Of a DNA stretch of 64,000 bases, positions 1 through 64,000 are shown one piece after another (position 1 is the stretch's first letter; each line of letters opens with the position of its first letter). This stretch comes from an uncultured bacterium (GTDB taxonomy: Bacteria > Desulfobacterota_D > UBA1144 > Nemesobacterales > UBA2774). The notes under the pieces were generated by a model. That model saw nothing but the letters and a program-made list of their open reading frames with translations, was not told the DNA's origin and made no database searches. The stretch covers positions 352,001 to 416,000 of the forward strand of contig CAVPJU010000006.1 of NCBI GenBank assembly GCA_963705505.1, in the 5' to 3' direction. The position numbers and the translations under genes were made by a program.

Positions 1-960
1 GCGCTAGTCTCGAAGATAGCGAAGATACCCACACGCACGGTCAAGGTCGACGACAGGAACAGGCTCATGACACTCGCGGATGACCTCAAGAAGGTCATAT
101 ACGGCCAGGACGAAGCCGTAGACAAGCTGGTCACGGCGATCCAGATGTCGCGCTCGGGGCTGAGCGAGCCCATGAAGCCCGTCGGCAGCTTCATGTTCGC
201 CGGGCCCACGGGAGTCGGGAAAACGGAGCTCGCAAAACAGCTTGCCGAAGCCCTGGGAATTGAGTTCATTCGGTTCGACATGAGCGAGTACATGGAGAAA
301 CACACCGTTTCCCGCCTTATCGGGTCACCGCCCGGATACGTCGGATACGAGGAGGGCGGACAGCTTACGGAAGCGGTTCATCAGAAACCCCACGCGGTGC
401 TCCTGCTCGACGAGATCGAGAAGGCCCACGAGGATATCTTTAACGTGCTTTTACAGGTGATGGACCATGCGACTCTCACCGACTCGAACGGGAGAAAAGT
501 GGATTTCAGGCAGATAGTCCTCATCCTTACCACGAACACCGGGTCGAGGGAGAGCGGCCAGAGGACGGTCGGATTCGAGAAGGACGAATTTGAGGACAAG
601 AGCGTGCAGGCGATAGAGAGGTACTTCAGCCCGGAATTCAGGAACAGGCTCAACGGAGTGCTCCATTTCAATTCACTCTCCAAAGAAGTCGTCGAGAAGA
701 TCGTGGACAAAATGGTAGGGCAGCTCGCCGAGAGGTTGAAAGCCAAGAAGGTGACGGTCGAGCTCACACCCGAAGCGAGGACATATATCGCGGAGAAGGG
801 CTACGACAAACAACTCGGCGCAAGGCCTATACAGCGGCTTATAGACAGCGAGATCACTCAGAATCTCACTCACGAGATACTGTTCGGGAAACTTTCCACG
901 GGCGGCGGGAGCGTGAGGATCGTAGTGAACGGGGACAAGCTCGGGTTCGAGTTCGGATAA
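1..960 (+). CDS. clpA: ATP-dependent Clp protease ATP-binding subunit ClpA, C-terminal part (5' end outside window)
   Basis: Frame open from base 1 (ALVSKIAKIPTRTVKVDD...). Second AAA+ domain motifs GPTGVGKTE, RFDMSEYMEKHTVSRLIGSPPGYVG, LLDEIEKAH and GARPIQR; the ClpA-like C-terminus includes EILFGKL. Confidence 0.9.
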   Translation, partial: ALVSKIAKIPTRTVKVDDRNRLMTLADDLKKVIYGQDEAVDKLVTAIQMSRSGLSEPMKPVGSFMFAGPTGVGKTELAKQLAEALGIEFIRFDMSEYMEKHTVSRLIGSPPGYVGYEEGGQLTEAVHQKPHAVLLLDEIEKAHEDIFNVLLQVMDHATLTDSNGRKVDFRQIVLILTTNTGSRESGQRTVGFEKDEFEDKSVQAIERYFSPEFRNRLNGVLHFNSLSKEVVEKIVDKMVGQLAERLKAKKVTVELTPEARTYIAEKGYDKQLGARPIQRLIDSEITQNLTHEILFGKLSTGGGSVRIVVNGDKLGFEFG

Positions 961-1055
961 AATAATAAGTGAATCAGTTCGATTTCGGCCTTATATTTCA
1001 ATCCGGAATCGTAGCAGCTCGTTACATCAAATTCAAAACCGAGGAGAGTAAACTC

Positions 1056-1421
1056 ATGTTCAGCTCGTACTCATTTTCAAGGCAAATCAGCTCTCTGATC
1101 CTTCTATTTTTATTATGTTTCTCACTATACGGCGCAAATTCCTTCTCCATGGAAAGCCCAATTATAATTGCCCAGGGCGAAACCAAATCGAGCGGCAATG
1201 CAATGCTGAGTGCGATTGAAAGCGGCTCTGACTTCAAGGGCATGACCAAAAAACAGGTAATAGATTCATACGGAGAGCCCTTCAGCAAAGATACTAACCC
1301 CGTAAAGGGCAGGTACGATGAAAAATGGACTTACAGCTGCGAGACTCACAACGGACTCACATATGACTGTGTGCTTCTCTATTTCATGGCAGACCATGTT
1401 GTGGATGTCGAATCTTTCTAG
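1056..1421 (+). CDS. Exported hypothetical protein with an SmpA/BamE-like small domain
   Basis: GAGGAG SD at ~1041 precedes ATG 1056. Hydrophobic N-terminal segment; the motif KGMTKKQVIDSYGEP...DEKWTY resembles the SmpA_OmlA pattern. Confidence 0.5.
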   Translation: MFSSYSFSRQISSLILLFLLCFSLYGANSFSMESPIIIAQGETKSSGNAMLSAIESGSDFKGMTKKQVIDSYGEPFSKDTNPVKGRYDEKWTYSCETHNGLTYDCVLLYFMADHVVDVESF

Positions 1422-1430
1422 GCAACGGGA

Positions 1431-1985
1431 GTGAAAATGAAAAAATGTCCAAAGTGCGGTAAAGAACTTAAACTGAAGGTCCTCGGGTCGATAGACGTCG
1501 ATGAATGCGAGTCATGCAAGGGTGTCTGGCTCGACGTGGGAGAATTAGGCAAAGCAGAGGAAGCCGCCGACCCCAACATCAACTGGCTCGATTTCGAGAT
1601 TTGGAAACACCCGGAAAAATTCAAATCGAAAGAAACGGACCTCAAGTGTCCGTCCTGCGCGTCCAACACAATCAGTATCGAGTACGGACATACCGGAGTC
1701 GAGATCAACTACTGCCCCGGCTGCCGGGGAATATGGCTCGAAAAGGACGAATTGCCCAAGATCATAGAGTCCCTCGAAGACGAAATATCGAAAAAAACCT
1801 TCTCCGATTACCTCCACGAAAGTATCCGCGAAGCCAAAGAAGTCGTGACCGGGCATGAGTCGCTGATGTCGGAATGGAAGGACTTCTCCTCGATACTGAG
1901 ACTGATGCAGTACAGGTTATTCGTCGAGAAACCGAAGTTAATCGAGACCCTGACCGACATCAATACGCTGAATCCCTTTAAGTAG
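1431..1985 (+). CDS. Tandem zf-TFIIB zinc-ribbon domain protein
   Basis: Two CPxC...CxxCxGxWL[DE]xxEL repeats (CPKC..CESCKGVWLDVGEL and CPSC..CPGCRGIWLEKDEL). Confidence 0.8.
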   Translation: MKMKKCPKCGKELKLKVLGSIDVDECESCKGVWLDVGELGKAEEAADPNINWLDFEIWKHPEKFKSKETDLKCPSCASNTISIEYGHTGVEINYCPGCRGIWLEKDELPKIIESLEDEISKKTFSDYLHESIREAKEVVTGHESLMSEWKDFSSILRLMQYRLFVEKPKLIETLTDINTLNPFK

Positions 1986-2065
1986 AGGGCATCATTAACG
2001 GAGCACGAGCCCGGACCACCTGGAGATTTAAATATTACAAAGGCCGATAAATGAAAATAAGTCCG

Positions 2066-2536
2066 TCAGAAGGCCTGGTCCAGAATAAGCGATATTTCAT
2101 CGGAGCCGGTTTCCCCGGTCCTGTCGTAGACAGCCTCACCTTTACTGTTCATGACCGTTACGTGGGGGATATAACCCCTGTAATAGCGGTCCCTGAGCTC
2201 TTTTTGTTCTTTTGATAATGCAGTATCCAGATCGATAACTATGAAATCCACCTTGCCCTTATATTTCTCGTAAAGCTCGACTGTCCTCCTGGCCTGCCTC
2301 TTCGAGTTATAACACTCCCTCTGATAAAAGATAATATAAGCCGGAGTCCCGTTTCTGAGAATCCCGTTAGAAAAATCATCGCCTGTGATGAGAGGGCCGT
2401 CATTCGAATCGCTCGTATAGTCGAGCCTGGGATTGAGCTTCAGATTTGTCGCCGCAAAAGAGAACGGCGAAGCGCCTAAAAGCATATAGACCAGGAATCC
2501 GGCAGCAATCATTTGTCCGCGGAATTTATTAATCAT
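2066..2536 (-). CDS. Exported thioredoxin-fold protein (CxxS type)
   Basis: Signal peptide; IIFYQRECYNSK, KGKVDFIVIDLD and YIPHVTV (cis-Pro) fit the thioredoxin fold. Confidence 0.6.
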   Translation of the reverse strand: MINKFRGQMIAAGFLVYMLLGASPFSFAATNLKLNPRLDYTSDSNDGPLITGDDFSNGILRNGTPAYIIFYQRECYNSKRQARRTVELYEKYKGKVDFIVIDLDTALSKEQKELRDRYYRGYIPHVTVMNSKGEAVYDRTGETGSDEISLILDQAF

Positions 2537-2743
2537 TTCATATAACCCCGTTATACAATCAGGACATCATGACATTATACGGAATTAAATCGTACCCGGT
2601 TTCATTTTTAAAACACGAGAAAATACAGGAAATCTAAATTTATCCTTTATAATAAAGTAAAATAAACAGATCGTTACATCATTCTATGAATTTGTTTGAA
2701 TCCTGCTCATCGTCAATCACTATGGAAGGAAGGAAAAGACCAG

Positions 2744-3367
2744 ATGAATGACTCAAAGTCCCGCATAGCTTCCAACATAAAGGACAAGGACCTGATCAAC
2801 GTAAGGAGGCAGGAGCTTGTGAATGCCGCCGTCGAGCTTTTCGTGAAAAAGGGGTTCCACAAAACCACAGTCCGCGAGATAGCGAAAGAGTTCGGCATGA
2901 GCATGGGGGCGCTCTACGATTATATCAGGACAAAAGAGGACATCTTATTTCTTGTCTGCGACCACATTCACAAAAGCGTCAGCGAAAAATTACAGAGCGC
3001 GCTCGTAGGCAAAAAGGACGCCAGGGAGAACCTGAAAAATGCGATACGCGATTACTTCACTATCATAGACGAGATACAGGACTACTCGCTCCTCTTGTAT
3101 CAGGAAACTAAATCGCTTAACCGTACGGACAGGAATTACATACTTTCGGCTGAAAAAGAACTGGTCGCGATCTTCGAGGATATAATTACCCACGGCATCA
3201 GAGAAAAAATATTCAAGATCGACAGGAGCACCGCAAAGATAGTGGCTGAAAACATAATGGTTGAGGGGCAGATGTGGGCGTTCAGGCGCTGGTCGATCCA
3301 AAAGAGCTACACCCTTAAAAACTATATCAAAATCCAGACGGACCTCATTTTAAGGTCGATTACATAA
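2744..3367 (+). CDS. TetR/AcrR family transcriptional regulator
   Basis: N-terminal HTH RRQELVNAAVELFVKKGFHKTTVREIAKEFGMSMGALYDY; AAGGA SD before ATG 2744. Confidence 0.9.
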   Translation: MNDSKSRIASNIKDKDLINVRRQELVNAAVELFVKKGFHKTTVREIAKEFGMSMGALYDYIRTKEDILFLVCDHIHKSVSEKLQSALVGKKDARENLKNAIRDYFTIIDEIQDYSLLLYQETKSLNRTDRNYILSAEKELVAIFEDIITHGIREKIFKIDRSTAKIVAENIMVEGQMWAFRRWSIQKSYTLKNYIKIQTDLILRSIT

Positions 3368-3372
3368 ACCCC

Positions 3373-3401
3373 TTGACATTAAACCCGAAAGTTCTTAGAA
3401 T
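3373..3401 (+). promoter_or_regulatory. sigma70 promoter of the acyl-CoA dehydrogenase gene
   Basis: TTGACA(3373-3378)-17 nt-TAGAAT(3396-3401). Confidence 0.75.
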
Positions 3402-3410
3402 TGTGATAAG

Positions 3411-3428
3411 CGAGCGAGCGCTCGGTTG
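3411..3428. promoter_or_regulatory. Candidate TetR-family operator palindrome
   Basis: Perfect 10-bp palindrome CGAGCGCTCG (3415-3424) with partly complementary flanks, just downstream of the predicted TSS and next to a TetR gene. Confidence 0.45.
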
Positions 3429-3448
3429 GTAATCGTCAATGGGGAGGT

Positions 3449-4605
<1,157 letters not shown>

Positions 4606-4609
<4 letters not shown>

Positions 4610-4643
4610 AAAAAGAAGCCCTTAAAATCGAAAGGGCTTCTTT
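4606..4643 (-). terminator. Rho-independent terminator (long U tract on the minus strand; possibly bidirectional)
   Basis: AAAGAAGCCCTT(4612-4623)/AAGGGCTTCTTT(4632-4643) inverted repeat with an A-run on its left. Confidence 0.75.
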
Positions 4644-4703
4644 CCCTCAAGGAGGATGGTATAGGATGTGCTGGTCAATTCAAATATGTACTTACTGCTT
4701 CTA
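4606..4703 (-). ncRNA. Candidate ~100-nt small RNA with an anti-SD CCUCCUU motif
   Basis: The minus strand has an ECF-like promoter TGAATCC..GTCTAA (4738-4709), then CU-rich CACAUCCUAUACCAUCCUCCUU, then the terminator. Inference only. Confidence 0.3.
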
Positions 4704-4851
4704 ACATATTAGACACATTTTATCGCGGGATGGATTCAGGTAATTTTTCGGTATTCGATGCCCGTCAGTGTTAGTCTGCAGACGCCCGGCAATCGCATAT
4801 ATTTTCAAGTAAGACGGGAGATTAGAAGAGTCTCCTCCGCTTCATTCCCTA

Positions 4852-5370
4852 TCAGTTCTCTTTCCTGGTGACGGACTGCGCCCAGCCCTGATATACCTTT
4901 ACGATCACCCGGTCGCCGACCTTAATATCCTTTAATTTATCGTTCGAAGAAGCGATATTGAAGACGGTTTTGTCCGACATTTTAACGCTGATAAGACTGT
5001 CCGTCGCCCCCTCCTGAATGAATACGACTTCGCCCGGAACCCACTGGACGCCGCTATCCTTTTTTTCGGGCCCCGGAGTCTGCGGCGTCTGTTCCTCCGC
5101 TATATTTATGATTCGCGCCCACCCCTCGACAATCTGCACCGTTACGACATCCCCTATCTGAACTCCGTTGAGCAGGGAGGATTTGGAAGGAACACTGAAG
5201 AGTTCGCCGTCGGTCAGCTTCAAGCTGAGCAGCCCTGATCCCTCTTTCTCGACTATGGACACTACCTCTCCCGTTACCCACTGCGGAGAGCCGTTCGCAT
5301 GGGCAGCAATTACTTTTACAGAACCCAAAACCGATAACGCAATCATCAGGCAGATAATTTTTCTCGACAT
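4852..5370 (-). CDS. Exported hypothetical protein with two tandem OB/TOBE-like domains
   Basis: GGAGG SD precedes ATG 5370; signal peptide; internal duplication QWVxGEVV...GDxVxVxxxxGWAxxx. Confidence 0.65.
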   Translation of the reverse strand: MSRKIICLMIALSVLGSVKVIAAHANGSPQWVTGEVVSIVEKEGSGLLSLKLTDGELFSVPSKSSLLNGVQIGDVVTVQIVEGWARIINIAEEQTPQTPGPEKKDSGVQWVPGEVVFIQEGATDSLISVKMSDKTVFNIASSNDKLKDIKVGDRVIVKVYQGWAQSVTRKEN

Positions 5371-5539
5371 CGTGAATCCTCCGTGAAACACCGGTCCATT
5401 CGCTCAGAATTTATTAGTCAGTCCCTTTATAAAGTGTAATTTTTATACTGCATTTATACAACTTTATTTATGCAGCCTTAATATGAGCACCTATTCTTGC
5501 TATACTATCTAATCCATATCCGGTAAAGAGGTCTCGCGG

Positions 5540-5707
5540 ATGTTAATGTACAAGAAAGCGAGCTGGTGGTTCTGGCGCGTAATAGCGGTCTTCATTACGG
5601 CCGGGGACATCGGGTGGAGTTCCGGATTTTATGCAGCGACCATTTTATCAGCCGTGAAGCTGATACATTTCTTCATAAAAGAAGGGGCTTCAAGGGGACA
5701 TGCCTGA
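5540..5707 (+). CDS. Small membrane protein (55 aa), possibly a truncated remnant
   Basis: GAGGT SD, then MLMYKKASWWFWRVIAVFITAGDIGWSSGFYAATILSAVKLIHFFIKEGASRGHA*. Its stop overlaps the cupin ATG (TGATG). Below the ORF-track cutoff. Confidence 0.4.
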   Translation: MLMYKKASWWFWRVIAVFITAGDIGWSSGFYAATILSAVKLIHFFIKEGASRGHA

Positions 5708-6072
5708 TGCCGAAATTTATAGAAAAACCGACTATTATAGAGGCTGCGGGGAATAAGCCGAAAAAGATAGAGGAGTACGCCGGAAGGGTGAACACAGGCC
5801 AGACTGCCGTCAGCGTTGCCCGCATGACATCGCCCGAGGGCTGGAGGGAGCCCGGACAGCGCCCGGACTTTGAGGAAATTACGATAGTCCTTGAAGGAAC
5901 GCTCGTAGTCGATCACGAAAGAGGCTCTCTCGAAGTCGGAGCGGGGCAGGCCGTCGTTGCCAATCCCGGAGAATGGGTCAGGTACAGCACCCCTAAGCCG
6001 GGCGGGGCGAAGTATATAGCAATATGTATCCCCGCTTTTTCACCCGGAACGGTGAACCGCGACCAGGAATAA
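5707..6072 (+). CDS. Cupin domain protein
   Basis: MPKFIEKPTIIEAAGNKPKKIEEY...EPGQRPDFEEITIVLEG...GEWVRYSTP, a cupin barrel pattern. The start is probably 5707 rather than 5566. Confidence 0.8.
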   Translation: MPKFIEKPTIIEAAGNKPKKIEEYAGRVNTGQTAVSVARMTSPEGWREPGQRPDFEEITIVLEGTLVVDHERGSLEVGAGQAVVANPGEWVRYSTPKPGGAKYIAICIPAFSPGTVNRDQE

Positions 6073-6089
6073 AAAACTAAGGAATCCAA

Positions 6090-6671
6090 ATGATAAACAG
6101 ATGCGGGTGGTCCATTTCGGACCCTTTGATGATTGATTATCACGATACTGAGTGGGGCGTCCCGGTTCACGACGACCGCAAGCATTTCGAAATGATTGTC
6201 CTCGACGGAGCGCAGGCGGGGCTCAGCTGGCAGACCGTCCTGAGAAAAAGGGAGTCCTACCGCGAGGCATTCGATAATTTCGATCCGAAGAAAGTAGCAC
6301 GGTATAACGATAAAAAAATCCGGGAGCTTCTGAACAATCCCGGCATAATCAGAAACCGGCTGAAAGTAAACTCCGCAGTAGTGAACGCAAAGGCATTCCT
6401 CGACGTGACGGATGAGTTCGGCTCGTTCGATAAGTATATATGGCAGTTCGTAGGCCACCGTACCATACACAACGAATGGAAGAGCTTGAAAGAACTGCCC
6501 GCGAAGACGTCCGTGTCAGACACCATGAGCAAAGACCTTAAAAAAAGAGGGTTCAACTTCGTCGGCTCCACCATATGCTACGCATACATGCAGGCGGCCG
6601 GCATGGTGAACGATCACACTACAGAATGTTTCAGACATAAAGAGCTGAGACGCATGCCCCCGAATAAATAA
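6090..6671 (+). CDS. tag: DNA-3-methyladenine glycosylase I
   Basis: RCGW...YHDTEWGVP, QAGLSW, IIRNRLK and FVGSTICYAYMQAAGMVNDH..C. Confidence 0.95.
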   Translation: MINRCGWSISDPLMIDYHDTEWGVPVHDDRKHFEMIVLDGAQAGLSWQTVLRKRESYREAFDNFDPKKVARYNDKKIRELLNNPGIIRNRLKVNSAVVNAKAFLDVTDEFGSFDKYIWQFVGHRTIHNEWKSLKELPAKTSVSDTMSKDLKKRGFNFVGSTICYAYMQAAGMVNDHTTECFRHKELRRMPPNK

Positions 6672-7267
6672 TGACTCAAAATTTTCTAGACAAGGTGGTA
6701 TTCCGTCCCGCGAGAAAGGACGAATGCAGGACTATCGCGCGGCTCTACAGCATCTCCTCGGACGGATTGGCGGACTACATCTGGACGACGCTCGCGAAGC
6801 CGGGAGAGGATATTCTCGATGTGGGGGCAAGGCGGTACTCGAATGAGGACCTCTTATTCAGCTATAACAATTGCGTGATCGCAGAGCACGATGGTGAGAT
6901 TATAGGTATGCTCGTTGCATTCCCAATGTACGTTCCCGAGGACCCTGGTGCTGTACGTGAGACCGACCCGGTTTTAGTGCCCTTCACTGTACTGGAGAAA
7001 GACAAGAGCTACTACATCATGGGGGTTGCAGTCTTTCCCGAGCATAGAGGGAAAGGGGTTGGCACGAAATTTTTGGAAATTGCGGAACGGAAAGCGGTTG
7101 AAAATAACCTCCCCCAAATAAGCCTGATAGTATTCGATCAGAATGTGGGGGCTAAAAAACTTTACGAGCGTCACGGATTTTATGAAATCATGCGCGAACC
7201 TGTACTCCCGCATGAGCTTATTCACCATACGGGCTACGCGCTGCTTATGGTTAAGGACGTTAAATAA
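6671..7267 (+). CDS. GNAT family N-acetyltransferase
   Basis: Acetyl-CoA motif VAVFPEHRGKGVGTK and NVGAKKLYERHGF. Confidence 0.85.
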   Translation: MTQNFLDKVVFRPARKDECRTIARLYSISSDGLADYIWTTLAKPGEDILDVGARRYSNEDLLFSYNNCVIAEHDGEIIGMLVAFPMYVPEDPGAVRETDPVLVPFTVLEKDKSYYIMGVAVFPEHRGKGVGTKFLEIAERKAVENNLPQISLIVFDQNVGAKKLYERHGFYEIMREPVLPHELIHHTGYALLMVKDVK

Positions 7268-7331
7268 CCTACCGCGGCGATAAATCAGCGAGCAGAATCT
7301 TCGGCATCCCGAATACGGTCAATAACCGAAC

Positions 7332-8918
7332 CTAGGCGTGGTCCTGTGTCACTTTCTCTTTAGCCTTCATTATAAAAGGCTCGGAACCCCTTTTCCTTTC
7401 CTTGAAGTATGACAACAGCTGTTCGGCTTCATGAAACGGCAGGGTTACGAAAGAAAACTTATCGTGAATTTTAATGTCGTTTATTTTTTCACTTTTTATG
7501 CTGCATTTGTTCCGTATGAAATCCACCAGCTTCTTCGGCGTGAGCCTGTCCTGTTTGCCTTTTGTTACGAAGAGCCTGGTTTTACCCTTCAGGTCGACAA
7601 CCCCGTCTCCGATCTCAGTGTAACTCTTCTCGTCGAGCTCGTCCCTGAAAGTGTGCTGGAGCAGAGACGCTATTATATCCACAGGGCTCTTATTCTCCAT
7701 AAGCTCCTTCGACAGCTCGTAATACTCCGTCCCCGGTCGGGTGTTCAATAAATTTTCGAGCTCCGACTTAACCCGCTTCTTTCTGGTCTCTATGACGTCC
7801 TTTACCTGAGGGAGCTTCGCCTTCCTGATATCCGTCTTCGTCTCCCGGCTGATAAATTTAAGTTTTCTATATTCTTCAGGGGTAATAAACGTTATCGCGT
7901 TGCCTTCCTTGCCGGCGCGTCCCGTACGGCCTACCCTGTGCACATAGGACTTCGGGTCCTGGGGCAGGGCATAATTTATGACATGGGTCAGGTTCTGAAC
8001 GTCTATGCCCCTCGCGGCCACGTCCGTAGCCACGAGAATGTTGACCTGGCGCTTTTTAAACTTGTTAAGCGTCCTCTCCCTCTGGTTCTGAGACATATCG
8101 CCGTGCAGGGCGTCCGCATCGTAACCGCGCTTCATCAGCTTTCCCGCAACCTTGTCGGCATCCACCTTCGTCCTGCAAAAAATGAGACCGTAGAACTCTT
8201 CTTCCACGTCTATGATTCTGCAAAGGGCCTCGAATTTATCGGCAGCCGAAACCTCGAAATATATCTGGTCCGTCTGGCTCACTGTGAGCTGTTCCTGCTC
8301 GACCTTGAGCGTCTCGTATGTACGCATATGTTTTTTGGCGATTTGAATGACCTCGTGAGGCATGGTCGCCGAAAAAAGCATCGTACGCTTGTTATGCCCC
8401 GTGTACCCGATTATCTCCCGGACGTCATCGATAAACCCCATATCGAGCATCTCGTCAGCCTCGTCGAGAATGAGGTAAGAGATGTTATCGAGCTTGAGCG
8501 TCCCGCTCCGGAGGTGGTCGAGTATCCTTCCCGGCGTGCCCACGACGACGTCAACTCCCTTCCGGAGGCTCCTTAACTGCAAGCTCATCGACTGCCCGCC
8601 GTAAACAGGAATGATGCTGAGCTCTTTCCAGCCTTTTAACGAATTGATCTCCTCCGCCACCTGAATTGCTAACTCCCTCGTAGGCGCGAGGACGAGCGCC
8701 TGGACTGTCCTCGACTTTTCCTGAAGCAGCTCGATCAGAGGAATCCCGAACGCCGCCGTTTTGCCGGTCCCGGTCTGGGCCTGGGCGACTATATCGTCAT
8801 CCCCCTCCATAACAACCGGAATAACCAGCTCCTGGATCTTTGTCGGCATTTCATAGCCCTTTTTAGTAAGGACGTCGAGCGTCCTTTCCGATAAACCAAA
8901 ACTTTCAAATGATTTCAT
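7332..8918 (-). CDS. DEAD-box RNA helicase (DeaD/CsdA-like, with a C-terminal DbpA-type RNA-binding domain)
   Basis: AQTGTGKT, PTRELA, DEADEMLDMGF, SAT and HRVGRTGRAG; C-terminal RLFVTKGKQD..TP. Confidence 0.92.
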   Translation of the reverse strand: MKSFESFGLSERTLDVLTKKGYEMPTKIQELVIPVVMEGDDDIVAQAQTGTGKTAAFGIPLIELLQEKSRTVQALVLAPTRELAIQVAEEINSLKGWKELSIIPVYGGQSMSLQLRSLRKGVDVVVGTPGRILDHLRSGTLKLDNISYLILDEADEMLDMGFIDDVREIIGYTGHNKRTMLFSATMPHEVIQIAKKHMRTYETLKVEQEQLTVSQTDQIYFEVSAADKFEALCRIIDVEEEFYGLIFCRTKVDADKVAGKLMKRGYDADALHGDMSQNQRERTLNKFKKRQVNILVATDVAARGIDVQNLTHVINYALPQDPKSYVHRVGRTGRAGKEGNAITFITPEEYRKLKFISRETKTDIRKAKLPQVKDVIETRKKRVKSELENLLNTRPGTEYYELSKELMENKSPVDIIASLLQHTFRDELDEKSYTEIGDGVVDLKGKTRLFVTKGKQDRLTPKKLVDFIRNKCSIKSEKINDIKIHDKFSFVTLPFHEAEQLLSYFKERKRGSEPFIMKAKEKVTQDHA

Positions 8919-9277
8919 ACAGTAATCCTCTCCCTTATTACATTTCTCCTATTAAGGAATAAGACCCAATCAAGCATCAAGAATCGTTTTTGGAATTGTT
9001 GAATAATTGACTAAGTATTTTCTCGTGTTAGTAGATGTCATTATTATACCTTAAAAATATAAGTTGCACTATTACCCCGATTTTTTACCCGGCCTTTCCG
9101 ATTTTTTTGCATAATATCATCGACAAGTGACCTCAACAGACTTCGAAGTTTCATGAAGCTATAAACGAGGAAGTAGTACCAGTTAAGATTTTCACCGTTC
9201 GGGCCATCGCTTAATTAAAACCGGGAACATAACACAGTGCGATAGACGACCAGCGTAGTTCATCCAAACTCCCGAAT

Positions 9278-9306
9278 TTGACAGTTCATTCTTACGCACT
9301 TATAAT
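9278..9306 (+). promoter_or_regulatory. Perfect-consensus sigma70 promoter of the metal-uptake operon
   Basis: TTGACA(9278-9283)-17 nt-TATAAT(9301-9306). Confidence 0.85.
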
Positions 9307-9324
9307 TGAGAATCTTTCTCAATT
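9304..9324. promoter_or_regulatory. Fur/Zur-type operator (9-3-9 inverted repeat) overlapping the -10 and TSS
   Basis: AATTGAGAA-TCT-TTCTCAATT is a perfect inverted repeat resembling Fur/Zur boxes, directly upstream of a Fur-family gene. Confidence 0.8.
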
Positions 9325-9354
9325 GCAATATAGCACGGGCAAGGACAATTAATC

Positions 9355-9798
9355 ATGAAAACAAAATCCGGCAGATCAGAAAATTCAGAGAGTTTAAAGG
9401 CTATTTTTCACGCAAAAAGACTCAAATGCACGCCTCAGAGGTTAGCCGTGCTGAAAGTACTCAAGGAAAGCGGGGCTTACCTCTCGATAAATATGCTCGA
9501 CAAGAAGGTGAAGGAGATCCTTCCCGGAACAGGGCTTGCGACTGTGTACAGGGCGCTCGAAACGCTCGAAGAGTTAAACCTGGTAGTCAAGGTGCACCTC
9601 GAGGACGGGTGTCACAGCTACGCGGTCGCGCCCGAGGGGCACCGGCACCCGATAGTCTGCACGGAGTGCAACAAGGTCATCGAATTCGCGGAATGCCCGC
9701 TTGATAAGTTGTCCGAGAAGCTCTCGAAAGACACGGGCATCCTCATACAAAACCATTTCCTCCAGTTATTCGGGAAATGCAGGGAATGCCAGACTTAA
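9355..9798 (+). CDS. Fur-family metalloregulator (likely Zur-like, autoregulated)
   Basis: TPQRLAVL, ATVYRALETL, HRHPIVCTEC and GKCREC; it heads a Zn/Co/Ni uptake operon. Confidence 0.88.
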   Translation: MKTKSGRSENSESLKAIFHAKRLKCTPQRLAVLKVLKESGAYLSINMLDKKVKEILPGTGLATVYRALETLEELNLVVKVHLEDGCHSYAVAPEGHRHPIVCTECNKVIEFAECPLDKLSEKLSKDTGILIQNHFLQLFGKCRECQT

Positions 9799-9813
9799 GA
9801 AGGGGATATATAC

Positions 9814-10525
9814 ATGTCTCATATGCACATACCGGATGGAGTGCTTCCGATGTGGATCGTAACAGCGGGCTGGATAGCGACAGCCCTGGTACTGGCATTC
9901 TGCATCAGGAGGGTGAGCTCGATCGAGCTCAGGCGGAAGATACCGCTAGTCGGCATAATCTCAGCGCTCATGATAGTGGGCATGTCTCTCGAGATCGTAC
10001 CGATCGGATACCACGTAAACCTGAGCGTAATAGCGGGTATCGTTCTCGGCCCGGCCCTGGCTTTTATCTCGGTATTCATAGTGAACCTGATAATCTCGAT
10101 GTTCGGCCACGGGGGCGTTACGGTCGTCGGGCTCAACACCCTGGTCATAGGGGCCGAAGCGGTACTGGGCTATTACTTATTTCAATTATTCAGGTCGGTT
10201 ATAGGGGAAAAACCACTCGGCTGGGAATCCTCGCTCGCCGCCTTCCTGAGTCTTTTATTAAGCACATCCCTGATGCTGGGAATCGTATACCTATCTCATG
10301 TGAGCCCGGCAAAAATCGAGGACATCGGTCATCTGTTATCGGGAACGGGCAATAGCATAAGCGGAAATCAGGTCTGCGGACGACGGAATTAATTTCTCCA
10401 GGTTCGCCAAAACAGTCTTTATATTGGCCCCGCTGGGGTGGGTACTAGAGGCCGCGATAACGGGACTCGTCATCAAGTATGTATCCCGCGTTAGGCCCGA
10501 CCTGGTCGTGCAAGAGCGGGCATAG
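9814..10525 (+). CDS. cbiM: ECF transporter S component, CbiM/NikM family (one-base frameshift at ~10358)
   Basis: MHIPDG N-terminal signature. The reading continues in the +1 frame (AEIRSADDGINFSRFAKTVFILAPLGWVLEAAITGLVIKYVSRVRPDL...) to TAG 10523-10525. Confidence 0.8.
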
Positions 10526-10535
10526 GAGCGTATTC

Positions 10536-11361
10536 ATGGACGTTTCGGCAATTGATTATTACGCAAACCACGGAGCGAGCTTCCTGCACAAGGCCCGCGC
10601 CGTATCAAAGATTCTGTTTGCGGGGCTCGTTATCGCATCAGTCGTAATCACAAGCGACTTCTATCTCCTGCTCGCGATTTATCTATCACTTTTATCATTA
10701 GTTATATGGACGAGGCTCCCCGTGCTTAAGATAATCACTATTGCAGCATATCCCGCGTTATTCGCGCTGATATTCGCGGCCGCGACCTGGAACGGGAGCT
10801 GGGTACGCGCGGGCGTGATAATTTTGAAAGGCCCTGGACGCGGCGCTGGGAATGGTAATTCTCATAGTTACCACCCCTTATCCGGAGGTATTTTCATGTA
10901 TAAGACCCGTACTGCCGGGGATCATCTCCGAAGGACTTCTGCTCACATACAGGTCGCTTTTCATACTCCTCGAGCTCACCGACAACCTCGTCAGGGGCCT
11001 CAGGGTCAGGGGCGGACTCACACGCGGGAGATATATTAAAAACGTCGTTAATTTCTCCTCGGGAATCGGCCTATTGCTGGTAAGGGGGCTCGACATGTCG
11101 GAAAAGTTCTACGGAGTGCTGAGCGTCAGAGGGTACAGCGGAAAGATATCGGGAAGGGAGAGGGGAGAAAAGACAGGGGTGAACGACTTCACTGCTTTTT
11201 TAATAGGCGTAATAATATTTTCAGCAGCGTTATGGATACGAACCGATAGGGAAACGTCCGAATACGAAAGCTACTTCCTGGCCTTCTCCATAATCGCGCT
11301 TCTTACATCGTCGGCATATTTCTTACTTCCGAAACTCGGGGTGGAAGCTTGGAAGAAATAG
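10536..11361 (+). CDS. cbiQ: ECF transporter T component, CbiQ family (one-base frameshift at ~10828)
   Basis: MDVSAIDYYANHGASFLHK... joins ALDAALGMVILIVTTPYPE...RGG...RGYSG after removing one base. Confidence 0.78.
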
Positions 11362-12206
11362 TAAAGGTCAGAGACGTTAATTTTAAATACCCTGACGGGA
11401 CGGCTCTCAAATTCGACGGGCACGATTTCACCGTCAGGAAAGGGGAGCGCGTCGTAATGCTGGGGCCCAACGGGAGCGGAAAATCCACACTCCTGTCCCT
11501 CCTCCTCGGGCTCCTTAAACCTGTGGACGGCGAGATCGAGGTGCTTGGCGTAAGCCCCTCGAATGATTACGAAAAGATAAGGGAGAAGATCGGGGCGCTG
11601 CTTCAGAACGTAGACCTCCAGATCATAGCGCCCAGGGTGTGGGACGACGTCTCGTTCTCTCCCAGGAATTACGGCTACAAAGAAGAAGAAACCGCGAAGC
11701 TCGTGGACGATATACTGAAAAAGCTCGACATAGAGCATCTTAAGGATAAAGTCCCGCACTATCTGAGCGGAGGAGAAAAAACCAAGGTCGGGCTTGCGGG
11801 AGCGCTCGTAATCAAACCCGAGCTCCTCATACTGGACGAGCCGTTTGAGCACATCGACCCCGCCTGCAGGACGGAGCTGATCAAGTTATTAAATAAGGTG
11901 AATAAAGAAAACGGGACGGCTATAATTTTATCGACTCACAACATGAATACAGTCCCCTTGATCGCGGACACGGTTTACCTGATTGCGGAGGGCGGAAAGA
12001 TCGTGGGGAAAGGGACTCCGAAGGAAATATTTTCTCAGGTCGAGACCCTTTCCAAATGTCATATCGAGCCCCCGGTACTGGGAGAGCTATTCTCTGAGCT
12101 GAAAAAACTCGGGGTCGATATGGACGTCTCGCTTACGGTCGATGAAGCTGCTTGTACAATAGCAAACGCAATGGTATTATCGAAAAATAAAACGGGCCTC
12201 GGATGA
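11349..12206 (+). CDS. cbiO: ECF transporter ATPase, CbiO family
   Basis: GPNGSGKST, LSGGEK and LDEP; follows cbiM and cbiQ. Confidence 0.85.
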   Translation: MEEIVKVRDVNFKYPDGTALKFDGHDFTVRKGERVVMLGPNGSGKSTLLSLLLGLLKPVDGEIEVLGVSPSNDYEKIREKIGALLQNVDLQIIAPRVWDDVSFSPRNYGYKEEETAKLVDDILKKLDIEHLKDKVPHYLSGGEKTKVGLAGALVIKPELLILDEPFEHIDPACRTELIKLLNKVNKENGTAIILSTHNMNTVPLIADTVYLIAEGGKIVGKGTPKEIFSQVETLSKCHIEPPVLGELFSELKKLGVDMDVSLTVDEAACTIANAMVLSKNKTGLG

Positions 12207-12542
12207 AACCGATAAGAGATATTAACAAAAGCAGGCGTATCGAAATTTCTTATCCCCTTCCTGGGAGTACTCCTCGTTTTCTCGATCAGCTTACATAATC
12301 ACAAGATAAGCCTGAGCCCGGACTCTCACGTAACAATCACTGCCGCGTCGCATACGGCGAGTCATTCCGTGGACGGATGCTCCGCCTGTCTGCTTCACGG
12401 AAATATCAAGCTCACAGTTACGGAAACCGTCTTCAGTCTTATAGACGCCGGGCGATCAATTTCATTCAGCGAGAACGAACATTTAAATCCTTATACGTTT
12501 TTAAAACAAAATATCCCTTCCCGTTCACCTCCGGCGGTCTAA
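12203..12542 (+). CDS. DUF2946/CruR/CutF-like leader protein with CxxC and a C-terminal RSPP motif (apparent one-base insertion after codon 5)
   Basis: ATG 12203 overlaps the cbiO stop. From 12219 the frame is open: ILTKAGVSKFLIPFLGVLLVFSISLHNHKISLSPDSHVTITAASHTASHSVDGCSACLLHG...QNIPSRSPPAV* (TAA 12540-12542). Confidence 0.7.
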
Positions 12543-12693
12543 GCCGATAATCGTCATTCCGGCCCCCGGAGCCGCATTTTCAGCACACTAATTTCTTCAA
12601 GCCCCGAGTTATAGTACGCACTCATCAATTGGGACTATATCGCGGCATGTCCGACACATCCCGGATCCAAATCCGTCCGGGACTGACCGTGCG

Positions 12694-12756
12694 TCTCCTC
12701 CGGAAAGGCGATATCGAATCCGCTTCGATCATCTAACTACATTTTCGGAGGTGAGA
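12694..12756 (+). promoter_or_regulatory. Hairpin sequestering the SD of the downstream outer-membrane gene
   Basis: TCTCCTCCGGAAA (12694-12706) pairs with TTTTCGGAGGTGAGA (12742-12756), which contains GGAGG before ATG 12758. Confidence 0.6.
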
Positions 12757-12757
12757 T

Positions 12758-14143
12758 ATGAATTACGCAAGAATTATTGCGATATTGATAATTTCTTTTA
12801 TTGCTTCCTCCCCGTTTTTATACAACGATGCGTTCGGGCAGGAGAGCGATGACGTTAAGAACGAAATAAAAGAGCTTAAACAGATGATGGAGAAAATGCA
12901 GCAAAGAATCACCGACCTCGAGGAAAAGAACAGGGTCCTCGAGCAGCAGGCGAAAGAGAAAGTGAAAGAGAATGTCGTCGTAAAAGAGGAGACACAAATA
13001 ATTCCGGCAGCGCCTCCGCCCCAGCAGGAGAGCTTTTTAAGCAAAGTGGCTCAAACGCTAAACCCCGATATTAGCGTTATAGGTATTTTTGCTGCGGCTT
13101 GGTACTCCCGGAACGATCCGTACGTTTTTGCCGAGGACGACCCGCAAAATACCGGAGTAAATTTACAGGAGCTGGAATTGGCTTTCCAAAGTATTGTCGA
13201 TCCGTATTTCAGGTTCGACACATTCATCTCATTAAAGCAGGATAGTGTGGAGGTAGAGGAAGCGTACGGGACCTCGCTATTCAGCATGCCTCTGAATACG
13301 CAGTTCAGGATGGGGCGTATGAGGGCGAAATTCGGAAGGATTAACCAGATACATACGCACGCCCAGAACTTCGTCACCCTCCCGCTAGTCGCTGCTGAGT
13401 TCCTGGGCGAGCATCTGAACCCGACGAGCATAGAGACCGATTTCCTCATCCCCGTGCCCTGGTTCATGGAGCTGAGCGCTTTGGGCGGCAGCCCCGATGT
13501 CGAGACCCCGACGTTTGCCACGGATGAGGCTAACGCGAATAACCTGGCCTACCTGCTCTACGTCTTTCACCTCGCTAATTTCTTCGAAGTGAGCGACTCT
13601 CTCGGAGTAAACCTCGGAGCTTCATTCGCCACGGGCAGCAACGGAACGGGCCCTAAGGAACGCTCGAACCTCTACGGAGCCGACCTCTACGCTAAATACA
13701 GACCGCTCAGAAACAGCCCGTATACGGAACTCAAGCTCCAGTCGGAGTTCATGTGGAGGCAGGCGGACACGCCTGAAGAGAAGCTCGAGGACTACGGATT
13801 TTATGCGGAGGGAATCTACAGGTTCGCAAAGAGATGGAACACGGGAATGAGATTCGATCTGACCGATACGAACACCCCCGTCGCAGGCGTCCAAGACGGC
13901 GTTGAACTCGTATCCGCGGACTCTGCTGACCTCGTCAGCAGCAGAGCGATCAATCCGGGAGAGACATTAGGATTACCGGGGAGGGCGTATCGCATATCGC
14001 CCATGCTGACCTTCAGCCCGAGCGAATTCTCACAATTCAGGCTAGAGTACGATTACCTGAACCAGAACTATGCAGGAAACCAGCACGCTATCTTCCTGCA
14101 GTTCCAGTACGCGATAGGGGCTCACGGGGCGCATCCTTATTAA
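12758..14143 (+). CDS. Outer-membrane beta-barrel protein (putative metal-uptake porin) with an N-terminal coiled coil
   Basis: Signal peptide, coiled coil (EIKELKQMMEKMQQRITDLEEKN), LNPDISVIG, amphipathic beta strands and a His-containing C-terminus GAHGAHPY. It lies directly upstream of znuA-like genes. Confidence 0.7.
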   Translation: MNYARIIAILIISFIASSPFLYNDAFGQESDDVKNEIKELKQMMEKMQQRITDLEEKNRVLEQQAKEKVKENVVVKEETQIIPAAPPPQQESFLSKVAQTLNPDISVIGIFAAAWYSRNDPYVFAEDDPQNTGVNLQELELAFQSIVDPYFRFDTFISLKQDSVEVEEAYGTSLFSMPLNTQFRMGRMRAKFGRINQIHTHAQNFVTLPLVAAEFLGEHLNPTSIETDFLIPVPWFMELSALGGSPDVETPTFATDEANANNLAYLLYVFHLANFFEVSDSLGVNLGASFATGSNGTGPKERSNLYGADLYAKYRPLRNSPYTELKLQSEFMWRQADTPEEKLEDYGFYAEGIYRFAKRWNTGMRFDLTDTNTPVAGVQDGVELVSADSADLVSSRAINPGETLGLPGRAYRISPMLTFSPSEFSQFRLEYDYLNQNYAGNQHAIFLQFQYAIGAHGAHPY

Positions 14144-14163
14144 TCAAATTTGCTCAGGAGGAA

Positions 14164-15153
14164 ATGAATATGAAACGGTATAACATTCTTCACTGCTTCA
14201 CGGTATTCATTACTTTCGTCCTCATCTCCATTTTCTTCTACACTGGGGATGCATCGGCGAAGGTACATATAGTCGCTTCGCTCCCCGACCTTGGGGCAAT
14301 CGCGCAGGAAATAGGGGGTGACAAGGTCGATGTGGTAACCCTGGCCAAGGGGTACCAGGACCCGCACTTTGTGGACGCAAAGCCCACATACGTGACGAAG
14401 CTTAACAGGGCGGACCTTCTCATCTACAACGGACTCGATCTCGAGATCGGCTGGCTGCCCCCTCTGATCACAGGGTCCAGGAACTCCAAGATCACGTCCA
14501 CGGACGCCCTCGGACGTCTCGACGCTTCCGCCTATATCCCACAGGTGCTTGAAGTACCGACTACGCAGATCGACAGATCGATGGGAGACATACATCCGAA
14601 AGGCAATCCGCATTACCTCCTCGACCCGAGGAACGGTATTCCCATTGCCGCCGGGATAACGGCGAGATTAAAGGAGATCGACCCGGAAAACGCCTCTTAT
14701 TACGAGGAGAATTACAAAAAATTTGCCGATAACCTGAATGCAGAAAATAAAGCAATGGGACGAGGAGCTCGCTCCTTATAAAGGAACGGAGATCGTTTCT
14801 TATCACAAAAACCTCAATATCTTTCGGAGTGGGTCGGATTTAAGGAAGTGGGATTATAGAGCCGAAGCCAGGCATACCTGCCGTCGCCGTCCCACGTCGC
14901 CGACCTGATCAAACAAATGAAAGCGACGGACGTGAAGCTCGTTATTGCTTCAAACTATTATCCCCAAAAAACCGGTTCGCTCATCGCTGATCAGACAGGC
15001 GCTGTGTTCCTATCCATACCCACAAGCGTAGGGGGGCAGGACGGGATTAATACATACTTCGACCTGTTCGATGTGATCGTGGACGATATAACCTCGGCAT
15101 TGAAGAATAAAACGGGATCGACGAATCATTCGGCCTCGAAGGCGGGTGGATAG
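14164..15153 (+). CDS. znuA: Zn/Mn ABC transporter substrate-binding protein, ZnuA/TroA family (about four indels at 14740-14880)
   Basis: QDPHFVDAKP and GDIHPKGNPHYLLDP. The C-terminal pieces KIKQWDEELAPYKGTEIVSYH / YLSEWVGFKEVG / IEPKPGIP / PSPSHVADLIKQMK lie in shifting frames. Confidence 0.75.
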
Positions 15154-15165
15154 TTACGCGTACCA

Positions 15166-15216
15166 ATGTAGCCCCCTGTGCTATCTCTCCTAACCGAAAT
15201 ACTCAGGGGACTACAT
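15166..15216 (+). other. Intergenic stem-loop after the substrate-binding protein gene
   Basis: ATGTAGCCCCCTG (15166-15178) / CAGGGGACTACAT (15204-15216). It may stabilise the znuA segment of the mRNA. Confidence 0.45.
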
Positions 15217-15250
15217 GGTTTATTCAATCAGAAGGACGGTCAGAAATCGG

Positions 15251-15988
15251 ATGGCAAACTTAATAAGACTCGAAGACGTGACTCTAGGATATGAGAACAG
15301 AGGAATATTGGGTCCTCTAGACCTTTCGATAGAGAGGGGCCAATTCTGGGGCATATTAGGTCAGAACGGGGGCGGAAAATCCACACTACTCAAAACTCTT
15401 CTGGGCCTGCTTCCGCCCGTTTCGGGAAACATAGAATCGGCAGAAGAAATCGTATTCGGATATGTGCCTCAGCATGAGAAATTCGACCCGATATTCCCTG
15501 TTTCGGCAGAGGAGGTCGTATCCATGGGGAGATACAGCAGGGTCTCCGCGGGAAAAAGGCTCACGAACTCAGATCGCGAAGCGGTAACGCTGTCCCTGGA
15601 AAAAGTCGGAATAAGTCATTTGAAAGACCGCACATTCAGGTCCCTCTCGGGGGGAGAGAAGCAGCGTACTCTCCTCGCCCGCGCCATATCAGGCGAGCCC
15701 GACATACTCGTCCTCGACGAGCCTACCGCGTCTGTCGATCTAAAGGGAGAGGCGCAAATCATGGAGCTCGTGCAAAAGATCAGGTCCGATGACGGGCTGA
15801 CCGTACTGATGGTGAGCCACTTTTTAAACACGGTTACCAATTACGCGGACATGATTATGTTGATCGATAAGGACAGCGGATATTTCAAGGCAGGCGGCAG
15901 AAGCGAAGTACTGACCGATGACAATTTAAGTAAATTCTTCGGACTGAGCGCCGGCTCTCAGCAGATGAAGAGTTTGAGAGAAATCTAG
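15251..15988 (+). CDS. znuC: Metal ABC transporter ATP-binding protein (ZnuC-like)
   Basis: GQNGGGKST, GYVPQ, LSGGEKQR and LDEPTASVD. Confidence 0.85.
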   Translation: MANLIRLEDVTLGYENRGILGPLDLSIERGQFWGILGQNGGGKSTLLKTLLGLLPPVSGNIESAEEIVFGYVPQHEKFDPIFPVSAEEVVSMGRYSRVSAGKRLTNSDREAVTLSLEKVGISHLKDRTFRSLSGGEKQRTLLARAISGEPDILVLDEPTASVDLKGEAQIMELVQKIRSDDGLTVLMVSHFLNTVTNYADMIMLIDKDSGYFKAGGRSEVLTDDNLSKFFGLSAGSQQMKSLREI

Positions 15989-16010
15989 ATATGGGGACAA
16001 GGCATAATTA

Positions 16011-16864
16011 ATGGGAATATTAAAAGAATTTATAGACAGCTATTTTCTCTGGCGGGACCCGATGATAGTAGGGGCGGTTTCGGGCGCCATATGCGGCTTC
16101 CTTGGCGTGTACGTCGTGCTCAGGAGAATAATCTTCGTAAGCGCAGCGCTTACTCAAATCTCGAGCTTCGGAGTAGCCCTTTCTTTTTACCTCGAGGGGT
16201 ACAGCCTGGGAGCGCTGGCATCTTTGATACATCCCTTCATTCTGTCTATAGCCCTCACTTCGCTCGCTGCCCTCTTTTTCGCTCTCAAAAGAGACTATTC
16301 GCGCATAAGCCGGGAAGGGGTGATAGGTTTCGGGTTTTTAATCGCTTCGGGGGCGGTCGTAATACTCGGGGACAGAATAACCAAAGGCGCTCACGATATA
16401 GCGAATATCCTTTTCGGGAGCGCCGTCGTCGTTGATCCAAAGGACCTGTTAATAATTCCCGCTAGTTGCTCTCGCGGCAGCGATAATCCATGCCATTTAC
16501 TTTAAAGATTTTATATTCGTTTCGTTTCGACGAAGAATCCGCACGGTTATTCAAGTATCCGGTCAGAATGCTCAATACAGTTATGCTTATTACCATAGCC
16601 GTAGTGGCGTCCGTATCGACCAGAGCGCTTGGGGCGCTTCCGGTCTTCGCGTTCCTCGCCCTCCCGCCTCTCACTTCACTATTTCTGACGGAGAAGCTCA
16701 AGCTTGTTTTCGCGCTCTCGGTAATAGTGGGCGTATCGTCGGCAACGCTCGGTTATTTCTTCTCGTTCATACTGTCCATTCCGACAGGGGCTTCCATGGC
16801 GGTCTGCGCTTCGATCTTTTTCATCCTGGGTCTCTTGTGGCGTGAGGTTAGAATCAGGATTTAG
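16011..16864 (+). CDS. znuB: Metal ABC transporter permease (ZnuB-like; frameshifts at ~16461 and ~16526)
   Basis: CGFLGVYVVLRRIIFVSAAL and ILFGS; the restored join reads LVALAAAIIHAIYFKDFIFVSFDEESAR. Confidence 0.78.
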
Positions 16865-16865
16865 A

Positions 16866-17417
16866 ATGAGGATAAGACAAATAATGAACGCATTATTGCA
16901 GACTATGAAATGTCTCCCGCACGCAATGCCGCTGCTGCTTTCAGCGTTCCTTATATTCTCCGCGTGCAGTAAATACGGAAAAGTCGCCGAGACCCTGGAT
17001 TTTTTAAAGTTCGAAAGCTTTAACTGCGACGTGGTCAGAGTCGAAGGAAGCGGCAGTTTTTTTTGCCAGCTCCCGGACATGGACATAGAAACAATCAGGC
17101 TCATCGGAATCAGCATCCCGGCGGAGAGTGAAAACGATGCGAAGAAATATTGCGAATCGGTACTGAGCAGGGGGACGCTCGTAAAAGTAGAGCCCGATAA
17201 GGAGCTGAGGGAAAAAGAGGGAGACATTCCGGCTTACGTATTCGTTCCGGGCGGGAAAATGCTGAATGTTCTCCTTATAGAAAAGGGATATGCAAAACCG
17301 GTTACAAAAGAGCTCAATGAAAAGTATATGAATTTATTTGTCGGAGCCCAGAAAGAAGGAAAAACAGAAAAGAACGAGGCTACAGATGAAGGAGAAAAGC
17401 CGCCCTGGCTCAAGTAA
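16866..17417 (+). CDS. Thermonuclease (SNase)-fold lipoprotein with a degenerate active site
   Basis: Lipobox LIFSAC; VVRVEGSGSF..IRLIGISIP..AYVF..MLNVLLIEKGYAK follows the SNase pattern. Confidence 0.65.
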   Translation: MRIRQIMNALLQTMKCLPHAMPLLLSAFLIFSACSKYGKVAETLDFLKFESFNCDVVRVEGSGSFFCQLPDMDIETIRLIGISIPAESENDAKKYCESVLSRGTLVKVEPDKELREKEGDIPAYVFVPGGKMLNVLLIEKGYAKPVTKELNEKYMNLFVGAQKEGKTEKNEATDEGEKPPWLK

Positions 17418-17427
17418 TGAAACGGAC

Positions 17428-18099
17428 ATGCCGATATTAGAAATTACGGATCTCAAAAAAAGTTATATCTCTCCGGAAGGAGAGAGCTTATTAGTGATAG
17501 ACGTACCTCATTTCTCACTGGAAAAAGGGGAACATGCAGCCCTCATGGGAGACAGCGGTTCGGGCAAGACCACTCTTCTAAACCTTATAGCAGGAATACT
17601 GAGACCCGACAGCGGGATAATACTCCTTGCGGAGAAGGATATGTCGACTCTTTCCGAATCAGGAAGGGACAGGCTGAGGGCCGAGAACATAGGGTACATA
17701 TTTCAAACCTTTAACCTGCTTCAGGGCTATTCGGCGCTTGAGAACGTAATGCTCGGGATGATGTTCGGCAGCGGAGAGGATAAGAGTTTGGCGCATTCAC
17801 TCCTTCAAAGAGTCGGCCTCGGTGACCGGATCAATTACATGCCCGGTCAACTATCCGTCGGGCAGCAGCAGCGGGTCGCCGTAGCGAGAGCGCTGGCAAA
17901 CCGTCCCAGACTGGTCCTCGCCGACGAGCCTACGGGGAACCTCGACTTCCGGAATTCGGGCGAAGCCGTAAACCTGATCCGCGGGATATGCGGCGAGAAC
18001 GACGCCGCGCTCCTGCTCGTTAGCCACGATCAGAACGTGCTCGATAAATTCGAGCGAGTGGAGAAATTGAGTGAAATAAATCGTGCGCTGAATTATTGA
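17428..18099 (+). CDS. ABC transporter ATP-binding protein (LolD/ZrgB-like)
   Basis: GDSGSGKTT, IGYIFQTFNL, LSVGQQQRVAVARAL and ADEPTGNLD. Confidence 0.88.
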   Translation: MPILEITDLKKSYISPEGESLLVIDVPHFSLEKGEHAALMGDSGSGKTTLLNLIAGILRPDSGIILLAEKDMSTLSESGRDRLRAENIGYIFQTFNLLQGYSALENVMLGMMFGSGEDKSLAHSLLQRVGLGDRINYMPGQLSVGQQQRVAVARALANRPRLVLADEPTGNLDFRNSGEAVNLIRGICGENDAALLLVSHDQNVLDKFERVEKLSEINRALNY

Positions 18100-18118
18100 G
18101 GCGTAAGCGGGTACTGCT

Positions 18119-19384
18119 ATGAACAAATTAAGCGGAATTTTTCTTATAGTAAGGAAGAGCCTGATCCATCATAAGCTGTCGACGGTCGTGACTGTTATCT
18201 CAGTGGCGCTCGCAGCGGGCCTCGTCATGTCCGTATTCTGCATAAGAAATCAGACCTATGATGCGTTTACGGGGGGTCCCGTCGGATTCGACGCTGTGCT
18301 CGGGGCACGCGGCAGTCAGCTGCAGCTCGTATTGAATGCGGTATTTCACCTCGAAACATCTCCCGGAAATATTCCCTGGGAAATGTATCAGGCGGTCAAA
18401 CGAAATCCGAACGTCGTGCTCGCTATCCCCTATGCGGTCGGAGACAATTACAGGGGCTGGAGGATCGTAGGGACGGACAATCAGTTATTTACGGACTTCG
18501 AATACCGTAAAGGAAAAAAATTCAAAGTCAGTCCGGGAGGCAGGCTTTTCGACCCTCAGAAAAAAGAAGCCGTCGTCGGCAGCTACGTCGCAGACAAGAC
18601 CGGCTTGAAGGTAGGCTCGAAATTCCACCCCTTCCACGGCCTGGTATTCGACGAAAGGATGCGCCACGAGGATGAGTACACAGTGGTCGGAGTCTTGGAA
18701 CCCACAAACTCACCTTCCGACAGGGTGGTCTGGATACCGATCGAGGAATTCTACCGTATGTCGGGACACGTGCTCAGGGGTGCGGGAGACGTTTACACGC
18801 CTGTCGCGGGACAAGAAATACCCGATAAAGACAAGGAAGTGAGCGCCGTAATGCTGAAGCTAAAAAATCCGCAGGCGGGGTTCTTACTCGATCAGACGAT
18901 AAACAAGCAGGGAAAAGTCGCCACTCTCGCGTGGCCGATAGGAAAAGTCATGGCAGATCTGTTCGGAAAAATAGGATGGGTGAACAATATCCTGACTCTC
19001 GTCGCATATCTCGTCGTTGTCGTTGCGGCAGGGTCCATACTGGCGAGCATATACAACACTATGAATGAAAGGAAACGGGAATTCGCGATTCTCAGGGCGC
19101 TCGGAGCGAGGAGAAATACGGTATTTACGGCGATAGTTACAGAATCGGCATCGATAGCGCTAATGGGAACTTTATTTGGGTACCTGGTCTATGGAGCAAT
19201 TTTAACCGGAGCGGCTGTGATCGTAAGGGAGCAAACGGGCGTTGCGCTCGACATATTCCAGTTTAACTGGGTGCTGATTATAAATCCGGTCGTCATGGTT
19301 CTGCTGGGCGCCGGGGCCGGGATAATCCCCGCCGTAAAAGCATACTCCACGGATGTCGCGACTAATCTAGCGCCCTCTTCCTGA
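18119..19384 (+). CDS. MacB/FtsX-type ABC permease (ZrgC-like)
   Basis: GARGSQLQLVLNAVFH and ERKREFAILRALGA, with a large periplasmic domain. Confidence 0.82.
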   Translation: MNKLSGIFLIVRKSLIHHKLSTVVTVISVALAAGLVMSVFCIRNQTYDAFTGGPVGFDAVLGARGSQLQLVLNAVFHLETSPGNIPWEMYQAVKRNPNVVLAIPYAVGDNYRGWRIVGTDNQLFTDFEYRKGKKFKVSPGGRLFDPQKKEAVVGSYVADKTGLKVGSKFHPFHGLVFDERMRHEDEYTVVGVLEPTNSPSDRVVWIPIEEFYRMSGHVLRGAGDVYTPVAGQEIPDKDKEVSAVMLKLKNPQAGFLLDQTINKQGKVATLAWPIGKVMADLFGKIGWVNNILTLVAYLVVVVAAGSILASIYNTMNERKREFAILRALGARRNTVFTAIVTESASIALMGTLFGYLVYGAILTGAAVIVREQTGVALDIFQFNWVLIINPVVMVLLGAGAGIIPAVKAYSTDVATNLAPSS

Positions 19385-19393
19385 GGAGAAACG

Positions 19394-19888
19394 ATGGCTT
19401 CAGCGAATAATCTTACAGAGAGGTCAAGTATGAAACAGTTAATCGCGGTATTTTTAGCTCTCTTGTTCTCGGCTTCGGCTCTAAGCGCACACGAACATCA
19501 CGCCCCGCACGGGGGGACTTTAGTCGAGTTCGGTGAGGAATTCGCGCACCTGGAGCTTGTCCTGGATCCCGGGACAGGGACCCTGACCGGCTATTCTCTC
19601 GACGGGGAAGCTGAAAATCCTGTACGCATAGAGCAGGATGATATAGAGATTCGAATCACGGCTGTAAACACGCAAGGCGTAGGAGAGGGTAAAATAATCT
19701 ATACTTTAAAATTAGAGGCTGTGCCGAACGTTCTCACGGGCGAGACACTGGGCGACACTTCCGAATTTACCGCCCAATCGGATAAATTGAAGGGTGCACA
19801 GAACTTCGACGGGGTTATTTCAGCTATAAATATTAAGGGACAAAGTTTCAAAGATGTTAAATTCAGGTTTCCAGAGGGAAATGAGTAA
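19394..19888 (+). CDS. Exported His-rich putative metal-binding protein
   Basis: Signal peptide, then AHEHHAPHGGTLVEFGEEFAHLELV. An alternative start lies at 19430. Confidence 0.65.
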   Translation: MASANNLTERSSMKQLIAVFLALLFSASALSAHEHHAPHGGTLVEFGEEFAHLELVLDPGTGTLTGYSLDGEAENPVRIEQDDIEIRITAVNTQGVGEGKIIYTLKLEAVPNVLTGETLGDTSEFTAQSDKLKGAQNFDGVISAINIKGQSFKDVKFRFPEGNE

Positions 19889-19893
19889 ATCAT

Positions 19894-20445
19894 TTGAAGA
19901 GAACCGATCTCATCAGGAGCAACAAATTGAATGATAGGAAACGCATAAACTGGAACAGGATAATAACAAAAGCCCTTGTAGTCTGCAGTATTCTGTTCTT
20001 GCCCATACTCGGTATTCATTACAGACCCACCCCGAGTTTCGATTATTCCGCTGTGAATGCGCTTGAAACTGAAAACGGGGCGATAAAAGTCGACTTCGAT
20101 TTCCTGGGAGGGTTCGACTACGAAAAAGAAGAGAAAATTCCGGAAAAGGTTAAAGACCTTAACGGTAAAACGATCAAAGTGATCGGATTTATGCTGCCCA
20201 TCGATTTTGACTCGGGTGTGGTCAAGAGCTTTATGTTACTCAAGAATCAGATGGGGTGCTGCTTCGGAATAATGCCGAGGGTAAATGATTTTGTATACGT
20301 GGAAATGCCTGAAGGACAAAGTGCAAAGTATATCATGGACACTCCCCTGAGAGTCACAGGCAGGCTCGAAGTCGTCAAAGAGAACCTCGTGGGCGGACTA
20401 TATTCAATGACCGCAGACAAGGTGGAGGTCTTTAAGAATTATTGA
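19894..20445 (+). CDS. DUF3299 (ZrgD-like) domain protein
   Basis: LNGKTIKVIGFMLP...FMLLKNQMGCCFGIMP..N.FVYV...VTGRL...LYSM matches the DUF3299 pattern. Confidence 0.7.
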   Translation: MKRTDLIRSNKLNDRKRINWNRIITKALVVCSILFLPILGIHYRPTPSFDYSAVNALETENGAIKVDFDFLGGFDYEKEEKIPEKVKDLNGKTIKVIGFMLPIDFDSGVVKSFMLLKNQMGCCFGIMPRVNDFVYVEMPEGQSAKYIMDTPLRVTGRLEVVKENLVGGLYSMTADKVEVFKNY

Positions 20446-20698
20446 GTGCTTCAAGCGGGATAGACTCGTCTATAAGCAATATCGGTATTTCGTCTCTGAT
20501 CGGATAAAGGTATTTCCGGTCTTCTTTCCGTATAAGCCCCCCGTCGATCTTCTCAGAAACCCTTTGTTTTGACCTGTTCAGCAGCTCGCCCTTTTCTATA
20601 AGCAGGTTTATTCTTTCAACAATCTCGGGCTCTGCAATGACCAGGTCCTGCTTTGTTTCGGGACAGGCTATTATGTCAAGCAATTCCTTGTCTATCAT
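20432..20698 (-). CDS. Trm112/YcaR-like protein
   Basis: MIDKELLDIIACPETKQDL...YPIRDEIPILLIDES. Confidence 0.85.
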   Translation of the reverse strand: MIDKELLDIIACPETKQDLVIAEPEIVERINLLIEKGELLNRSKQRVSEKIDGGLIRKEDRKYLYPIRDEIPILLIDESIPLEALNNS

Positions 20699-20785
20699 AA
20701 TTTACCCGGGGCAGTCAATTTCGGCTAAAAAAAATTTTACTGGTATCGAGCGCCTTAATCATTAGAATACATATATGAAGATTAA

Positions 20786-21610
20786 ATGCAAAAGGAGCAT
20801 AAAAACATGAATAAAGTTTCTCTGATTTTACTGTTTTTCGCAGCTATTCTGATCGGCTCGGCAGCCGGGACAACTGCAGCACCCGGTGCGGGGGATAATG
20901 AAATAAAGATCGAAGCCGTTCCGAACTCTCCCGCTTTCCCCGGAGCAAAGGCACGGTTCGCCTCGCTCAAAGACGGAGACGTGCTCAAAAACCCCAACGT
21001 CTCGGTCGTAGTCGATGTCGAAAATTACGTGCTCGGGGTGCAGACCGATAACGAAAGAGCGAAGGAAATAATGAATTCGAAGGAAGGACAGCACGCCCAC
21101 ATAATACTGGATAACGGCCCCTATCTGGCGGACTACACATCGGGGAAGCCTTTTAAAATTGGGGTGCTTACAGAAGGCCCCCATACATTGATAGTTTTTC
21201 CGAGCCGCTCTTATCACGAGAGTGTGAAATCGCCCGAGGCTGCCGATATAGTCAATTTCTATGTCGGTAAGAAAGAAGGGGAATTCCTTATGGATAAATC
21301 CAAGCCGGCCATCATCTACAGCAGACCCAAGGGGAAATACGAGGGAGCCGGCGCTGAGAAGGTCATGCTCGACTTTTATCTCAATAACGTCGAGCTCAGC
21401 CCCGACGGATACAAAGCGAAGTACACGGTGAGGAAAAAGGATTCGGCGGGTGAAGTTACCTCGATCATTCTTACGGATTGGACCCCCGCATTCGTGACCG
21501 GACTCACGACCGGGGATTATGTCATAACTCTTCAGCTCCTGGATAAAGACGGGAACGTCGTCGAAGGACCCTTCAACAATGTGGAAAGGGTGATCAGTGT
21601 TGTGAGGTGA
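20786..21610 (+). CDS. Conserved exported protein
   Basis: Signal peptide; motifs GQHAHIILDN, FPSRSYHESVK and YSRPKGKY. Confidence 0.7.
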   Translation: MQKEHKNMNKVSLILLFFAAILIGSAAGTTAAPGAGDNEIKIEAVPNSPAFPGAKARFASLKDGDVLKNPNVSVVVDVENYVLGVQTDNERAKEIMNSKEGQHAHIILDNGPYLADYTSGKPFKIGVLTEGPHTLIVFPSRSYHESVKSPEAADIVNFYVGKKEGEFLMDKSKPAIIYSRPKGKYEGAGAEKVMLDFYLNNVELSPDGYKAKYTVRKKDSAGEVTSIILTDWTPAFVTGLTTGDYVITLQLLDKDGNVVEGPFNNVERVISVVR

Positions 21611-21901
21611 TTGAGCTGTCGATATGTGAAGCTTAATTACAGGGGAACCCGGGTTGTAGGACCATGCGCACGGCTAGTCGTTATCCCCCGTGCAACAAAA
21701 GATTGCGGCGGTGGGAGGAAGCCCGATAAATCCCGCCATACTGGAATTAGCATCGGTCTATACTGAAACCTGCTTATATCATTAATATTATTTTGTTCCG
21801 CATGTGCCGGAAATTATGTCTTTATTTTAGTGACGGGTTTACAAAATTTATTATTGTGGAATAATTAATGGCTTCCTGAAAGAAATGATGAGGTGATAGA
21901 G

Positions 21902-22141
21902 ATGTCTCAGAAATGCATGATAACCGGAAAGAGCCCCCTCGTAGGGAACAACGTTTCACATGCCAATAACAAGGTAAAACGCCGCCAGAACCCGAACCTC
22001 CAGTGGAAACACGTTTTCGTGCCGGAGCTCGACCGCAACGTGAGAATCCGGGTTTCGACGCGAGCCATAAGGACAATCAATAAAAAGGGACTTTCCGCCT
22101 TCCTCAAGGACAACGGTCTCACGCTGAAGGACCTGATTTAA
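21902..22141 (+). CDS. rpmB: 50S ribosomal protein L28
   Basis: MSQKCMITGKSPLVGNNVSHANNKVKRRQNPNLQ; GAGGTG SD at ~21890. Confidence 0.95.
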   Translation: MSQKCMITGKSPLVGNNVSHANNKVKRRQNPNLQWKHVFVPELDRNVRIRVSTRAIRTINKKGLSAFLKDNGLTLKDLI

Positions 22142-22195
22142 ATCCCGATATAAAACACTGGAATTTCCACCGGCCACGATTATATTAATTATCGT

Positions 22196-22615
22196 ATGTC
22201 TATAAATACAAGACTCAGAGAGGGCCGCTACATCTTTAGGGCAGCTCAACGGGCAAAAAATATATTGAGCGATGAGAGCACAGTGAGGGATCTCATAGGC
22301 TCGGCCTCAGCCAAAATAGAATCCGGCGGCAGCAGATTAACATCCATGAAGAACGACCTCGGGACGCTTCTCGAGCTTCTTAAAGCCTGGATAAGCGGTG
22401 ATTACAGGGAGCTGCCCTGGACGAGTTTACTGATGGTGACAGGCGCGGTTATCTATTTCGTAAACCCCTTTGACGCAATCCCCGACATTCTGCCCGCATC
22501 AGGGCTTCTCGATGACGCGGGCGTGATAGGCTTCGTACTGGCGTCCATGAAGAGCGATATCGAGAATTTCAGGAAGTGGCAATCAAACGCGATATCCCCT
22601 GACGCCTCTTTTTAA
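22196..22615 (+). CDS. YkvA/DUF1232 family membrane protein
   Basis: YFVNPFDAIPDILPASGLLDD motif. Confidence 0.85.
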   Translation: MSINTRLREGRYIFRAAQRAKNILSDESTVRDLIGSASAKIESGGSRLTSMKNDLGTLLELLKAWISGDYRELPWTSLLMVTGAVIYFVNPFDAIPDILPASGLLDDAGVIGFVLASMKSDIENFRKWQSNAISPDASF

Positions 22616-22640
22616 TCGAGACAGCCGGCTTACTAACCTT

Positions 22641-24596
22641 TTAACTCTCGAGATGCTCGAATTCTTCCCTGAGGTGCTGAACCACAGACTGGTCGGCAAG
22701 TGTCGTCGTATCCCCGAGAACCGTCCCTTCGGCAATGTTTCGCAGGAGCCTCCTCATTATCTTTCCGCTCCTCGTTTTAGGGAGCTCCGCCGTGAATATA
22801 ATTTCGTCGGGCCTCGCAATCGCCCCTATCTTTTTTGTCACATGCGCCCTTAATTCCTCCACGAGGTCCTTATCGAACTTGACGCTTTTCTTAAGTGTAG
22901 TGAATGCGACTATGGCCTGCCCCTTCAGCTCATCGTTCCTGCCGATCACAGCGGCCTCGGCGACAGAATGATGATCGACGAGGGCGCTCTCAACCTCCAT
23001 CGTGCTGATCCTGTGCCCCGCGACGTTCATGACGTCGTCGACCCTGCCTAGAAGCCAGAAATAACCGTCTCCGTCCCTTTTAGCGCCGTCACCCGTAAAA
23101 TAGACGCCCGGGAACCTGCTCCAATACTGGTCCACGTAGCGTTGCGGGTCGCCGTAAATGGTCCTCAGCATAGAGGGCCACGGACCCCTTATAACGAGGT
23201 AGCCCGCGCCTTCTTTAATTGACTTGCCCTTTTCGTCGACTATATCCGCCTCGATGCCCGGGAACGGCGTAGTCGCGGAGGCCGGCTTTAATTTTGTAAT
23301 TCCCGGCAGCGGCGTAATGAGTATCGACCCCGTCTCGGTCTGCCACCACGTATCGACGATAGGACATTTGCTATTGCCGATATTGATGTAATACCACATC
23401 CAGGCCTCGGGGTTTATCGGCTCCCCTACGGAGCCCAGCAGACGGAGCGAGCTCAGGTCGTATTTTTTCGGGTATTCCTCACCCCACCTCATAAAAGTCC
23501 TGATCGCGGTAGGGGCCGTATAAAAGATATTCACGCGGTATTTTTCGACAATCTCCCAGAACCTGCCTATATCCGGATAGTCGGGCGCGCCTTCGTACAT
23601 GAGAGACGTAGCGCCGTTAGCCAGGGGGCCGTAGATGATATAGCTGTGCCCCGTCACCCACCCGATGTCGGCGGTGCACCAGTAAGTATCCTCCTCCTTT
23701 AAGTCGAATACCCATTTGGTAGTGGCGTAAACGCCGACGAGATAGCCGCCTGTCGTGTGGACTACCCCCTTGGGCTTCCCCGTAGTCCCGCTAGTATAGA
23801 GCATGAAGAGCATGTCTTCGCTGTCCATCTTCTCGGGCTCGCAATAGGAAGAGGCCTTTTCCATCAGCTCATGCCACCAGAAGTCCCTCCCTTTCTTCAT
23901 TTTGATTTCGGTTTTTTCGCCTACCCTCTTCACGACGACGACCTTTTCTATGCTCGGCGTATTTTTAAGCGCTTCGTCGGAATTCACCTTGAGAGGGACT
24001 ATCCCTCCCCTTCTGTACCCGCCGTCCGATGTTATGAGCACCCTGGCCTGTGAATCGTTTATCCTGTCCCTGAGGCTCTCCGCGCTGAACCCTCCGAATA
24101 CTATGCTGTGGGGAGCGCCGATCCTCGCGCAGGCGAGCATTGCGACCGCAAGCTCGGGGATCATCGGGAGGTAAATCGTTATCCTGTCTCCTTTATTAAC
24201 GCCGAGCCCCTTGAGCACGTTCGCAAACTTGTTGACCTCCCTGTAGAGCTCCCAGTATGTGAGCGTGACGCTCTCCCCGGATTCTGACTCCCAGATTATC
24301 GCGGCCTTATTCTTTCTGGCCGTATCTATATGCCTGTCGAGACAGTTGTATGAGACGTTCAGCTTGCCGCCTGTAAACCACTTGGCATGGGGAAGCTTCC
24401 ACTTGAGGACTTTTTTCCATTTCTTATACCAGTCGAGCTCTTTCGCAAAACTCTCCCAGAATTTTTCCCTGTCGCGAGCCGCTTTCTTATAGACCGACTC
24501 GCTCATAACAGCGGCGTTCTTCCTGAATTTCTTGGCGGGTGAAAATGTGCGGCCTTCCCTGAGTAAATCCTCTATCGTTTTTTGCGCATTAGCCAT
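22641..24596 (-). CDS. acs: Acetate--CoA ligase (acetyl-CoA synthetase)
   Basis: [20 protein letters not shown] and [12 protein letters not shown]. Confidence 0.95.
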
Positions 24597-24885
24597 TCGG
24601 CGAACCCCCTTTAAGAATTACAATAGCAGTAAGATACTCAATACTAACAAAATTCGTGGGGGATTTGAACACTATTTTTTATCGGGCGAGCCGCGAGCTA
24701 TTACTCGATTGCCGGAAAACGCCGAATACGTTTATTACTCTATCTGTCGCCGGAATTTATCAGAACCTGTATTGCGTGCCGAAATTTAGATGTATCAGAT
24801 TTACAATACGGAAGATCCCCCTGTTCGCGGGGTAAGCACGGAAAAACTATTAATGTAAGGCGGACAGATAGAAAAACGAATTCCC

Positions 24886-26613
24886 CTATTTCGCCGTGTC
24901 GAAAGCGGGCGGCGGAAGGAGGGGCGGCTTTTCTTTTTTAGAAGACTCGCGCTGGAACTCCATCTCGGAGACGAGTATGCTGGGCGATACGGTGGACACG
25001 GGCACGTAACCCGATTCCGCGCCGCAGAACCCGTTGAAAACACCGTAGTCGTCGCCCGTCGCGATGATTTTATTCACTGTCACGATAGGGGTCCCGACGA
25101 TTTCGATGTCCCTTACCGGGGTCTCTTCTCCTGTCTTCGGATCGACCTTGTATAAAACGAGCGGCGTTCCTCTGAAAGCCTGGAAGTTATAGGAAGACGT
25201 ATTGGTCTCGCCCTCCTGCATGCTTTTTATAATGAGGCCGAACGGCTTATTCTGACGTTTTACCTCTTCGATCAGAAGCTCTTTCAGTTTCTCCTTCGGG
25301 TATTCCTTGGAGGACTCGATTATGGTGTTGCTCATCCTCGCCATGGGTGCCTGTCCGTAGGACGCTCTGCCGTGGCCGTTTGAATTCTGAAACCCTTTTA
25401 CCGGCGTCCTGGACAGGAGGAAGTTTTTAAGAACCCCATTTTCCACGAGCACCGTCCTCTGTCCGGGCACGCCCTGGTCATCGAACGGATAATAGCCCAT
25501 AAGGTAAGTTCCCTTAAAGCTCTTCATCGAGGGGTCGTCTATTATCGAAAGGAAGCCCGGTATTATCTTCTTCCCGACCTTTTCCTTGAAGGTCTGCCCC
25601 TCGTCGTCGTCTATCTGCCTTTCCCCTTCCAACCTGTGCCCCACCGCTTCGTGGAAGACCACTCCCGCAGCCTCGGGCTCGAGGAGAGCGGGTACGCTCA
25701 AAGGCGGGATAACTTCGGCCGCCTTCATTCTGAGGGTCTCTTCAACCATTCCCTTTATGGTCTTCTTTAATTCCTCTACGGGCGGTATATCCCCTTCGGT
25801 GACGTAGTAAAGATTCCTGTAGTTCTCGATAACCCTACCGTCGTCGGCCCTCGCCGAAACCTCGGCGTCTATCGAGTATAGAATTTCGTCCCTAAGATAT
25901 CGAGTGCCCTCGGTGTTTACGAAATAGACCGTTTCCTTCTGGGCAGAGACCGAGAGGTCGGCGTTGAGGAGATCCTTGTAATCTTTATAAATCGAAGAAA
26001 CCTCCCTCACCGTCTGCTCCCATTTCCCGGGGTCGAAGTCCAGAGTCAGCTCGGGACCGTAAAAGACGTTACTCTTTTCCCTTGTAAAGCTCCCGAAATC
26101 CTCCTCCTTTACCTGCTGCACATTTTCTGCCTTCTTATTCAGGTACTGGGCGAGCGCTTCCTTGTAAGCATAGTCTGTGACCTGCCAGAGGACGGTCCTG
26201 ATCGCATCGGGATCGTTATCCAGAGGCACGGAGGAAGCCCCGTCGAACGGAATCCCGCCCCCGGACCTGCCCTTGATGGAATTATCGAACCGGTAGTCTC
26301 CTACACGCACATCGACGAAAAGACGCCTTATCCTGGTCTTGTCGGATGTGACGATTGCACCGTACTTACCCTCTATATTGTAATAAGTGTTGTCCTTGAT
26401 CTGATAGCTGATGAAATAAGGGTTCTCGTAACCTTCGAGCTTGAGCTTTTTCTGAGACCTCGCGAGCTCATCCTTCATCGCACCGAGCACGACCATGTCG
26501 CCCCGCTGAGCCTGCTCCTGACCGGGACCCGCCGCTCGTACTCGAGGCGCAGAAATAATGAATATCAGGAATAAGATCTGTATAAGACCGTATATTTTTT
26601 GTTGTTTACTCAT
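24886..26613 (-). CDS. Exported TldD/PmbA-family metalloprotease
   Basis: FHEAVGHRLEG (HExxGH), FDDQGVP, SNGHGR and RMSN; N-terminal signal peptide. Confidence 0.8.
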   Translation of the reverse strand: MSKQQKIYGLIQILFLIFIISAPRVRAAGPGQEQAQRGDMVVLGAMKDELARSQKKLKLEGYENPYFISYQIKDNTYYNIEGKYGAIVTSDKTRIRRLFVDVRVGDYRFDNSIKGRSGGGIPFDGASSVPLDNDPDAIRTVLWQVTDYAYKEALAQYLNKKAENVQQVKEEDFGSFTREKSNVFYGPELTLDFDPGKWEQTVREVSSIYKDYKDLLNADLSVSAQKETVYFVNTEGTRYLRDEILYSIDAEVSARADDGRVIENYRNLYYVTEGDIPPVEELKKTIKGMVEETLRMKAAEVIPPLSVPALLEPEAAGVVFHEAVGHRLEGERQIDDDEGQTFKEKVGKKIIPGFLSIIDDPSMKSFKGTYLMGYYPFDDQGVPGQRTVLVENGVLKNFLLSRTPVKGFQNSNGHGRASYGQAPMARMSNTIIESSKEYPKEKLKELLIEEVKRQNKPFGLIIKSMQEGETNTSSYNFQAFRGTPLVLYKVDPKTGEETPVRDIEIVGTPIVTVNKIIATGDDYGVFNGFCGAESGYVPVSTVSPSILVSEMEFQRESSKKEKPPLLPPPAFDTAK

Positions 26614-26715
26614 ACAATGAAAGGTTAGCCATGATAAGGAAGCATGTAAAGAATAGATCGCCAGGGGGCCAGTTAAAAAGGAGCGCGCAAAAACGTTGGC
26701 CCGCGAGCGCCCGGG

Positions 26716-27516
26716 CTATCTCAAATACATGAACACGATAATTACCGCGAGTATCAGGCGGTATATCACAAAGAGCGTATAGCTCTCCTTCCGGACGAAC
26801 CTGAGCAGGTACTTGATCGCAAGGTAAGAAAAAATGGCAGAAGCAAAAAAACCGGCGATAAACGGAGCGCTCGCCGCGTCGGCGTAAGAGAGGTGTCTTG
26901 ATTCGAAGATCCCCGCGCCCGCTATCAGGGGAGCAGCGAGAAGGAAGGAGAACTTAGCGGCTTCGTCCCGTTTAAAGTTCCTGAACATGGCTCCCGTGAT
27001 AGTAATCCCCGACCGCGAGACGCCGGGAATAATCGCCAGTGCCTGAGCGAGGCCGACTATTATACAGTCGGTCAGGTTCATTTCCTCAATCGATTTGAAT
27101 CTCCTCGAAAACCTGTCTGAAAAATAGAGGAGCAAGCCGAAAGCGGAAAGCGTGAACGCGATGGATAAGGGGTTGCGGAACAGTCCGGCTGCCTCTTTTT
27201 CGAAGAGGAACCCGGAAAGCGCTCCCGGAACCGTGCCTATCAGTATAAACATGCCGATCCTGCCGCTAGGCCGCCCCTCGAAGCTCCTCTCCGCCACGCT
27301 TTTCAAAAAGTCGCTTACTATAAGCATCCAGTCCCGCCAAAAAAATAAAATAATCGCAGCGAGACTCCCCACATGGAGCGCTACATCGAATGTAAGGCCC
27401 TGGTCTTTCCATGAAAAGAACCACGGGAGCAGCACGAGGTGAGCTGTGCTGCTTATCGGCAAAAACTCGGTAATCCCCTGTATCGCCCCCAGCACTATCG
27501 ACTGTATCAAGTCCAT
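26716..27516 (-). CDS. uppP: Undecaprenyl-diphosphate phosphatase
   Basis: QGITEFLPISSTAHL and PGVSRSG. Confidence 0.93.
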   Translation of the reverse strand: MDLIQSIVLGAIQGITEFLPISSTAHLVLLPWFFSWKDQGLTFDVALHVGSLAAIILFFWRDWMLIVSDFLKSVAERSFEGRPSGRIGMFILIGTVPGALSGFLFEKEAAGLFRNPLSIAFTLSAFGLLLYFSDRFSRRFKSIEEMNLTDCIIVGLAQALAIIPGVSRSGITITGAMFRNFKRDEAAKFSFLLAAPLIAGAGIFESRHLSYADAASAPFIAGFFASAIFSYLAIKYLLRFVRKESYTLFVIYRLILAVIIVFMYLR

Positions 27517-30348
27517 TTAATTGATACCTGCTCTTCGGGATTTCTTTCTTCCAAGCACTTCTCTCAGGAACATTCCTGTATAGGAGCCTTCCGTCCCGGA
27601 CACCTCTTCGGGCGTCCCCCGTGCAACTATCCGGCCGCCGTTCTCACCGCCTTCGGGTCCCATATCTATAACATGATCGGCGCACTTTATCACATCGACA
27701 TTATGCTCGATCACTATAACCGTGTTCCCCATATCCGTGAGCCGCTGGAGGACCAGAAGGAGCTTCCTTACGTCGTCGAAATGAAGGCCTATCGTCGGCT
27801 CATCAAGAATATAGATGGTCCTGCCCGTCGAGCGGCGGGCGAGCTCCTTCGAAAGCTTTATCCGCTGCGCTTCGCCGCCCGATAGCGTCGTTGCGGGCTG
27901 CCCGAGTCTGATATATTCGAGTCCCACCTCCTCAAGCACATCGAGCTTCGATTTAATGTGGGGAACGTTTCCGAAAAATTCCGCGGCTTCGCTGACGGTC
28001 ATATCCAGGACCTCGGCGATGTTTTTATCGTTGTATTTGACCTCGAGGGTCTCCGTGTTGTACCTGGCGCCTCCGCACCGCTCGCACGTCACGTATACGT
28101 CGGGCAGGAAATGCATCTCTATCTTCACGACGCCGTGGCCGAGGCAGACGCTGCAGCGTCCCTCCCTGACGTTGAAGCTGAACCTTCCTGGTTTATACCC
28201 CCTCATATTGGCCTGCGGGAGCATCGAGTATAAGTCCCTTATAGGGGAGAAGATACCGGTGTAGGTGGCAGGGTTAGACCTCGGGGTCCTGCCGATAGGC
28301 GTCTGCTCGACATTTATGACCTTGTCTATATCTTCGACTCCCGAAAGCCTCTCGTACTTCCCGACCTTTTCTTTACTCCTATAGAGCTTACGGCCGAGCG
28401 CGTTATAGAGAGTATCGATCACGAGCGTGCTCTTGCCCGAACCCGATACCCCCGTGACACACGTGAAAACTCCCAGCGGGAAGGATACGTCTATATATTT
28501 CAAATTGTGCTCTGATGCTCCCTCTATCGAAATAAAGCCTCTCGGCGTCCTCCGCGCCTCCGGTATGGGAATCTTGACCTTTCCCGATAAATAGTTTCCT
28601 GTGAGGGATTCACGGTGACGAATGAGCTCGTCGATATTGCCTTCCGCCACTATCCGGCCGCCCTTTTCGCCCGCTCCCGGACCTATATCCACAATAAAAT
28701 CCGCGCTCCTTATCGTCTCTTCGTCATGCTCCACCACAATGATGGTATTGCCCCCGTCCCTGAGCGACTTGAGGGTATCTATAAGCCGCCTGTTGTCTCT
28801 CGGATGGAGCCCTATTGTGGGCTCGTCGAGCACGTACGTAATACCGGTGAGCTTCGAGCCGACCTGTGTCGCGAGCCTTATCCTCTGCGCCTCGCCGCCC
28901 GAAAGACTCGGGGCCGAGCGGTCGAGAGTGAGGTAACCGAGACCTACGTCGGATAAGAATTCCAGGCGGGAAATTATCTCCTTGAAAATCCGGTCGCCTA
29001 TCTCCCTCTCCCTCGCAGTCATATTCAGCGCACTGAAGAACGCGAGGCAGTCCTCAGAAGACATCGTGACGATTTCGTATATGGATTTATCGTCGATCAG
29101 TATGGAAAGGGCTTCTTTTCTGAGCCTCGCGCCCCCGCATTCCGGGCACTCGGCCGTGCGCATGAATTGAGAGAGCTTTTCGCGGACGGGCGGGGAATCG
29201 GTCTCTTTATACCATTCCGTGATTATCCCGGCGACGCCGGCATACGTGTCCCTGTATTTGAGGACACGGCCCCTTTTTTCCCTCTTAAACGTGATATCCT
29301 CGTCGCCTGAGCCGTAAATAAGAACCTTTTTTGCTTTTGCGGGGAGCTTCCGGAAAGGGACCGAGAGGTCGATCCCGTAGTACTCCGCAACGCTCTCGGT
29401 TAATTGCCTGAAGTAATTCGAGTTCCTCCAGGGTATTATCGCGCCGTCGTTTATGGACAGCTCTTCGTCAATGAGGAGCTCCGGGTCGCAGAACCAGGTC
29501 TCGCCCATGCCCTGACACGTCGGGCATGAGCCGTACGGGCTGTTGAATGAAAAAAGACGGGGGGAAATTTCAGGGTAACTCATACCGCAATCGGGACATG
29601 CGAATTTGTCGCTCAAACTGAGGACCCGGCCTGAGGCGGTCTCCGCCTTCGCCACTCCTCCCGAACGCTTCAATGCCAATTTCAGCGATTCTTCTATTCT
29701 ATTCCGCGTCTCCCCGGGACGGATTACGATAACGTCCACTAGGAGCTCTATCGTATGCTTTTTCTGTTTATTTAGCTTGATCTCCTCATCGAGGTCGTGG
29801 AGCTTCCCGTCTATCCTGACCCTCAGAAAACCCTCTCTCCTCAGCTCCTCGAGCTCCTTTCTGTACTCCCCCTTCCTCCCCTGCACAATCGGCGAGAAAA
29901 CCGAGACCTTCTCGCCCTCCCCGAGACCGGCAACGCGCTCCGTCATCTTCTCGAGGCTCTGGGCTGCTATCTCTATGCCGCAGTTTGAGCAGTAAGGCTT
30001 CCCCAGCCTTGCGAAGAGGAGCCTCAGAAAATCGTATATCTCCGTTATGGTGCCGACTGTAGAGCGGGGGTTCCTCTGAAAAGTCTTCTGATCGACCGAG
30101 ATCGAGGGGGAAAGCCCTTCTATAGAATCCACGTCGGGCTTACCGATCTGCTCGACGAATTGCCTCGCATAGGCGGAGAGGGATTCCATATACCTCCGCT
30201 GCCCCTCCGCAAAGAGCGTATCGAAGGCGAGGGAAGATTTCCCCGAGCCGCTGATCCCGGTTATCACCACCAGCTTTCTCCGGGGCAGCTTGAGGGAAAC
30301 GTCCTTTAAATTATGCTCTCTCGCGCCTGTGATTTTTATGAAATCCAA
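27517..30348 (-). CDS. uvrA: Excinuclease ABC subunit A
   Basis: GAREHNLK, GISGSGKSSLAFDT, two LSGGEAQRI motifs and zinc fingers; TTG start. Confidence 0.96.
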   Translation of the reverse strand: MDFIKITGAREHNLKDVSLKLPRRKLVVITGISGSGKSSLAFDTLFAEGQRRYMESLSAYARQFVEQIGKPDVDSIEGLSPSISVDQKTFQRNPRSTVGTITEIYDFLRLLFARLGKPYCSNCGIEIAAQSLEKMTERVAGLGEGEKVSVFSPIVQGRKGEYRKELEELRREGFLRVRIDGKLHDLDEEIKLNKQKKHTIELLVDVIVIRPGETRNRIEESLKLALKRSGGVAKAETASGRVLSLSDKFACPDCGMSYPEISPRLFSFNSPYGSCPTCQGMGETWFCDPELLIDEELSINDGAIIPWRNSNYFRQLTESVAEYYGIDLSVPFRKLPAKAKKVLIYGSGDEDITFKREKRGRVLKYRDTYAGVAGIITEWYKETDSPPVREKLSQFMRTAECPECGGARLRKEALSILIDDKSIYEIVTMSSEDCLAFFSALNMTAREREIGDRIFKEIISRLEFLSDVGLGYLTLDRSAPSLSGGEAQRIRLATQVGSKLTGITYVLDEPTIGLHPRDNRRLIDTLKSLRDGGNTIIVVEHDEETIRSADFIVDIGPGAGEKGGRIVAEGNIDELIRHRESLTGNYLSGKVKIPIPEARRTPRGFISIEGASEHNLKYIDVSFPLGVFTCVTGVSGSGKSTLVIDTLYNALGRKLYRSKEKVGKYERLSGVEDIDKVINVEQTPIGRTPRSNPATYTGIFSPIRDLYSMLPQANMRGYKPGRFSFNVREGRCSVCLGHGVVKIEMHFLPDVYVTCERCGGARYNTETLEVKYNDKNIAEVLDMTVSEAAEFFGNVPHIKSKLDVLEEVGLEYIRLGQPATTLSGGEAQRIKLSKELARRSTGRTIYILDEPTIGLHFDDVRKLLLVLQRLTDMGNTVIVIEHNVDVIKCADHVIDMGPEGGENGGRIVARGTPEEVSGTEGSYTGMFLREVLGRKKSRRAGIN

Positions 30349-30459
30349 AGTCGTTTAAGTTTACCAGTAATTTGGAAATACGGGACAAGGTTTCGAGCCG
30401 GCCATCAAGCACAGCCCGACAAAATTAGTGCATAACCCGTACCGGATCCCCCGTTTTTG

Positions 30460-31536
30460 CTATACAAACGATTTTATTTCCCCGACCTTTTTCTTGTCGA
30501 GCTTCTGAACGACACCCATAAGGAGCTTTACCGTGTTGTCGAAGTCGTTCCTGTGAATTATCGCGTTATGGCTGTGTATGTGGCGGGTGGGGACGCCCAG
30601 CACGACCGTAGGGACACCGTGCTTATGGAGGTGGATAACGGAGCCGTCGGTCGCCCCCCCTTCCATCGTCGTGAACTGTAACGGTATCTTTAATTTTTTC
30701 GCCGTATCCACGATGAGGTCCCGCAGCTTGAGGTTGGGTATCATGCGAGCATCGTAGAGGAGGAGGGAAGGCCCCCCGTTGAGCTTCGTCGAGGACTCGT
30801 CGGGCTTGATTCCGGGTACGTCGCCGGCAATGTCCGACTCCAGTATTATCGCTATATCGGGACCGACCATTTCGACGCTCGTGCTCGCGCCCCTGACTCC
30901 GACCTCTTCCTGAACCGTGGCCACGCCGTATAATGTGTTGGGATGCTTGTCCGGGGAGAGGGACTGAAGAGCGGAGATAACCACGCCGCATCCTACCCGG
31001 TCATCGAACGCCTTAGACATATAGGTTTTCGGGTTAGCCAGAATTGAAAACTCGCTCACGGGGACGATCGGATCGCCCACGCGCACGCCTGCTTTTTCGA
31101 CCTCCTTTTCCGAAGTCGAGCCTATGTCGATGTACATATTTTTTCTCTGAAGGAGCTTCGTACGCTCGTCCTGAGAGAGGAGGTGGGGAGGCTTTGCCCC
31201 TATGACCCCGATCACATCTCCTTTATTCGTTTTGATAATCACGCGCTGACCGAGAAGAACGTGGTCCCACCACCCTCCGAGGGTGGTAAATCTTATAAAA
31301 CCGTCGGACGATATGTGCTTTACCATGAACCCGATCTCGTCCATGTGGCCCGCGAGCATCACTTTGGGCTCCGCCGAGCTTCCGGGCTTCCTGCAAATCA
31401 GGCTGCCCATGTTGTCCTTGCTTATCCCGCCGAGGGGCTTCATGTATTTCCTTATAACTTCACGTATATCCGTTTCATAACCCGGAACGCCGTGGGACTC
31501 TGTCAATTCCTTGAGAAGAATTTCGGTCTTGTCCAT
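30460..31536 (-). CDS. M42 family aminopeptidase
   Basis: AGHMDEIG, KAFDDRVG, QEEVG and RHIHSH. Confidence 0.9.
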   Translation of the reverse strand: MDKTEILLKELTESHGVPGYETDIREVIRKYMKPLGGISKDNMGSLICRKPGSSAEPKVMLAGHMDEIGFMVKHISSDGFIRFTTLGGWWDHVLLGQRVIIKTNKGDVIGVIGAKPPHLLSQDERTKLLQRKNMYIDIGSTSEKEVEKAGVRVGDPIVPVSEFSILANPKTYMSKAFDDRVGCGVVISALQSLSPDKHPNTLYGVATVQEEVGVRGASTSVEMVGPDIAIILESDIAGDVPGIKPDESSTKLNGGPSLLLYDARMIPNLKLRDLIVDTAKKLKIPLQFTTMEGGATDGSVIHLHKHGVPTVVLGVPTRHIHSHNAIIHRNDFDNTVKLLMGVVQKLDKKKVGEIKSFV

Positions 31537-31683
31537 TGAGGTAACTCCCTTGAGAATTTTTTCTATCTGAATAGTTTAATGATTTCGGGACAGATTTTAA
31601 GAATTATCACCTTTCTAATTATCCAATGTCAACAAGACCCCCTTTCACGCTTGCAAATCAACCTTTTGAAAGTACACTAGATT

Positions 31684-32661
31684 TTGAGCTTCATGATAGA
31701 GTACGATCAGGGGATTCATCTCAGGGGCACAGACCTGTGGTTCGATTCCAGAAAGAAGGCGAAATTCTCTTTCATATCGAACGCTAATACAGGGAGGTTC
31801 GTCCCGCCCGAAAAAGTAATCGCCACACCCGAGACAATCAGGCTAATTGAAAAAAGAATAAAAAAATCTGTCACCCTCGCCTGCCCGTACAACAGACCCT
31901 TCACGCTCGGCAACGTACAAGTGGAGCTTATACCTTCGGGATACATGCTCGGCTCGGCTCAGATAGAGGTAAAAAAGGCCGGCAAGACCATCATTTACAC
32001 GGGGGATATAAATCTGAGGGAATCTCTCACATCAGAGCCGGCAAGGGTAAAAAGGTGTCAGATACTAGTCCTAAAGTGCACCTATGGTTCCCCGAAATAC
32101 GTATTTCCGTCCGCCGACAAAGTAATGGAATCACTTACGGAATTCATCGACGACTCGTTCTCGTCGGGCGCGGTCCCCGTCCTGCTCGCGGAAGCCGTAG
32201 GCAAAGCGCAGGAAACTATCAAGAGGCTGTCGGAGGCCGGGTACAAGTTCGGTGTCCACAAGTCCATACACAAAGCTCTTAAGATATACGAAGAGTTCGG
32301 GATACAATTCCCTAATTACGAGGTGTTCAAACCGAAGAAGACCGAAGGCAGGGTCCTCGTATTTCCTCCGCTCAAGGGGGAGTCCAAAGATATCGACAAG
32401 ATCCGGGATAAAAGGGTCGGTATAGTGATAGAATCAGCGCCTGATGAACTTGCTTACATAAAGCAGGTGTTTAACGCGGACGAGGTCTTCCCGCTCAGCA
32501 GTCACGCGGACTTCGACGAGCTCCTTCAGTTCGTCGAATTCGTGAGACCGGAAAAGGTCTATCTCATACACGGGCATCCGACCGAGTTCGCGCGCGCGCT
32601 GCAAAAAAGGGGCTTCGAAGCGGTCCCGCTCGAGAAACCCGCACAGCTAAAGCTTCTATAG
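31684..32661 (+). CDS. MBL-fold beta-CASP nuclease homologue with degenerate metal motifs
   Basis: Retains IATPET, LGSAQ, YTGD, TYG.P.YVFP, LSSHADF and HGH. HxHxDH is replaced by SNANTG. Confidence 0.7.
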   Translation: MSFMIEYDQGIHLRGTDLWFDSRKKAKFSFISNANTGRFVPPEKVIATPETIRLIEKRIKKSVTLACPYNRPFTLGNVQVELIPSGYMLGSAQIEVKKAGKTIIYTGDINLRESLTSEPARVKRCQILVLKCTYGSPKYVFPSADKVMESLTEFIDDSFSSGAVPVLLAEAVGKAQETIKRLSEAGYKFGVHKSIHKALKIYEEFGIQFPNYEVFKPKKTEGRVLVFPPLKGESKDIDKIRDKRVGIVIESAPDELAYIKQVFNADEVFPLSSHADFDELLQFVEFVRPEKVYLIHGHPTEFARALQKRGFEAVPLEKPAQLKLL

Positions 32662-32671
32662 GAGGACCGAT

Positions 32672-33091
32672 ATGGCTGTAATCACGAAGAGCATAAGACT
32701 CCGCACGCAGGGGGAAACAGACCTCATAGACATAACGGCGGAGGTGGAGGAGAAAGTCAGGGAGTCCGAAATATCCTCCGGCATAGTAACGGTTTTTATA
32801 CCGGGCTCGACGGCCGGGGTTACCACCATAGAATTCGAAGGCGGAGCCATAAGGGACTTCAGGGAGGCAATCGACAGGATAGCGCCCAGGAACATACACT
32901 ATCACCACGACGCGAGGTGGGGGGACGGGAACGGCTATTCCCACGTCAGGGCGGCGCTTCAGGGGGCCTCTCTCACGGTGCCCTTTTCATCCTCCGAGCT
33001 CCTCCTCGGGACGTGGCAGCAGATAATCGTGGTCGACTTCGACAACAGGCCGCGCACGAGGGACGTGATACTCCAAATCATCGGGGAATAG
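32672..33091 (+). CDS. yjbQ: YjbQ/UPF0047 family protein
   Basis: GSTAGVTTIE, NGYSHVRAAL and LLGTWQQI. Confidence 0.9.
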   Translation: MAVITKSIRLRTQGETDLIDITAEVEEKVRESEISSGIVTVFIPGSTAGVTTIEFEGGAIRDFREAIDRIAPRNIHYHHDARWGDGNGYSHVRAALQGASLTVPFSSSELLLGTWQQIIVVDFDNRPRTRDVILQIIGE

Positions 33092-33113
33092 AGACGACCC
33101 GAAGGGCCGTCTC
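33091..33113. terminator. Hairpin between convergent yjbQ and npdG
   Basis: GAGACG-ACCCGAAGGGC-CGTCTC. Confidence 0.45.
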
Positions 33114-33121
33114 TTCGGGAC

Positions 33122-33781
33122 TTACACGAACTTTACAGAAAAATGCTGAGGCTTATACCTCACATTGAGATTGACGATCAGCGGGGTCATCGATTCTATC
33201 ATCGCGGACGCCTCCAGGGCGCCTGCATCCAGAACACGCAGGTTGGGCATATCCTCGGTGAGCTTCTTTACCACTTCCTTTGCGCCGTCGTCATCCCCGC
33301 ATATAACCACATCGTAATCGAGATGCTTGTCTATTTCGCTGAGCTCCTTCGCCGGGAGGTTATGAAAAGCGGATACGAGCCTCGCCGTTTCGGGCAGCGC
33401 CTGCTTTATCTCCAGAGCCGAAGAGCCCTGCTGCGGGGGGTTATATAAAAATGTCTTCCCCTCCCTTTTCATCGAGACGACGGGCGTAACGACGATCTGA
33501 TTTGTAAAGCTGTCCCGAATCTGGCTGACTGTCGACGCCGCGTGCTCGGGAGGGATGCTTATTATTATGACTTCCGCCTGTTTCGCCGCCTCCGCATTGG
33601 GCATGCCGTGAATCCTGGGCTCGACGCCCAGAGCCTTTAGCTTCTCTATATATTCGGCGGCGATACCCTTGGCCTTCTCATCGCTCCTCGACCCGATATA
33701 GATCTCGTGCCCGGCTTTTGACCACCTGAGCACGAGCCCTTCGGCAATGTCGCCCGTTCCGCCTAAAAGCGCTATTTTCAT
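33122..33781 (-). CDS. npdG: NADPH-dependent F420 reductase (F420H2:NADP+ oxidoreductase)
   Basis: MKIALLGGTGDIAEGL..W...G..IYIGSRS, GSSALE, VSAFHNL, DVVICGDD and IESMTPLIVNLN. Confidence 0.85.
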   Translation of the reverse strand: MKIALLGGTGDIAEGLVLRWSKAGHEIYIGSRSDEKAKGIAAEYIEKLKALGVEPRIHGMPNAEAAKQAEVIIISIPPEHAASTVSQIRDSFTNQIVVTPVVSMKREGKTFLYNPPQQGSSALEIKQALPETARLVSAFHNLPAKELSEIDKHLDYDVVICGDDDGAKEVVKKLTEDMPNLRVLDAGALEASAMIESMTPLIVNLNVRYKPQHFSVKFV

Positions 33782-33939
33782 TTCTTCTGTCCCCCTTTTA
33801 AAAAGCTGCATTTATTTTAACAAAATAGCTATTCTAGTAAAGGGAGCGGAACATCGGCAGCCGCCTAACGGAAGCACGCAAACGACCGACTTTAGATAAT
33901 GCCGGAGCTATGGGGAGTAACTATAGCTTTATGAATTGA

Positions 33940-34482
33940 TCAAAACTTCTTTTTGAAATAAAGGAAAAAGGAAAAGCTATTAGGGTTGAAAAAGTGATCT
34001 TCGGTAACTAAATCGCTGTCCGGGACAGCTACAAAAGGCACTAGCCCCCCGTAAAATATGGTATTCCTGGATTGAAACTGGTCGTAATTCACCTTGTCTT
34101 CTTCGACAAATTGTATCTGAGGATTAGGTAAGAGCGGAGTATCTCCTGATGAACGCGCCGCATCATCGGTTTGAATGTCTAATGTGCCCGGCTTGTCAAT
34201 GACTGCTAATTGCACTGCATTATCAGGCTTACATACGTTGAGCACGGCGTCATAAGAAACGAAATCGGGTTTATCCGGAGAAGAGTCCAACTGCTCTTTT
34301 TCGAGCAAAGTCCCCCTTATCGAGCTATTGTCTATGAAAGTGTAATTGTAGCAGGACTGCTCGGTTCTATGCCTGTAGGCATTTTCCACGCTGTAATCGA
34401 CACTTTCGGATTTAACAACAGACCCGAAAAATACCAGTAATGTTATTAATGAAATTGACATCCTCACCCTAACATACCTCAA
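33940..34482 (-). CDS. Exported hypothetical protein
   Basis: Hydrophobic N-terminus and aromatic C-terminus (FFLYFKKKF); no recognisable family. Confidence 0.5.
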   Translation of the reverse strand: MRYVRVRMSISLITLLVFFGSVVKSESVDYSVENAYRHRTEQSCYNYTFIDNSSIRGTLLEKEQLDSSPDKPDFVSYDAVLNVCKPDNAVQLAVIDKPGTLDIQTDDAARSSGDTPLLPNPQIQFVEEDKVNYDQFQSRNTIFYGGLVPFVAVPDSDLVTEDHFFNPNSFSFFLYFKKKF

Positions 34483-34604
34483 CCACTGACGATTTTGGTT
34501 AAGATGGACCTGTTAATTCTATAGCCCCTCATGTTTTTAATATAAATATAGACGGGCATATTTTCAATAGATGAATTTAAGCGGTATATGGATTCATGAA
34601 AATG

Positions 34605-35384
34605 CTAAGGCTCTACGGATATTAAGAAACCCCTCAGGATTCTATTGAATTCTTCGGGCTTTTCCTGCATCATGAAATGGCCCGCATCGTGAATCAGATG
34701 GTAGAACGAATCCCTGATGCTGTTTTTGAGATGCTCCCCGTATTTAGGGGGAGTCAGAATATCAAATTCGCCCGATATAATGCATGCGGGAGTTTTTATT
34801 TCATGAACCCTTTCCATGATATCGAATTCGTCGCATGCGACGAGGTCCCAATAGCAGACATCAGGGGATGTGTTTAGCAGGCCCTCTCTGAATTCCTTCC
34901 TGATCTCTTCGGGCGAGTCAGGCGCGATCATCCTTGCAGGCGCAGCGTCGCAGAATGCCTGATAGTTATTTTTTACTGCATTGAGAGTTTCACCCGCGAC
35001 GCGGAGCCTCGCTCCGGCCCCGGCCAGAACACAGGCTCTCACTTTCTCCGGATGGTCGAGAGCAAATACCATTGCGACCCCGCCGCCCATCGAATGACCG
35101 ACAAGAATAAGGTCGTTAAAGCAGAGAGCGTCGGCGAACTCTTCAATAAACCCCTTATAGCCGGCTATATCTTTAAAGCCGCTACCCTCAGACATACCGT
35201 GACCGGGGAGGTCCGGCACTATAAAATTGTATGCGGGGTGGTTTTTGAAAGCCTCCAGCTGATACCTCCATGTAGCGGTTCTCTGACCGGCGCCGTGTAT
35301 CATCAGGACCGTGGGACGGGCAGGGTCCGTGAGACCGCCTTCCAAGTAATGTATCCTTTCTCCGCCGATTATAATTTCTGACAT
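34605..35384 (-). CDS. Alpha/beta fold hydrolase
   Basis: IHGAG, DLPGHG, GHSMGG nucleophile elbow and AGH. Confidence 0.9.
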   Translation of the reverse strand: MSEIIIGGERIHYLEGGLTDPARPTVLMIHGAGQRTATWRYQLEAFKNHPAYNFIVPDLPGHGMSEGSGFKDIAGYKGFIEEFADALCFNDLILVGHSMGGGVAMVFALDHPEKVRACVLAGAGARLRVAGETLNAVKNNYQAFCDAAPARMIAPDSPEEIRKEFREGLLNTSPDVCYWDLVACDEFDIMERVHEIKTPACIISGEFDILTPPKYGEHLKNSIRDSFYHLIHDAGHFMMQEKPEEFNRILRGFLISVEP

Positions 35385-35414
35385 GGTCGCCTACAGGGAA
35401 TAGTTTCGGAGAGC

Positions 35415-35699
35415 CTAATCTTTGCCGTATTTTGAAATGAGCTGATTATAATCTTCCTCATCGATACCGGCTATTTTAATCGTTTTAATCTTCGAGGTTT
35501 TTCCTCTTATTATTTCGACGCTCGATTTCGACACGCCTAAGGCTTTTGCCAGGACCTCCGTCAGGCGTTCATTCGCTTTGCCGTCAACGGGCGGAGCCGA
35601 AATCCTGATTTTCAGCCTGCCGTCATGGATGCCCGCTATCTCATCGCTCGCTGACTTCGGCTGGATCTGAACTGTAATTGTTATCGAGGATTTTTTCAT
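35415..35699 (-). CDS. DUF167/YggU family protein
   Basis: VQIQPKS, APPVDGKAN and GKTSKIK. Confidence 0.9.
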   Translation of the reverse strand: MKKSSITITVQIQPKSASDEIAGIHDGRLKIRISAPPVDGKANERLTEVLAKALGVSKSSVEIIRGKTSKIKTIKIAGIDEEDYNQLISKYGKD

Positions 35700-35707
35700 C
35701 GGGTAGG

Positions 35708-36016
35708 CTACGGCAAGCCCGCTTTTAATCTATATCCGTAATCGATGATGGACTGAACTAAAACCTGGTCTATAAAGAAGAGCGCGATCATTACAATAAT
35801 CGGAGAAAAATCTATCCCGCCGAATATAGGCAGAACCCTTCTCACGTACCTTAAAACGGGCTCGGTCGCCATGTATAAAAACCGGACTATAGGATTATAG
35901 GGGTCCGGGTTTACCCATGAAATCACGGCTCTCGCCACAACTATAAAGAGATAAATGTTTATTATGTAATGAAGGGTTTGCCCGACTCCGATTACCAGGT
36001 TCGCAATTATAAACAC
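35708..36016 (-). CDS. YggT family membrane protein
   Basis: ISWVNPDPYNPIVRFL..TEP and IDFSPI. Confidence 0.9.
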   Translation of the reverse strand: MFIIANLVIGVGQTLHYIINIYLFIVVARAVISWVNPDPYNPIVRFLYMATEPVLRYVRRVLPIFGGIDFSPIIVMIALFFIDQVLVQSIIDYGYRLKAGLP

Positions 36017-36831
36017 TACTTATCCTCCTTGGACAGCTGTCTCGAACGATGAGTGGCCGCCTCTACCGCCGAAATAACGCTCGCCCTGAACCCGCCGGCC
36101 TCGAGCTTATGTATGCCCTCTATTGTCGTGCCTCCCGGAGAGGAGACCTTATCCTTAAGCACTGCCGGATGAGACATATCTTCGATTATCATTTTCGCCG
36201 TCCCGAATACGGTCTGGACCGCGAGTCTCAGCGCGGCTTCCCTGGGGAGCCCCATTTTGACCCCTCCGTCGGACAGAGCCTCTATAAACATGGATACGAA
36301 GGCGGGCCCGCTCCCGCTGAGTCCCGTAACGCTATCGAGCAGGCGCTCATCGTCGACGACATATGCGATACCGACCGCTTCGAAAATCTTTCTAACATTT
36401 TCCCGCTCTTCTTCATTCAGGTTGGGATTACAGTATAGAGCAGACGCTCCGGCAAGGACAAGGGCCGGGGTGTTCGGCATTACGCGGACTATCTTGGCCT
36501 TCTTTTTAAGAACGCCTGAAATCAAAGAAGTCGGAATCCCCGCTGCAATGGAAATCAGTATTTTCTTCGCCGTAATTTGAGTCCTGATCTCGCTCACTAC
36601 CTTCCGGACGGTGTTCGGCTTTACGGACAGGACCACGATATCGGACTTCCCGGCGGCCTCCTTATTGTCGCCGGTCGTCGCGACCCCGTACGCGGATTTC
36701 AGATGGTCGAGTCTTTTCCCGGCCGTATCGCTTACGAGAATCTCGTTCTTTTTATATACCCCGGACGAAATAAGGCCCCTGATAAGAGCCTCCGCCATAT
36801 TCCCGCCGCCTATGAACCCTACTTTTGCCAT
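36016..36831 (-). CDS. proC: Pyrroline-5-carboxylate reductase
   Basis: GFIGGGNMA, RVMPNTP, GLSGSGPA and SPGGTT. Confidence 0.95.
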   Translation of the reverse strand: MAKVGFIGGGNMAEALIRGLISSGVYKKNEILVSDTAGKRLDHLKSAYGVATTGDNKEAAGKSDIVVLSVKPNTVRKVVSEIRTQITAKKILISIAAGIPTSLISGVLKKKAKIVRVMPNTPALVLAGASALYCNPNLNEEERENVRKIFEAVGIAYVVDDERLLDSVTGLSGSGPAFVSMFIEALSDGGVKMGLPREAALRLAVQTVFGTAKMIIEDMSHPAVLKDKVSSPGGTTIEGIHKLEAGGFRASVISAVEAATHRSRQLSKEDK

Positions 36832-36857
36832 TATCGTTTTCCGACTCTTGAGGATTA

Positions 36858-37547
36858 TTATTGCCTAGGCCCGAAAATAGCGGTTCCTATCCTTACTATC
36901 GTCGCGCCTTCTTCTATTGCAACCTCGAAATCGCCGCTCATGCCCATCGAAAGCTCTCTCAGTCCCGGATATTTGACGCTGAGCTTATCGCGCAAATCCC
37001 TTAGAGCCGTGAAAAAAGGCCTGGCGCTCTCCGGGTCATCGAAATAAGGGGGCATTGTCATAAGACCGCGGACCTCAACGGACGGGAATTCCTGAAGACT
37101 TGCCAGGAACCCCTCCAGATCCTCTTTTCCAACCCCGCCCTTGGTTTCCTCCTCACCCGTATCCACCTCGATAAGCACCTTTGCTTTTATGCCCAGGCCC
37201 GCCGCCTTTTTTTCGATCTCCCGTGCGACTGTAACAGAGTCGAGGGAATGTATAAGCTCCACGTCGCCTATCAGGTATTTAACCTTGTTCCGCTGTAACC
37301 GGCCTATAAAGTGCCACTCCACATTTTCGCTTACGGTGCTATCGATTATTTCCTTTTTAAGCCTGAATTCCTGGGCGTAATTCTCGCCGAATGTATGTAT
37401 GCCCGCGCTTACCGCCTCTATTATGCGCCGGGGCTCAACCCCTTTCGTCACGGCGACAAGCTTTACATCGTTTGCATGCCTGCCAGCCCTCTTTGCCGCA
37501 TTCTCTATCCTTTCCTTTACGGACTTTAAATTATCTGGTAAATCCAT
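36858..37547 (-). CDS. yggS: PLP homeostasis protein YggS/PROSC
   Basis: LVAVTK, FGENYAQE, WHFIGRLQRNK, LSMGMSGD and RIGTAIFG. Confidence 0.93.
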   Translation of the reverse strand: MDLPDNLKSVKERIENAAKRAGRHANDVKLVAVTKGVEPRRIIEAVSAGIHTFGENYAQEFRLKKEIIDSTVSENVEWHFIGRLQRNKVKYLIGDVELIHSLDSVTVAREIEKKAAGLGIKAKVLIEVDTGEEETKGGVGKEDLEGFLASLQEFPSVEVRGLMTMPPYFDDPESARPFFTALRDLRDKLSVKYPGLRELSMGMSGDFEVAIEEGATIVRIGTAIFGPRQ

Positions 37548-38145
37548 CCTTTCCGAAAAATTCCGCGATCCCTAGTTTTCTCAAGGCTTCGAGAAGCTCC
37601 GCGACGGGAAGTCCGACTACATTCGAGTACGAGCCTTCGATCCCCGTGACCATGAACGAGCCTATCCCCTGTATCCCGTAAGCTCCGGCTTTATCCATGG
37701 GCTCTCCGGTCTTAATGTAACCTTCTATTTCGGAAGCCGCAAGGGGTTTCACACGGACCTTCGTATCCACGATCTCCCTGTGAAGGAGCTCGTTTTTCGG
37801 CCTTACGATGGAAAAAGCCGTGTACACATGATGCTCTTTTCCCGAAAGCTTGCCGAGCATTGCGGCGGCCTCTTCAGCATCGGAGGGCTTGCCGAGAATC
37901 TCTCCGTCCACAACGACGATCGTATCGGCCCCTATGACGATTCCGCCGTTTTCGAGACTCATGGAAACGGACGAGGCTTTTTCCGCCGAAATTCTGAGAG
38001 CGAACTCCAGAGGAGATTCATTGTCCACGGGAGTTTCGTCCGAACGGGGATGTATTACTTCGAACTCGATCCCGAGTGTGGCCAAAAGCTCCTTCCGCCT
38101 CGGGGACGAAGATGCGAGCACTATTTTATAACTCATATTTTCCAA
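37531..38145 (-). CDS. maf: Maf family nucleoside triphosphate pyrophosphatase
   Basis: LASSSPRR, GADTIV, DKAGAYGIQG and NVVGLP. Confidence 0.93.
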   Translation of the reverse strand: MENMSYKIVLASSSPRRKELLATLGIEFEVIHPRSDETPVDNESPLEFALRISAEKASSVSMSLENGGIVIGADTIVVVDGEILGKPSDAEEAAAMLGKLSGKEHHVYTAFSIVRPKNELLHREIVDTKVRVKPLAASEIEGYIKTGEPMDKAGAYGIQGIGSFMVTGIEGSYSNVVGLPVAELLEALRKLGIAEFFGKDGFTR

Positions 38146-38237
38146 TTACCCGGGCGAATCGGAAACTCGCGAAACCAAGAACATCTCGGGTCCTTCAAAA
38201 ACGACCGGTTCCCGGTACACGGCGGCTTAACCGGTAA

Positions 38238-38813
38238 TTAGTAGTAATTCAGATCGCTGTCGATCCAGTATTTTTCCGCGCCGACATTCGTGCGGAGAGC
38301 GATACCCTGCTTGGTGAGCTGATAAATAATTATATCCGAATCGAAGGGCACCGAACCGCTGGCGGCCGCACCCTGCGTCTTGGATTTCAACACGGCATCG
38401 CCCTGGACGCCGAAATCCCAGCCCTTGCTTATAAACTGCCTGAGGACGCTCTTGTTGTTGAAAATTATCAGTTCCCTGAAATCCGTAAGGGCCACTCCGA
38501 GTCCTACCCCGCCGCCGGCCATCCTCATGAAGGTCGTTTTCCCGTTTGCATTGTCGGTTATTACTCCGTAGCCGTTCCCCGAGCCGATGATAAGAAGCTG
38601 CGTGTTAATGTTGCTGAAGACGCCGTACCCGGCCGAGTGCTCGACTAAGTCCTTTACATACGGGTTTCTACTGTAAATCTCGGCAAGCGTATTGTCCCTC
38701 ATCTGGAGCACATAGGCCCTTTTCGACTGAGGGCTATAGCCCTGGGGCTTCGCGCACCCGTAAAATGACAGCAGAGAGAAAAGAAGGGAAAACAACAGCA
38801 GGCTTGTTCTCAT
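38238..38813 (-). CDS. YSC84/SYLF-related lipoprotein
   Basis: Lipobox FYGC; AGYGVF, GSGNGYG, GGGVGLG and YQLTKQG. Confidence 0.7.
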   Translation of the reverse strand: MRTSLLLFSLLFSLLSFYGCAKPQGYSPQSKRAYVLQMRDNTLAEIYSRNPYVKDLVEHSAGYGVFSNINTQLLIIGSGNGYGVITDNANGKTTFMRMAGGGVGLGVALTDFRELIIFNNKSVLRQFISKGWDFGVQGDAVLKSKTQGAAASGSVPFDSDIIIYQLTKQGIALRTNVGAEKYWIDSDLNYY

Positions 38814-39040
38814 ATATATCTCCTCATCCGGAAATTTTTAATATTCGTTCTCAAAAAACCGTGCTCATGAATTACTTATATTAACTTATTTTTATCAGTC
38901 CCATAACAATTTGATGCCGGCGCTGATAAATCAGGCAACTATTATATCATGCACTCTGGCAATCCCGGAAAAAGCTACATATAATGTCTTCGTTTTTAAA
39001 AACGCATAAATCAAATTCAATCTAAAAGCGCCGTACCTCC

Positions 39041-40411
39041 ATGAATCCCGGTAAAAAGAGCGGAATCGTGTTCCTGACTTCGGCCATAGCAGCGCTCGCA
39101 GGCCTGCTCCTGGGTTATGACACGGGGTCTATAAGCGGTGCGCTGGGTTTTATCTCGGACGCGTTCCGTCTAGACACGGTGGGGAAAGGGAGCGTCATCG
39201 CCGTGGTACTGATAGGGGGTATCCTGGGAGCGCTCATAAACGGCTTACTCGCGGACAGATTCGGAAGGAAGATAATGGTGCAGGGCGCTGCTCTGCTCTT
39301 CATCGCGGGAGCGGCCGCATCCGCCTTGTCTCATTCAGCCGGAACCCTACTCGCCTCGAGGTTTATGCTCGGGCTCGCGCTCGGAGCGGTTTCGGCATCG
39401 GCTCCGCTTTATATCGCGGAAATCTCCCCCGCAGCCGGGAGGGGAAGACAGGTTACGTATTTTCAGCTCGCCATAACGATAGGGATACTGCTCGGCTATT
39501 TCGTCGACAGGACGTTCACAGGCTCCGGGAACTGGAGGCTCATGCTGGGGACGAGCGCAGTCCCGGCGGCAGTACTGTTTTTCGGAATGTTCATACTGCC
39601 GCACAGCCCCAGGTGGCTCATCAAAATGGGTAAGGACCGGGAAGCGAAAGAGATACTTTTGAAAACATGCGGAGGGGACTCGTCTCTGGCGGATGCGGAA
39701 TTGAACGAGATACGGAAGGTCATATCCATGGAATCGAAAGGCGGGTTCACCGATATGCTGAGACCCCCCGTGAGCCGGGCGCTCGTCACGGGCATAGGAC
39801 TTTTTCTGATTCAGCAGTGGGTCGGCATAAATACAGTCATGTACTATGCGCCTTCCCTGTTCAGGGAAGCGGGTATGAAATCCGCGGATGCGGCTATTCT
39901 CGCTACGGTCAGTGTGGGCGTCGTGAACGTGCTCGCGACCTTCATTGCCGTATGGCTCATAGACAGAGCGGGGAGGAAGCCTCTCCTCTACGCCGGGCTG
40001 GGAGGGATGCTGATTTCCCTGACCGCGATCGGGTCGATATTCGCGCTCCGGGATTCGGGCGCAGGTCTCGAGATAGGCAGGGCTACGGTGATCGCCGTAT
40101 GGTTTTACATAGCCTGCTTCGCTTTTTCGACGGGACCGATCCCCTGGATTATAATGACTGAAATTTTCCCGCTGAACGTGAGAGGAAGGGCCGTGAGTAT
40201 CGCCACGATGTCGAGCTGGGGAGCGAACCTGGTAGTATCTTTTTCTTTCCTGCCCCTGCTGGAAGCTGTCGGAGCTTCCTATACGTACTGGCTATATGCG
40301 CTCGTGAGCCTGGGAGGGATCATATTCGTGCGGCGCCTGGTGCCCGAAACAAAGGGAATGACCCTCGAAGAGATCGAGGAAAAGCTCCTGGCGGAAAACA
40401 AGCGCCCGTAA
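39041..40411 (+). CDS. Sugar porter family MFS transporter
   Basis: GYDTG, DRFGRK, YIAEISP, QQWVGIN, EIFP and PETKG. Confidence 0.92.
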   Translation: MNPGKKSGIVFLTSAIAALAGLLLGYDTGSISGALGFISDAFRLDTVGKGSVIAVVLIGGILGALINGLLADRFGRKIMVQGAALLFIAGAAASALSHSAGTLLASRFMLGLALGAVSASAPLYIAEISPAAGRGRQVTYFQLAITIGILLGYFVDRTFTGSGNWRLMLGTSAVPAAVLFFGMFILPHSPRWLIKMGKDREAKEILLKTCGGDSSLADAELNEIRKVISMESKGGFTDMLRPPVSRALVTGIGLFLIQQWVGINTVMYYAPSLFREAGMKSADAAILATVSVGVVNVLATFIAVWLIDRAGRKPLLYAGLGGMLISLTAIGSIFALRDSGAGLEIGRATVIAVWFYIACFAFSTGPIPWIIMTEIFPLNVRGRAVSIATMSSWGANLVVSFSFLPLLEAVGASYTYWLYALVSLGGIIFVRRLVPETKGMTLEEIEEKLLAENKRP

Positions 40412-40451
40412 TAACCGCATTATATATTGAAGGGGGATTGATTTGCCGGAC

Positions 40452-40838
40452 TCAGGATTTGCCGTCCAGCTCCTGAAATACCTCTTTCGCTAACCTTAGC
40501 CCGTTGAGGGCGGCGGGAAAGCCCGCATAGACGAGAACCTGTATAATCACCTCCACGACCTCTTCCCTCGAGCACCCGCAATTAAGCGCGCCCTTGATAT
40601 GTATCTTGAGCTGATTTGGCGCAGTCCCGAGGGCGGTAAGGGCGGCGACGGCTGTAATCTCGCGGGACTTCATATCGAGACCCGGACGCGATGCTATCTC
40701 TCCGAAGACAAATTCCATCATATAGCGCACCATGTCGGGCGCTATATCGTTCAGGCTTTCAGCTGTTCTCTTTGAAGCCCCCGGAGATATCTCTTCGAGT
40801 TTTTCCACTCCCCGCTTATATTTATCGTCCGACATCAT
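40452..40838 (-). CDS. Carboxymuconolactone decarboxylase family protein
   Basis: FGEIASRPGLDMKSRE, HIKGAL and YAGFPAALN. Confidence 0.88.
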   Translation of the reverse strand: MMSDDKYKRGVEKLEEISPGASKRTAESLNDIAPDMVRYMMEFVFGEIASRPGLDMKSREITAVAALTALGTAPNQLKIHIKGALNCGCSREEVVEVIIQVLVYAGFPAALNGLRLAKEVFQELDGKS

Positions 40839-40929
40839 ATTTCTCCCGAATCCCTTTTAAGTACGCTTGAAAAGATTCCGAGCAAAGCCTATACTACGAT
40901 TTTTCATCAACTTTGTAAAGGGGAAAACC

Positions 40930-41232
40930 GTGCTAATACTGATCGCGAAATTCAGAACCAAGCCCGAGTGCCGGCAGCAGATGATAGTGATGTCACAGGG
41001 GATGCTGGGGCCTTCGAGAAGCGAGGAGGGGTGTATCGTTTACGAATTCCTCCAGGACCCATTCGACCCCGATTCATTCACCTTTTATGAGAGATGGAGG
41101 AGTCAAAAGGACCTCGACCTCCATTTTGAAAAGCCCTACTTCGAAGATTTCGCTTCAATATTCCCCGAGCTCATAGAGGGGACTGAAAGCATCGTTACAT
41201 ACGAGGTCACGGGGGAGAGCGTTTTAGCTTAA
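40930..41232 (+). CDS. Antibiotic-biosynthesis monooxygenase (ABM) family protein
   Basis: GTG start after GGGG; SRSEEGCIVY..FYERW..LDLHF. Confidence 0.8.
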   Translation: MLILIAKFRTKPECRQQMIVMSQGMLGPSRSEEGCIVYEFLQDPFDPDSFTFYERWRSQKDLDLHFEKPYFEDFASIFPELIEGTESIVTYEVTGESVLA

Positions 41233-41279
41233 TCATTCCCGATTGGACAGGCCCGGGCCCATACTTTAAGATAAGACCC

Positions 41280-42890
41280 ATGCGCTGCAGGTATTTTCTG
41301 ATAATCCTCTGTCTTTCTCTGATAACGGCATGCGGAAATAACGGTAAGACCGGCACGGGCGCAAGAGACACGATCAACGTAAACCTCGGAAACGAGCCAC
41401 CTTCGCTCGACTGGTCGCTCGCCACGGACAGCACGTCCGTTACGGTCATCAATAACATAATGGAGGGGCTGACAAAGTTCAGCGACGATTTCACACCGGA
41501 GCCCGACCTCGCGGAAAGCTGGCAGATCAGCGGGGACGGGAAGACGTATACGTTTAAGATCAGGGAAGGGGTCAAGTGGACGGACGGCAAACCGCTCACA
41601 GCGGGGGATTTCGAATATTCATGGAAGCGGATTCTGAACCCGGAAACGGGCGGGGACTACGCCTATTCCCTCTACGATGTCGAGAACGCGGAGGAATATA
41701 ATACGGGCAAGATAAAGGACCCGGAGCAGGTCGGCGTAAAAGCGCTCGACGATAAAACCCTTCAGGTAAAACTAAGGAGGCCGGCGGCGTATTTCCCCAG
41801 CATGCTCGCATTCATTACTACATTCCCAGAGAGGAAGGACGTCATAGAGAAACACGGGCTCGAATGGACTGAGCCCGAGAACATCGTTACGCTGGGCCCT
41901 TACAAGCTCACCTCGTGGAAGCACCACGACAGCATAATTCTCACCAAGAACCCCTCGTACTGGGGGGAGAAGCCTAAGATCGATAAAGTCAGACTCATCA
42001 TGAACGAAAACCCGTCGTCCGCCCTTGCCCAGTATGAAAGCGGCGAGCTCGACTATGCGGACAGCAAGAGCATACCGCCCCTCGAAGTGCCGAGGTTAAA
42101 AGACCTCCCGGATTTTACGACGACGCTTCAGTTCAGAGGGAACTACATAGCTTTTAACGTGCAGAAGCCTCCTTTCGACAACCCTCTCGTGAGAAAGGCT
42201 TTCGCCGCGTCCATAGACAGGAAGAGCATAGTGGACCTTATTCAGGGAGCGGGGATCATGACAAAATCCTGGATACCCAAGAATATGCTCGGCTACAACC
42301 CGGACATAGGGATCGACTTTAACCCCGAGCAGGCGAGGGAGTGGCTAAAGGAAGCCGGATACCCGGGCGGGAAAGGGTTCCCGGCTGTGACGTTCCTCTG
42401 GCCCGACGTGAGCAACAACAGGGTAATCGCGGAGGCGCTTCAGAGCATGTGGAAGGAGTATCTGGGAGTCGAGGTCGAGCTTATGAACCAGGAATGGAAG
42501 GTGTACCTGAGCACTATAAATACGGACCCTCCGGAGATCCACAGGGCCGGCTGGGGGGCCGATTTCCCCGACCCGCACAACTTCATGTCGCTATTCACAT
42601 GCTCGTCAGGGAACAACAGGACGAGGTGGTGCAACAGGGAATACGACGCTCTGGTAGAGAAAGCTGCGCAGGAGCTCGACCCCGGAAAGAGGAAGGCGCT
42701 TTACGACCAGGCGCAAAAGATACTTTTGGAAACCGACACGCCCATAGCGCCCTTTTATATATCGAACCAGCAGAACATGATAAAGCCCTATGTAAAAGGG
42801 CTTAAGCCGAACCCGCTCGACCTTGTTATATACAAGTACGTGTATTTCGAGGACGGCGGAGCGAAGGACACGAACGAGTCGGCGAACTAG
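41280..42890 (+). CDS. Peptide ABC transporter substrate-binding lipoprotein (OppA-like), orphan
   Basis: Lipobox LITAC; EPPSLD, W.DG.PLTA.DF.YSW, GPYKL and GWGADFPDP. Confidence 0.88.
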   Translation: MRCRYFLIILCLSLITACGNNGKTGTGARDTINVNLGNEPPSLDWSLATDSTSVTVINNIMEGLTKFSDDFTPEPDLAESWQISGDGKTYTFKIREGVKWTDGKPLTAGDFEYSWKRILNPETGGDYAYSLYDVENAEEYNTGKIKDPEQVGVKALDDKTLQVKLRRPAAYFPSMLAFITTFPERKDVIEKHGLEWTEPENIVTLGPYKLTSWKHHDSIILTKNPSYWGEKPKIDKVRLIMNENPSSALAQYESGELDYADSKSIPPLEVPRLKDLPDFTTTLQFRGNYIAFNVQKPPFDNPLVRKAFAASIDRKSIVDLIQGAGIMTKSWIPKNMLGYNPDIGIDFNPEQAREWLKEAGYPGGKGFPAVTFLWPDVSNNRVIAEALQSMWKEYLGVEVELMNQEWKVYLSTINTDPPEIHRAGWGADFPDPHNFMSLFTCSSGNNRTRWCNREYDALVEKAAQELDPGKRKALYDQAQKILLETDTPIAPFYISNQQNMIKPYVKGLKPNPLDLVIYKYVYFEDGGAKDTNESAN

Positions 42891-43029
42891 GTTAATCCCA
42901 CACGGAAAAGAAAGATTACCCCCACCTTTATCCTGATTTGGATTAAGCAGCATTGAGCCGGGAGCTAAGATGCTTTGGTGCTTTTGATTGTTCCTACCGT
43001 GGAGAGGGAAGTAAAAAAGAAGAAAAACT

Positions 43030-43245
43030 AAATCCTCCCTAGCCCTCCTTTTTCTAAGGAGGGGATTAAAAAGAAAAGCGAAAGAAAGCATTTCTCGCGT
43101 GCGCTCGAAATGACAGGATTGGTTAAGCGGAGGAGTAATGCAGAAATCGTATATGAACACACATTGTGTGGATTCCCGATAAAAGCATTCGGGAATGACA
43201 AAAGGAGAAAATCCACCCTGACCCTCCTTTACAAAAGGAGGGAAT
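43030..43245. repeat. Mosaic of REP-like palindromic elements in an intergenic region
   Basis: Two AAATCCnCCCnnnCCCTCCTTT..AAGGAGGG hairpins (43030-43067, 43208-43245) and two TGTCATT-type palindromes (43088-43115, 43169-43200). Confidence 0.6.
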
Positions 43246-43334
43246 GTAAAGAAAAAGATGAGATTTCGCGGCTCTTATAAGCAGGCGCTAAGATATGGAA
43301 ATCTTACGCATAAACCTCTATTGCCGTAAAAGGA

Positions 43335-44387
43335 TCAGCCTTTGAAATATGGGATGATGTCTTTTGCATAAGACTTGAGAGCCTTCTCGGGGTCGGGGCT
43401 GAATCTATAGAAAAGCACGAAATGCCTTACGCCCTTGCTAATATATTTCTCGATCTTCTTTATGCAATCCTTCACAGATCCTGTAATTGTAAAATCTATA
43501 ATGGCTTCCCTAGGGAAGAACTGTCCTATCTGCCTGAACTTCTGCCTGCCCGCCTCGTCCTGAGGGATGACGTTGAAATAATTAAGACCCTGGTATTCCT
43601 CGGGGATCTTTACATCGTATCCGGCTTTCTGAAGCTGATCCTGCATCACGAGCACGTATTTAAAGGGCTCGAGCGTCTTATAGGCCTCGTCCTCGTTCTT
43701 ACCGAGGGACGTAAACACCCAGAGAGCCGGGTCGATTTCTTTCATCTTGCGCCCCGCGTCCTTTGCGCTCTCCTTTATCACACCGAGATACTCGGCGTAG
43801 AGCTTCGGGTTTAAGTCTATCGGCAGCCATCCGTCGCCTAATTCGCCGACGAGCTTCAACCCTTTCGGAGTATGTGTAGCTAAATAGGTCGGAATCCTGT
43901 TCCTCTTGTAGGGCTTGACCTGTAAGAAGGCGCCCTTCATCTCGAAGAACTCGCCCTTATAATCGACGGGCCCTTCGGCGGCCCATAATTTCTGCATCAC
44001 CTGCATCGATTCCCTGAGTCTCGTAAGCGGCTTATTCCATTTTATCCCGTAAGCGTCGAGGTTCATGGACTCGCCCACGCCCAGTGTCAATGTAACCCTG
44101 CCTTTCGATAGGTGGTCTATGGAAGCAAGGCGCTGTGCGAAAACAGCGGGGTGCATCCTGTGAGGGTCGGATACCGTGCCGAGGCTGATGTTTTTCGTCA
44201 TCATTGCGGCTGCGGTAGCTATTGTCCACGCCTCATGCGCTTCCGTAGGGGAAACAAAAACCACATGGTCGGGATACCAGACAGTATCGAATCCGAGCTT
44301 GTCGGCCATTACCGAAAACTTGAGTAGACCATCCATATCAGCCCCGGGCATAGGGGCGGAAAGTCCGAATTTTATCTCTTTAGCCAT
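43335..44387 (-). CDS. LLM-class flavin-dependent oxidoreductase, probably F420-dependent
   Basis: GFDTVWYPDH, VSDPHRMHPAVFAQ, LGVGESMN and GDGWLP resemble F420-dependent LLM subfamilies. Confidence 0.8.
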   Translation of the reverse strand: MAKEIKFGLSAPMPGADMDGLLKFSVMADKLGFDTVWYPDHVVFVSPTEAHEAWTIATAAAMMTKNISLGTVSDPHRMHPAVFAQRLASIDHLSKGRVTLTLGVGESMNLDAYGIKWNKPLTRLRESMQVMQKLWAAEGPVDYKGEFFEMKGAFLQVKPYKRNRIPTYLATHTPKGLKLVGELGDGWLPIDLNPKLYAEYLGVIKESAKDAGRKMKEIDPALWVFTSLGKNEDEAYKTLEPFKYVLVMQDQLQKAGYDVKIPEEYQGLNYFNVIPQDEAGRQKFRQIGQFFPREAIIDFTITGSVKDCIKKIEKYISKGVRHFVLFYRFSPDPEKALKSYAKDIIPYFKG

Positions 44388-44562
44388 TTTTTACACCTCG
44401 CTTAAGATTGTGCTTTTCATTATAAACCGAAGAGAACGAAAAACACAATACTTCTATAACACGAAAAGCCTTACGGGTGTAATTAAACCGATTACGGTTG
44501 GATTTAATTAAACAGCCGGTGTTATAATAAATCCTTACCCGTCGATATAAGGAGGATAAGCC

Positions 44563-45585
44563 ATGAAATTCGGTGTGGGACTATTCGGAATGCAGACGCA
44601 TCAGGAGCTTCCTTACACGCATCCCGAGCTATATAAGAACACGCTCGAGCAGGTCAAGCTCGCCGAGAGCGTGAATTTCGATTCCGCATGGATATCGGAG
44701 CACCACTTTCTCGACGACGGATACTGCCCCTCCCCGGCTGTCATTGCGGCAGCGATGGCGGCGGTGACTTCGAGGATAAAAATTGGCTCGTCGGGCATCA
44801 TACTGCCCCTTCATAACCCGATCCGTGTCGCTGAGGACGCGGCGGTAGTAGATAACATCTCGAACGGGAGATTCAATTTAGGGGTGGTGCTCGGGTACAG
44901 GAAAGAGGAGTACGAAGGGATGGGCGTGCCGATGAAGCAGAGGCCCTCCAGAATGGACGAGGGGATAGAGGTTCTGGAAAAAGCGCTCAAAGGCGAGAAA
45001 TTCTCATACGAAGGGAAAAGGTATAAGTTCGAGAACGCGAAACTGACCCCGCGTCCCGTCCAGAATCCGATACCGATTTATATTGGGGCTTTCGAGGAGC
45101 CCGCGATAAGACGGGCAGGCAGGTTCGGATACCCCCTCCTGATTGGTCCCGGCAGGACTGTGGACATGGTGAGGGACACGCTCGGATACTACAACGATGA
45201 GGCGAAGAAATCGGGCAGGGACCCCGGGAGCGTCGAGCACATACTCCTGAGGGAGACATTCGTATCGCCCGACAGGAAGAAAGCGGTCGAAGGGGGGAAT
45301 AAGTACATTATCAGCATGTATAGATTCTATTTCTCACTCGGCGTAAAGATGTTCGTGAGGGGGAAGCAGCTCACGGGATTAGAGGACCCTCTTTTCGAGC
45401 ACCTTGCCGAAGACCGGTTCATAATCGGGACGCCCGAAGACTGCATCGAGGAGATAAAGATGTACAGGGATAAACTGGGTATCAACTATATCGCCTGCCG
45501 GATGGTATTCCCCCAGGCGACGCATGAGATAATCACGGAACTAATAAAAACATTCGGGAACAAAGTTATCCCGAATATCGGGTGA
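44563..45585 (+). CDS. LLM-class flavin-dependent oxidoreductase
   Basis: FDSAWISEHH, LPLHNPIRVAEDAAVVDNISNGR and PRPVQ. Confidence 0.85.
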   Translation: MKFGVGLFGMQTHQELPYTHPELYKNTLEQVKLAESVNFDSAWISEHHFLDDGYCPSPAVIAAAMAAVTSRIKIGSSGIILPLHNPIRVAEDAAVVDNISNGRFNLGVVLGYRKEEYEGMGVPMKQRPSRMDEGIEVLEKALKGEKFSYEGKRYKFENAKLTPRPVQNPIPIYIGAFEEPAIRRAGRFGYPLLIGPGRTVDMVRDTLGYYNDEAKKSGRDPGSVEHILLRETFVSPDRKKAVEGGNKYIISMYRFYFSLGVKMFVRGKQLTGLEDPLFEHLAEDRFIIGTPEDCIEEIKMYRDKLGINYIACRMVFPQATHEIITELIKTFGNKVIPNIG

Positions 45586-45709
45586 GATTATAAAGGGTTC
45601 AGCTTGATATTCCCGAACAATCGGCGAAAGCCCGGTTTAATTTCAGCTTTACTTGAATTCTCAAAACCTGAAAGTTATGATGTATGTAAATTAACGCTCT
45701 TTAAAAATT

Positions 45710-45880
45710 TATAGGTATAAGGTGCTTTCAGCTTAAAAGGGAAATCCGGTGTAGAATCCGGTGCAGCCCCTCGCTGCTGTAAGTAGTCCGTAAAGTCCCC
45801 CGCATTATGCCACTGGAGTCGGTTTTCCGGGAAGGCGCAGGGGAGTCCAGAGGCTACGAGCCAGAATATCTGCCTTATAA
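45710..45880 (+). promoter_or_regulatory. Cobalamin riboswitch
   Basis: AGGTGC..AAAAGGGAA-TCCGGTG-TAGAATCCGG-TGCAGCCCC..GCTGCTGTAA, GCCACTG..GGGAAGG and the B12 box GAGCCAGAATATCTGCC, upstream of a btuB-like gene. Confidence 0.92.
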
Positions 45881-45916
45881 CTGTGAATTTACTTTTCTTC
45901 GGGGAGGAGAAAGTAA

Positions 45917-47854
45917 ATGGATTTGCAATCCAACCTGCCCCCCGGCTGCCGCTCGGCTGAACCGGGGGTGCCCGTGATAAAAGTTTTCTTATCCGCATTT
46001 CTTATCATCTCTTCGATATCGGCGTACGCCCAGGAAGATAAGGGAGAAACGCTTGAGGAAGTGGTCGTTGAAGGCACTCCCGTAGAGCCGCCTCTCGATT
46101 ATCCGTCCGCCTTTTCGACCGTCATAGACCTCGATGATTTTCAGGGCGAGTACAACACCGCGTCTGAAATCCTCTCGTTCTCTCCGGGCGTTGTCGTTCG
46201 CGACTACGGAGGGTTCGGACAGCTGAAGACCATGTCCATAAGGGGCTCGTCGAACGACCAGGTGGTGATACTGCTCGACGGCGTGAGGCTCAATAACCCC
46301 ATAGGGGGAGGCGTCGACCTCTCGACGATACCCCTCAACTACGTGGAGAAATTCGAAATAATCCGGGGGGGAGCGTCCGCATTCGCCGGCACGGACGCGA
46401 TCGGGGGCCTGGTCAACATAGTAACTAAGAAAACGGATAAACCGTTCACGTTCGGCTCCGCGACGTACGGCTCGTACCAGACGTTCGGGCTCAACCTGTC
46501 GAGGGCGCAGAAGGTGGGGGACTTCAGCTATCTGGTCTCGTTCGCACACGCCCAGAGCGAGGGGGACTTTAAGTTCAAGTCGGTAAACGACCTCATACTC
46601 ACGAGGATAAACAACCAATTCCACTCGGAAAGCTTTCTCGGCAAAGTCAGCTACGACCCGGGGAACGGCTGGCAGATAAACATGCTCAACGAATTTTTCT
46701 ACGACGACAGGGGGGTGCCCGGCCTCGGGGAATTCCAGCAGCCGGACGCAAACCAGAATGATTTGAGGAACCTTACGAGCATAAACATATCCAAGGAAAA
46801 ATTCATGAGGCCCGACACGGACCTCGACATCCTGATATTCAACAGGTTCGACTACCTGAAATTCACGAACCCCGAGCCGACTGTCGGAATCCCGATCAGC
46901 TCGCTCAGCAAAACGTACTCATTCGGCATAAACCCTCAGGTCACGTGGTTTGCCCCTTACAACCAGGTAGTCACGTTCTCGACGGAGCTGATGGAGGAAA
47001 TCCTGCAAAACGACGATTTCGACAACCCGAAGCGGTTCATGTTCAGCTTGTTCGCCGCAGACGAAATAAACCTGCTCGACGATATGATAGTGATAAACCC
47101 CGTCATACGATACGACCTCTGGAATACGACGGGGACAACGACCACGACCGATTCGGGCGTATCCCCTAAACTCGGGGTTATAGTGACGCCGCTGAAATAT
47201 CTCTCGTTCAAGGCGAATATAGGGCGCTCGTACAGGGCGCCCAGCTTCGGAGAGCTCTTCTTCCCGAACGAAGGGTTCATCAGAGGCAATCCGGACCTCA
47301 AGCCCGAAACGGCTTACGACTTCGATATCGGCTTCATACTCTCGCACCCGCGCGGCTCGCTCGAAGTCACGTACTTCAGGAACCACATAGACGACCTCAT
47401 CCTGTTCGTATTCATAAGCGCGCAGACTATCCAGCCTCAAAACGTCGGGAACGTAAACGAGCAGGGGATCGAGACGAGCCTCGTACTGAAGCCGTTTAAA
47501 TATTTTGAACTCTTCGCCGGATACACGTTCCTCGACGGGGAGATAAACGAGACGGGAGCGCAGCTCCCGGGAAGGCCGAGGAACAAGTTCGACCTCAGGG
47601 CGGTATTCAACCTGAACTATGTATCCCTCTTCTGGGAAACCCACTACGTAGACAAAATACCTGTGAGCGCATTCCCGGACTCGGTCACCACGCCCGCGAG
47701 GACAACATACGACGTGGGCGCGAAAGCGGAATGGAAAAAATTCTTTTTTACATTCGAGATAAAGAACCTGTTGAATAACCTCGACGTGAGGGACGCGCTC
47801 GATTTCCCTCTGCCGGGAAGGACGTACTTCGCTACGGCGGGAGTTAATTTCTAA
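45917..47854 (+). CDS. btuB: TonB-dependent receptor, BtuB-like cobalamin transporter
   Basis: TonB-box-like ETLEEVVV, plug motifs SIRGS..QVVILLDG and GGLVNIVTK, NPDLKPE and a C-terminal F; under a B12 riboswitch. Confidence 0.85.
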   Translation: MDLQSNLPPGCRSAEPGVPVIKVFLSAFLIISSISAYAQEDKGETLEEVVVEGTPVEPPLDYPSAFSTVIDLDDFQGEYNTASEILSFSPGVVVRDYGGFGQLKTMSIRGSSNDQVVILLDGVRLNNPIGGGVDLSTIPLNYVEKFEIIRGGASAFAGTDAIGGLVNIVTKKTDKPFTFGSATYGSYQTFGLNLSRAQKVGDFSYLVSFAHAQSEGDFKFKSVNDLILTRINNQFHSESFLGKVSYDPGNGWQINMLNEFFYDDRGVPGLGEFQQPDANQNDLRNLTSINISKEKFMRPDTDLDILIFNRFDYLKFTNPEPTVGIPISSLSKTYSFGINPQVTWFAPYNQVVTFSTELMEEILQNDDFDNPKRFMFSLFAADEINLLDDMIVINPVIRYDLWNTTGTTTTTDSGVSPKLGVIVTPLKYLSFKANIGRSYRAPSFGELFFPNEGFIRGNPDLKPETAYDFDIGFILSHPRGSLEVTYFRNHIDDLILFVFISAQTIQPQNVGNVNEQGIETSLVLKPFKYFELFAGYTFLDGEINETGAQLPGRPRNKFDLRAVFNLNYVSLFWETHYVDKIPVSAFPDSVTTPARTTYDVGAKAEWKKFFFTFEIKNLLNNLDVRDALDFPLPGRTYFATAGVNF

Positions 47855-47899
47855 ACGGAAATAAAAATAAAAGAACCATCATCACAGGAGGAATTTCAA

Positions 47900-49400
47900 A
47901 TGAAGACATTATTCTCAGTTCTACTTTTAGGTATGACTTGTCTCGCGCTCGCGGCATGCAACGATACGGGCGGAGGCGGAGGGTTCGTACCTTCGGGCAG
48001 CATACTCGCCGTCGCCCAGAAAGCGGGCTCCGAGGAGACGATTAAGGTGGGGGGACTCCCCGGCGCCGCGCCTTCAGGGAGCACTGTAGAGGTGACGGAT
48101 ATTGATACCGGCCAGACAAAAACGACGACCGCCAATTCGGACGGGAGCTTCGACCCGGCGTTCGTGGGCGATACGGACGATTCCTTTAATGTGGTCGTGA
48201 CGAATGACGGTGGAGTAATAGAAGACATCGTCATAGGCGTTACCCTTCTCTCGGACGCAGTCGAGCAGAATCTGGCCAAGTTAGGAAGCGTACCCGCAGA
48301 CATCGAAATAAGGGGAGACAGGGCGTACGTCGTAAACGGGTTTTCCGATAACATATATGTATTCGACCTGAATCAAAATCCCCCAGAAAAAATAGGTGAA
48401 ATCGGACTCCCACCCAATTCAAATCCCATAGACATGGCTTTCCTGGACGATACGCACGCATACGTGGCTAATAACATAGGGCAGAGCGTTGCCCGAGTAA
48501 ACGTACAAACCAGGGTTTGCGAGGCGCTCATAGTGAGAGCCGGACAGGGCGGCGTGACTGCACCCTGCCAGAGCGTGCTCACAGTCGCGGGAACCCCGTT
48601 CGAGGAGCCCGTAAGAGTAGCCATAACGAAGGGAAGGGTTTATGTGACAAACAATAACCTGGACGAGAATTTCAACCCCATGGGAAACGGATTTATCTCG
48701 ATGATCAACGCGACGAATAATCAGTTCATCGGCACGATACAAGCTACAGGCGTGAATACAACGAGCATGGTCGTCATTGGCGACACACTCTACGCCATGA
48801 ACAACGGAGCGGTGCTTTTCGACCCCGACACGAACGAATTTACATGCGATTTCGATTTCCCGCCCTCGATCGATCTCATAAATACACAGTCAAACGTGCT
48901 GTTCGACACGATCGACATCCCGCTGAGCCCCGAAAACCCGACCGTCTGCCTGCCCAGCCCTCTCGTCGCAACCCCTGACGGAAGGTTCGGGTATACGGGT
49001 CTCGGGTCTCGTGGGCGGGCTCCTCAAAGTGGACCTTATCTCGGGCGACGTGATCAACGGCACCGATAACCCGATAGTAATCACGGACCTTGATTCTCTG
49101 AATTTAACAGCCGATGTCGCAATCAGAGGCAACCTGCTCTTCACAACGCTCTTCGACACAGACCAGATAGCGGTAGTCGATACGGACACGGACGAGGTGA
49201 GCCCGTTCCCGTACATCGCTCCTTTCCCGGCCGGCATAAGGGCGTTCGATCCGGGCTCGGATTTATTCGACGGCGTGCAGTCGCTCGCGATAAGGCCGGG
49301 CGTGCCGGGAGTCGACTTCGACGGTCCGGATATATTTTTCATCACGGGTATAAGCCAGCAGCTTGGCTCGGTGGATACGACACTCGGCCTCGTGGAATAA
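47900..49400 (+). CDS. YncE/BtuG-like beta-propeller lipoprotein (one-base frameshift at ~49007)
   Basis: Lipobox LAAC; propeller repeats RAYVVN, HAYVAN, RVYVTN and TLYAMN. It joins the 49011-49400 ORF (LVGGLLKVDL...). Confidence 0.7.
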
Positions 49401-49497
49401 AAACGTTTGCATAAATATCTAAAGCCGTTAATGATAATTAAACGGGGAGAGGGCAGCATCCATTCTCCCCGGAATTATCCGAGGGAGGCATTTAAAA

Positions 49498-50445
49498 ATG
49501 CGTATATGTTCATTCCTTCCGAGCACGACCGAGATTCTGTACGCCCTCGGGTTGGGGGAGAGCGTGACGGGCGTGACGCACGAATGCGATTATCCTCCGG
49601 AGGCGCGGGAGAAAAAAAGGGTCATCATGAGCTTCATAGACCCTGAGAAACTTTCGAGCCGCGAAATAGACGAGCTTGTCAGCAGGAATGCCGCGGAAGG
49701 GAAGAGCACATACCTGATAGATAAAGACGCTCTCAAAGAAGCGGACCCCGACCTCATACTGACACAGGAGCTCTGCGAGGTATGCGCCGTATCCGGGAAC
49801 GAGGTAGCAGAAGCGACAAAAGTATTGGGCCATACCCCGGATATAATTTCTTTAGAGCCGAGGACGCTCGACGAGATACTGGAAACGATCAATATAATAG
49901 GCGAAGCGACGGGGACGAGCGACATAGCGCGTGAAGTCACGGAGAAGCTCAGGCACAGGATAGAGAAGATAAGGTCGCTCCTCCGGGACGAGAGGGACCG
50001 GCCGAGGGTCTTCTGCATGGAGTGGCTCGACCCGCCTTACGTCGCCGGGCACTGGGTGCCGGAAATGGTCGCGATCGCAGGGGGCGAATGCGGAATAGGA
50101 AAAGCAGGCGAGCCCTCTTTTAAGGTCTCGTGGAAAGACATAGCGGATTTCGCGCCGCAGATGCTCTTTATAATGCCGTGCGGCTATGATATAGAAAAAA
50201 CACTCGGCGAAATCAATACGGTTATGCAGCACGAGGAGTGGTTTTCGCTGCCGTCCACGGGCAAGGGCCAGATTTACATATTCGACGCTAACTCATATTT
50301 CAGCAGGCCGGGGCCGAGGGTCGTCGACGGGCTCGAGATATTCGCCAAGACCATCCACCCGGAGCTGATGAAAAGCTACGAACCTCCGCCCGACTCGGTA
50401 ATCAATCTGAGGAACTATATGCAGTTCGAATTATTCTTAGGATAG
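49498..50445 (+). CDS. BtuF-like cobalamin-binding protein without a signal peptide
   Basis: MRICSFLPSTTEILYALG..GVTHECDYP, EWLDPPY.AGHWVPEM and FSRPGPR. Confidence 0.8.
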   Translation: MRICSFLPSTTEILYALGLGESVTGVTHECDYPPEAREKKRVIMSFIDPEKLSSREIDELVSRNAAEGKSTYLIDKDALKEADPDLILTQELCEVCAVSGNEVAEATKVLGHTPDIISLEPRTLDEILETINIIGEATGTSDIAREVTEKLRHRIEKIRSLLRDERDRPRVFCMEWLDPPYVAGHWVPEMVAIAGGECGIGKAGEPSFKVSWKDIADFAPQMLFIMPCGYDIEKTLGEINTVMQHEEWFSLPSTGKGQIYIFDANSYFSRPGPRVVDGLEIFAKTIHPELMKSYEPPPDSVINLRNYMQFELFLG

Positions 50446-50448
50446 GAA

Positions 50449-51330
50449 ATGATAAAAAAATCCCTGCTAACAATTATAATCCTCGCAATCGTAACGGCAT
50501 CGTGCCTGAAAGCCGTTGCGGCAGACACACCCAAGCGTATAGTCTCGCTCTCTCCGAACCTGACCGATATGATCTATGCGCTCGGGGAGCTCGATAAGGT
50601 AGTGGGCGTAACGATTTATTCGGATTTCCCGCCCAGTGCGAAGACTCTGCCGAAGGTGGGAGGCTGGATCAATCCCAACTACGAAGCCATACTCGCGCTC
50701 AGGCCCGATCTCGTCGTTCTTATGAAGGACCAGGACACGATATTCGGCGAGAAAATAAGGAAGCTCGGGCTCAAAACTCTCGTTACGAACAGCAACGATT
50801 CCATAAACGATATATTGAAGACGATAACCAACATGGGGGAGGTATTGGGCAGAGAGACCGAGGCGAAGAGAATGGTCTCCGATATGGAAAAGAGACTCGA
50901 AGCTATAAGGGAGAGAACGGAAGGAGTGCCGAAGAAGAAGGTCCTTCTTGTTGTCGGAAGGAACCCGGGAACCCTTGAGGACATCTACGTGATCGGGCGG
51001 AATAACTACATTAACGAGCTGATCGAATTATCCGGAGGGGTAAACGCGGTCGAAAATACGAGGCTCTCGATAAAGATCACGAAAGAGGCTATACTGACAC
51101 TCGACCCGGACGTAATAATCGAAATAAACCACGAAAAGCTGAACAAGGAAGCCGAAATCCTCGGCACATGGAGCATTCTCCACGAGTCGAGGGCCGTAAG
51201 CAGCGGTCAGGTCTATATACTGCCGAGCACCGTGCTCCTTCATCCGAGCCAGAGGATCGTTGAGGGCGCGGAGGTTTTGACAGAACTACTTCACCCCGAA
51301 TTGAAGGACAAATATGGAAACAATAATTGA
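50449..51330 (+). CDS. btuF: Cobalamin ABC transporter substrate-binding protein
   Basis: Signal peptide; RIVSLSPNLTDMIYALG and PNYEAILALRPDLV. Confidence 0.82.
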   Translation: MIKKSLLTIIILAIVTASCLKAVAADTPKRIVSLSPNLTDMIYALGELDKVVGVTIYSDFPPSAKTLPKVGGWINPNYEAILALRPDLVVLMKDQDTIFGEKIRKLGLKTLVTNSNDSINDILKTITNMGEVLGRETEAKRMVSDMEKRLEAIRERTEGVPKKKVLLVVGRNPGTLEDIYVIGRNNYINELIELSGGVNAVENTRLSIKITKEAILTLDPDVIIEINHEKLNKEAEILGTWSILHESRAVSSGQVYILPSTVLLHPSQRIVEGAEVLTELLHPELKDKYGNNN

Positions 51331-52087
51331 GTGCTCGGGAGTCTCTTTTTCTTACGGCGGCGGAGACATCATCAAGAACATCAACCTCTCGCTCCGCAAG
51401 GGTAATATGCTCGGGATACTGGGGGCGAACGGAGCCGGTAAATCGACCCTCCTTAAAGTACTCATGGGAATATTGAAAGCGCAGAAGGGAAATGTGTTTT
51501 TTAAGGACAAGCCCCTTTTGAGCCTCGACAGAAGGGAGATCGCAAAGAAGATCGCATACATTCCGCAGGACCCTGTCTTCGCATTCCCCTTCACCGTATC
51601 CGAAGTCATACTCATGGGCAGGGCTCCATATATAGGCAGGTTCGAATTCGAGAGGGAGATGGACAGGGAAGCCGCAGAGAGGGCCATGGACACCGTCGGA
51701 ATCTCTCACCTGAAAGACAGATTGATTACCGAAACCTCTTCGGGGGAAAGACAGCTCGCGTCGATCGCGAGGGCGCTCGTGCAGGAGCCCGAGGTCATGA
51801 TACTCGATGAGCCCGCCACTTTTCTCGACATCAGACACAGGAACGAAATCATGAAGCTGCTCCGAAAGCTCCGGGAGGAGCGCGGGATACTGATCATCGC
51901 AGCCACACACGATATATTCACGGCCCTCTATTATTTCGATGAAATAGTAATGATAAAAGACGGGAGCGTGTTCGCGGACGGAAAAACGGACGAGGTCATC
52001 AACCGGGAAAACCTGAGCTCGCTTTACGGAATGGAGGTCCTGGTCAAAAGGGAGGGCGGAAAAGTTTTCATCTACCCCGGCGATTGA
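51314..52087 (+). CDS. btuD: Cobalamin/iron-chelate ABC transporter ATP-binding protein
   Basis: GANGAGKST, SSGERQ and LDEPATFLD. Confidence 0.82.
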   Translation: METIIECSGVSFSYGGGDIIKNINLSLRKGNMLGILGANGAGKSTLLKVLMGILKAQKGNVFFKDKPLLSLDRREIAKKIAYIPQDPVFAFPFTVSEVILMGRAPYIGRFEFEREMDREAAERAMDTVGISHLKDRLITETSSGERQLASIARALVQEPEVMILDEPATFLDIRHRNEIMKLLRKLREERGILIIAATHDIFTALYYFDEIVMIKDGSVFADGKTDEVINRENLSSLYGMEVLVKREGGKVFIYPGD

Positions 52088-52128
52088 TTAATGCCGGGAA
52101 CCGAAATTAAATCTCACCCATAATACCG

Positions 52129-53130
52129 ATGATTGCCAAAAAGAAATTTTTACTCGCGATAAGCCTCTTATTTTTGCTCTGGGTCTTTATAGCCTCGATA
52201 AGCGTGCTTTCGGGCACGTATGACGCGAACCCTTTTGAAGCCCTCTTTAAAGGGGATGAGCTCGCAAATACTATTTTTTATAAAATCAGGATACCGAGGG
52301 TGCTCATGGCGACGGTTGCGGGAGGGACGCTCGGCATGTGCGGCGCCGCGCTCCAGGCGCTCTTCAGGAACCCTCTGGCGTCTCCGTTCACGCTGGGCAT
52401 TTCGGGAGGCGCGTCTCTGGGGGCTCTCATAGGGATAAGGCTCGGCCTGGCAGCCGGTCTGCTGGGTTTTTCGATGGTCTCTATTCTGGCGTTTCTCTTT
52501 TCTCTCTTTACCATGATCTTCGTTTACAAGGTTTCGAAGGTGGGAGGGGTAGTGGCCACCGGACGTCTGCTCCTGGCGGGCGTGGTAATGAACTTCCTCT
52601 ATTCCGCCTTCGTGCTTTTTATCCAGTTCTTTTCCAACTTCACCGAGTCGCTTCAGACCATGCGCTGGATCATGGGGAGCCTCGATATCGTGGGCTTCGA
52701 TGAGGTCTGGAAAACACTCATATTCGTAGTACCGGGGTGCCTGATACTTCTCTCGTTAACTAAGGACATGAATTTATTCGGTCTGGGAGACGACGTCGCA
52801 TCGTCACTGGGAGTTAACGTAAAGAAAATGCAAAACCAGATCTACTTCGCAACGTCTCTATCGGCGGGAGCGGTAATATCGGTAACGGGGCCTATAGGAT
52901 TCGTCGGACTGATAATTCCGCATATCCTGAGAATGCTGCTCGGGGTCGATAACAGAATCATCCTCCCCTGTTCGTTCCTGCTGGGCGCTTCGTTCCTCAC
53001 GGCCGCCGATACGGTCTCGAGGACCCTCATATCGCCCGTCGAGATACCCGTGGGGATAATAACAGCTTCCGTGGGCGGACTATTCTTTCTCTGGCTGCTT
53101 ATGAAGACAAAGAAAGAAGTTATTGTTTAG
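52129..53130 (+). CDS. btuC: Cobalamin/iron-chelate ABC transporter permease (FecCD/BtuC family)
   Basis: IRIPR, FRNPLASP.TLGISGGA, GPIGFVGLIIPH and EIPVG. Confidence 0.85.
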   Translation: MIAKKKFLLAISLLFLLWVFIASISVLSGTYDANPFEALFKGDELANTIFYKIRIPRVLMATVAGGTLGMCGAALQALFRNPLASPFTLGISGGASLGALIGIRLGLAAGLLGFSMVSILAFLFSLFTMIFVYKVSKVGGVVATGRLLLAGVVMNFLYSAFVLFIQFFSNFTESLQTMRWIMGSLDIVGFDEVWKTLIFVVPGCLILLSLTKDMNLFGLGDDVASSLGVNVKKMQNQIYFATSLSAGAVISVTGPIGFVGLIIPHILRMLLGVDNRIILPCSFLLGASFLTAADTVSRTLISPVEIPVGIITASVGGLFFLWLLMKTKKEVIV

Positions 53131-53197
53131 CTGCCGGCCCGTCGCCGCAGAGCCGATCATCAAATTAAAACAGAGAAATAACCGTGCTCTTCTTAAA

Positions 53198-53428
53198 CTA
53201 CGTGCCGGGAGCCTTGAAAGGATCGACTTCCCCCGAGGGCCGAGAAGAAGACCCTCCCGCCTGGGACGCCGCGGCAGATTTAAAAGGATCGGCATCACCC
53301 GAAGGAGCGGGCGGCGGGGTCGGCGGTGGAGGAGGCGCTGCGCTTGCGGCTGCAGCTTGACTCCCCTGAGGCTGCATGAAACGCCATATAAAAAAGGCCA
53401 AACCTATAATAATCAATGTCCACATCAT
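53198..53428 (-). CDS. Small membrane-anchored Pro/Ala-rich protein (76 aa), long copy of the micro-peptide array
   Basis: GGAGG SD; MMWTLIIIGLAFFIWRFMQPQ followed by a PPPPPTPPP linker and two DPFK motifs. Confidence 0.6.
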   Translation of the reverse strand: MMWTLIIIGLAFFIWRFMQPQGSQAAAASAAPPPPPTPPPAPSGDADPFKSAAASQAGGSSSRPSGEVDPFKAPGT

Positions 53429-53510
53429 TTCTAAATTTCCTCCGTAACGAAATATTCAGTATCAATAAGCGATCATAAAACAAGCCGCCTCAGATTAATA
53501 CCCCCCCGCT

Positions 53511-53579
53511 TTATGACTGGGGCTGGATAAAACGCCATATAAAAAAGGCCAAACCTATAATAATCAATGTCCACATCAT
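53511..53579 (-). CDS. 22-aa hydrophobic micro-peptide, array copy 2
   Basis: AGAGG SD; MMWTLIIIGLAFFIWRFIQPQS* (TAA at 53511-53513). Confidence 0.55.
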   Translation of the reverse strand: MMWTLIIIGLAFFIWRFIQPQS

Positions 53580-53659
53580 TTCTAAATTTCCTCTGTAACG
53601 AAATATTCAGTATCAAAAGCGATCATAAAACAAGCCGCCTCAGTTTAATCCCCCCCGCT

Positions 53660-53728
53660 TTATGACTGGGGCTGCATAAAACGCCACATAAAGAATGCCA
53701 AACCTATAATAATCAGTGTCCACATCAT
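53660..53728 (-). CDS. 22-aa hydrophobic micro-peptide, array copy 3
   Basis: GGAGG SD; MMWTLIIIGLAFFMWRFMQPQS* (TAA at 53660-53662). Confidence 0.55.
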   Translation of the reverse strand: MMWTLIIIGLAFFMWRFMQPQS

Positions 53729-54019
53729 CTCTAAATTTCCTCCGTAGTAAAATATTCAGTATCAAAAGCGATCATAAAACAAGCCACCTTAGACGAATCC
53801 CCCCTTCTTTATGAATATTGTTTGAAATTCACCCCTAAATAATCAGCACCTACTACCTTGATACTAATAAATTTCATATGCCCGTGTCAAGATAAAAATT
53901 CGAAGACGCCGGATAAATGCCTCGTTTCCGGGAATTATAAGGATTTCTCACCCCGGCAGGGTCAGGTTTTGCTAAAAATCGCGCTTGTAATAGACTTAAC
54001 ATGCAAGACGGAGGGTATT

Positions 54020-54487
54020 TTGTTATCGATTCTTCTGAAACCTTTCCTGAATAAAAGGAAAAGGATTAACGATAACCCGGAACTGCATCCCGATACCGAG
54101 TTCTCACTATCGTTGATCGAATCGGGGTGCCTGTTTGCGCGTATGAACGATAAAACGGCCCTGATTATAAAAAGTACGGGCCAGGAAATCGATATAATGA
54201 AGGAATTTCAGGCGATTACCGTCGGTTTCGAGCTCATCGAAAGACCCGAGTTCCCTTCACTCTCATTCTCCCTGAATATAGATACAAAGAGAAAGCAAAC
54301 GTTCCGTTTCGAATATTTTTTCAATACAGAGTCCGAGGAAGAGATGAGCATCCTCGGGAAAATGTGCGGGGAAAAGCGATTCGACATACTTTTTTATAAC
54401 TCCTCCGTGGAGTTCATTATACGGACGGAGATTTCGGATGAACAAGCCTCCGAACTCGGATCGTTATTAAACCGGGCGGGAGTGTAG
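54020..54487 (+). CDS. Hypothetical protein
   Basis: Open frame; GGAGG at 54010 suggests the TTG at 54020 as start rather than 53858. Confidence 0.55.
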   Translation: MLSILLKPFLNKRKRINDNPELHPDTEFSLSLIESGCLFARMNDKTALIIKSTGQEIDIMKEFQAITVGFELIERPEFPSLSFSLNIDTKRKQTFRFEYFFNTESEEEMSILGKMCGEKRFDILFYNSSVEFIIRTEISDEQASELGSLLNRAGV

Positions 54488-54488
54488 T

Positions 54489-54518
54489 TTGACAAACATA
54501 CCTCTTCCCTGATACTAT
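54489..54518 (+). promoter_or_regulatory. Probable sigma70 promoter of fabH
   Basis: TTGACA(54489-54494) with GATACT or TACTAT 16-18 nt downstream. Confidence 0.5.
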
Positions 54519-54551
54519 TCCCGTCGAGTAACTTGAGGAGAAACCATAAAT

Positions 54552-55529
54552 TTGAGTTTTGTTAGGTTCTTAGGCACCGGTTCATCGGCTCCGCCGAAAA
54601 TAATGACCAACCTCGACCTCGAAAAACTGGTCGATACCTCGGACGAATGGATTCAAACCAGGACCGGGATACGGGAACGGAGAATAGCCGAGCCCGACGT
54701 CGCTACGTCCGATATCGCTTATGAAGCTTCGCTCAAAGCGCTGGAAAGCTCGGGAGTGGACGCCCGCGACCTCGACGGGATAATCGTCGGCACTGTAACC
54801 CCCGATTATATATTCCCATCGACCGCCTGTATCCTCCAAAGCCGCCTCGGCGCCAAAAAAGCATTCGCATTCGATGTCCTCGCAGGCTGTTCGGGATTTT
54901 TATATGCCCTACAGGCAGGAAAGGGAATAATAAGCGCAGGGGACGCAAAAAAACTTCTTATTATCGGGGCGGAGACCCTCTCTAAAATCACCGATTTCGA
55001 GGACAGGTCAACGTGTATCCTCTTCGGGGACGGGGCGGGCGCCGCCGTTTTGTCGGAATCGGAATCACCGGGGATACTCTCGACGTGCCTCGGGGCGAAC
55101 GGGGACGAATGGCAGCTTTTGTACATGCCCGGAGGAGGCTCGCGCATGCCGGCCAGCGAAGAGAGTATTAAGAACAAATGCCATTACCTGAAAATGGCGG
55201 GAAAGGAAGTTTTTAAAGAGGCGGTAAAAGCGCTCGAATCTTCTTCGCTGGAAGCAATAAGAAAGGCGGATATCACGCCCGAGGAAATAGACCTGTTCAT
55301 ACCCCATCAGGCGAACATCAGGATACTGGAAGCCGTGAGGAAGCGCATAGGGCTTCCGGAAGAGAAGGTATTCAGCAACCTCGACAGGTACGGTAACACT
55401 TCATCCGCATCGGTCCCTCTGGCTCTCGACGAAGCAGTCAGAAGCGGAAGGGTCAAGGAAGGGGATACGATACTCATTTCGGTGTTCGGAGCGGGGTTTA
55501 CATGGGGCGCCGCGGTCGTCAGGTGGTAA
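54552..55529 (+). CDS. fabH: 3-oxoacyl-ACP synthase III
   Basis: DTSDEWIQTRTGIRERR, AGCSGF, LFGDGAGA, PHQAN and YGNTSSAS. Confidence 0.95.
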   Translation: MSFVRFLGTGSSAPPKIMTNLDLEKLVDTSDEWIQTRTGIRERRIAEPDVATSDIAYEASLKALESSGVDARDLDGIIVGTVTPDYIFPSTACILQSRLGAKKAFAFDVLAGCSGFLYALQAGKGIISAGDAKKLLIIGAETLSKITDFEDRSTCILFGDGAGAAVLSESESPGILSTCLGANGDEWQLLYMPGGGSRMPASEESIKNKCHYLKMAGKEVFKEAVKALESSSLEAIRKADITPEEIDLFIPHQANIRILEAVRKRIGLPEEKVFSNLDRYGNTSSASVPLALDEAVRSGRVKEGDTILISVFGAGFTWGAAVVRW

Positions 55530-55686
55530 GCCCGATTTCCATCCTATAAGAATTCCTGCAATCCATCCTTTTTGTGCCGTGTTTTTTGTTAATTCAAACT
55601 ATCGAGCGTAAAATAAATGGCTGCTTAAAGCGATTCCTGCCTTTAAGGGGAGATGAAGAGCCATAATTAACCAGATAATCGACGTC

Positions 55687-56538
55687 GTGCTTCCGGTCTT
55701 CCTGATCGCCCTGACAGGCTACCTGTTCGGAAAAAGAAAAAAGATAGACCTGTCGCCCATTAACGACTTCGTAATATATCTCGCCACACCCGCGTTAATA
55801 ATATCCTCTCTCTCGAGGGACACTATCGAGATATACCTCGCGGGAAAGGTCTTTATTTCCGTATGCATAATCATCGGCGTATCGATGGTCCTGTGCTTTA
55901 TGGTGCTAAAGGCGCTCAAATTTCCGCTCAAGGTCTATCTGCCCCCGGCGCTCTTCGCGAACACGGGCAACATGGGTCTTCCGCTCGCGCTTTTCGCATT
56001 CGGCAAGGCGGGCTTCAATGTGGCGATCCTGTACATGGTCTCGACCACGATCCTCCAATACACGCTCGGGATATTGATACTGAACTATGACGAAAGTCCG
56101 TTCGAGATATTCAGGCTCCCTCTCGTTTACTCGGCGATAGCCGGCGTCCTGCTGAGCGTCTCGGGGTGGAGTATGCCGGTATCCGTATTCAGGGCCTTCG
56201 ATCTGCTGGGGGAAGCGAGCATACCGACGATGATATTCGCACTCGGATATAAATTATCCGAAGTCGCCCTTACGGATGTAAACAAATCGTTCCTCGTGGG
56301 GGGCATGAGGATTTTATTGGGAGTGATGCTGGGGGCGCTGACCGTCTCGATTTTCAAGCTCGACGGGGTCGCGGCCAAGGTCGTGATACTTCAGTCCGCC
56401 ATGCCGCCCGCGATATTTAATTTCGTCCTGGCTGAAAAATACAATCAGGACTCGGAAAGAGTCGCTTCTATCATACTCGCGGGGACGCTTATCTCCGTTA
56501 TCACGACCCCTGTAATAATTGCCTTCCTGCTGGACTGA
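55687..56538 (+). CDS. AEC (auxin efflux carrier) family transporter; the true start may be ~55653-55663
   Basis: LPVFLI, TPALI, NTGNMGLP and QSAMPPA. The in-frame upstream sequence AIINQIIDV suggests a longer N-terminus. Confidence 0.85.
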   Translation: MLPVFLIALTGYLFGKRKKIDLSPINDFVIYLATPALIISSLSRDTIEIYLAGKVFISVCIIIGVSMVLCFMVLKALKFPLKVYLPPALFANTGNMGLPLALFAFGKAGFNVAILYMVSTTILQYTLGILILNYDESPFEIFRLPLVYSAIAGVLLSVSGWSMPVSVFRAFDLLGEASIPTMIFALGYKLSEVALTDVNKSFLVGGMRILLGVMLGALTVSIFKLDGVAAKVVILQSAMPPAIFNFVLAEKYNQDSERVASIILAGTLISVITTPVIIAFLLD

Positions 56539-56557
56539 TTCGATGTCCGTGATCTGC

Positions 56558-57538
56558 CTATTTACCGTCAAGACACTCGACCTTCATTATCGGAACTTCG
56601 AAGATGTGATATTCCGTGTCGTAAATAAAACCTTTCCCTCCGTCAACGTAAGAAATGCTTTCCTGCTGAGGAAGGGGGGTCAATTTTATAACTCTATAAT
56701 CTTTGCCTTCTTTAAGCTCGGCTGAAGGCTTTAATCCCGATTTCGAAAGATCGATATCGAACTCATAAGCGTCCTCGTAAGTCAGCACGAGGAATCTCCG
56801 GCCGTCGGGTGCGATGTCGAATGAAGTAATAGCGCTCTCGAGCGCGGAATCCGAATTATTTAATTTTGAAAGATCGAGCTCCCCGAGATACTCGAGCATA
56901 ACCTCCCCGCCGCCCGCATTTTCCCATCTATCCTTTTTTATCCTGAATAATTTCGCCGGAAAAGCTTCCATGTTATCGACGTTTTCCTCTTTTGTGAATA
57001 TATAAATATCGCCGTTCGGATGGATGGCCAGGCCCTCGGCATTATGGGGTCGGTCGGGGTATACAAGCTTTACTATCTTGAGCGGCGCGACACGGCGGCT
57101 GTAATTTTGAAGCTCCTCTATGACAACAATGTCAACGAAGTCTCTCTTTTCATTGTTGTCACCGATGTCAGCGATAAAAAAGCAGGTTTTGCCCGAGAAG
57201 CAGGCGCCGACGGAAGCGTCCTCGAAGTCTGATCTGCTGGAGTCAAAGCCTTCGATCCTCACAGGGCTCGTCTTACCGCCGTTCATATCGGTTGTGTAGA
57301 AATATGGTCCGCTTCCGGAGTCGTTCACATGGTAGAGCCTGCCCGGAAACTTTCGCGAAGCGGCGATTCCGCTCGCTTCGTCAAGCCTCTGATAATCGAG
57401 AGTCCCTATCTTTTCCCCTTCGCTCCACTTCGTGCACAGAACCGCACGGCTCTCGGGTACGCTAAAAAGAACTATTACCGGTATCATTGCTATTAATCCG
57501 AATCTGAACGCACGCCGGCATGAAATCGGACGCACCAT
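56558..57538 (-). CDS. Exported hypothetical protein (probable beta-propeller)
   Basis: Signal peptide; EASGIAAS..HVNDSG, DFED, IADIGDN, HNAEGL and QQESI. Confidence 0.65.
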   Translation of the reverse strand: MVRPISCRRAFRFGLIAMIPVIVLFSVPESRAVLCTKWSEGEKIGTLDYQRLDEASGIAASRKFPGRLYHVNDSGSGPYFYTTDMNGGKTSPVRIEGFDSSRSDFEDASVGACFSGKTCFFIADIGDNNEKRDFVDIVVIEELQNYSRRVAPLKIVKLVYPDRPHNAEGLAIHPNGDIYIFTKEENVDNMEAFPAKLFRIKKDRWENAGGGEVMLEYLGELDLSKLNNSDSALESAITSFDIAPDGRRFLVLTYEDAYEFDIDLSKSGLKPSAELKEGKDYRVIKLTPLPQQESISYVDGGKGFIYDTEYHIFEVPIMKVECLDGK

Positions 57539-57641
57539 CGACTACCTCCGTGTCTGAATAATTAGTGTACAATTTTACCTCCGCAATTTATCAGGCAAAA
57601 TAATTTTTTATAATATCGCCGCTTTTCGTTATTATACAGCT

Positions 57642-58931
57642 ATGGCCAGAGAGAAAATTAAAGGCAGTTCAAAGCCGTTCCGGGGGGAATTCACTCCTCC
57701 CGGGGACAAATCGGTTTCCCACAGGTCGCTCATAATCGGGTCCCTTGCGGCGGGGACGACGGAGGTTAGCGGGTTCCTCAATTGCGATGACACGATTTCC
57801 ACCGCGAACGCAATGAGGAAGCTCGGCAGCGAAATTGAAATAAACGGCGGCGGCGTAAAAATCACGGGAAAGGGGCTTTCGGGACTGAGCGAGCCCGAAG
57901 ACGTGATAGACGCCGGGAATTCCGGGACGACGACGAGGCTGCTTACGGGACTATTGAGCGCCCAGGGCTTTTTTTCGGCGCTGACAGGCGATATGTACCT
58001 GAGAGCGAGGCCGATGAGACGGGTGGTCGACCCACTCAGGCTAATGGGGGCAAAAATTACGGGAAGGGAGGGAGGCAACAAACTCCCGCTCGCAATTGAC
58101 GGGGGCAGACTGAACGGCGTCTCGTACGAACTGCCCGTCGCAAGCGCCCAGGTTAAGTCGGCGCTCCTCCTCGCCGGGCTCTACGCCGAAGGGGAGACGG
58201 AGGTCATCGAGCCCGAGCCTACCAGAGACCATACGGAGAGGATGCTCTCCTACTTCGGTGTAATGCTGAATAAAAACGGAAACAGGATTAAAATTACGAG
58301 ACAAAACGAATTTAACGGACGCGATATATCTGTGCCCGGAGACTTATCGTCGGCTGCCTTCTTCATCGTCGCCGCTCTTATAAATCCCGGCTCCGAGGTC
58401 CTTATAAAGAACGTCGGCATAAACCCCCTGAGAACAGGCGTGCTCGACATACTCGGGCAAATGGGCGGAAACATCGAAATATTAAACGAGAGGGAAGTTT
58501 CGGGAGAGCCCGTAGGGGATATTCTCGTAAAGTCGAGCGATATGCGCGGAACGGAAATAAAGGGCGAGATGATACCCAAGGCGATCGACGAGCTTCCGGT
58601 TGTCGCGGCGGCGGCCTGCTTTGCCGATGGCGAGACGATTATAAAGGACGCACGCGAGCTGAGGGTCAAGGAAACGGACAGGATAAGGGCGATGACCGCT
58701 GAGCTCCGTAAGCTCGGAGCGCACGTCACGGAGTTTGAAGACGGTATGTCGATTACGGGCGGAGGGTCGTTAAAGGGGGCTCAATGCTCGAGCTGGGGCG
58801 ACCACAGGATCGCAATGGCTGTTGCCGTTGCGGCCACTCGCGCCGGGGGAGAGACCGTGATCGACGACGCGGACTGCGTTTCGGTATCATACCCCGGCTT
58901 TTTTGACGTTCTCAGGCGTCTCAGAAAATAA
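57642..58931 (+). CDS. aroA: 3-phosphoshikimate 1-carboxyvinyltransferase (EPSP synthase)
   Basis: PGDKSVSHR, GNSGTT, ASAQVKS, RDHTERM, KETDRI and DHRIAM. Confidence 0.96.
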   Translation: MAREKIKGSSKPFRGEFTPPGDKSVSHRSLIIGSLAAGTTEVSGFLNCDDTISTANAMRKLGSEIEINGGGVKITGKGLSGLSEPEDVIDAGNSGTTTRLLTGLLSAQGFFSALTGDMYLRARPMRRVVDPLRLMGAKITGREGGNKLPLAIDGGRLNGVSYELPVASAQVKSALLLAGLYAEGETEVIEPEPTRDHTERMLSYFGVMLNKNGNRIKITRQNEFNGRDISVPGDLSSAAFFIVAALINPGSEVLIKNVGINPLRTGVLDILGQMGGNIEILNEREVSGEPVGDILVKSSDMRGTEIKGEMIPKAIDELPVVAAAACFADGETIIKDARELRVKETDRIRAMTAELRKLGAHVTEFEDGMSITGGGSLKGAQCSSWGDHRIAMAVAVAATRAGGETVIDDADCVSVSYPGFFDVLRRLRK

Positions 58932-58999
58932 ACGGTATTCGGTTTTGACCGGAGACCGATAAGAAAATCTCGCCCGCACCCGCTTAAGCAGCAACGAAC

Positions 59000-59656
59000 A
59001 TGATAATAACCATAGACGGCCCCTCCGGGGTGGGAAAAAGCACGGTTTCGAGATCGGTCGCCCGGATACTGGGTCTCATATATCTCGACACGGGAGCTAT
59101 GTACAGGGCGGTCGCCCTTCAGGCTCAAAGGAATACAGTGAATATCAATGAAGATAAAGAGCTCGAATCCATGCTTAATAACACTGAAATCAGCTTCAGG
59201 AAGAATAAAAACAACGATCTCGTCCTCATGTTAAACAACGAAGACGTTACGGACAAGATAAGGACGCCCGCGATTTCCCGACTATCCTCTGATGTAGCCA
59301 CGAAGGGGGCGGTGAGAAGAAAACTCGTCCAGGTGCAGCGCGAAATAGGCAAAACGGGCAATATAGTGGCCGAGGGCAGGGACATGGGGACTTATGTGTT
59401 CCCCGAGGCGGGATTCAAGTTCTACCTCGACGCTACTCTCGATGAAAGGGCAAGAAGAAGATGGGAACAGCTCAAACAATCGGGCAATGACGCTGACTTA
59501 GAAGATGTGAAAAACGAGATAATCAAAAGGGACGCTCAGGACAAGGAGCGTTCGGAATCTCCCTTGCATCCCGCCCGGAATGCGGTAATAATAGATACGA
59601 CGAATCTGTCGGCTGATGAAGTTACTGACAGGATAATCAAAGAAGTTCAAGGTTAG
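59000..59656 (+). CDS. cmk: Cytidylate kinase
   Basis: IDGPSGVGKST, LDTGAMYR and EGRDMGT.VFP. Confidence 0.95.
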   Translation: MIITIDGPSGVGKSTVSRSVARILGLIYLDTGAMYRAVALQAQRNTVNINEDKELESMLNNTEISFRKNKNNDLVLMLNNEDVTDKIRTPAISRLSSDVATKGAVRRKLVQVQREIGKTGNIVAEGRDMGTYVFPEAGFKFYLDATLDERARRRWEQLKQSGNDADLEDVKNEIIKRDAQDKERSESPLHPARNAVIIDTTNLSADEVTDRIIKEVQG

Positions 59657-59746
59657 TAAAAATTTTTAACACTACCTAATATTACTTCCCAAAATGAAAT
59701 CTGGCAGTTAATTTTAATAGAATACATCTGATAAGAAGGCAGGTCT

Positions 59747-61435
59747 ATGGAAGAAGAGAAAGGTTTTGCGGAATTAGTGGATGAGAGCATGAATGTCCCC
59801 GACAAGGGGAAAGTCTTTAAGGGTCTGGTCGTTCGCATCGATCATGACGATGTGTTCATAGATTTCGGCTCCAAATCCGAAGGGGTCGCTCCTACACAGG
59901 AGTTCTATAACAAAAGCGGGGCGCTCGATGTAAATATCGGCGACGAAGTGGAGGTCATGCTCGACAGCTGGGTTAGCGAAGGTCTGCCGAGACTGTCGAA
60001 AATCAAGGCCGAGCAGATCAGGGAAAACAAGATAATCCAGGAGCACTTCGAAAAAGGTGAGCTCATAAAAGCCAAAATACTTCAGAAAGTAAAGGGCGGG
60101 CTCATTGCCGACATAGGGAATAAAATCGAGATCAGGGCGTTTATGCCCGGATCGCAGATAGATATAGGACCCAGACAGGATCTGGACAGCCTGATAGGCG
60201 AGACCATAGAAGCAAGGATCATCAAGCTGACAGGAAACGACATAGTCCTCTCCAGAAGGGTGTATCTGGAGGAGGAGCGGGAGGTTCTCAAGAAAGAAAC
60301 CCTGGCAAAGCTGGAAGAGGGAAAAGAGATTACGGGGAAGGTCGTCAACATTATCAACCAGGGCGTATTTGTCGACCTCGGCGGAATCGAAGGCTTTATT
60401 CCCGTAAGCGAGATTTCCTGGGGCAGAGTCTCTCACCCGGGCGATGTTATTTCCAGGGACCAGGAGATAAAAACCGTCGTCCTTAAGATCGACGAGGGAA
60501 ATAAGATAACGTTGAGTCATAAGGACACGACTCCCGACCCGTGGATCAACGTGAAGGAAAAATACAGGCCGGGAACCCAGATCAAAGGCAAGGCCGTATC
60601 ACTCACGGACTTCGGTGTTTTTGTCGAGCTTGAGCCCGGCGTCGACGGGCTCGTACATATTTCCGAGATAACATGGACGAAAAAATTCCGCCACCCGAAA
60701 GAAATCGTGAGTGCGGGCAGCATAGTGGAAGCGGTCGTGCTCGACGCTGACACCGCGAACAGGCGAATCTCTCTAAGTTTAAAACAGATAGAGCCGAGCC
60801 CGTGGGAGCTTTTCAAGGAAAAGAACCCGCCTAACTCGAGGATAAAAGGAGTAATCAAGAACGTTACGGACAAAGGAATTTTCGTCGAAGTCGACGAAAA
60901 CATAGTCGGACTCGTGAGACCAGACAATATAACCTGGAAAGGAAGGGTAAACCCCGAAGAATCCTTCGAAAAGGGAAGTGAAATCGAAGTCGTCGTCCTT
61001 AACGTCGACGAGAAGAACCAGAGGATAGGTCTCGGGTTAAAGCAGCTTGCCGCGGACCCGTGGGAGGACGCGCTGAAAAAATTTAAATCCGGGCAATCAT
61101 CGGTAACCGGGAAAATCAAGGATATAAACGACAGGGGAATCGTAGTCGAGCTCGAGCACGATATAGAAGGATATATAAAAGCGAACGAGCTCAGCCAGGA
61201 AAAGGAGCAGAGGGATGCTACCAAAAGCTTCAAGATCGGGGATGAAATAACGGCGCAGGTGACGGGATTCGACAAGCGGAAGCGGCAGGTGAACCTCAGC
61301 AAACGAAAATACGACTCATGGCTCGAGAAGGAGCACGTATCCAATTTCATGTCGTCACAGGGAGAGCCTTCCGTAAAACTGGGAGACGTGCTGAGGGAAA
61401 AGCTAAAACAGATAAATAACGACGAGGTAATCTGA
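59747..61435 (+). CDS. rpsA: 30S ribosomal protein S1
   Basis: Six S1 repeats (e.g. FGVFVELEPGVDGLVHISEI); follows cmk. Confidence 0.93.
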   Translation: MEEEKGFAELVDESMNVPDKGKVFKGLVVRIDHDDVFIDFGSKSEGVAPTQEFYNKSGALDVNIGDEVEVMLDSWVSEGLPRLSKIKAEQIRENKIIQEHFEKGELIKAKILQKVKGGLIADIGNKIEIRAFMPGSQIDIGPRQDLDSLIGETIEARIIKLTGNDIVLSRRVYLEEEREVLKKETLAKLEEGKEITGKVVNIINQGVFVDLGGIEGFIPVSEISWGRVSHPGDVISRDQEIKTVVLKIDEGNKITLSHKDTTPDPWINVKEKYRPGTQIKGKAVSLTDFGVFVELEPGVDGLVHISEITWTKKFRHPKEIVSAGSIVEAVVLDADTANRRISLSLKQIEPSPWELFKEKNPPNSRIKGVIKNVTDKGIFVEVDENIVGLVRPDNITWKGRVNPEESFEKGSEIEVVVLNVDEKNQRIGLGLKQLAADPWEDALKKFKSGQSSVTGKIKDINDRGIVVELEHDIEGYIKANELSQEKEQRDATKSFKIGDEITAQVTGFDKRKRQVNLSKRKYDSWLEKEHVSNFMSSQGEPSVKLGDVLREKLKQINNDEVI

Positions 61436-61437
61436 GG

Positions 61438-62319
61438 GTGCGGAATGTTTTAATCGTTGTCGCGGCGCTTTTTCTCCTCTTTTTTACATTCATAGCCGGA
61501 ATGGGGTGCGGTCTCCTTATGTCGGGCGAATACGGATTCCCGGCCGGCGATAAGGTCGCGGTGCTGAAAGTCGAAGATGTAATCCTCGACGACCAGGAAT
61601 ACCTTGAAAGCCTGTCCAAGATAAAAGAAGACAAACAGGTTAAGGCAGTCGTCGTAAGGATCGACTCCCCGGGAGGGGCTGTAGGTCCGTCTCAGGAAAT
61701 TTACAGCGAGCTCAGGAAGCTGAATAAGGATATGCCCGTTATAGCGAGCATCGGAAGCGTCGGCGCGTCGGGCGGCTACTATATCGCATGCGCCGCACGG
61801 AAGATCTTTGCAAACCCGGGAGCCATTACGGGAAGCATAGGCGTGGTCGCGGAGTTCGCAAGCTATGAGAAGCTCCTTGAGTGGGCGAAGGTGGACGTGG
61901 AAGTGATTAAAAGCGGTAAATATAAGGACGTAGGGTCCCCGTTCAGGGAAATGACCGACGAAGACCGGGAATATATGCAGGGGCTTATGAATAGCGTCTA
62001 CTCCCAGTTCAAGTCGGCGGTTGCCGAATCGAGGAACCTCGACATGGCGGAAGTGGATAAAATCGCCGACGGAAAGGTATTCACAGGTGAGCAGGCAAAG
62101 CAGCTGAAACTGATCGATGAAACAGGCACGATAAACGACGCAATCGATCTCGCGGCAAAAATGGCCGGGATAAAAGGACAGCCGAACATAGTCTATTACC
62201 CGAAAAAGAAATCCCAATTCCTCGAACTCCTTCAATCCAAACTGGACATACCCGGCATCACGAGCATGCCTTCCAAATACAGCTTTGGACTTTTCTATCT
62301 GGTTGATATAATTAATTGA
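61438..62319 (+). CDS. sppA: Signal peptide peptidase SppA (36K type)
   Basis: IDSPGG, ASGGYY, GSIGV and KSGKYKD. Confidence 0.92.
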   Translation: MRNVLIVVAALFLLFFTFIAGMGCGLLMSGEYGFPAGDKVAVLKVEDVILDDQEYLESLSKIKEDKQVKAVVVRIDSPGGAVGPSQEIYSELRKLNKDMPVIASIGSVGASGGYYIACAARKIFANPGAITGSIGVVAEFASYEKLLEWAKVDVEVIKSGKYKDVGSPFREMTDEDREYMQGLMNSVYSQFKSAVAESRNLDMAEVDKIADGKVFTGEQAKQLKLIDETGTINDAIDLAAKMAGIKGQPNIVYYPKKKSQFLELLQSKLDIPGITSMPSKYSFGLFYLVDIIN

Positions 62320-62321
62320 CT

Positions 62322-62807
62322 ATGAAAGTGCTATGGGCGCCCTGGAGGATAAAATATATAGCCGGGGATAAGGAAGAGGGTTGTATATTTTGCAAAAAAC
62401 CCAAGGAAGGGAATGACAAAGAGAATCTCATACTATATAATGGTGAGACTAGCTACATTATAATGAACCGTTACCCCTATTCGAACGGGCACCTTATGAC
62501 TGTCCCACATAAACACACTAACAATTTTTCCGAATTGGATCAGGAAGAAAGACTCGAGCTGATGAACCTTACCGCGAAGTGCATCGATATATTACAGGCG
62601 ATCAAACCCGAGGGGTTCAATATCGGCATGAATCTCGGCAGGACCGGAGGGGCCGGGATAGACGACCATCTCCATTTCCACATCGTGCCGAGGTGGAACG
62701 GCGATAATAATTTTATGCCCGTGATCGGGGACGTCAGGGTCATGCCCGAATATCTCGAAGAAACCTACGAGACCCTGAGCAAGCAATTAAAATCGTTAGA
62801 GAGGTGA
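62322..62807 (+). CDS. HIT family hydrolase
   Basis: LWAPWR, CIFC, NRYPY and HLHFHIVPRW. Confidence 0.9.
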   Translation: MKVLWAPWRIKYIAGDKEEGCIFCKKPKEGNDKENLILYNGETSYIIMNRYPYSNGHLMTVPHKHTNNFSELDQEERLELMNLTAKCIDILQAIKPEGFNIGMNLGRTGGAGIDDHLHFHIVPRWNGDNNFMPVIGDVRVMPEYLEETYETLSKQLKSLER

Positions 62808-62811
62808 AAAT

Positions 62812-63201
62812 ATGAGATATATAAAAGTCCTGTTCATAATTCTAATAATACTTTTTTTCGCCATACTATACACCCAGAACCTGGATATGTTTACCAGTGA
62901 ATTCACGCTCCAGCTCAATCTTAAATACTATGTCATAGGGCCTTACATAACAAAGAACGTAGTAATAATCCTTGCGGCGTTCGCGGTGGGAGCGGTAATT
63001 GCGGTTATATTCGGCGCACTCCAGTCAATAAGCGCAAGCTCTGACTCCAAAGAAAAATCGAGGCGCATCAGGGAGCTCGAAGCGAGGAATAAAGAGCTCC
63101 TGGACGAAAGACAAAGAGAGGAAAAACTGAAAAAGGGGGGGACATCTCCCTTTACTCCGCCTACCGTTATCGACGAAAGCAGCTCCGCTCAGGGCAAGTG
63201 A
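62812..63201 (+). CDS. LapA family (lipopolysaccharide assembly protein A-like) membrane protein
   Basis: Two TM segments with QN between them, then a coiled coil; typical rpsA-region context. Confidence 0.6.
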   Translation: MRYIKVLFIILIILFFAILYTQNLDMFTSEFTLQLNLKYYVIGPYITKNVVIILAAFAVGAVIAVIFGALQSISASSDSKEKSRRIRELEARNKELLDERQREEKLKKGGTSPFTPPTVIDESSSAQGK

Positions 63202-63205
63202 CATT

Positions 63206-63236
63206 GGGGACTCGCTTTCGGAGCGGGCTCCTTTTC
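63206..63236 (+). terminator. Probable Rho-independent terminator
   Basis: GGGGACTCGCT-TTCG-GAGCGGGCTCC-TTTT. Confidence 0.55.
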
Positions 63237-63264
63237 ACAGTTACGATCGATTACATTTATTAAT

Positions 63265-64000
63265 ATGAGAAACACGGGAAAACCAGGCTGGATAAAGGCT
63301 CAGCTGCCTAAGGGCCCGAATTACAGCCACCTGAAAAACCTGATGAAGACTCTCAACCTCCACACGGTCTGCGAGGAGGCCAGGTGTCCGAACATAGGGG
63401 AGTGCTGGGGCGCGGGGACGCTCACGTTCATGATCCTTGGAGACACCTGCACGAGGAGCTGCGGCTTCTGTCATGTGAAGACGGGAAGAGGCGGCGAGCT
63501 CGATTGGAATGAGCCACAAAGGGTGGCCGAAGCCGTAAAAGACCTCACAGAGAAGAATGCCTATTTAACGCACATTGTCATTACTTCGGTTAACAGGGAC
63601 GATAAGAACTACGAGAGCGCCCGCATATTCGCCGAGACCATAAGGAAAGTGAGGGAGGAGAACCCGTCCGTGAAAATCGAGGTGCTCATCCCGGACTTTA
63701 AAGGCGATACCAAAGCGCTTAAAGAAATTCTCGCGGCCCGGCCCGACGTCCTAAACCACAACATCGAAACCGTGCCGAGGCTGTACCGATTTCCACAGCT
63801 CACTCCGGCGGGCGGGAAAAGGTCTGTAAGGCCGCAGGCGAATTACGACTGGTCGCTCAAGGTGCTAGTCGAGAGCAAGGAATACGGACATGAAGGCATG
63901 CTCACGAAATCAGGCGTCATGGTCGGACTGGGCGAGGAAATGGACGAGCTTATCGAGACGCTCGCTGATTTAAAGAAAGCCGGGTGCGATATCGTGACGA
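63265..64000 (+). CDS. lipA: Lipoyl synthase (runs off the window end)
   Basis: ATG 63265: MRNTGKPGWIK...HTVCEEARCPNIGECWG..TFMILGDTCTRSCGFC, NHNIETVPRL and TKSGVMVGLGE. Confidence 0.93.
   Translation, partial: MRNTGKPGWIKAQLPKGPNYSHLKNLMKTLNLHTVCEEARCPNIGECWGAGTLTFMILGDTCTRSCGFCHVKTGRGGELDWNEPQRVAEAVKDLTEKNAYLTHIVITSVNRDDKNYESARIFAETIRKVREENPSVKIEVLIPDFKGDTKALKEILAARPDVLNHNIETVPRLYRFPQLTPAGGKRSVRPQANYDWSLKVLVESKEYGHEGMLTKSGVMVGLGEEMDELIETLADLKKAGCDIVT

Follow-up and report, generated by a model that had tools for sequence, protein, structure and literature searches.

A conserved leader open reading frame (ORF) lies between cbiO and the gene of a predicted outer-membrane porin, and it very probably gates the porin by ribosome stalling. 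We propose that an exported arrest peptide, acting in cis, sets translation of the porin and of the coupled znuABC genes according to metal on the envelope side of the membrane, and put the probability of this whole proposal at roughly 0.55. The locus belongs to a genome of 2.9 Mb in 10 contigs; the window, i.e. the whole stretch of DNA analysed here, comprises 64 000 nucleotides. Its genes are arranged in the order fur-family regulator, cbiM, cbiQ, cbiO, leader gap, 461-residue barrel, znuA, znuC and znuB, and 3′ of znuB follow an SNase-like gene and then an ABC/FtsX/DUF3299 block. Homologues of the barrel carry the taxon labels Thermodesulfobacteriota or Candidatus Dadabacteria.

A conserved leader ahead of the barrel gene

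The leader (12203..12542, plus strand; 112 residues in relatives) begins at an ATG (12203) that overlaps the cbiO stop and ends with a stop codon at 12540-12542. It contains a putative hydrophobic export or anchor segment (12246..12293, +), a putative metal site (12294..12389, +) and an RSPP arrest-type motif (12522..12533, +). The ATG over the cbiO stop, the hydrophobic segment, HNH, CSAC and RSPP had all been described in the initial annotation of this DNA, and each was found where it had been placed. In an alignment of 28 leaders (19-66% identical to the window's leader; the long-tailed row L006 was left out) the hydrophobic segment is present in every member and only eight columns are invariant: H, H, H, C, C, R, P and P. 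Five of the eight form the putative metal site, namely the HxH (HNH, 12294-12302), a His (12363-12365) five residues before the CxxC, and the CxxC itself (CSAC, 12378-12389); the remainder are the R, P and P of the motif. The longer His-rich string of the initial annotation is thus conserved at these three His, whereas the two His between them vary. The motif reads RSPP in 22 and RAPP in seven of 29 leaders, and the gap between CxxC and RxPP is 44 residues in 27 of them (42 and 43 in the remaining two). Leaders are 99-122 residues long, with PP two to three residues from the end in 27/29.

The barrel gene is present in 34 of the 41 genomes searched. Thirty loci were fetched (the window's and 29 from relatives) and 29 have the leader; an intact leader precedes the barrel in 28 of the 29 relatives' loci, which bears out the expectation that CxxC…R[ASG]PP upstream ORFs would stand before homologous barrels and rules against chance. 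At the sole leaderless locus of the 30, a ZIP-like membrane gene (a label given by reading) sits directly upstream of the barrel. A second, overlapping set of 40 loci, three of them without enough upstream DNA, gave a leader in 36 of the 37 named Dadabacteria loci for which 700 nt or more of upstream sequence is available, and the two sets together yield 42 unique leaders among 65 rows. A leader profile finds one strong copy in each of 30/41 genomes and 59 clusters among 1.8 billion representatives; the 48 clusters that were read by eye mostly keep the signal, HxH, CxxC and R[SA]PP. Neither pattern nor profile finds a second leader of the same kind in this genome, and the window's leader has no Pfam or NCBIfam match. 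The comparisons support well the view that this is a real, conserved, cis-acting leader of the arrest type, with export and arrest as its presumed activities. Two variants were noted in passing. L006 (genome G004) has other codons around PP and an ORF extended by 13 residues, which may reflect decay or an error. In family f2 (L078, L093, L095 and L096) the place of cbiMQO, after the regulator and ahead of leader or barrel, is taken by a membrane gene labelled ZIP-like by eye.

As assembled, the window's leader is frameshifted: ATG 12203 and the frame that encodes the hydrophobic segment, HNH, CSAC and RSPP are offset by one base. One extra base had been suspected initially, and rightly so, but its position 'after codon 5' turns out to be the earliest possible one; a DNA alignment with seven relatives places it at ~12227-12235, after codon 9-10, and a related-strain contig has one base fewer at 12234. 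The close relative L061 has a 112-residue leader ORF with the same cbiO overlap and intact cbi and znu genes. Between 9300 and 17000 single-base errors interrupt at least five operon genes (cbiM, cbiQ, the leader, znuA and znuB), and contigs of related strains differ from the window by single bases at 10826, 14740, 14817, 14854, 14880, 16465 and 16524, seven positions that coincide with the splits of cbiQ, znuA and znuB. Because cbiM, cbiQ, znuA and znuB are split alike, and because the related contigs differ at the matching places for cbiQ, znuA and znuB, the extra base in the leader is probably an assembly error, as judged from contigs of related strains rather than of the same strain. The broken ORFs of this assembly should not be read as pseudogenes. 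We give very little credence to the idea that the leader encodes a small metal chaperone that works in trans in the periplasm, or is a true pseudogene here that leaves the porin Shine-Dalgarno (SD) sequence locked. The signal-like segment and the metal ligands are compatible with it, as is a frame that is broken in the assembly; its position, spacing and codon-level pairing (see below) are, however, features of a cis element, and the similar splits in four neighbouring genes point to assembly errors.

Predicted pairing of the arrest-type codons with the Shine-Dalgarno region

The leader stop is followed by a structured spacer of 215 nt (12543..12757, +), confirmed at the length first reported. 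The region 12500-12790 folds with z = -4.69, and 0/200 shuffled sequences were as stable. In the predicted minimum-free-energy (MFE) and centroid folds the extended SD region of the barrel gene (GGAGGTGA, 12745..12755, +; GGAGG at 12747-12751, barrel ATG at 12758) forms an 11-bp helix with 12524..12534 (+), the anti-SD strand provided by the arrest codons, and this helix unites both ends of the spacer and closes it as a long stem. Structural burial of the SD, as initially suggested, thus stands as a prediction, but the partner in the MFE fold is the distant RSPP codons and not a local stem at the spacer end. The local hairpin was demoted from main fold to alternative; only if the spacer's 5′ arm is blocked does the hairpin arm (~12694-12707) pair with the SD.

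In relatives the spacer (stop to SD) measures 49-205 nt, and folding pairs the SD with the RxPP codons at P > 0.5 in 22/29 loci. Codon choice within the motif points the same way. The first Pro codon is CCT in 37 of 42 leaders; genome-wide CCT accounts for 22% of Pro codons, and in the remainder of the leaders for 31%. Across the 42 leaders 85% of cells pair between motif and SD in the native register, compared with 39-47% when the motif is slid. When all synonymous recodings are ordered by SD pairing, the native motif codons come among the best 10% at 37/42 loci and four upstream control codons at 2/42; a caveat to these figures is the partial complementarity of every Pro-Pro codon pair to GGAGG, together with the kinship of the loci. 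L006, mentioned above, is the only main-set locus of its genus at which SD pairing ranks at chance. At a possible compensating position, the wobble of the second Pro codon, no A-C mismatch occurs in the 42 leaders (shuffle p 0.004). We rejected this covariation as support, the signal being confounded by GC content and not significant over independent pairs (1-3 concordant, 0 discordant). Across 8900-22500, Rfam gave no family above threshold and one chance glycine-riboswitch match (E 0.67), and a riboswitch reading was dropped.

When a ribosome footprint through the motif is blocked in the folding, the opening energy of the ribosome-binding site falls by more than 2 kcal/mol in 36/42 loci, compared with 2/42 for a control block that ends before the motif. 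In the window it drops from 14.0 to 9.1 kcal/mol and the median drops from 14.1 to 8.8 kcal/mol, which is not zero; with the block in place the predicted fold keeps the SD mostly paired to other partners (mean 0.73; below 0.5 in 4/29). This residual pairing is one reason to weigh a different output, Rho-dependent termination in the spacer with the SD helix secondary, as in the CruR leader of Bordetella pertussis, which uses Rho termination with a 162-nt spacer. Rho is encoded in this genome and the spacers contain more C than G in 34/42. We nevertheless hold Rho as the main output to be quite unlikely, since the spacers shrink to ~50 nt in several relatives and are highly structured, and since codon choice is tuned to the SD. 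The presence of Rho and the C-rich spacers do suggest that termination may add to SD control.

A distant branch bears on the same question. Sixteen further regions were fetched, two of them already in the earlier sets and 14 from genus g14, whose barrels are distant. Twelve of the 14 g14 loci have a leader of different sequence and the same plan (signal, His cluster, CxxC, 43-45 residues, RGPP), two have none, and five have a second leader copy before znuA. In these five (L108, L109, L111, L112 and L117) promoter, leader, spacer and barrel signal peptide are duplicated as a module, giving znuA a control copy of its own. Pairing between RGPP codons and SD is predicted in only 2/17 g14 leaders; the anti-SD has shifted to the codons just after PP and lies under the ribosome footprint in 14/17. 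That g14 keeps the principle with another anti-SD argues for function over shared ancestry, and an anti-SD that moved yet stayed under the footprint also speaks against Rho termination as the main output. Sequestration of the SD by the arrest codons is, in our judgement, probably the main output of the leader.

The proposed switch would operate in four steps. The first is visible in the sequence: fixed distances separate the hydrophobic segment, the cluster of three His and two Cys, and RSPP. Secondly, as we infer from CruR and ApdA/ApdP, the ribosome would stall with the two Pro codons in its P and A sites, and the His/Cys cluster, 44 residues back, would at that moment be just across the membrane. 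Thirdly, and here folding and codon statistics lend support, the stalled ribosome would cover the anti-SD nucleotides, so that the porin SD opens and the importer is made; given that the gated product is an importer, the stalled state should be the low-metal state. Fourthly, plentiful metal would bind the His3Cys2 cluster and end the arrest, the ribosome would depart, the helix re-form and translation stop, and Rho may in addition degrade the untranslated message or terminate it. Arrest and RNA pairing would share the same 12 nucleotides, and the two are separable by synonymous versus missense changes.

Probably gated genes, likely metal and transcription

The barrel (12758..14143, +) is a 461-residue outer-membrane β-barrel with a predicted porin fold, an N-terminal coiled coil and no TonB-type plug (AlphaFold model from a 52-row alignment, pLDDT 67; the single-sequence fold reached pLDDT 37). 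Its top Foldseek matches are OmpT, OprP, OprO and chitoporin, and no TonB-dependent (plug-type) receptor is among the top matches listed. The barrel reached no Pfam cut-off, and a search for an annotated homologue on plasmids returned two 24% matches without useful names. The family is marked by a conserved GAHxAHx[YF] sequence at the C terminus; in several relatives a late loop contains inserts rich in His and Asp, and related barrel clusters occur in Acidobacteriota and Nitrospirota. Downstream lie the znuA-, znuC- and znuB-type genes of an ABC importer (14164..16864, +; Pfam ZnuA, ABC_tran and ABC-3; intact in L061). In the binding protein the third ligand position is occupied by His, in place of the Glu of the manganese protein PsaA, and the fourth carries no acid; at what we take to be the ligand positions this gives the His-His-His pattern of ZnuA, and by sequence the pattern is of the zinc type. 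The plug-less barrel followed by ZnuABC that had been read from the sequence is thus supported by the porin-fold model and by this ZnuA-type protein.

Zinc is the most likely metal, at about even odds against all others together; copper is also possible, and His3Cys2 chemistry is compatible with Cu, Ni or Co as well. The initial annotation had named Zn, Ni or Co rather than Cu. Within that range zinc is favoured over Ni and Co: 10/36 leader loci lack cbiMQO upstream, and in these the leader stays with barrel-znuABC, while znuA follows the barrel wherever the sequence extends (33/36 loci; the contigs of the other three end first). We consider it unlikely that the same stalling and anti-SD switch answers to a different signal, be it another metal (Cu, or Ni/Co with CbiMQO) or the redox state of the CxxC. 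Such a signal would fit the two characterised prototypes, CruR and CutF, both of which sense Cu through CxxC, and a regulator whose metal is not fixed by sequence; cbiMQO, or parts of it at contig ends, stands directly upstream in 26/36 leader loci, and PMC9973294 links His-only CutF-like leaders to Ni/Co genes. It sits poorly with a gated ZnuA/ABC-3 importer that has a His-His-His site, with a leader that keeps to barrel-znuABC when cbiMQO is missing, and with three invariant His that exceed the CxxC hallmark of DUF2946.

An attempt to name the metal through the regulon was given up: the operator described below occurs once in the genome, a search of the genome for a COG0523-type gene found no clear one and weak cobW matches only, and the single L28 gene found (21893-22141) has one Cys and lacks a zinc-ribbon pattern. 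3′ of the operon, 17338-20445 encodes an ABC ATPase, a MacB/FtsX permease, a His-rich exported protein and a DUF3299 protein, a block that presumably resembles the Zur-regulated PA4063-4066 type. DUF2796 is a zinc-binding protein.

The fur-cbiMQO operon has a sigma-70 promoter (TTGACA-17-TATAAT, 9278..9306, +) that matches the consensus at 12/12 positions and has the same layout in relatives. Overlapping its -10 element is a palindromic Fur-family operator (AATTGAGAA-N3-TTCTCAATT, 9304..9324, no strand assigned), recognised by conservation and matrix score: it was found by eye in 27/28 regulator-upstream regions and has no other strong counterpart in this genome (it scores 35.1, the next site 18.1). 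Where searched, it occurs in single copy per genome, as in a one-operon regulon of a Fur paralogue. The regulator (9355..9798, +; Pfam FUR) is one of four Fur paralogues and followed by the cbiM, cbiQ and cbiO genes of an ECF-type transporter (9814..12206, +; Pfam CbiM, CbiQ and ABC_tran; intact in L061). It had been called Fur/Zur; membership of the Fur family holds, but the Zur name cannot be called on sequence alone, since no NCBIfam subfamily cut-off is reached, the best PDB matches are Fur, and the operator was not matched to a published Zur consensus. By context the regulator is probably Zur-like.

The leader had been viewed as a second layer of control inside this operon. It is the fifth gene by position here and the first gene in several relatives, and it may instead head its own transcript: a promoter scan points to a candidate internal promoter in the 3′ end of cbiO (TTGTAC-17-TATTAT with a TG extension, 12152..12180, +), 22 nt before the leader ATG. 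The A of the candidate -10 element is a codon wobble that is kept in 30/30 cbiO-linked loci, across Val, Leu and Ala codons, and xTA codons occupy that position in 28/30 compared with 482/1944 Val/Leu codons (~25%) in the barrel genes. If this promoter is used, the leader would be the first gene of a transcript that lacks the single Fur-family operator. Relatives combine both controls or have one of them, the numbers being small: two genomes have the leader only (L113 and L116 of g14, with no close regulator orthologue) and three the operator only (L118, L119 and L120). A strict search pattern had suggested that leader and operator are mutually exclusive in g14; this was rejected, as inspection by eye showed a variant box ahead of three g14 leaders. 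A joint reading, which we offer as tentative, is that the leader is an envelope-side zinc arrest switch whose arrest codons are the anti-SD, transcribed from its own promoter in cbiO and able to substitute for a cytoplasmic repressor. If that were true, the uncharacterised porin family would be an energy-independent route of zinc entry. The locus also gives an unannotated porin family a likely role, and it shows gene callers overlooking such a regulator when an assembly is error-prone.

Comparison with known arrest leaders

RxPP-type cores that follow an export signal are known from ApdA/ApdP and SecM (PMC12992588), and RSPP is partly permissive for arrest in ApdA/ApdP, although weaker than RAPP in reporters (PMC12992588). 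Those leaders monitor protein export, precede sec or yidC genes and have no His/Cys metal site. We think it very unlikely that the present leader is likewise a monitor of export capacity, in which pulling by the translocon would release the arrest and the His and Cys residues would be structural. RAPP-type motifs are the classic mark of Sec/YidC monitors, and the products gated here are exported proteins; yet downstream are metal importers and not Sec factors, the five potential metal ligands are invariant while everything between them drifts, and the CxxC-RxPP spacing is fixed as in CruR.

CruR (Bp2923), a DUF2946/PF11162 protein of B. pertussis whose family is tied to copper, arrests on its two Pro codons (PMC12992588), and according to PMC9426467 the DUF2946 family has ~45 residues between CxxC and a RAPP-type motif. 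The present leader shares with CruR a putative export signal, the CxxC, a gap of ~45 residues, the C-terminal RxPP, a long spacer and an outer-membrane uptake gene downstream, and its predicted logic is likewise that of uptake, with the stalled state on. DUF2946 genes are usually the first gene of their transcript. Three invariant His are added here and most leaders have RSPP; the gated genes encode a plug-less porin and a ZnuABC-type importer instead of a TonB-dependent transporter with Cu genes, and the output is apparently SD pairing by the arrest codons, whereas that of CruR is Rho termination. The DUF2946-type kinship proposed initially holds for the plan and the CxxC-RxPP spacing (CxxC in 28/28 leaders, RSPP or RAPP mostly 44 residues on) but neither for the downstream genes, which are not copper genes, nor at the level of the profile, PF11162 matching 0/28 members at E ≤ 1 and nothing in the genome. 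An indirect link exists: of 44 distant profile matches scanned, three reach PF11162 at E < 0.01 and one is above the cut-off, and the leader profile matches that one with probability 94 and E 1e-7. Its closest neighbours in the Atlas are unnamed clusters; one cluster that is partly DUF2946 lies at 0.95.

CutF of Rhodobacter capsulatus, as described in PMC9973294 and bioRxiv 10.1101/2025.02.05.636593, is likewise an exported nascent sensor whose stalling opens a structure that hides the SD, as predicted here, and the leader has the CutF-like features listed in PMC9973294 (fewer than 150 residues, PP within the last 15 residues, a same-strand gene less than 1000 nt downstream). CutF differs in its CxxxC, its PPP-type motif and a stem-loop between the genes, the anti-SD of our leader being its last codons, and also in direction: Cu induces stalling in CutF and leads to a detoxifying oxidase, and the predicted logic of our leader is the reverse. 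Release of arrest by metal binding, opposite to CutF, has been proposed for CruR. Both PMC12992588 and PMC9973294 leave open by what route metal bound outside the membrane would release or prolong the arrest.

The arrangement had been thought undescribed, which is correct for the main texts only. The main text of PMC12992588 does not contain the word 'zinc', and its survey covered RAPP/RGPP, with RSPP leaders outside; the source data of its Fig. 4B, on the other hand, list without discussion RAPP upstream ORFs before 'zinc-regulated' outer-membrane proteins, so that such leader-gene pairs are already in print as raw rows. The available part of the bioRxiv CutF paper (10.1101/2025.02.05.636593) has no 'zinc', and a search of the literature outside subscription journals turned up no paper that describes either an arrest leader responsive to zinc or the present operon. 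In the literature covered, nascent-peptide arrest sensing is shown for copper only, by CruR and CutF. The present leader would work like these two and is outside Pfam DUF2946; a version coupled to a zinc-type importer would, if true, extend arrest sensing to a second metal and would read zinc on the envelope side.

Follow-up and report, generated by a model that had tools for sequence, protein, structure and literature searches.

Helix-only 22-codon reading frames that appear to descend from the front end of a small membrane-protein gene in an uncultured bacterium

Two 22-codon open reading frames (ORFs), each encoding a predicted transmembrane helix alone, stand in tandem ahead of a 76-codon gene that opens with nearly the same codons. 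Judged from the repeat anatomy, the two short ORFs go back to an old tandem duplication of part of the 76-aa gene, here termed the parent, namely of its front end. From the pattern of codon differences, it appears that purifying selection on the helix maintains the short peptides. The reading of their role that we prefer, at a probability of about 0.45 and thus tentatively, is that they may be co-transcribed, anchor-only paralogues of the parent that act through its helix as tail-less partners or competitors. Positions are given within the window, the whole stretch of 64,000 nt that was analysed (Table 1).

Tandem Repeats Finder reports a repeat of period 149 at 53366-53814 on the minus strand, with 3.0 copies, 92% matches and a score of 747. 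The repeat unit comprises the final 86 nt of the leader and codons 1-21 of the 76-aa gene, and the spacing from the Shine-Dalgarno sequence (GGAGG in units 1 and 3, AGAGG in unit 2) to the ATG is 10 nt. The original prediction had described three units of about 150 bp, each with a Shine-Dalgarno sequence and a minus-strand ORF; repeat finder and alignment agree with this, and its ORF coordinates and translations (22, 22 and 76 aa) match the ORF list. A FecCD-family permease gene that ends at 53130 and closes a binding-protein/ABC/permease operon converges on the array; the original prediction had likewise placed the array convergent to the btu operon.

Table 1. Features of the array and its surroundings, in window coordinates
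Feature	Position	Strand	Description
Predicted promoter	53861..53890	-	sigma-70-like TTGACA, 18 nt, TAGTAT; 10/12 matches (consensus scan)
Unit 1 leader	53729..53814	-	Shine-Dalgarno GGAGG 53743-53739
Short ORF 1	53660..53728	-	22 aa, MMWTLIIIGLAFFMWRFMQPQS; predicted transmembrane helix alone
Unit 2 leader	53580..53659	-	Shine-Dalgarno AGAGG 53594-53590
Short ORF 2	53511..53579	-	22 aa, MMWTLIIIGLAFFIWRFIQPQS; predicted transmembrane helix alone
Unit 3 leader	53429..53510	-	Shine-Dalgarno GGAGG 53443-53439
Long ORF (parent gene)	53198..53428	-	76 aa; predicted helix at residues 2-18, Pro/Ala-rich acidic tail, two DPFK motifs
Neighbour gene, 155-aa soluble protein	54020..54487	+	TTG start; divergent; outside repeat
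Bridging contigs	X1 53379-53559; X2 53454-53633, 53617-53982; X4 53261-53529		separate metagenome runs

The junctions between units record how the short ORFs came about. Codon 21 of the long gene is followed by GGG AGT (Gly-Ser), that of the short copies by TCA TAA, the start of the next leader; the junction sequence in the array is CAG followed directly by TCATAA. Because the short copies end in the leader sequence of the next unit, and this leader sequence (TTCATAAAG) is found before unit 1 too, the array is explained by head-to-tail duplication of the leader together with 21 codons. At the junction the reading frame enters the leader's TCATAA and is read as Ser-stop, so that the extra units encode the helix alone (22 aa). 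In-frame read-through past the stop of a short ORF would run into a second stop four codons on. On this anatomy the Ser-stop end of the short ORFs is a by-product of the duplication junction.

The only strong promoter-like site that a consensus scan finds for the three ORFs lies upstream of the entire array. A block consisting of cTTGACA, ~10 nt and AAATTTATTAGTATCAAGGTA precedes the long gene in every locus read from family f1, the family of the source genome, and is nearly invariant among these loci with its spacer included. This conserved block is absent from the 149-bp unit and occurs once, before unit 1. Weak minus-strand promoter-like matches (9/12) do occur within each unit, with the predicted start inside the unit's own ORF, so downstream units may be transcribed separately. 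A signal scan of the array found no terminator-like sites between the units. Metatranscriptome contig X20 (53321-53525; 5 differences, 3 gaps) extends from the final codons of a short ORF across the leader and into the long ORF; since DNA can occur in RNA libraries, this hint of co-transcription is a weak one. Nothing but chance-level rows came from an Rfam scan over 52500-54600 with E up to 10. Folding better than that of shuffled sequence was seen on neither strand of the array or its units: the three units folded on the plus strand give z = -0.04, +2.34 and -1.55. An inverted repeat between the leader and the -10 region of the promoter (53749-53765 with 53858-53874; 76% complementary) was dropped as a candidate element, since single-copy relatives do not conserve it.

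At E <= 0.01 relatives of the 76-aa protein are found in 39 of the order's 61 genomes, among them 31 of the 32 other genomes of family f1, all six of family f8 and one of six of family f7; at the same threshold the query has no match in the 16 genomes of families f2-f6. Diverged ORFs with a helix and an acidic tail, ending in D-P/A-F-K/R, nevertheless lie beside the 155-aa gene in three of 10 further loci (from f2, f5 and f6). An alignment of 25 members has an N-terminal hydrophobic helix, an acidic Pro/Ala stretch, an internal D-P-F or S-E-F, and a C-terminal D-P-F-K/Q-A-P. The tails of relatives carry one to four short D-P-F-K/Q motifs, and one relative has four DPFKSA motifs. The 76-aa ORF has all four family features (N-terminal helix, acidic Pro/Ala tail, D-P-F-K/Q near the C-terminus, divergent 155-aa partner), and of these the 22-aa ORFs have the helix alone.

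AlphaFold models the parent as one helix (residues 2-18, pLDDT 84-90) followed by a remainder that lacks secondary structure (pLDDT 54-74); as modelled, the parent is a single-pass membrane protein with a disordered, acidic, Pro/Ala-rich tail. Within family f1 the helix has invariant M2, W3, L5, I6, W15 and P20 and nearly invariant T4, G9, L10 and F12. Such conservation is more than a mere anchor requires, and suggests that the helix engages in a specific intramembrane contact. In several families Lys or Arg comes after the helix; before the helix there is neither. By the positive-inside rule the positively charged flank of a membrane helix faces the cytoplasm, and we infer from this that the parent's tail is cytoplasmic.

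The family is narrow. A profile search of 1.84 billion representatives gave 17 cluster representatives at E <= 0.001, among them one protein (P0019, 1557 aa) that was discarded by eye as an unrelated repeat protein. A search among proteins of similar length gave 14 matches, all unnamed or ‘hypothetical’ and all devoid of a Pfam domain; the protein search found no longer relatives, and no shorter ones among proteins of 30-40 aa. Pfam, NCBIfam and PADLOC scans of the three peptides gave nothing over a family threshold (the best family match, NF042414, had E = 0.12 and 12.4 bits against a cutoff of 30), and the top feature score in the ESM Atlas, 0.81, was under the usable range. We found no publications on the helix-plus-DPF-tail family in the literature on Dadabacteria small proteins and DPFK. 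By these searches the helix-plus-DPF-tail small proteins of this order are an undescribed family, and one that is specific to a single uncultured lineage (Candidatus Dadabacteria / Thermodesulfobacteriota).

The parent has a constant companion. The 155-aa gene adjoins the small gene in 29 of the 29 loci whose flanks are long enough, and 58 of the order's 61 genomes have it; the two genes are always divergently arranged, and fabH and a Mem_trans gene follow. No known family was found for the 155-aa protein. Its structural model is confident (pLDDT 85.4, pTM 0.81), Foldseek gave no match at E <= 0.001, and the best scores of a wide structural search, Z 5.0 (MRP1/MRP2) and 4.7 (Whirly PBF-2), are in the range of common arrangements, so that there is no clear fold match. 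A complex prediction for the 155-aa protein with the small protein scored 0.00; having been run without controls, it speaks neither for nor against binding. The tree of the 155-aa protein, in which eight of 10 inner branches are unresolved, does not give the order in which short copies were gained or lost.

Extra copies were counted by matching a profile of the first 23 residues to the 33 genomes of family f1. Helix-only extra copies occur in five of them: two in the source genome (G000) and one each in G003, G006, G014 and G021; the remaining second matches of the profile are weak and lie within long ORFs. In G003 and G006, which represent two further species of the source genome's genus, g1, one tandem short copy accompanies the long gene and ends in QPQS-stop, with the same junction as in the array described here. 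The other genomes of g1 (seven of 10) are single-copy relatives in which no short ORF lies upstream. A metagenome scan with the N-terminal pattern gave 17 loci, 14 with a complete long ORF and three running off the contig end. One of the 14 (L084) has a tandem short copy of 21 aa, with its stop one codon earlier; a metagenome scan for the exact junction pattern gave 0 matches. In genus g6 the arrangement is different: two of three genomes (G014 and G021) have an unlinked copy of 23 aa upstream of ileS, with its own copy of the promoter, a Shine-Dalgarno sequence and a GC-rich hairpin directly after the stop codon. One f8 genome moreover has a tandem duplicate of the other half of the gene, a tail-only ORF with its own ribosome-binding site.

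With tandem copies in g1 and an unlinked copy in g6, helix-only copies have, on this distribution, originated at least twice. Within g1 the shared junction, along with a Lys-16 common to the short copies of G003 and L084, suggests one old origin. The distribution is patchy (five of 33 f1 genomes and one of 14 metagenome loci), so that the short copies seem dispensable in most relatives.

Within the 21 codons shared by the three units seven positions vary; five of the changes are synonymous (CTG/TTG, GCA/GCC, TTC/TTT, TTT/TTC and CCC/CCT) and two are M/I, which is the count originally reported. If substitutions in these codons were random, a share of 0.17-0.23 would be expected to be synonymous, and at least five synonymous changes out of seven would arise by chance with P = 0.002-0.009. 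Comparisons between genomes and between copies extend this. Short ORF 1 differs from the short copy of G006 by five synonymous and no non-synonymous changes (five of five synonymous has P = 1.4e-4 to 6e-4), so that the peptides are identical, with leaders 72% identical. The G006 short and long copies differ by four synonymous and no non-synonymous changes, with leaders 59-69% identical, and short ORF 1 differs from its own long copy by five synonymous and one non-synonymous; pooled, these two short-versus-long comparisons give nine synonymous differences out of 10 (P about 1e-6 to 1e-5). In L084 short and long copies differ by five synonymous and four non-synonymous changes, all of the latter conservative.

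For the unlinked copy of g6, helix codons 1-16 of the short and long copies in G014 differ by seven synonymous and no non-synonymous changes, and three non-synonymous changes fall just past the helix, in codons 17-20. Over 23 codons the short copies of G014 and G021 differ by four synonymous and no non-synonymous changes while their flanks diverge. Differences in helix codons are thus almost all synonymous, with diverged leaders around them, and it is the peptide itself that looks selected, as had been predicted from the array.

Among the tandem copies, gene conversion complicates this picture. The short and long copies of G003 show no difference over their first 45 nt, and their leaders are just 45-59% identical, which indicates that conversion acts in tandem arrays; part of the conservation of tandem copies may therefore be borrowed from selection on the long copy. 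The three leaders of the source genome are 83-91% alike, closer to one another than to any leader of G003 or G006. For the g6 copy, which is unlinked and yet has only synonymous changes relative to the parent in its helix codons, gene conversion is no explanation.

The preferred reading, that of tail-less partners or competitors, builds on what is observed: the layout of the duplication, one strong promoter-like site, short copies that recur elsewhere, and purifying selection on the helix. A single mRNA from the conserved upstream promoter would carry all three ORFs, each of which would be translated from its own ribosome-binding site. The short peptides would insert into the membrane as the parent does and there take up the parent's helix-helix contact, either with the parent itself or with its membrane partner. 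Having no DPFK tail, they could dilute or compete with the tail-bearing form and so set the number of tails displayed. Two readings had been put forward in the original prediction, a family like the type I toxin-antitoxin systems, or short transmembrane peptides as partners or titrators of the long anchored protein. The first is not supported, as discussed below; the second is compatible with the data and is the best reading of them, given selection on the helix and at least two origins, with binding as its conjectural part.

A bolder version, which we consider doubtful, assigns a job to the whole locus and would make it a bacterial analogue of the microProteins discussed below. The parent would be a membrane tether whose cytoplasmic DPFK tail recruits a partner, perhaps the 155-aa protein, and half-gene decoys (helix-only in g1 and g6, tail-only in f8) would tune the recruitment, each half-gene copy competing for one of the tether's two contacts.

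Three further readings each seem to us improbable, and to about the same degree. The first makes the short peptides independent small membrane proteins, which have a separate task (such as modulation of another membrane complex) and, sharing nothing but ancestry with the long protein, do not act together with it. The g6 copy lends itself to this reading: unlinked, with its own promoter upstream of ileS, it is separately regulable, and its sequence leaves that of the parent past the helix, where the three non-synonymous changes in codons 17-20 fall. Many small membrane proteins of bacteria, moreover, regulate larger complexes (PMC12648545, PMC8404706). Yet the short helix is identical or nearly so to that of the long copy in the same genome, which fits a shared contact better than a new target; I8V and F13V are common to the short and long copies of G003, and residues 1-16 are identical in G014. 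The g1 copies, for their part, would share the promoter and mRNA of the long gene.

By the second, which is no better placed, the short ORFs are cis-acting upstream ORFs, and their translation, with co-translational targeting of the mRNA to the membrane, tunes the synthesis or insertion of the long protein, the peptide itself being roleless. The short ORFs of g1 do precede the long ORF with no terminator-like site between them, and the X20 contig from RNA joins the end of a short ORF to the long ORF. Against this, seven of the 10 genomes of genus g1 do without any upstream ORF, the g6 copy is not upstream of a long gene and is under the same selection all the same, and alternative hairpins were not found in the array, whose transcript folds worse than shuffled sequence (z = +1.66). 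An attenuator controlled by a leader peptide was rejected on the same fold and on the lack of a terminator-like site between units.

The third, to which we give similarly little credence, holds the short ORFs to be functionless remnants of duplication, conserved in appearance through gene conversion from the long gene. The conversion signature of G003 (45 nt identical against leaders at 45-59%), the mutual likeness of the leaders in the source genome (83-91%, above any leader of G003 or G006) and the patchy distribution of short copies are all in its favour. The differences that have accumulated between short and long copies are nonetheless nine-tenths synonymous (9/10 for short ORF 1 and G006). 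All seven short copies seen (the four from g1 genomes, that of L084 and the two of g6) retain the ATG, the Shine-Dalgarno sequence and an open frame, and the unlinked g6 copy has seven synonymous changes in 16 helix codons with zero amino-acid change.

That the short ORFs form a type I toxin-antitoxin family is very improbable. In Fozo et al. 2010 (PMC2887945), tandem small hydrophobic peptides in an intergenic region serve as a search criterion for type I toxins, one that yields many false positives. The peptides studied here, 22 aa with one helix, fall within the toxin description of less than ~70 aa with a predicted transmembrane region, and they resemble Ibs/Sib and Ldr/Rdl (PMC2887945) in being very short and hydrophobic, with their own ribosome-binding sites, in intergenic tandem and missed by gene callers. 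Unlike in Ibs/Sib and Ldr/Rdl, no antisense RNA gene or promoter was detected here and there is no structured mRNA: the consensus scan found no plus-strand promoter-like site within 53198-53860, with the proviso that weak or atypical promoters could escape such a scan, and the folds lie at z = -1.55 to +2.34 on the plus strand and z = -0.21 to +1.66 on the mRNA strand against shuffles. One strong promoter-like site stands before the whole array and none before each unit, since the units lack the conserved promoter and have merely a 9/12 match that would fire inside the unit's own ORF. The peptide, moreover, derives by truncation from a longer conserved gene, the last one in the array; it is the N-terminal part of what that gene encodes, and the gene is inherited vertically and occurs in 31 of the 32 other genomes of the family. 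Nor does the peptide match a described toxin family at Pfam, NCBIfam or PADLOC thresholds.

An assembly artefact, although suggested by a source genome that is a 2.88-Mb draft in 10 contigs, by the poor handling of 149-bp repeats in short-read assemblers and by the lack, among the metagenome contigs found, of a single outside contig across the whole array, has a negligible probability: the three units differ at unit-specific positions, outside metagenome contigs from three runs (Table 1) bridge unit boundaries, passing from the end of one short ORF over the leader to the following ORF, and G003, G006 and L084 have the same architecture. The bridging contigs carry the unit-specific positions and each fits one place only; one of them (X2) independently covers the whole of short ORF 2 with leader on both sides. 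The original prediction had argued that the array is no artefact of assembly, and these contigs and relatives bear it out.

A closer parallel is offered by microProteins, known from plants and animals: these are truncated paralogues whose remaining part is an interaction domain and whose target is the parent protein. Like them, the short ORFs were born by partial duplication, with one module kept (the helix) and the presumed effector part (the DPFK tail) lost. Derivation from a larger protein is seen directly in the 92% identity of the unit, and likewise in G003, G006 and L084. The differences from the plant and animal cases are that the setting is bacterial, that the module is a transmembrane helix of ~17 residues and that the copies would share an operon with the parent. 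From its conservation we infer that the helix may serve as an interaction module of the microProtein type. In its logic the locus seems closer to microProteins than to type I toxin-antitoxin systems. Small membrane regulators of the MgrB type are, to our knowledge, stand-alone genes with no longer parent, and the peptides have no sequence similarity to them in Pfam and NCBIfam scans. A likeness remains in form: MgrB-type regulators (PMC8404706, PMC12648545) are single-helix peptides of < 50 aa, thought to act by helix-helix contact.

Small membrane peptides and truncated-paralogue regulators are kinds already known, of which the present array would be a variant in an uncultured lineage. It points, besides, to an undescribed gene pair found across the order, the helix-plus-DPF-tail protein and the 155-aa protein without a clear fold match. 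Tiny bacterial membrane peptides mostly escape annotation and their origins are seldom traceable; in this case it is evident that a known parent was partly duplicated in tandem. The locus may thus serve to study, in a natural setting, how micro-peptides of a single helix originate and acquire a use, and to test whether truncated paralogues act in bacteria as inbuilt competitors of the proteins they come from.

Copies of one half of the small gene alone are found outside the array. Two genomes of genus g6 (G014 and G021) carry an unlinked helix-only paralogue of 23 aa (MWTLIVIGLAFLGWYIIKPQEAE). The conserved promoter is present at this paralogue in a separate copy, together with an AGGAGG site, and a GC-rich hairpin lies 3′ of the stop codon; between the two genomes the paralogue shows four synonymous differences and no non-synonymous ones.

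The other half of the gene has been duplicated in tandem in genome G045, of family f8 (another family of the same order), where the copy is a 67-aa tail-only ORF that has its own AGGAG site, lacks the helix and carries three motifs (NPFQSA, DPFRSA and DPFQAP). The 3′ flank that follows the 85-aa full gene recurs after this ORF. The tail-only copy mirrors the helix-only ones and was seen in G045 alone. A 167-aa relative, P0026, has one helix followed by a long acidic tail with four DPFKSA-type motifs; counting it, the predicted proteins of the small-gene family carry from one to four motifs each.

A fourth 22-aa ORF is most likely a chance ORF. Its ATG falls within the promoter, in the interval between the -35 and -10 hexamers, and its product has no similarity to the helix of the short copies. 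The G run that opens the unit-3 leader (a C run on the plus strand) differs in length between contigs from other runs, with three additional letters in X20 (a metatranscriptome source) and one fewer in X4 (another metagenome run); this variable run lies outside the ORFs.

The divergent neighbour of the small gene was found in 58 of the 61 genomes of the order and has no family in Pfam or NCBIfam. Its AlphaFold model is confident (pLDDT 85.4), and structural comparison gave no clear match, the best being MRP1/MRP2 (Z 5.0) and a Whirly protein (Z 4.7). Two Peripla_BP_2 paralogues open the transporter operon. On visual inspection, the N-terminus of the first (MRICSFLPSTTEI...) is without signal-peptide-like character and that of the second is hydrophobic with a Cys; the first is also retained beside the small gene at f8 loci.

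Features of the array region and of related loci
Feature	Location	Strand	Remark
Peripla_BP_2 paralogue 1	window 49498-50445	+	first gene of operon
Peripla_BP_2 paralogue 2	window 50449-51330	+	second gene of operon
Variable G run	window 53500-53501		
Fourth 22-aa ORF (MKFISIKVVGADYLGVNFKQYS)	window 53809-53877	-	ends at TCATAA, as short copies do
Promoter block	window 53855-53895	-	
155-aa soluble protein gene	window 54020-54487	+	divergent from small gene
Tail-only ORF	L032:3553-3756 (G045)	-	
Full gene, 85 aa	L032:3897-4154 (G045)	-	tail-only ORF directly downstream
23-aa paralogue (MWTLIVIGLAFLGWYIIKPQEAE)	L038:3977-4048 (G014)	+	upstream of ileS
23-aa paralogue	L044:1055-1126 (G021)	+	upstream of ileS

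The promoter block (cTTGACA, about 10 nt, AAATTTATTAGTATCAAGGTA), here and at the homologous position of all examined loci in the window genome's family (f1), is near-invariant across genera, and this extends to its A/T-rich spacer, whereas leaders and neighbouring proteins have strongly diverged among the same genera. Since this conservation exceeds what the -35 and -10 hexamers need, the block may double as the binding site of a regulator.
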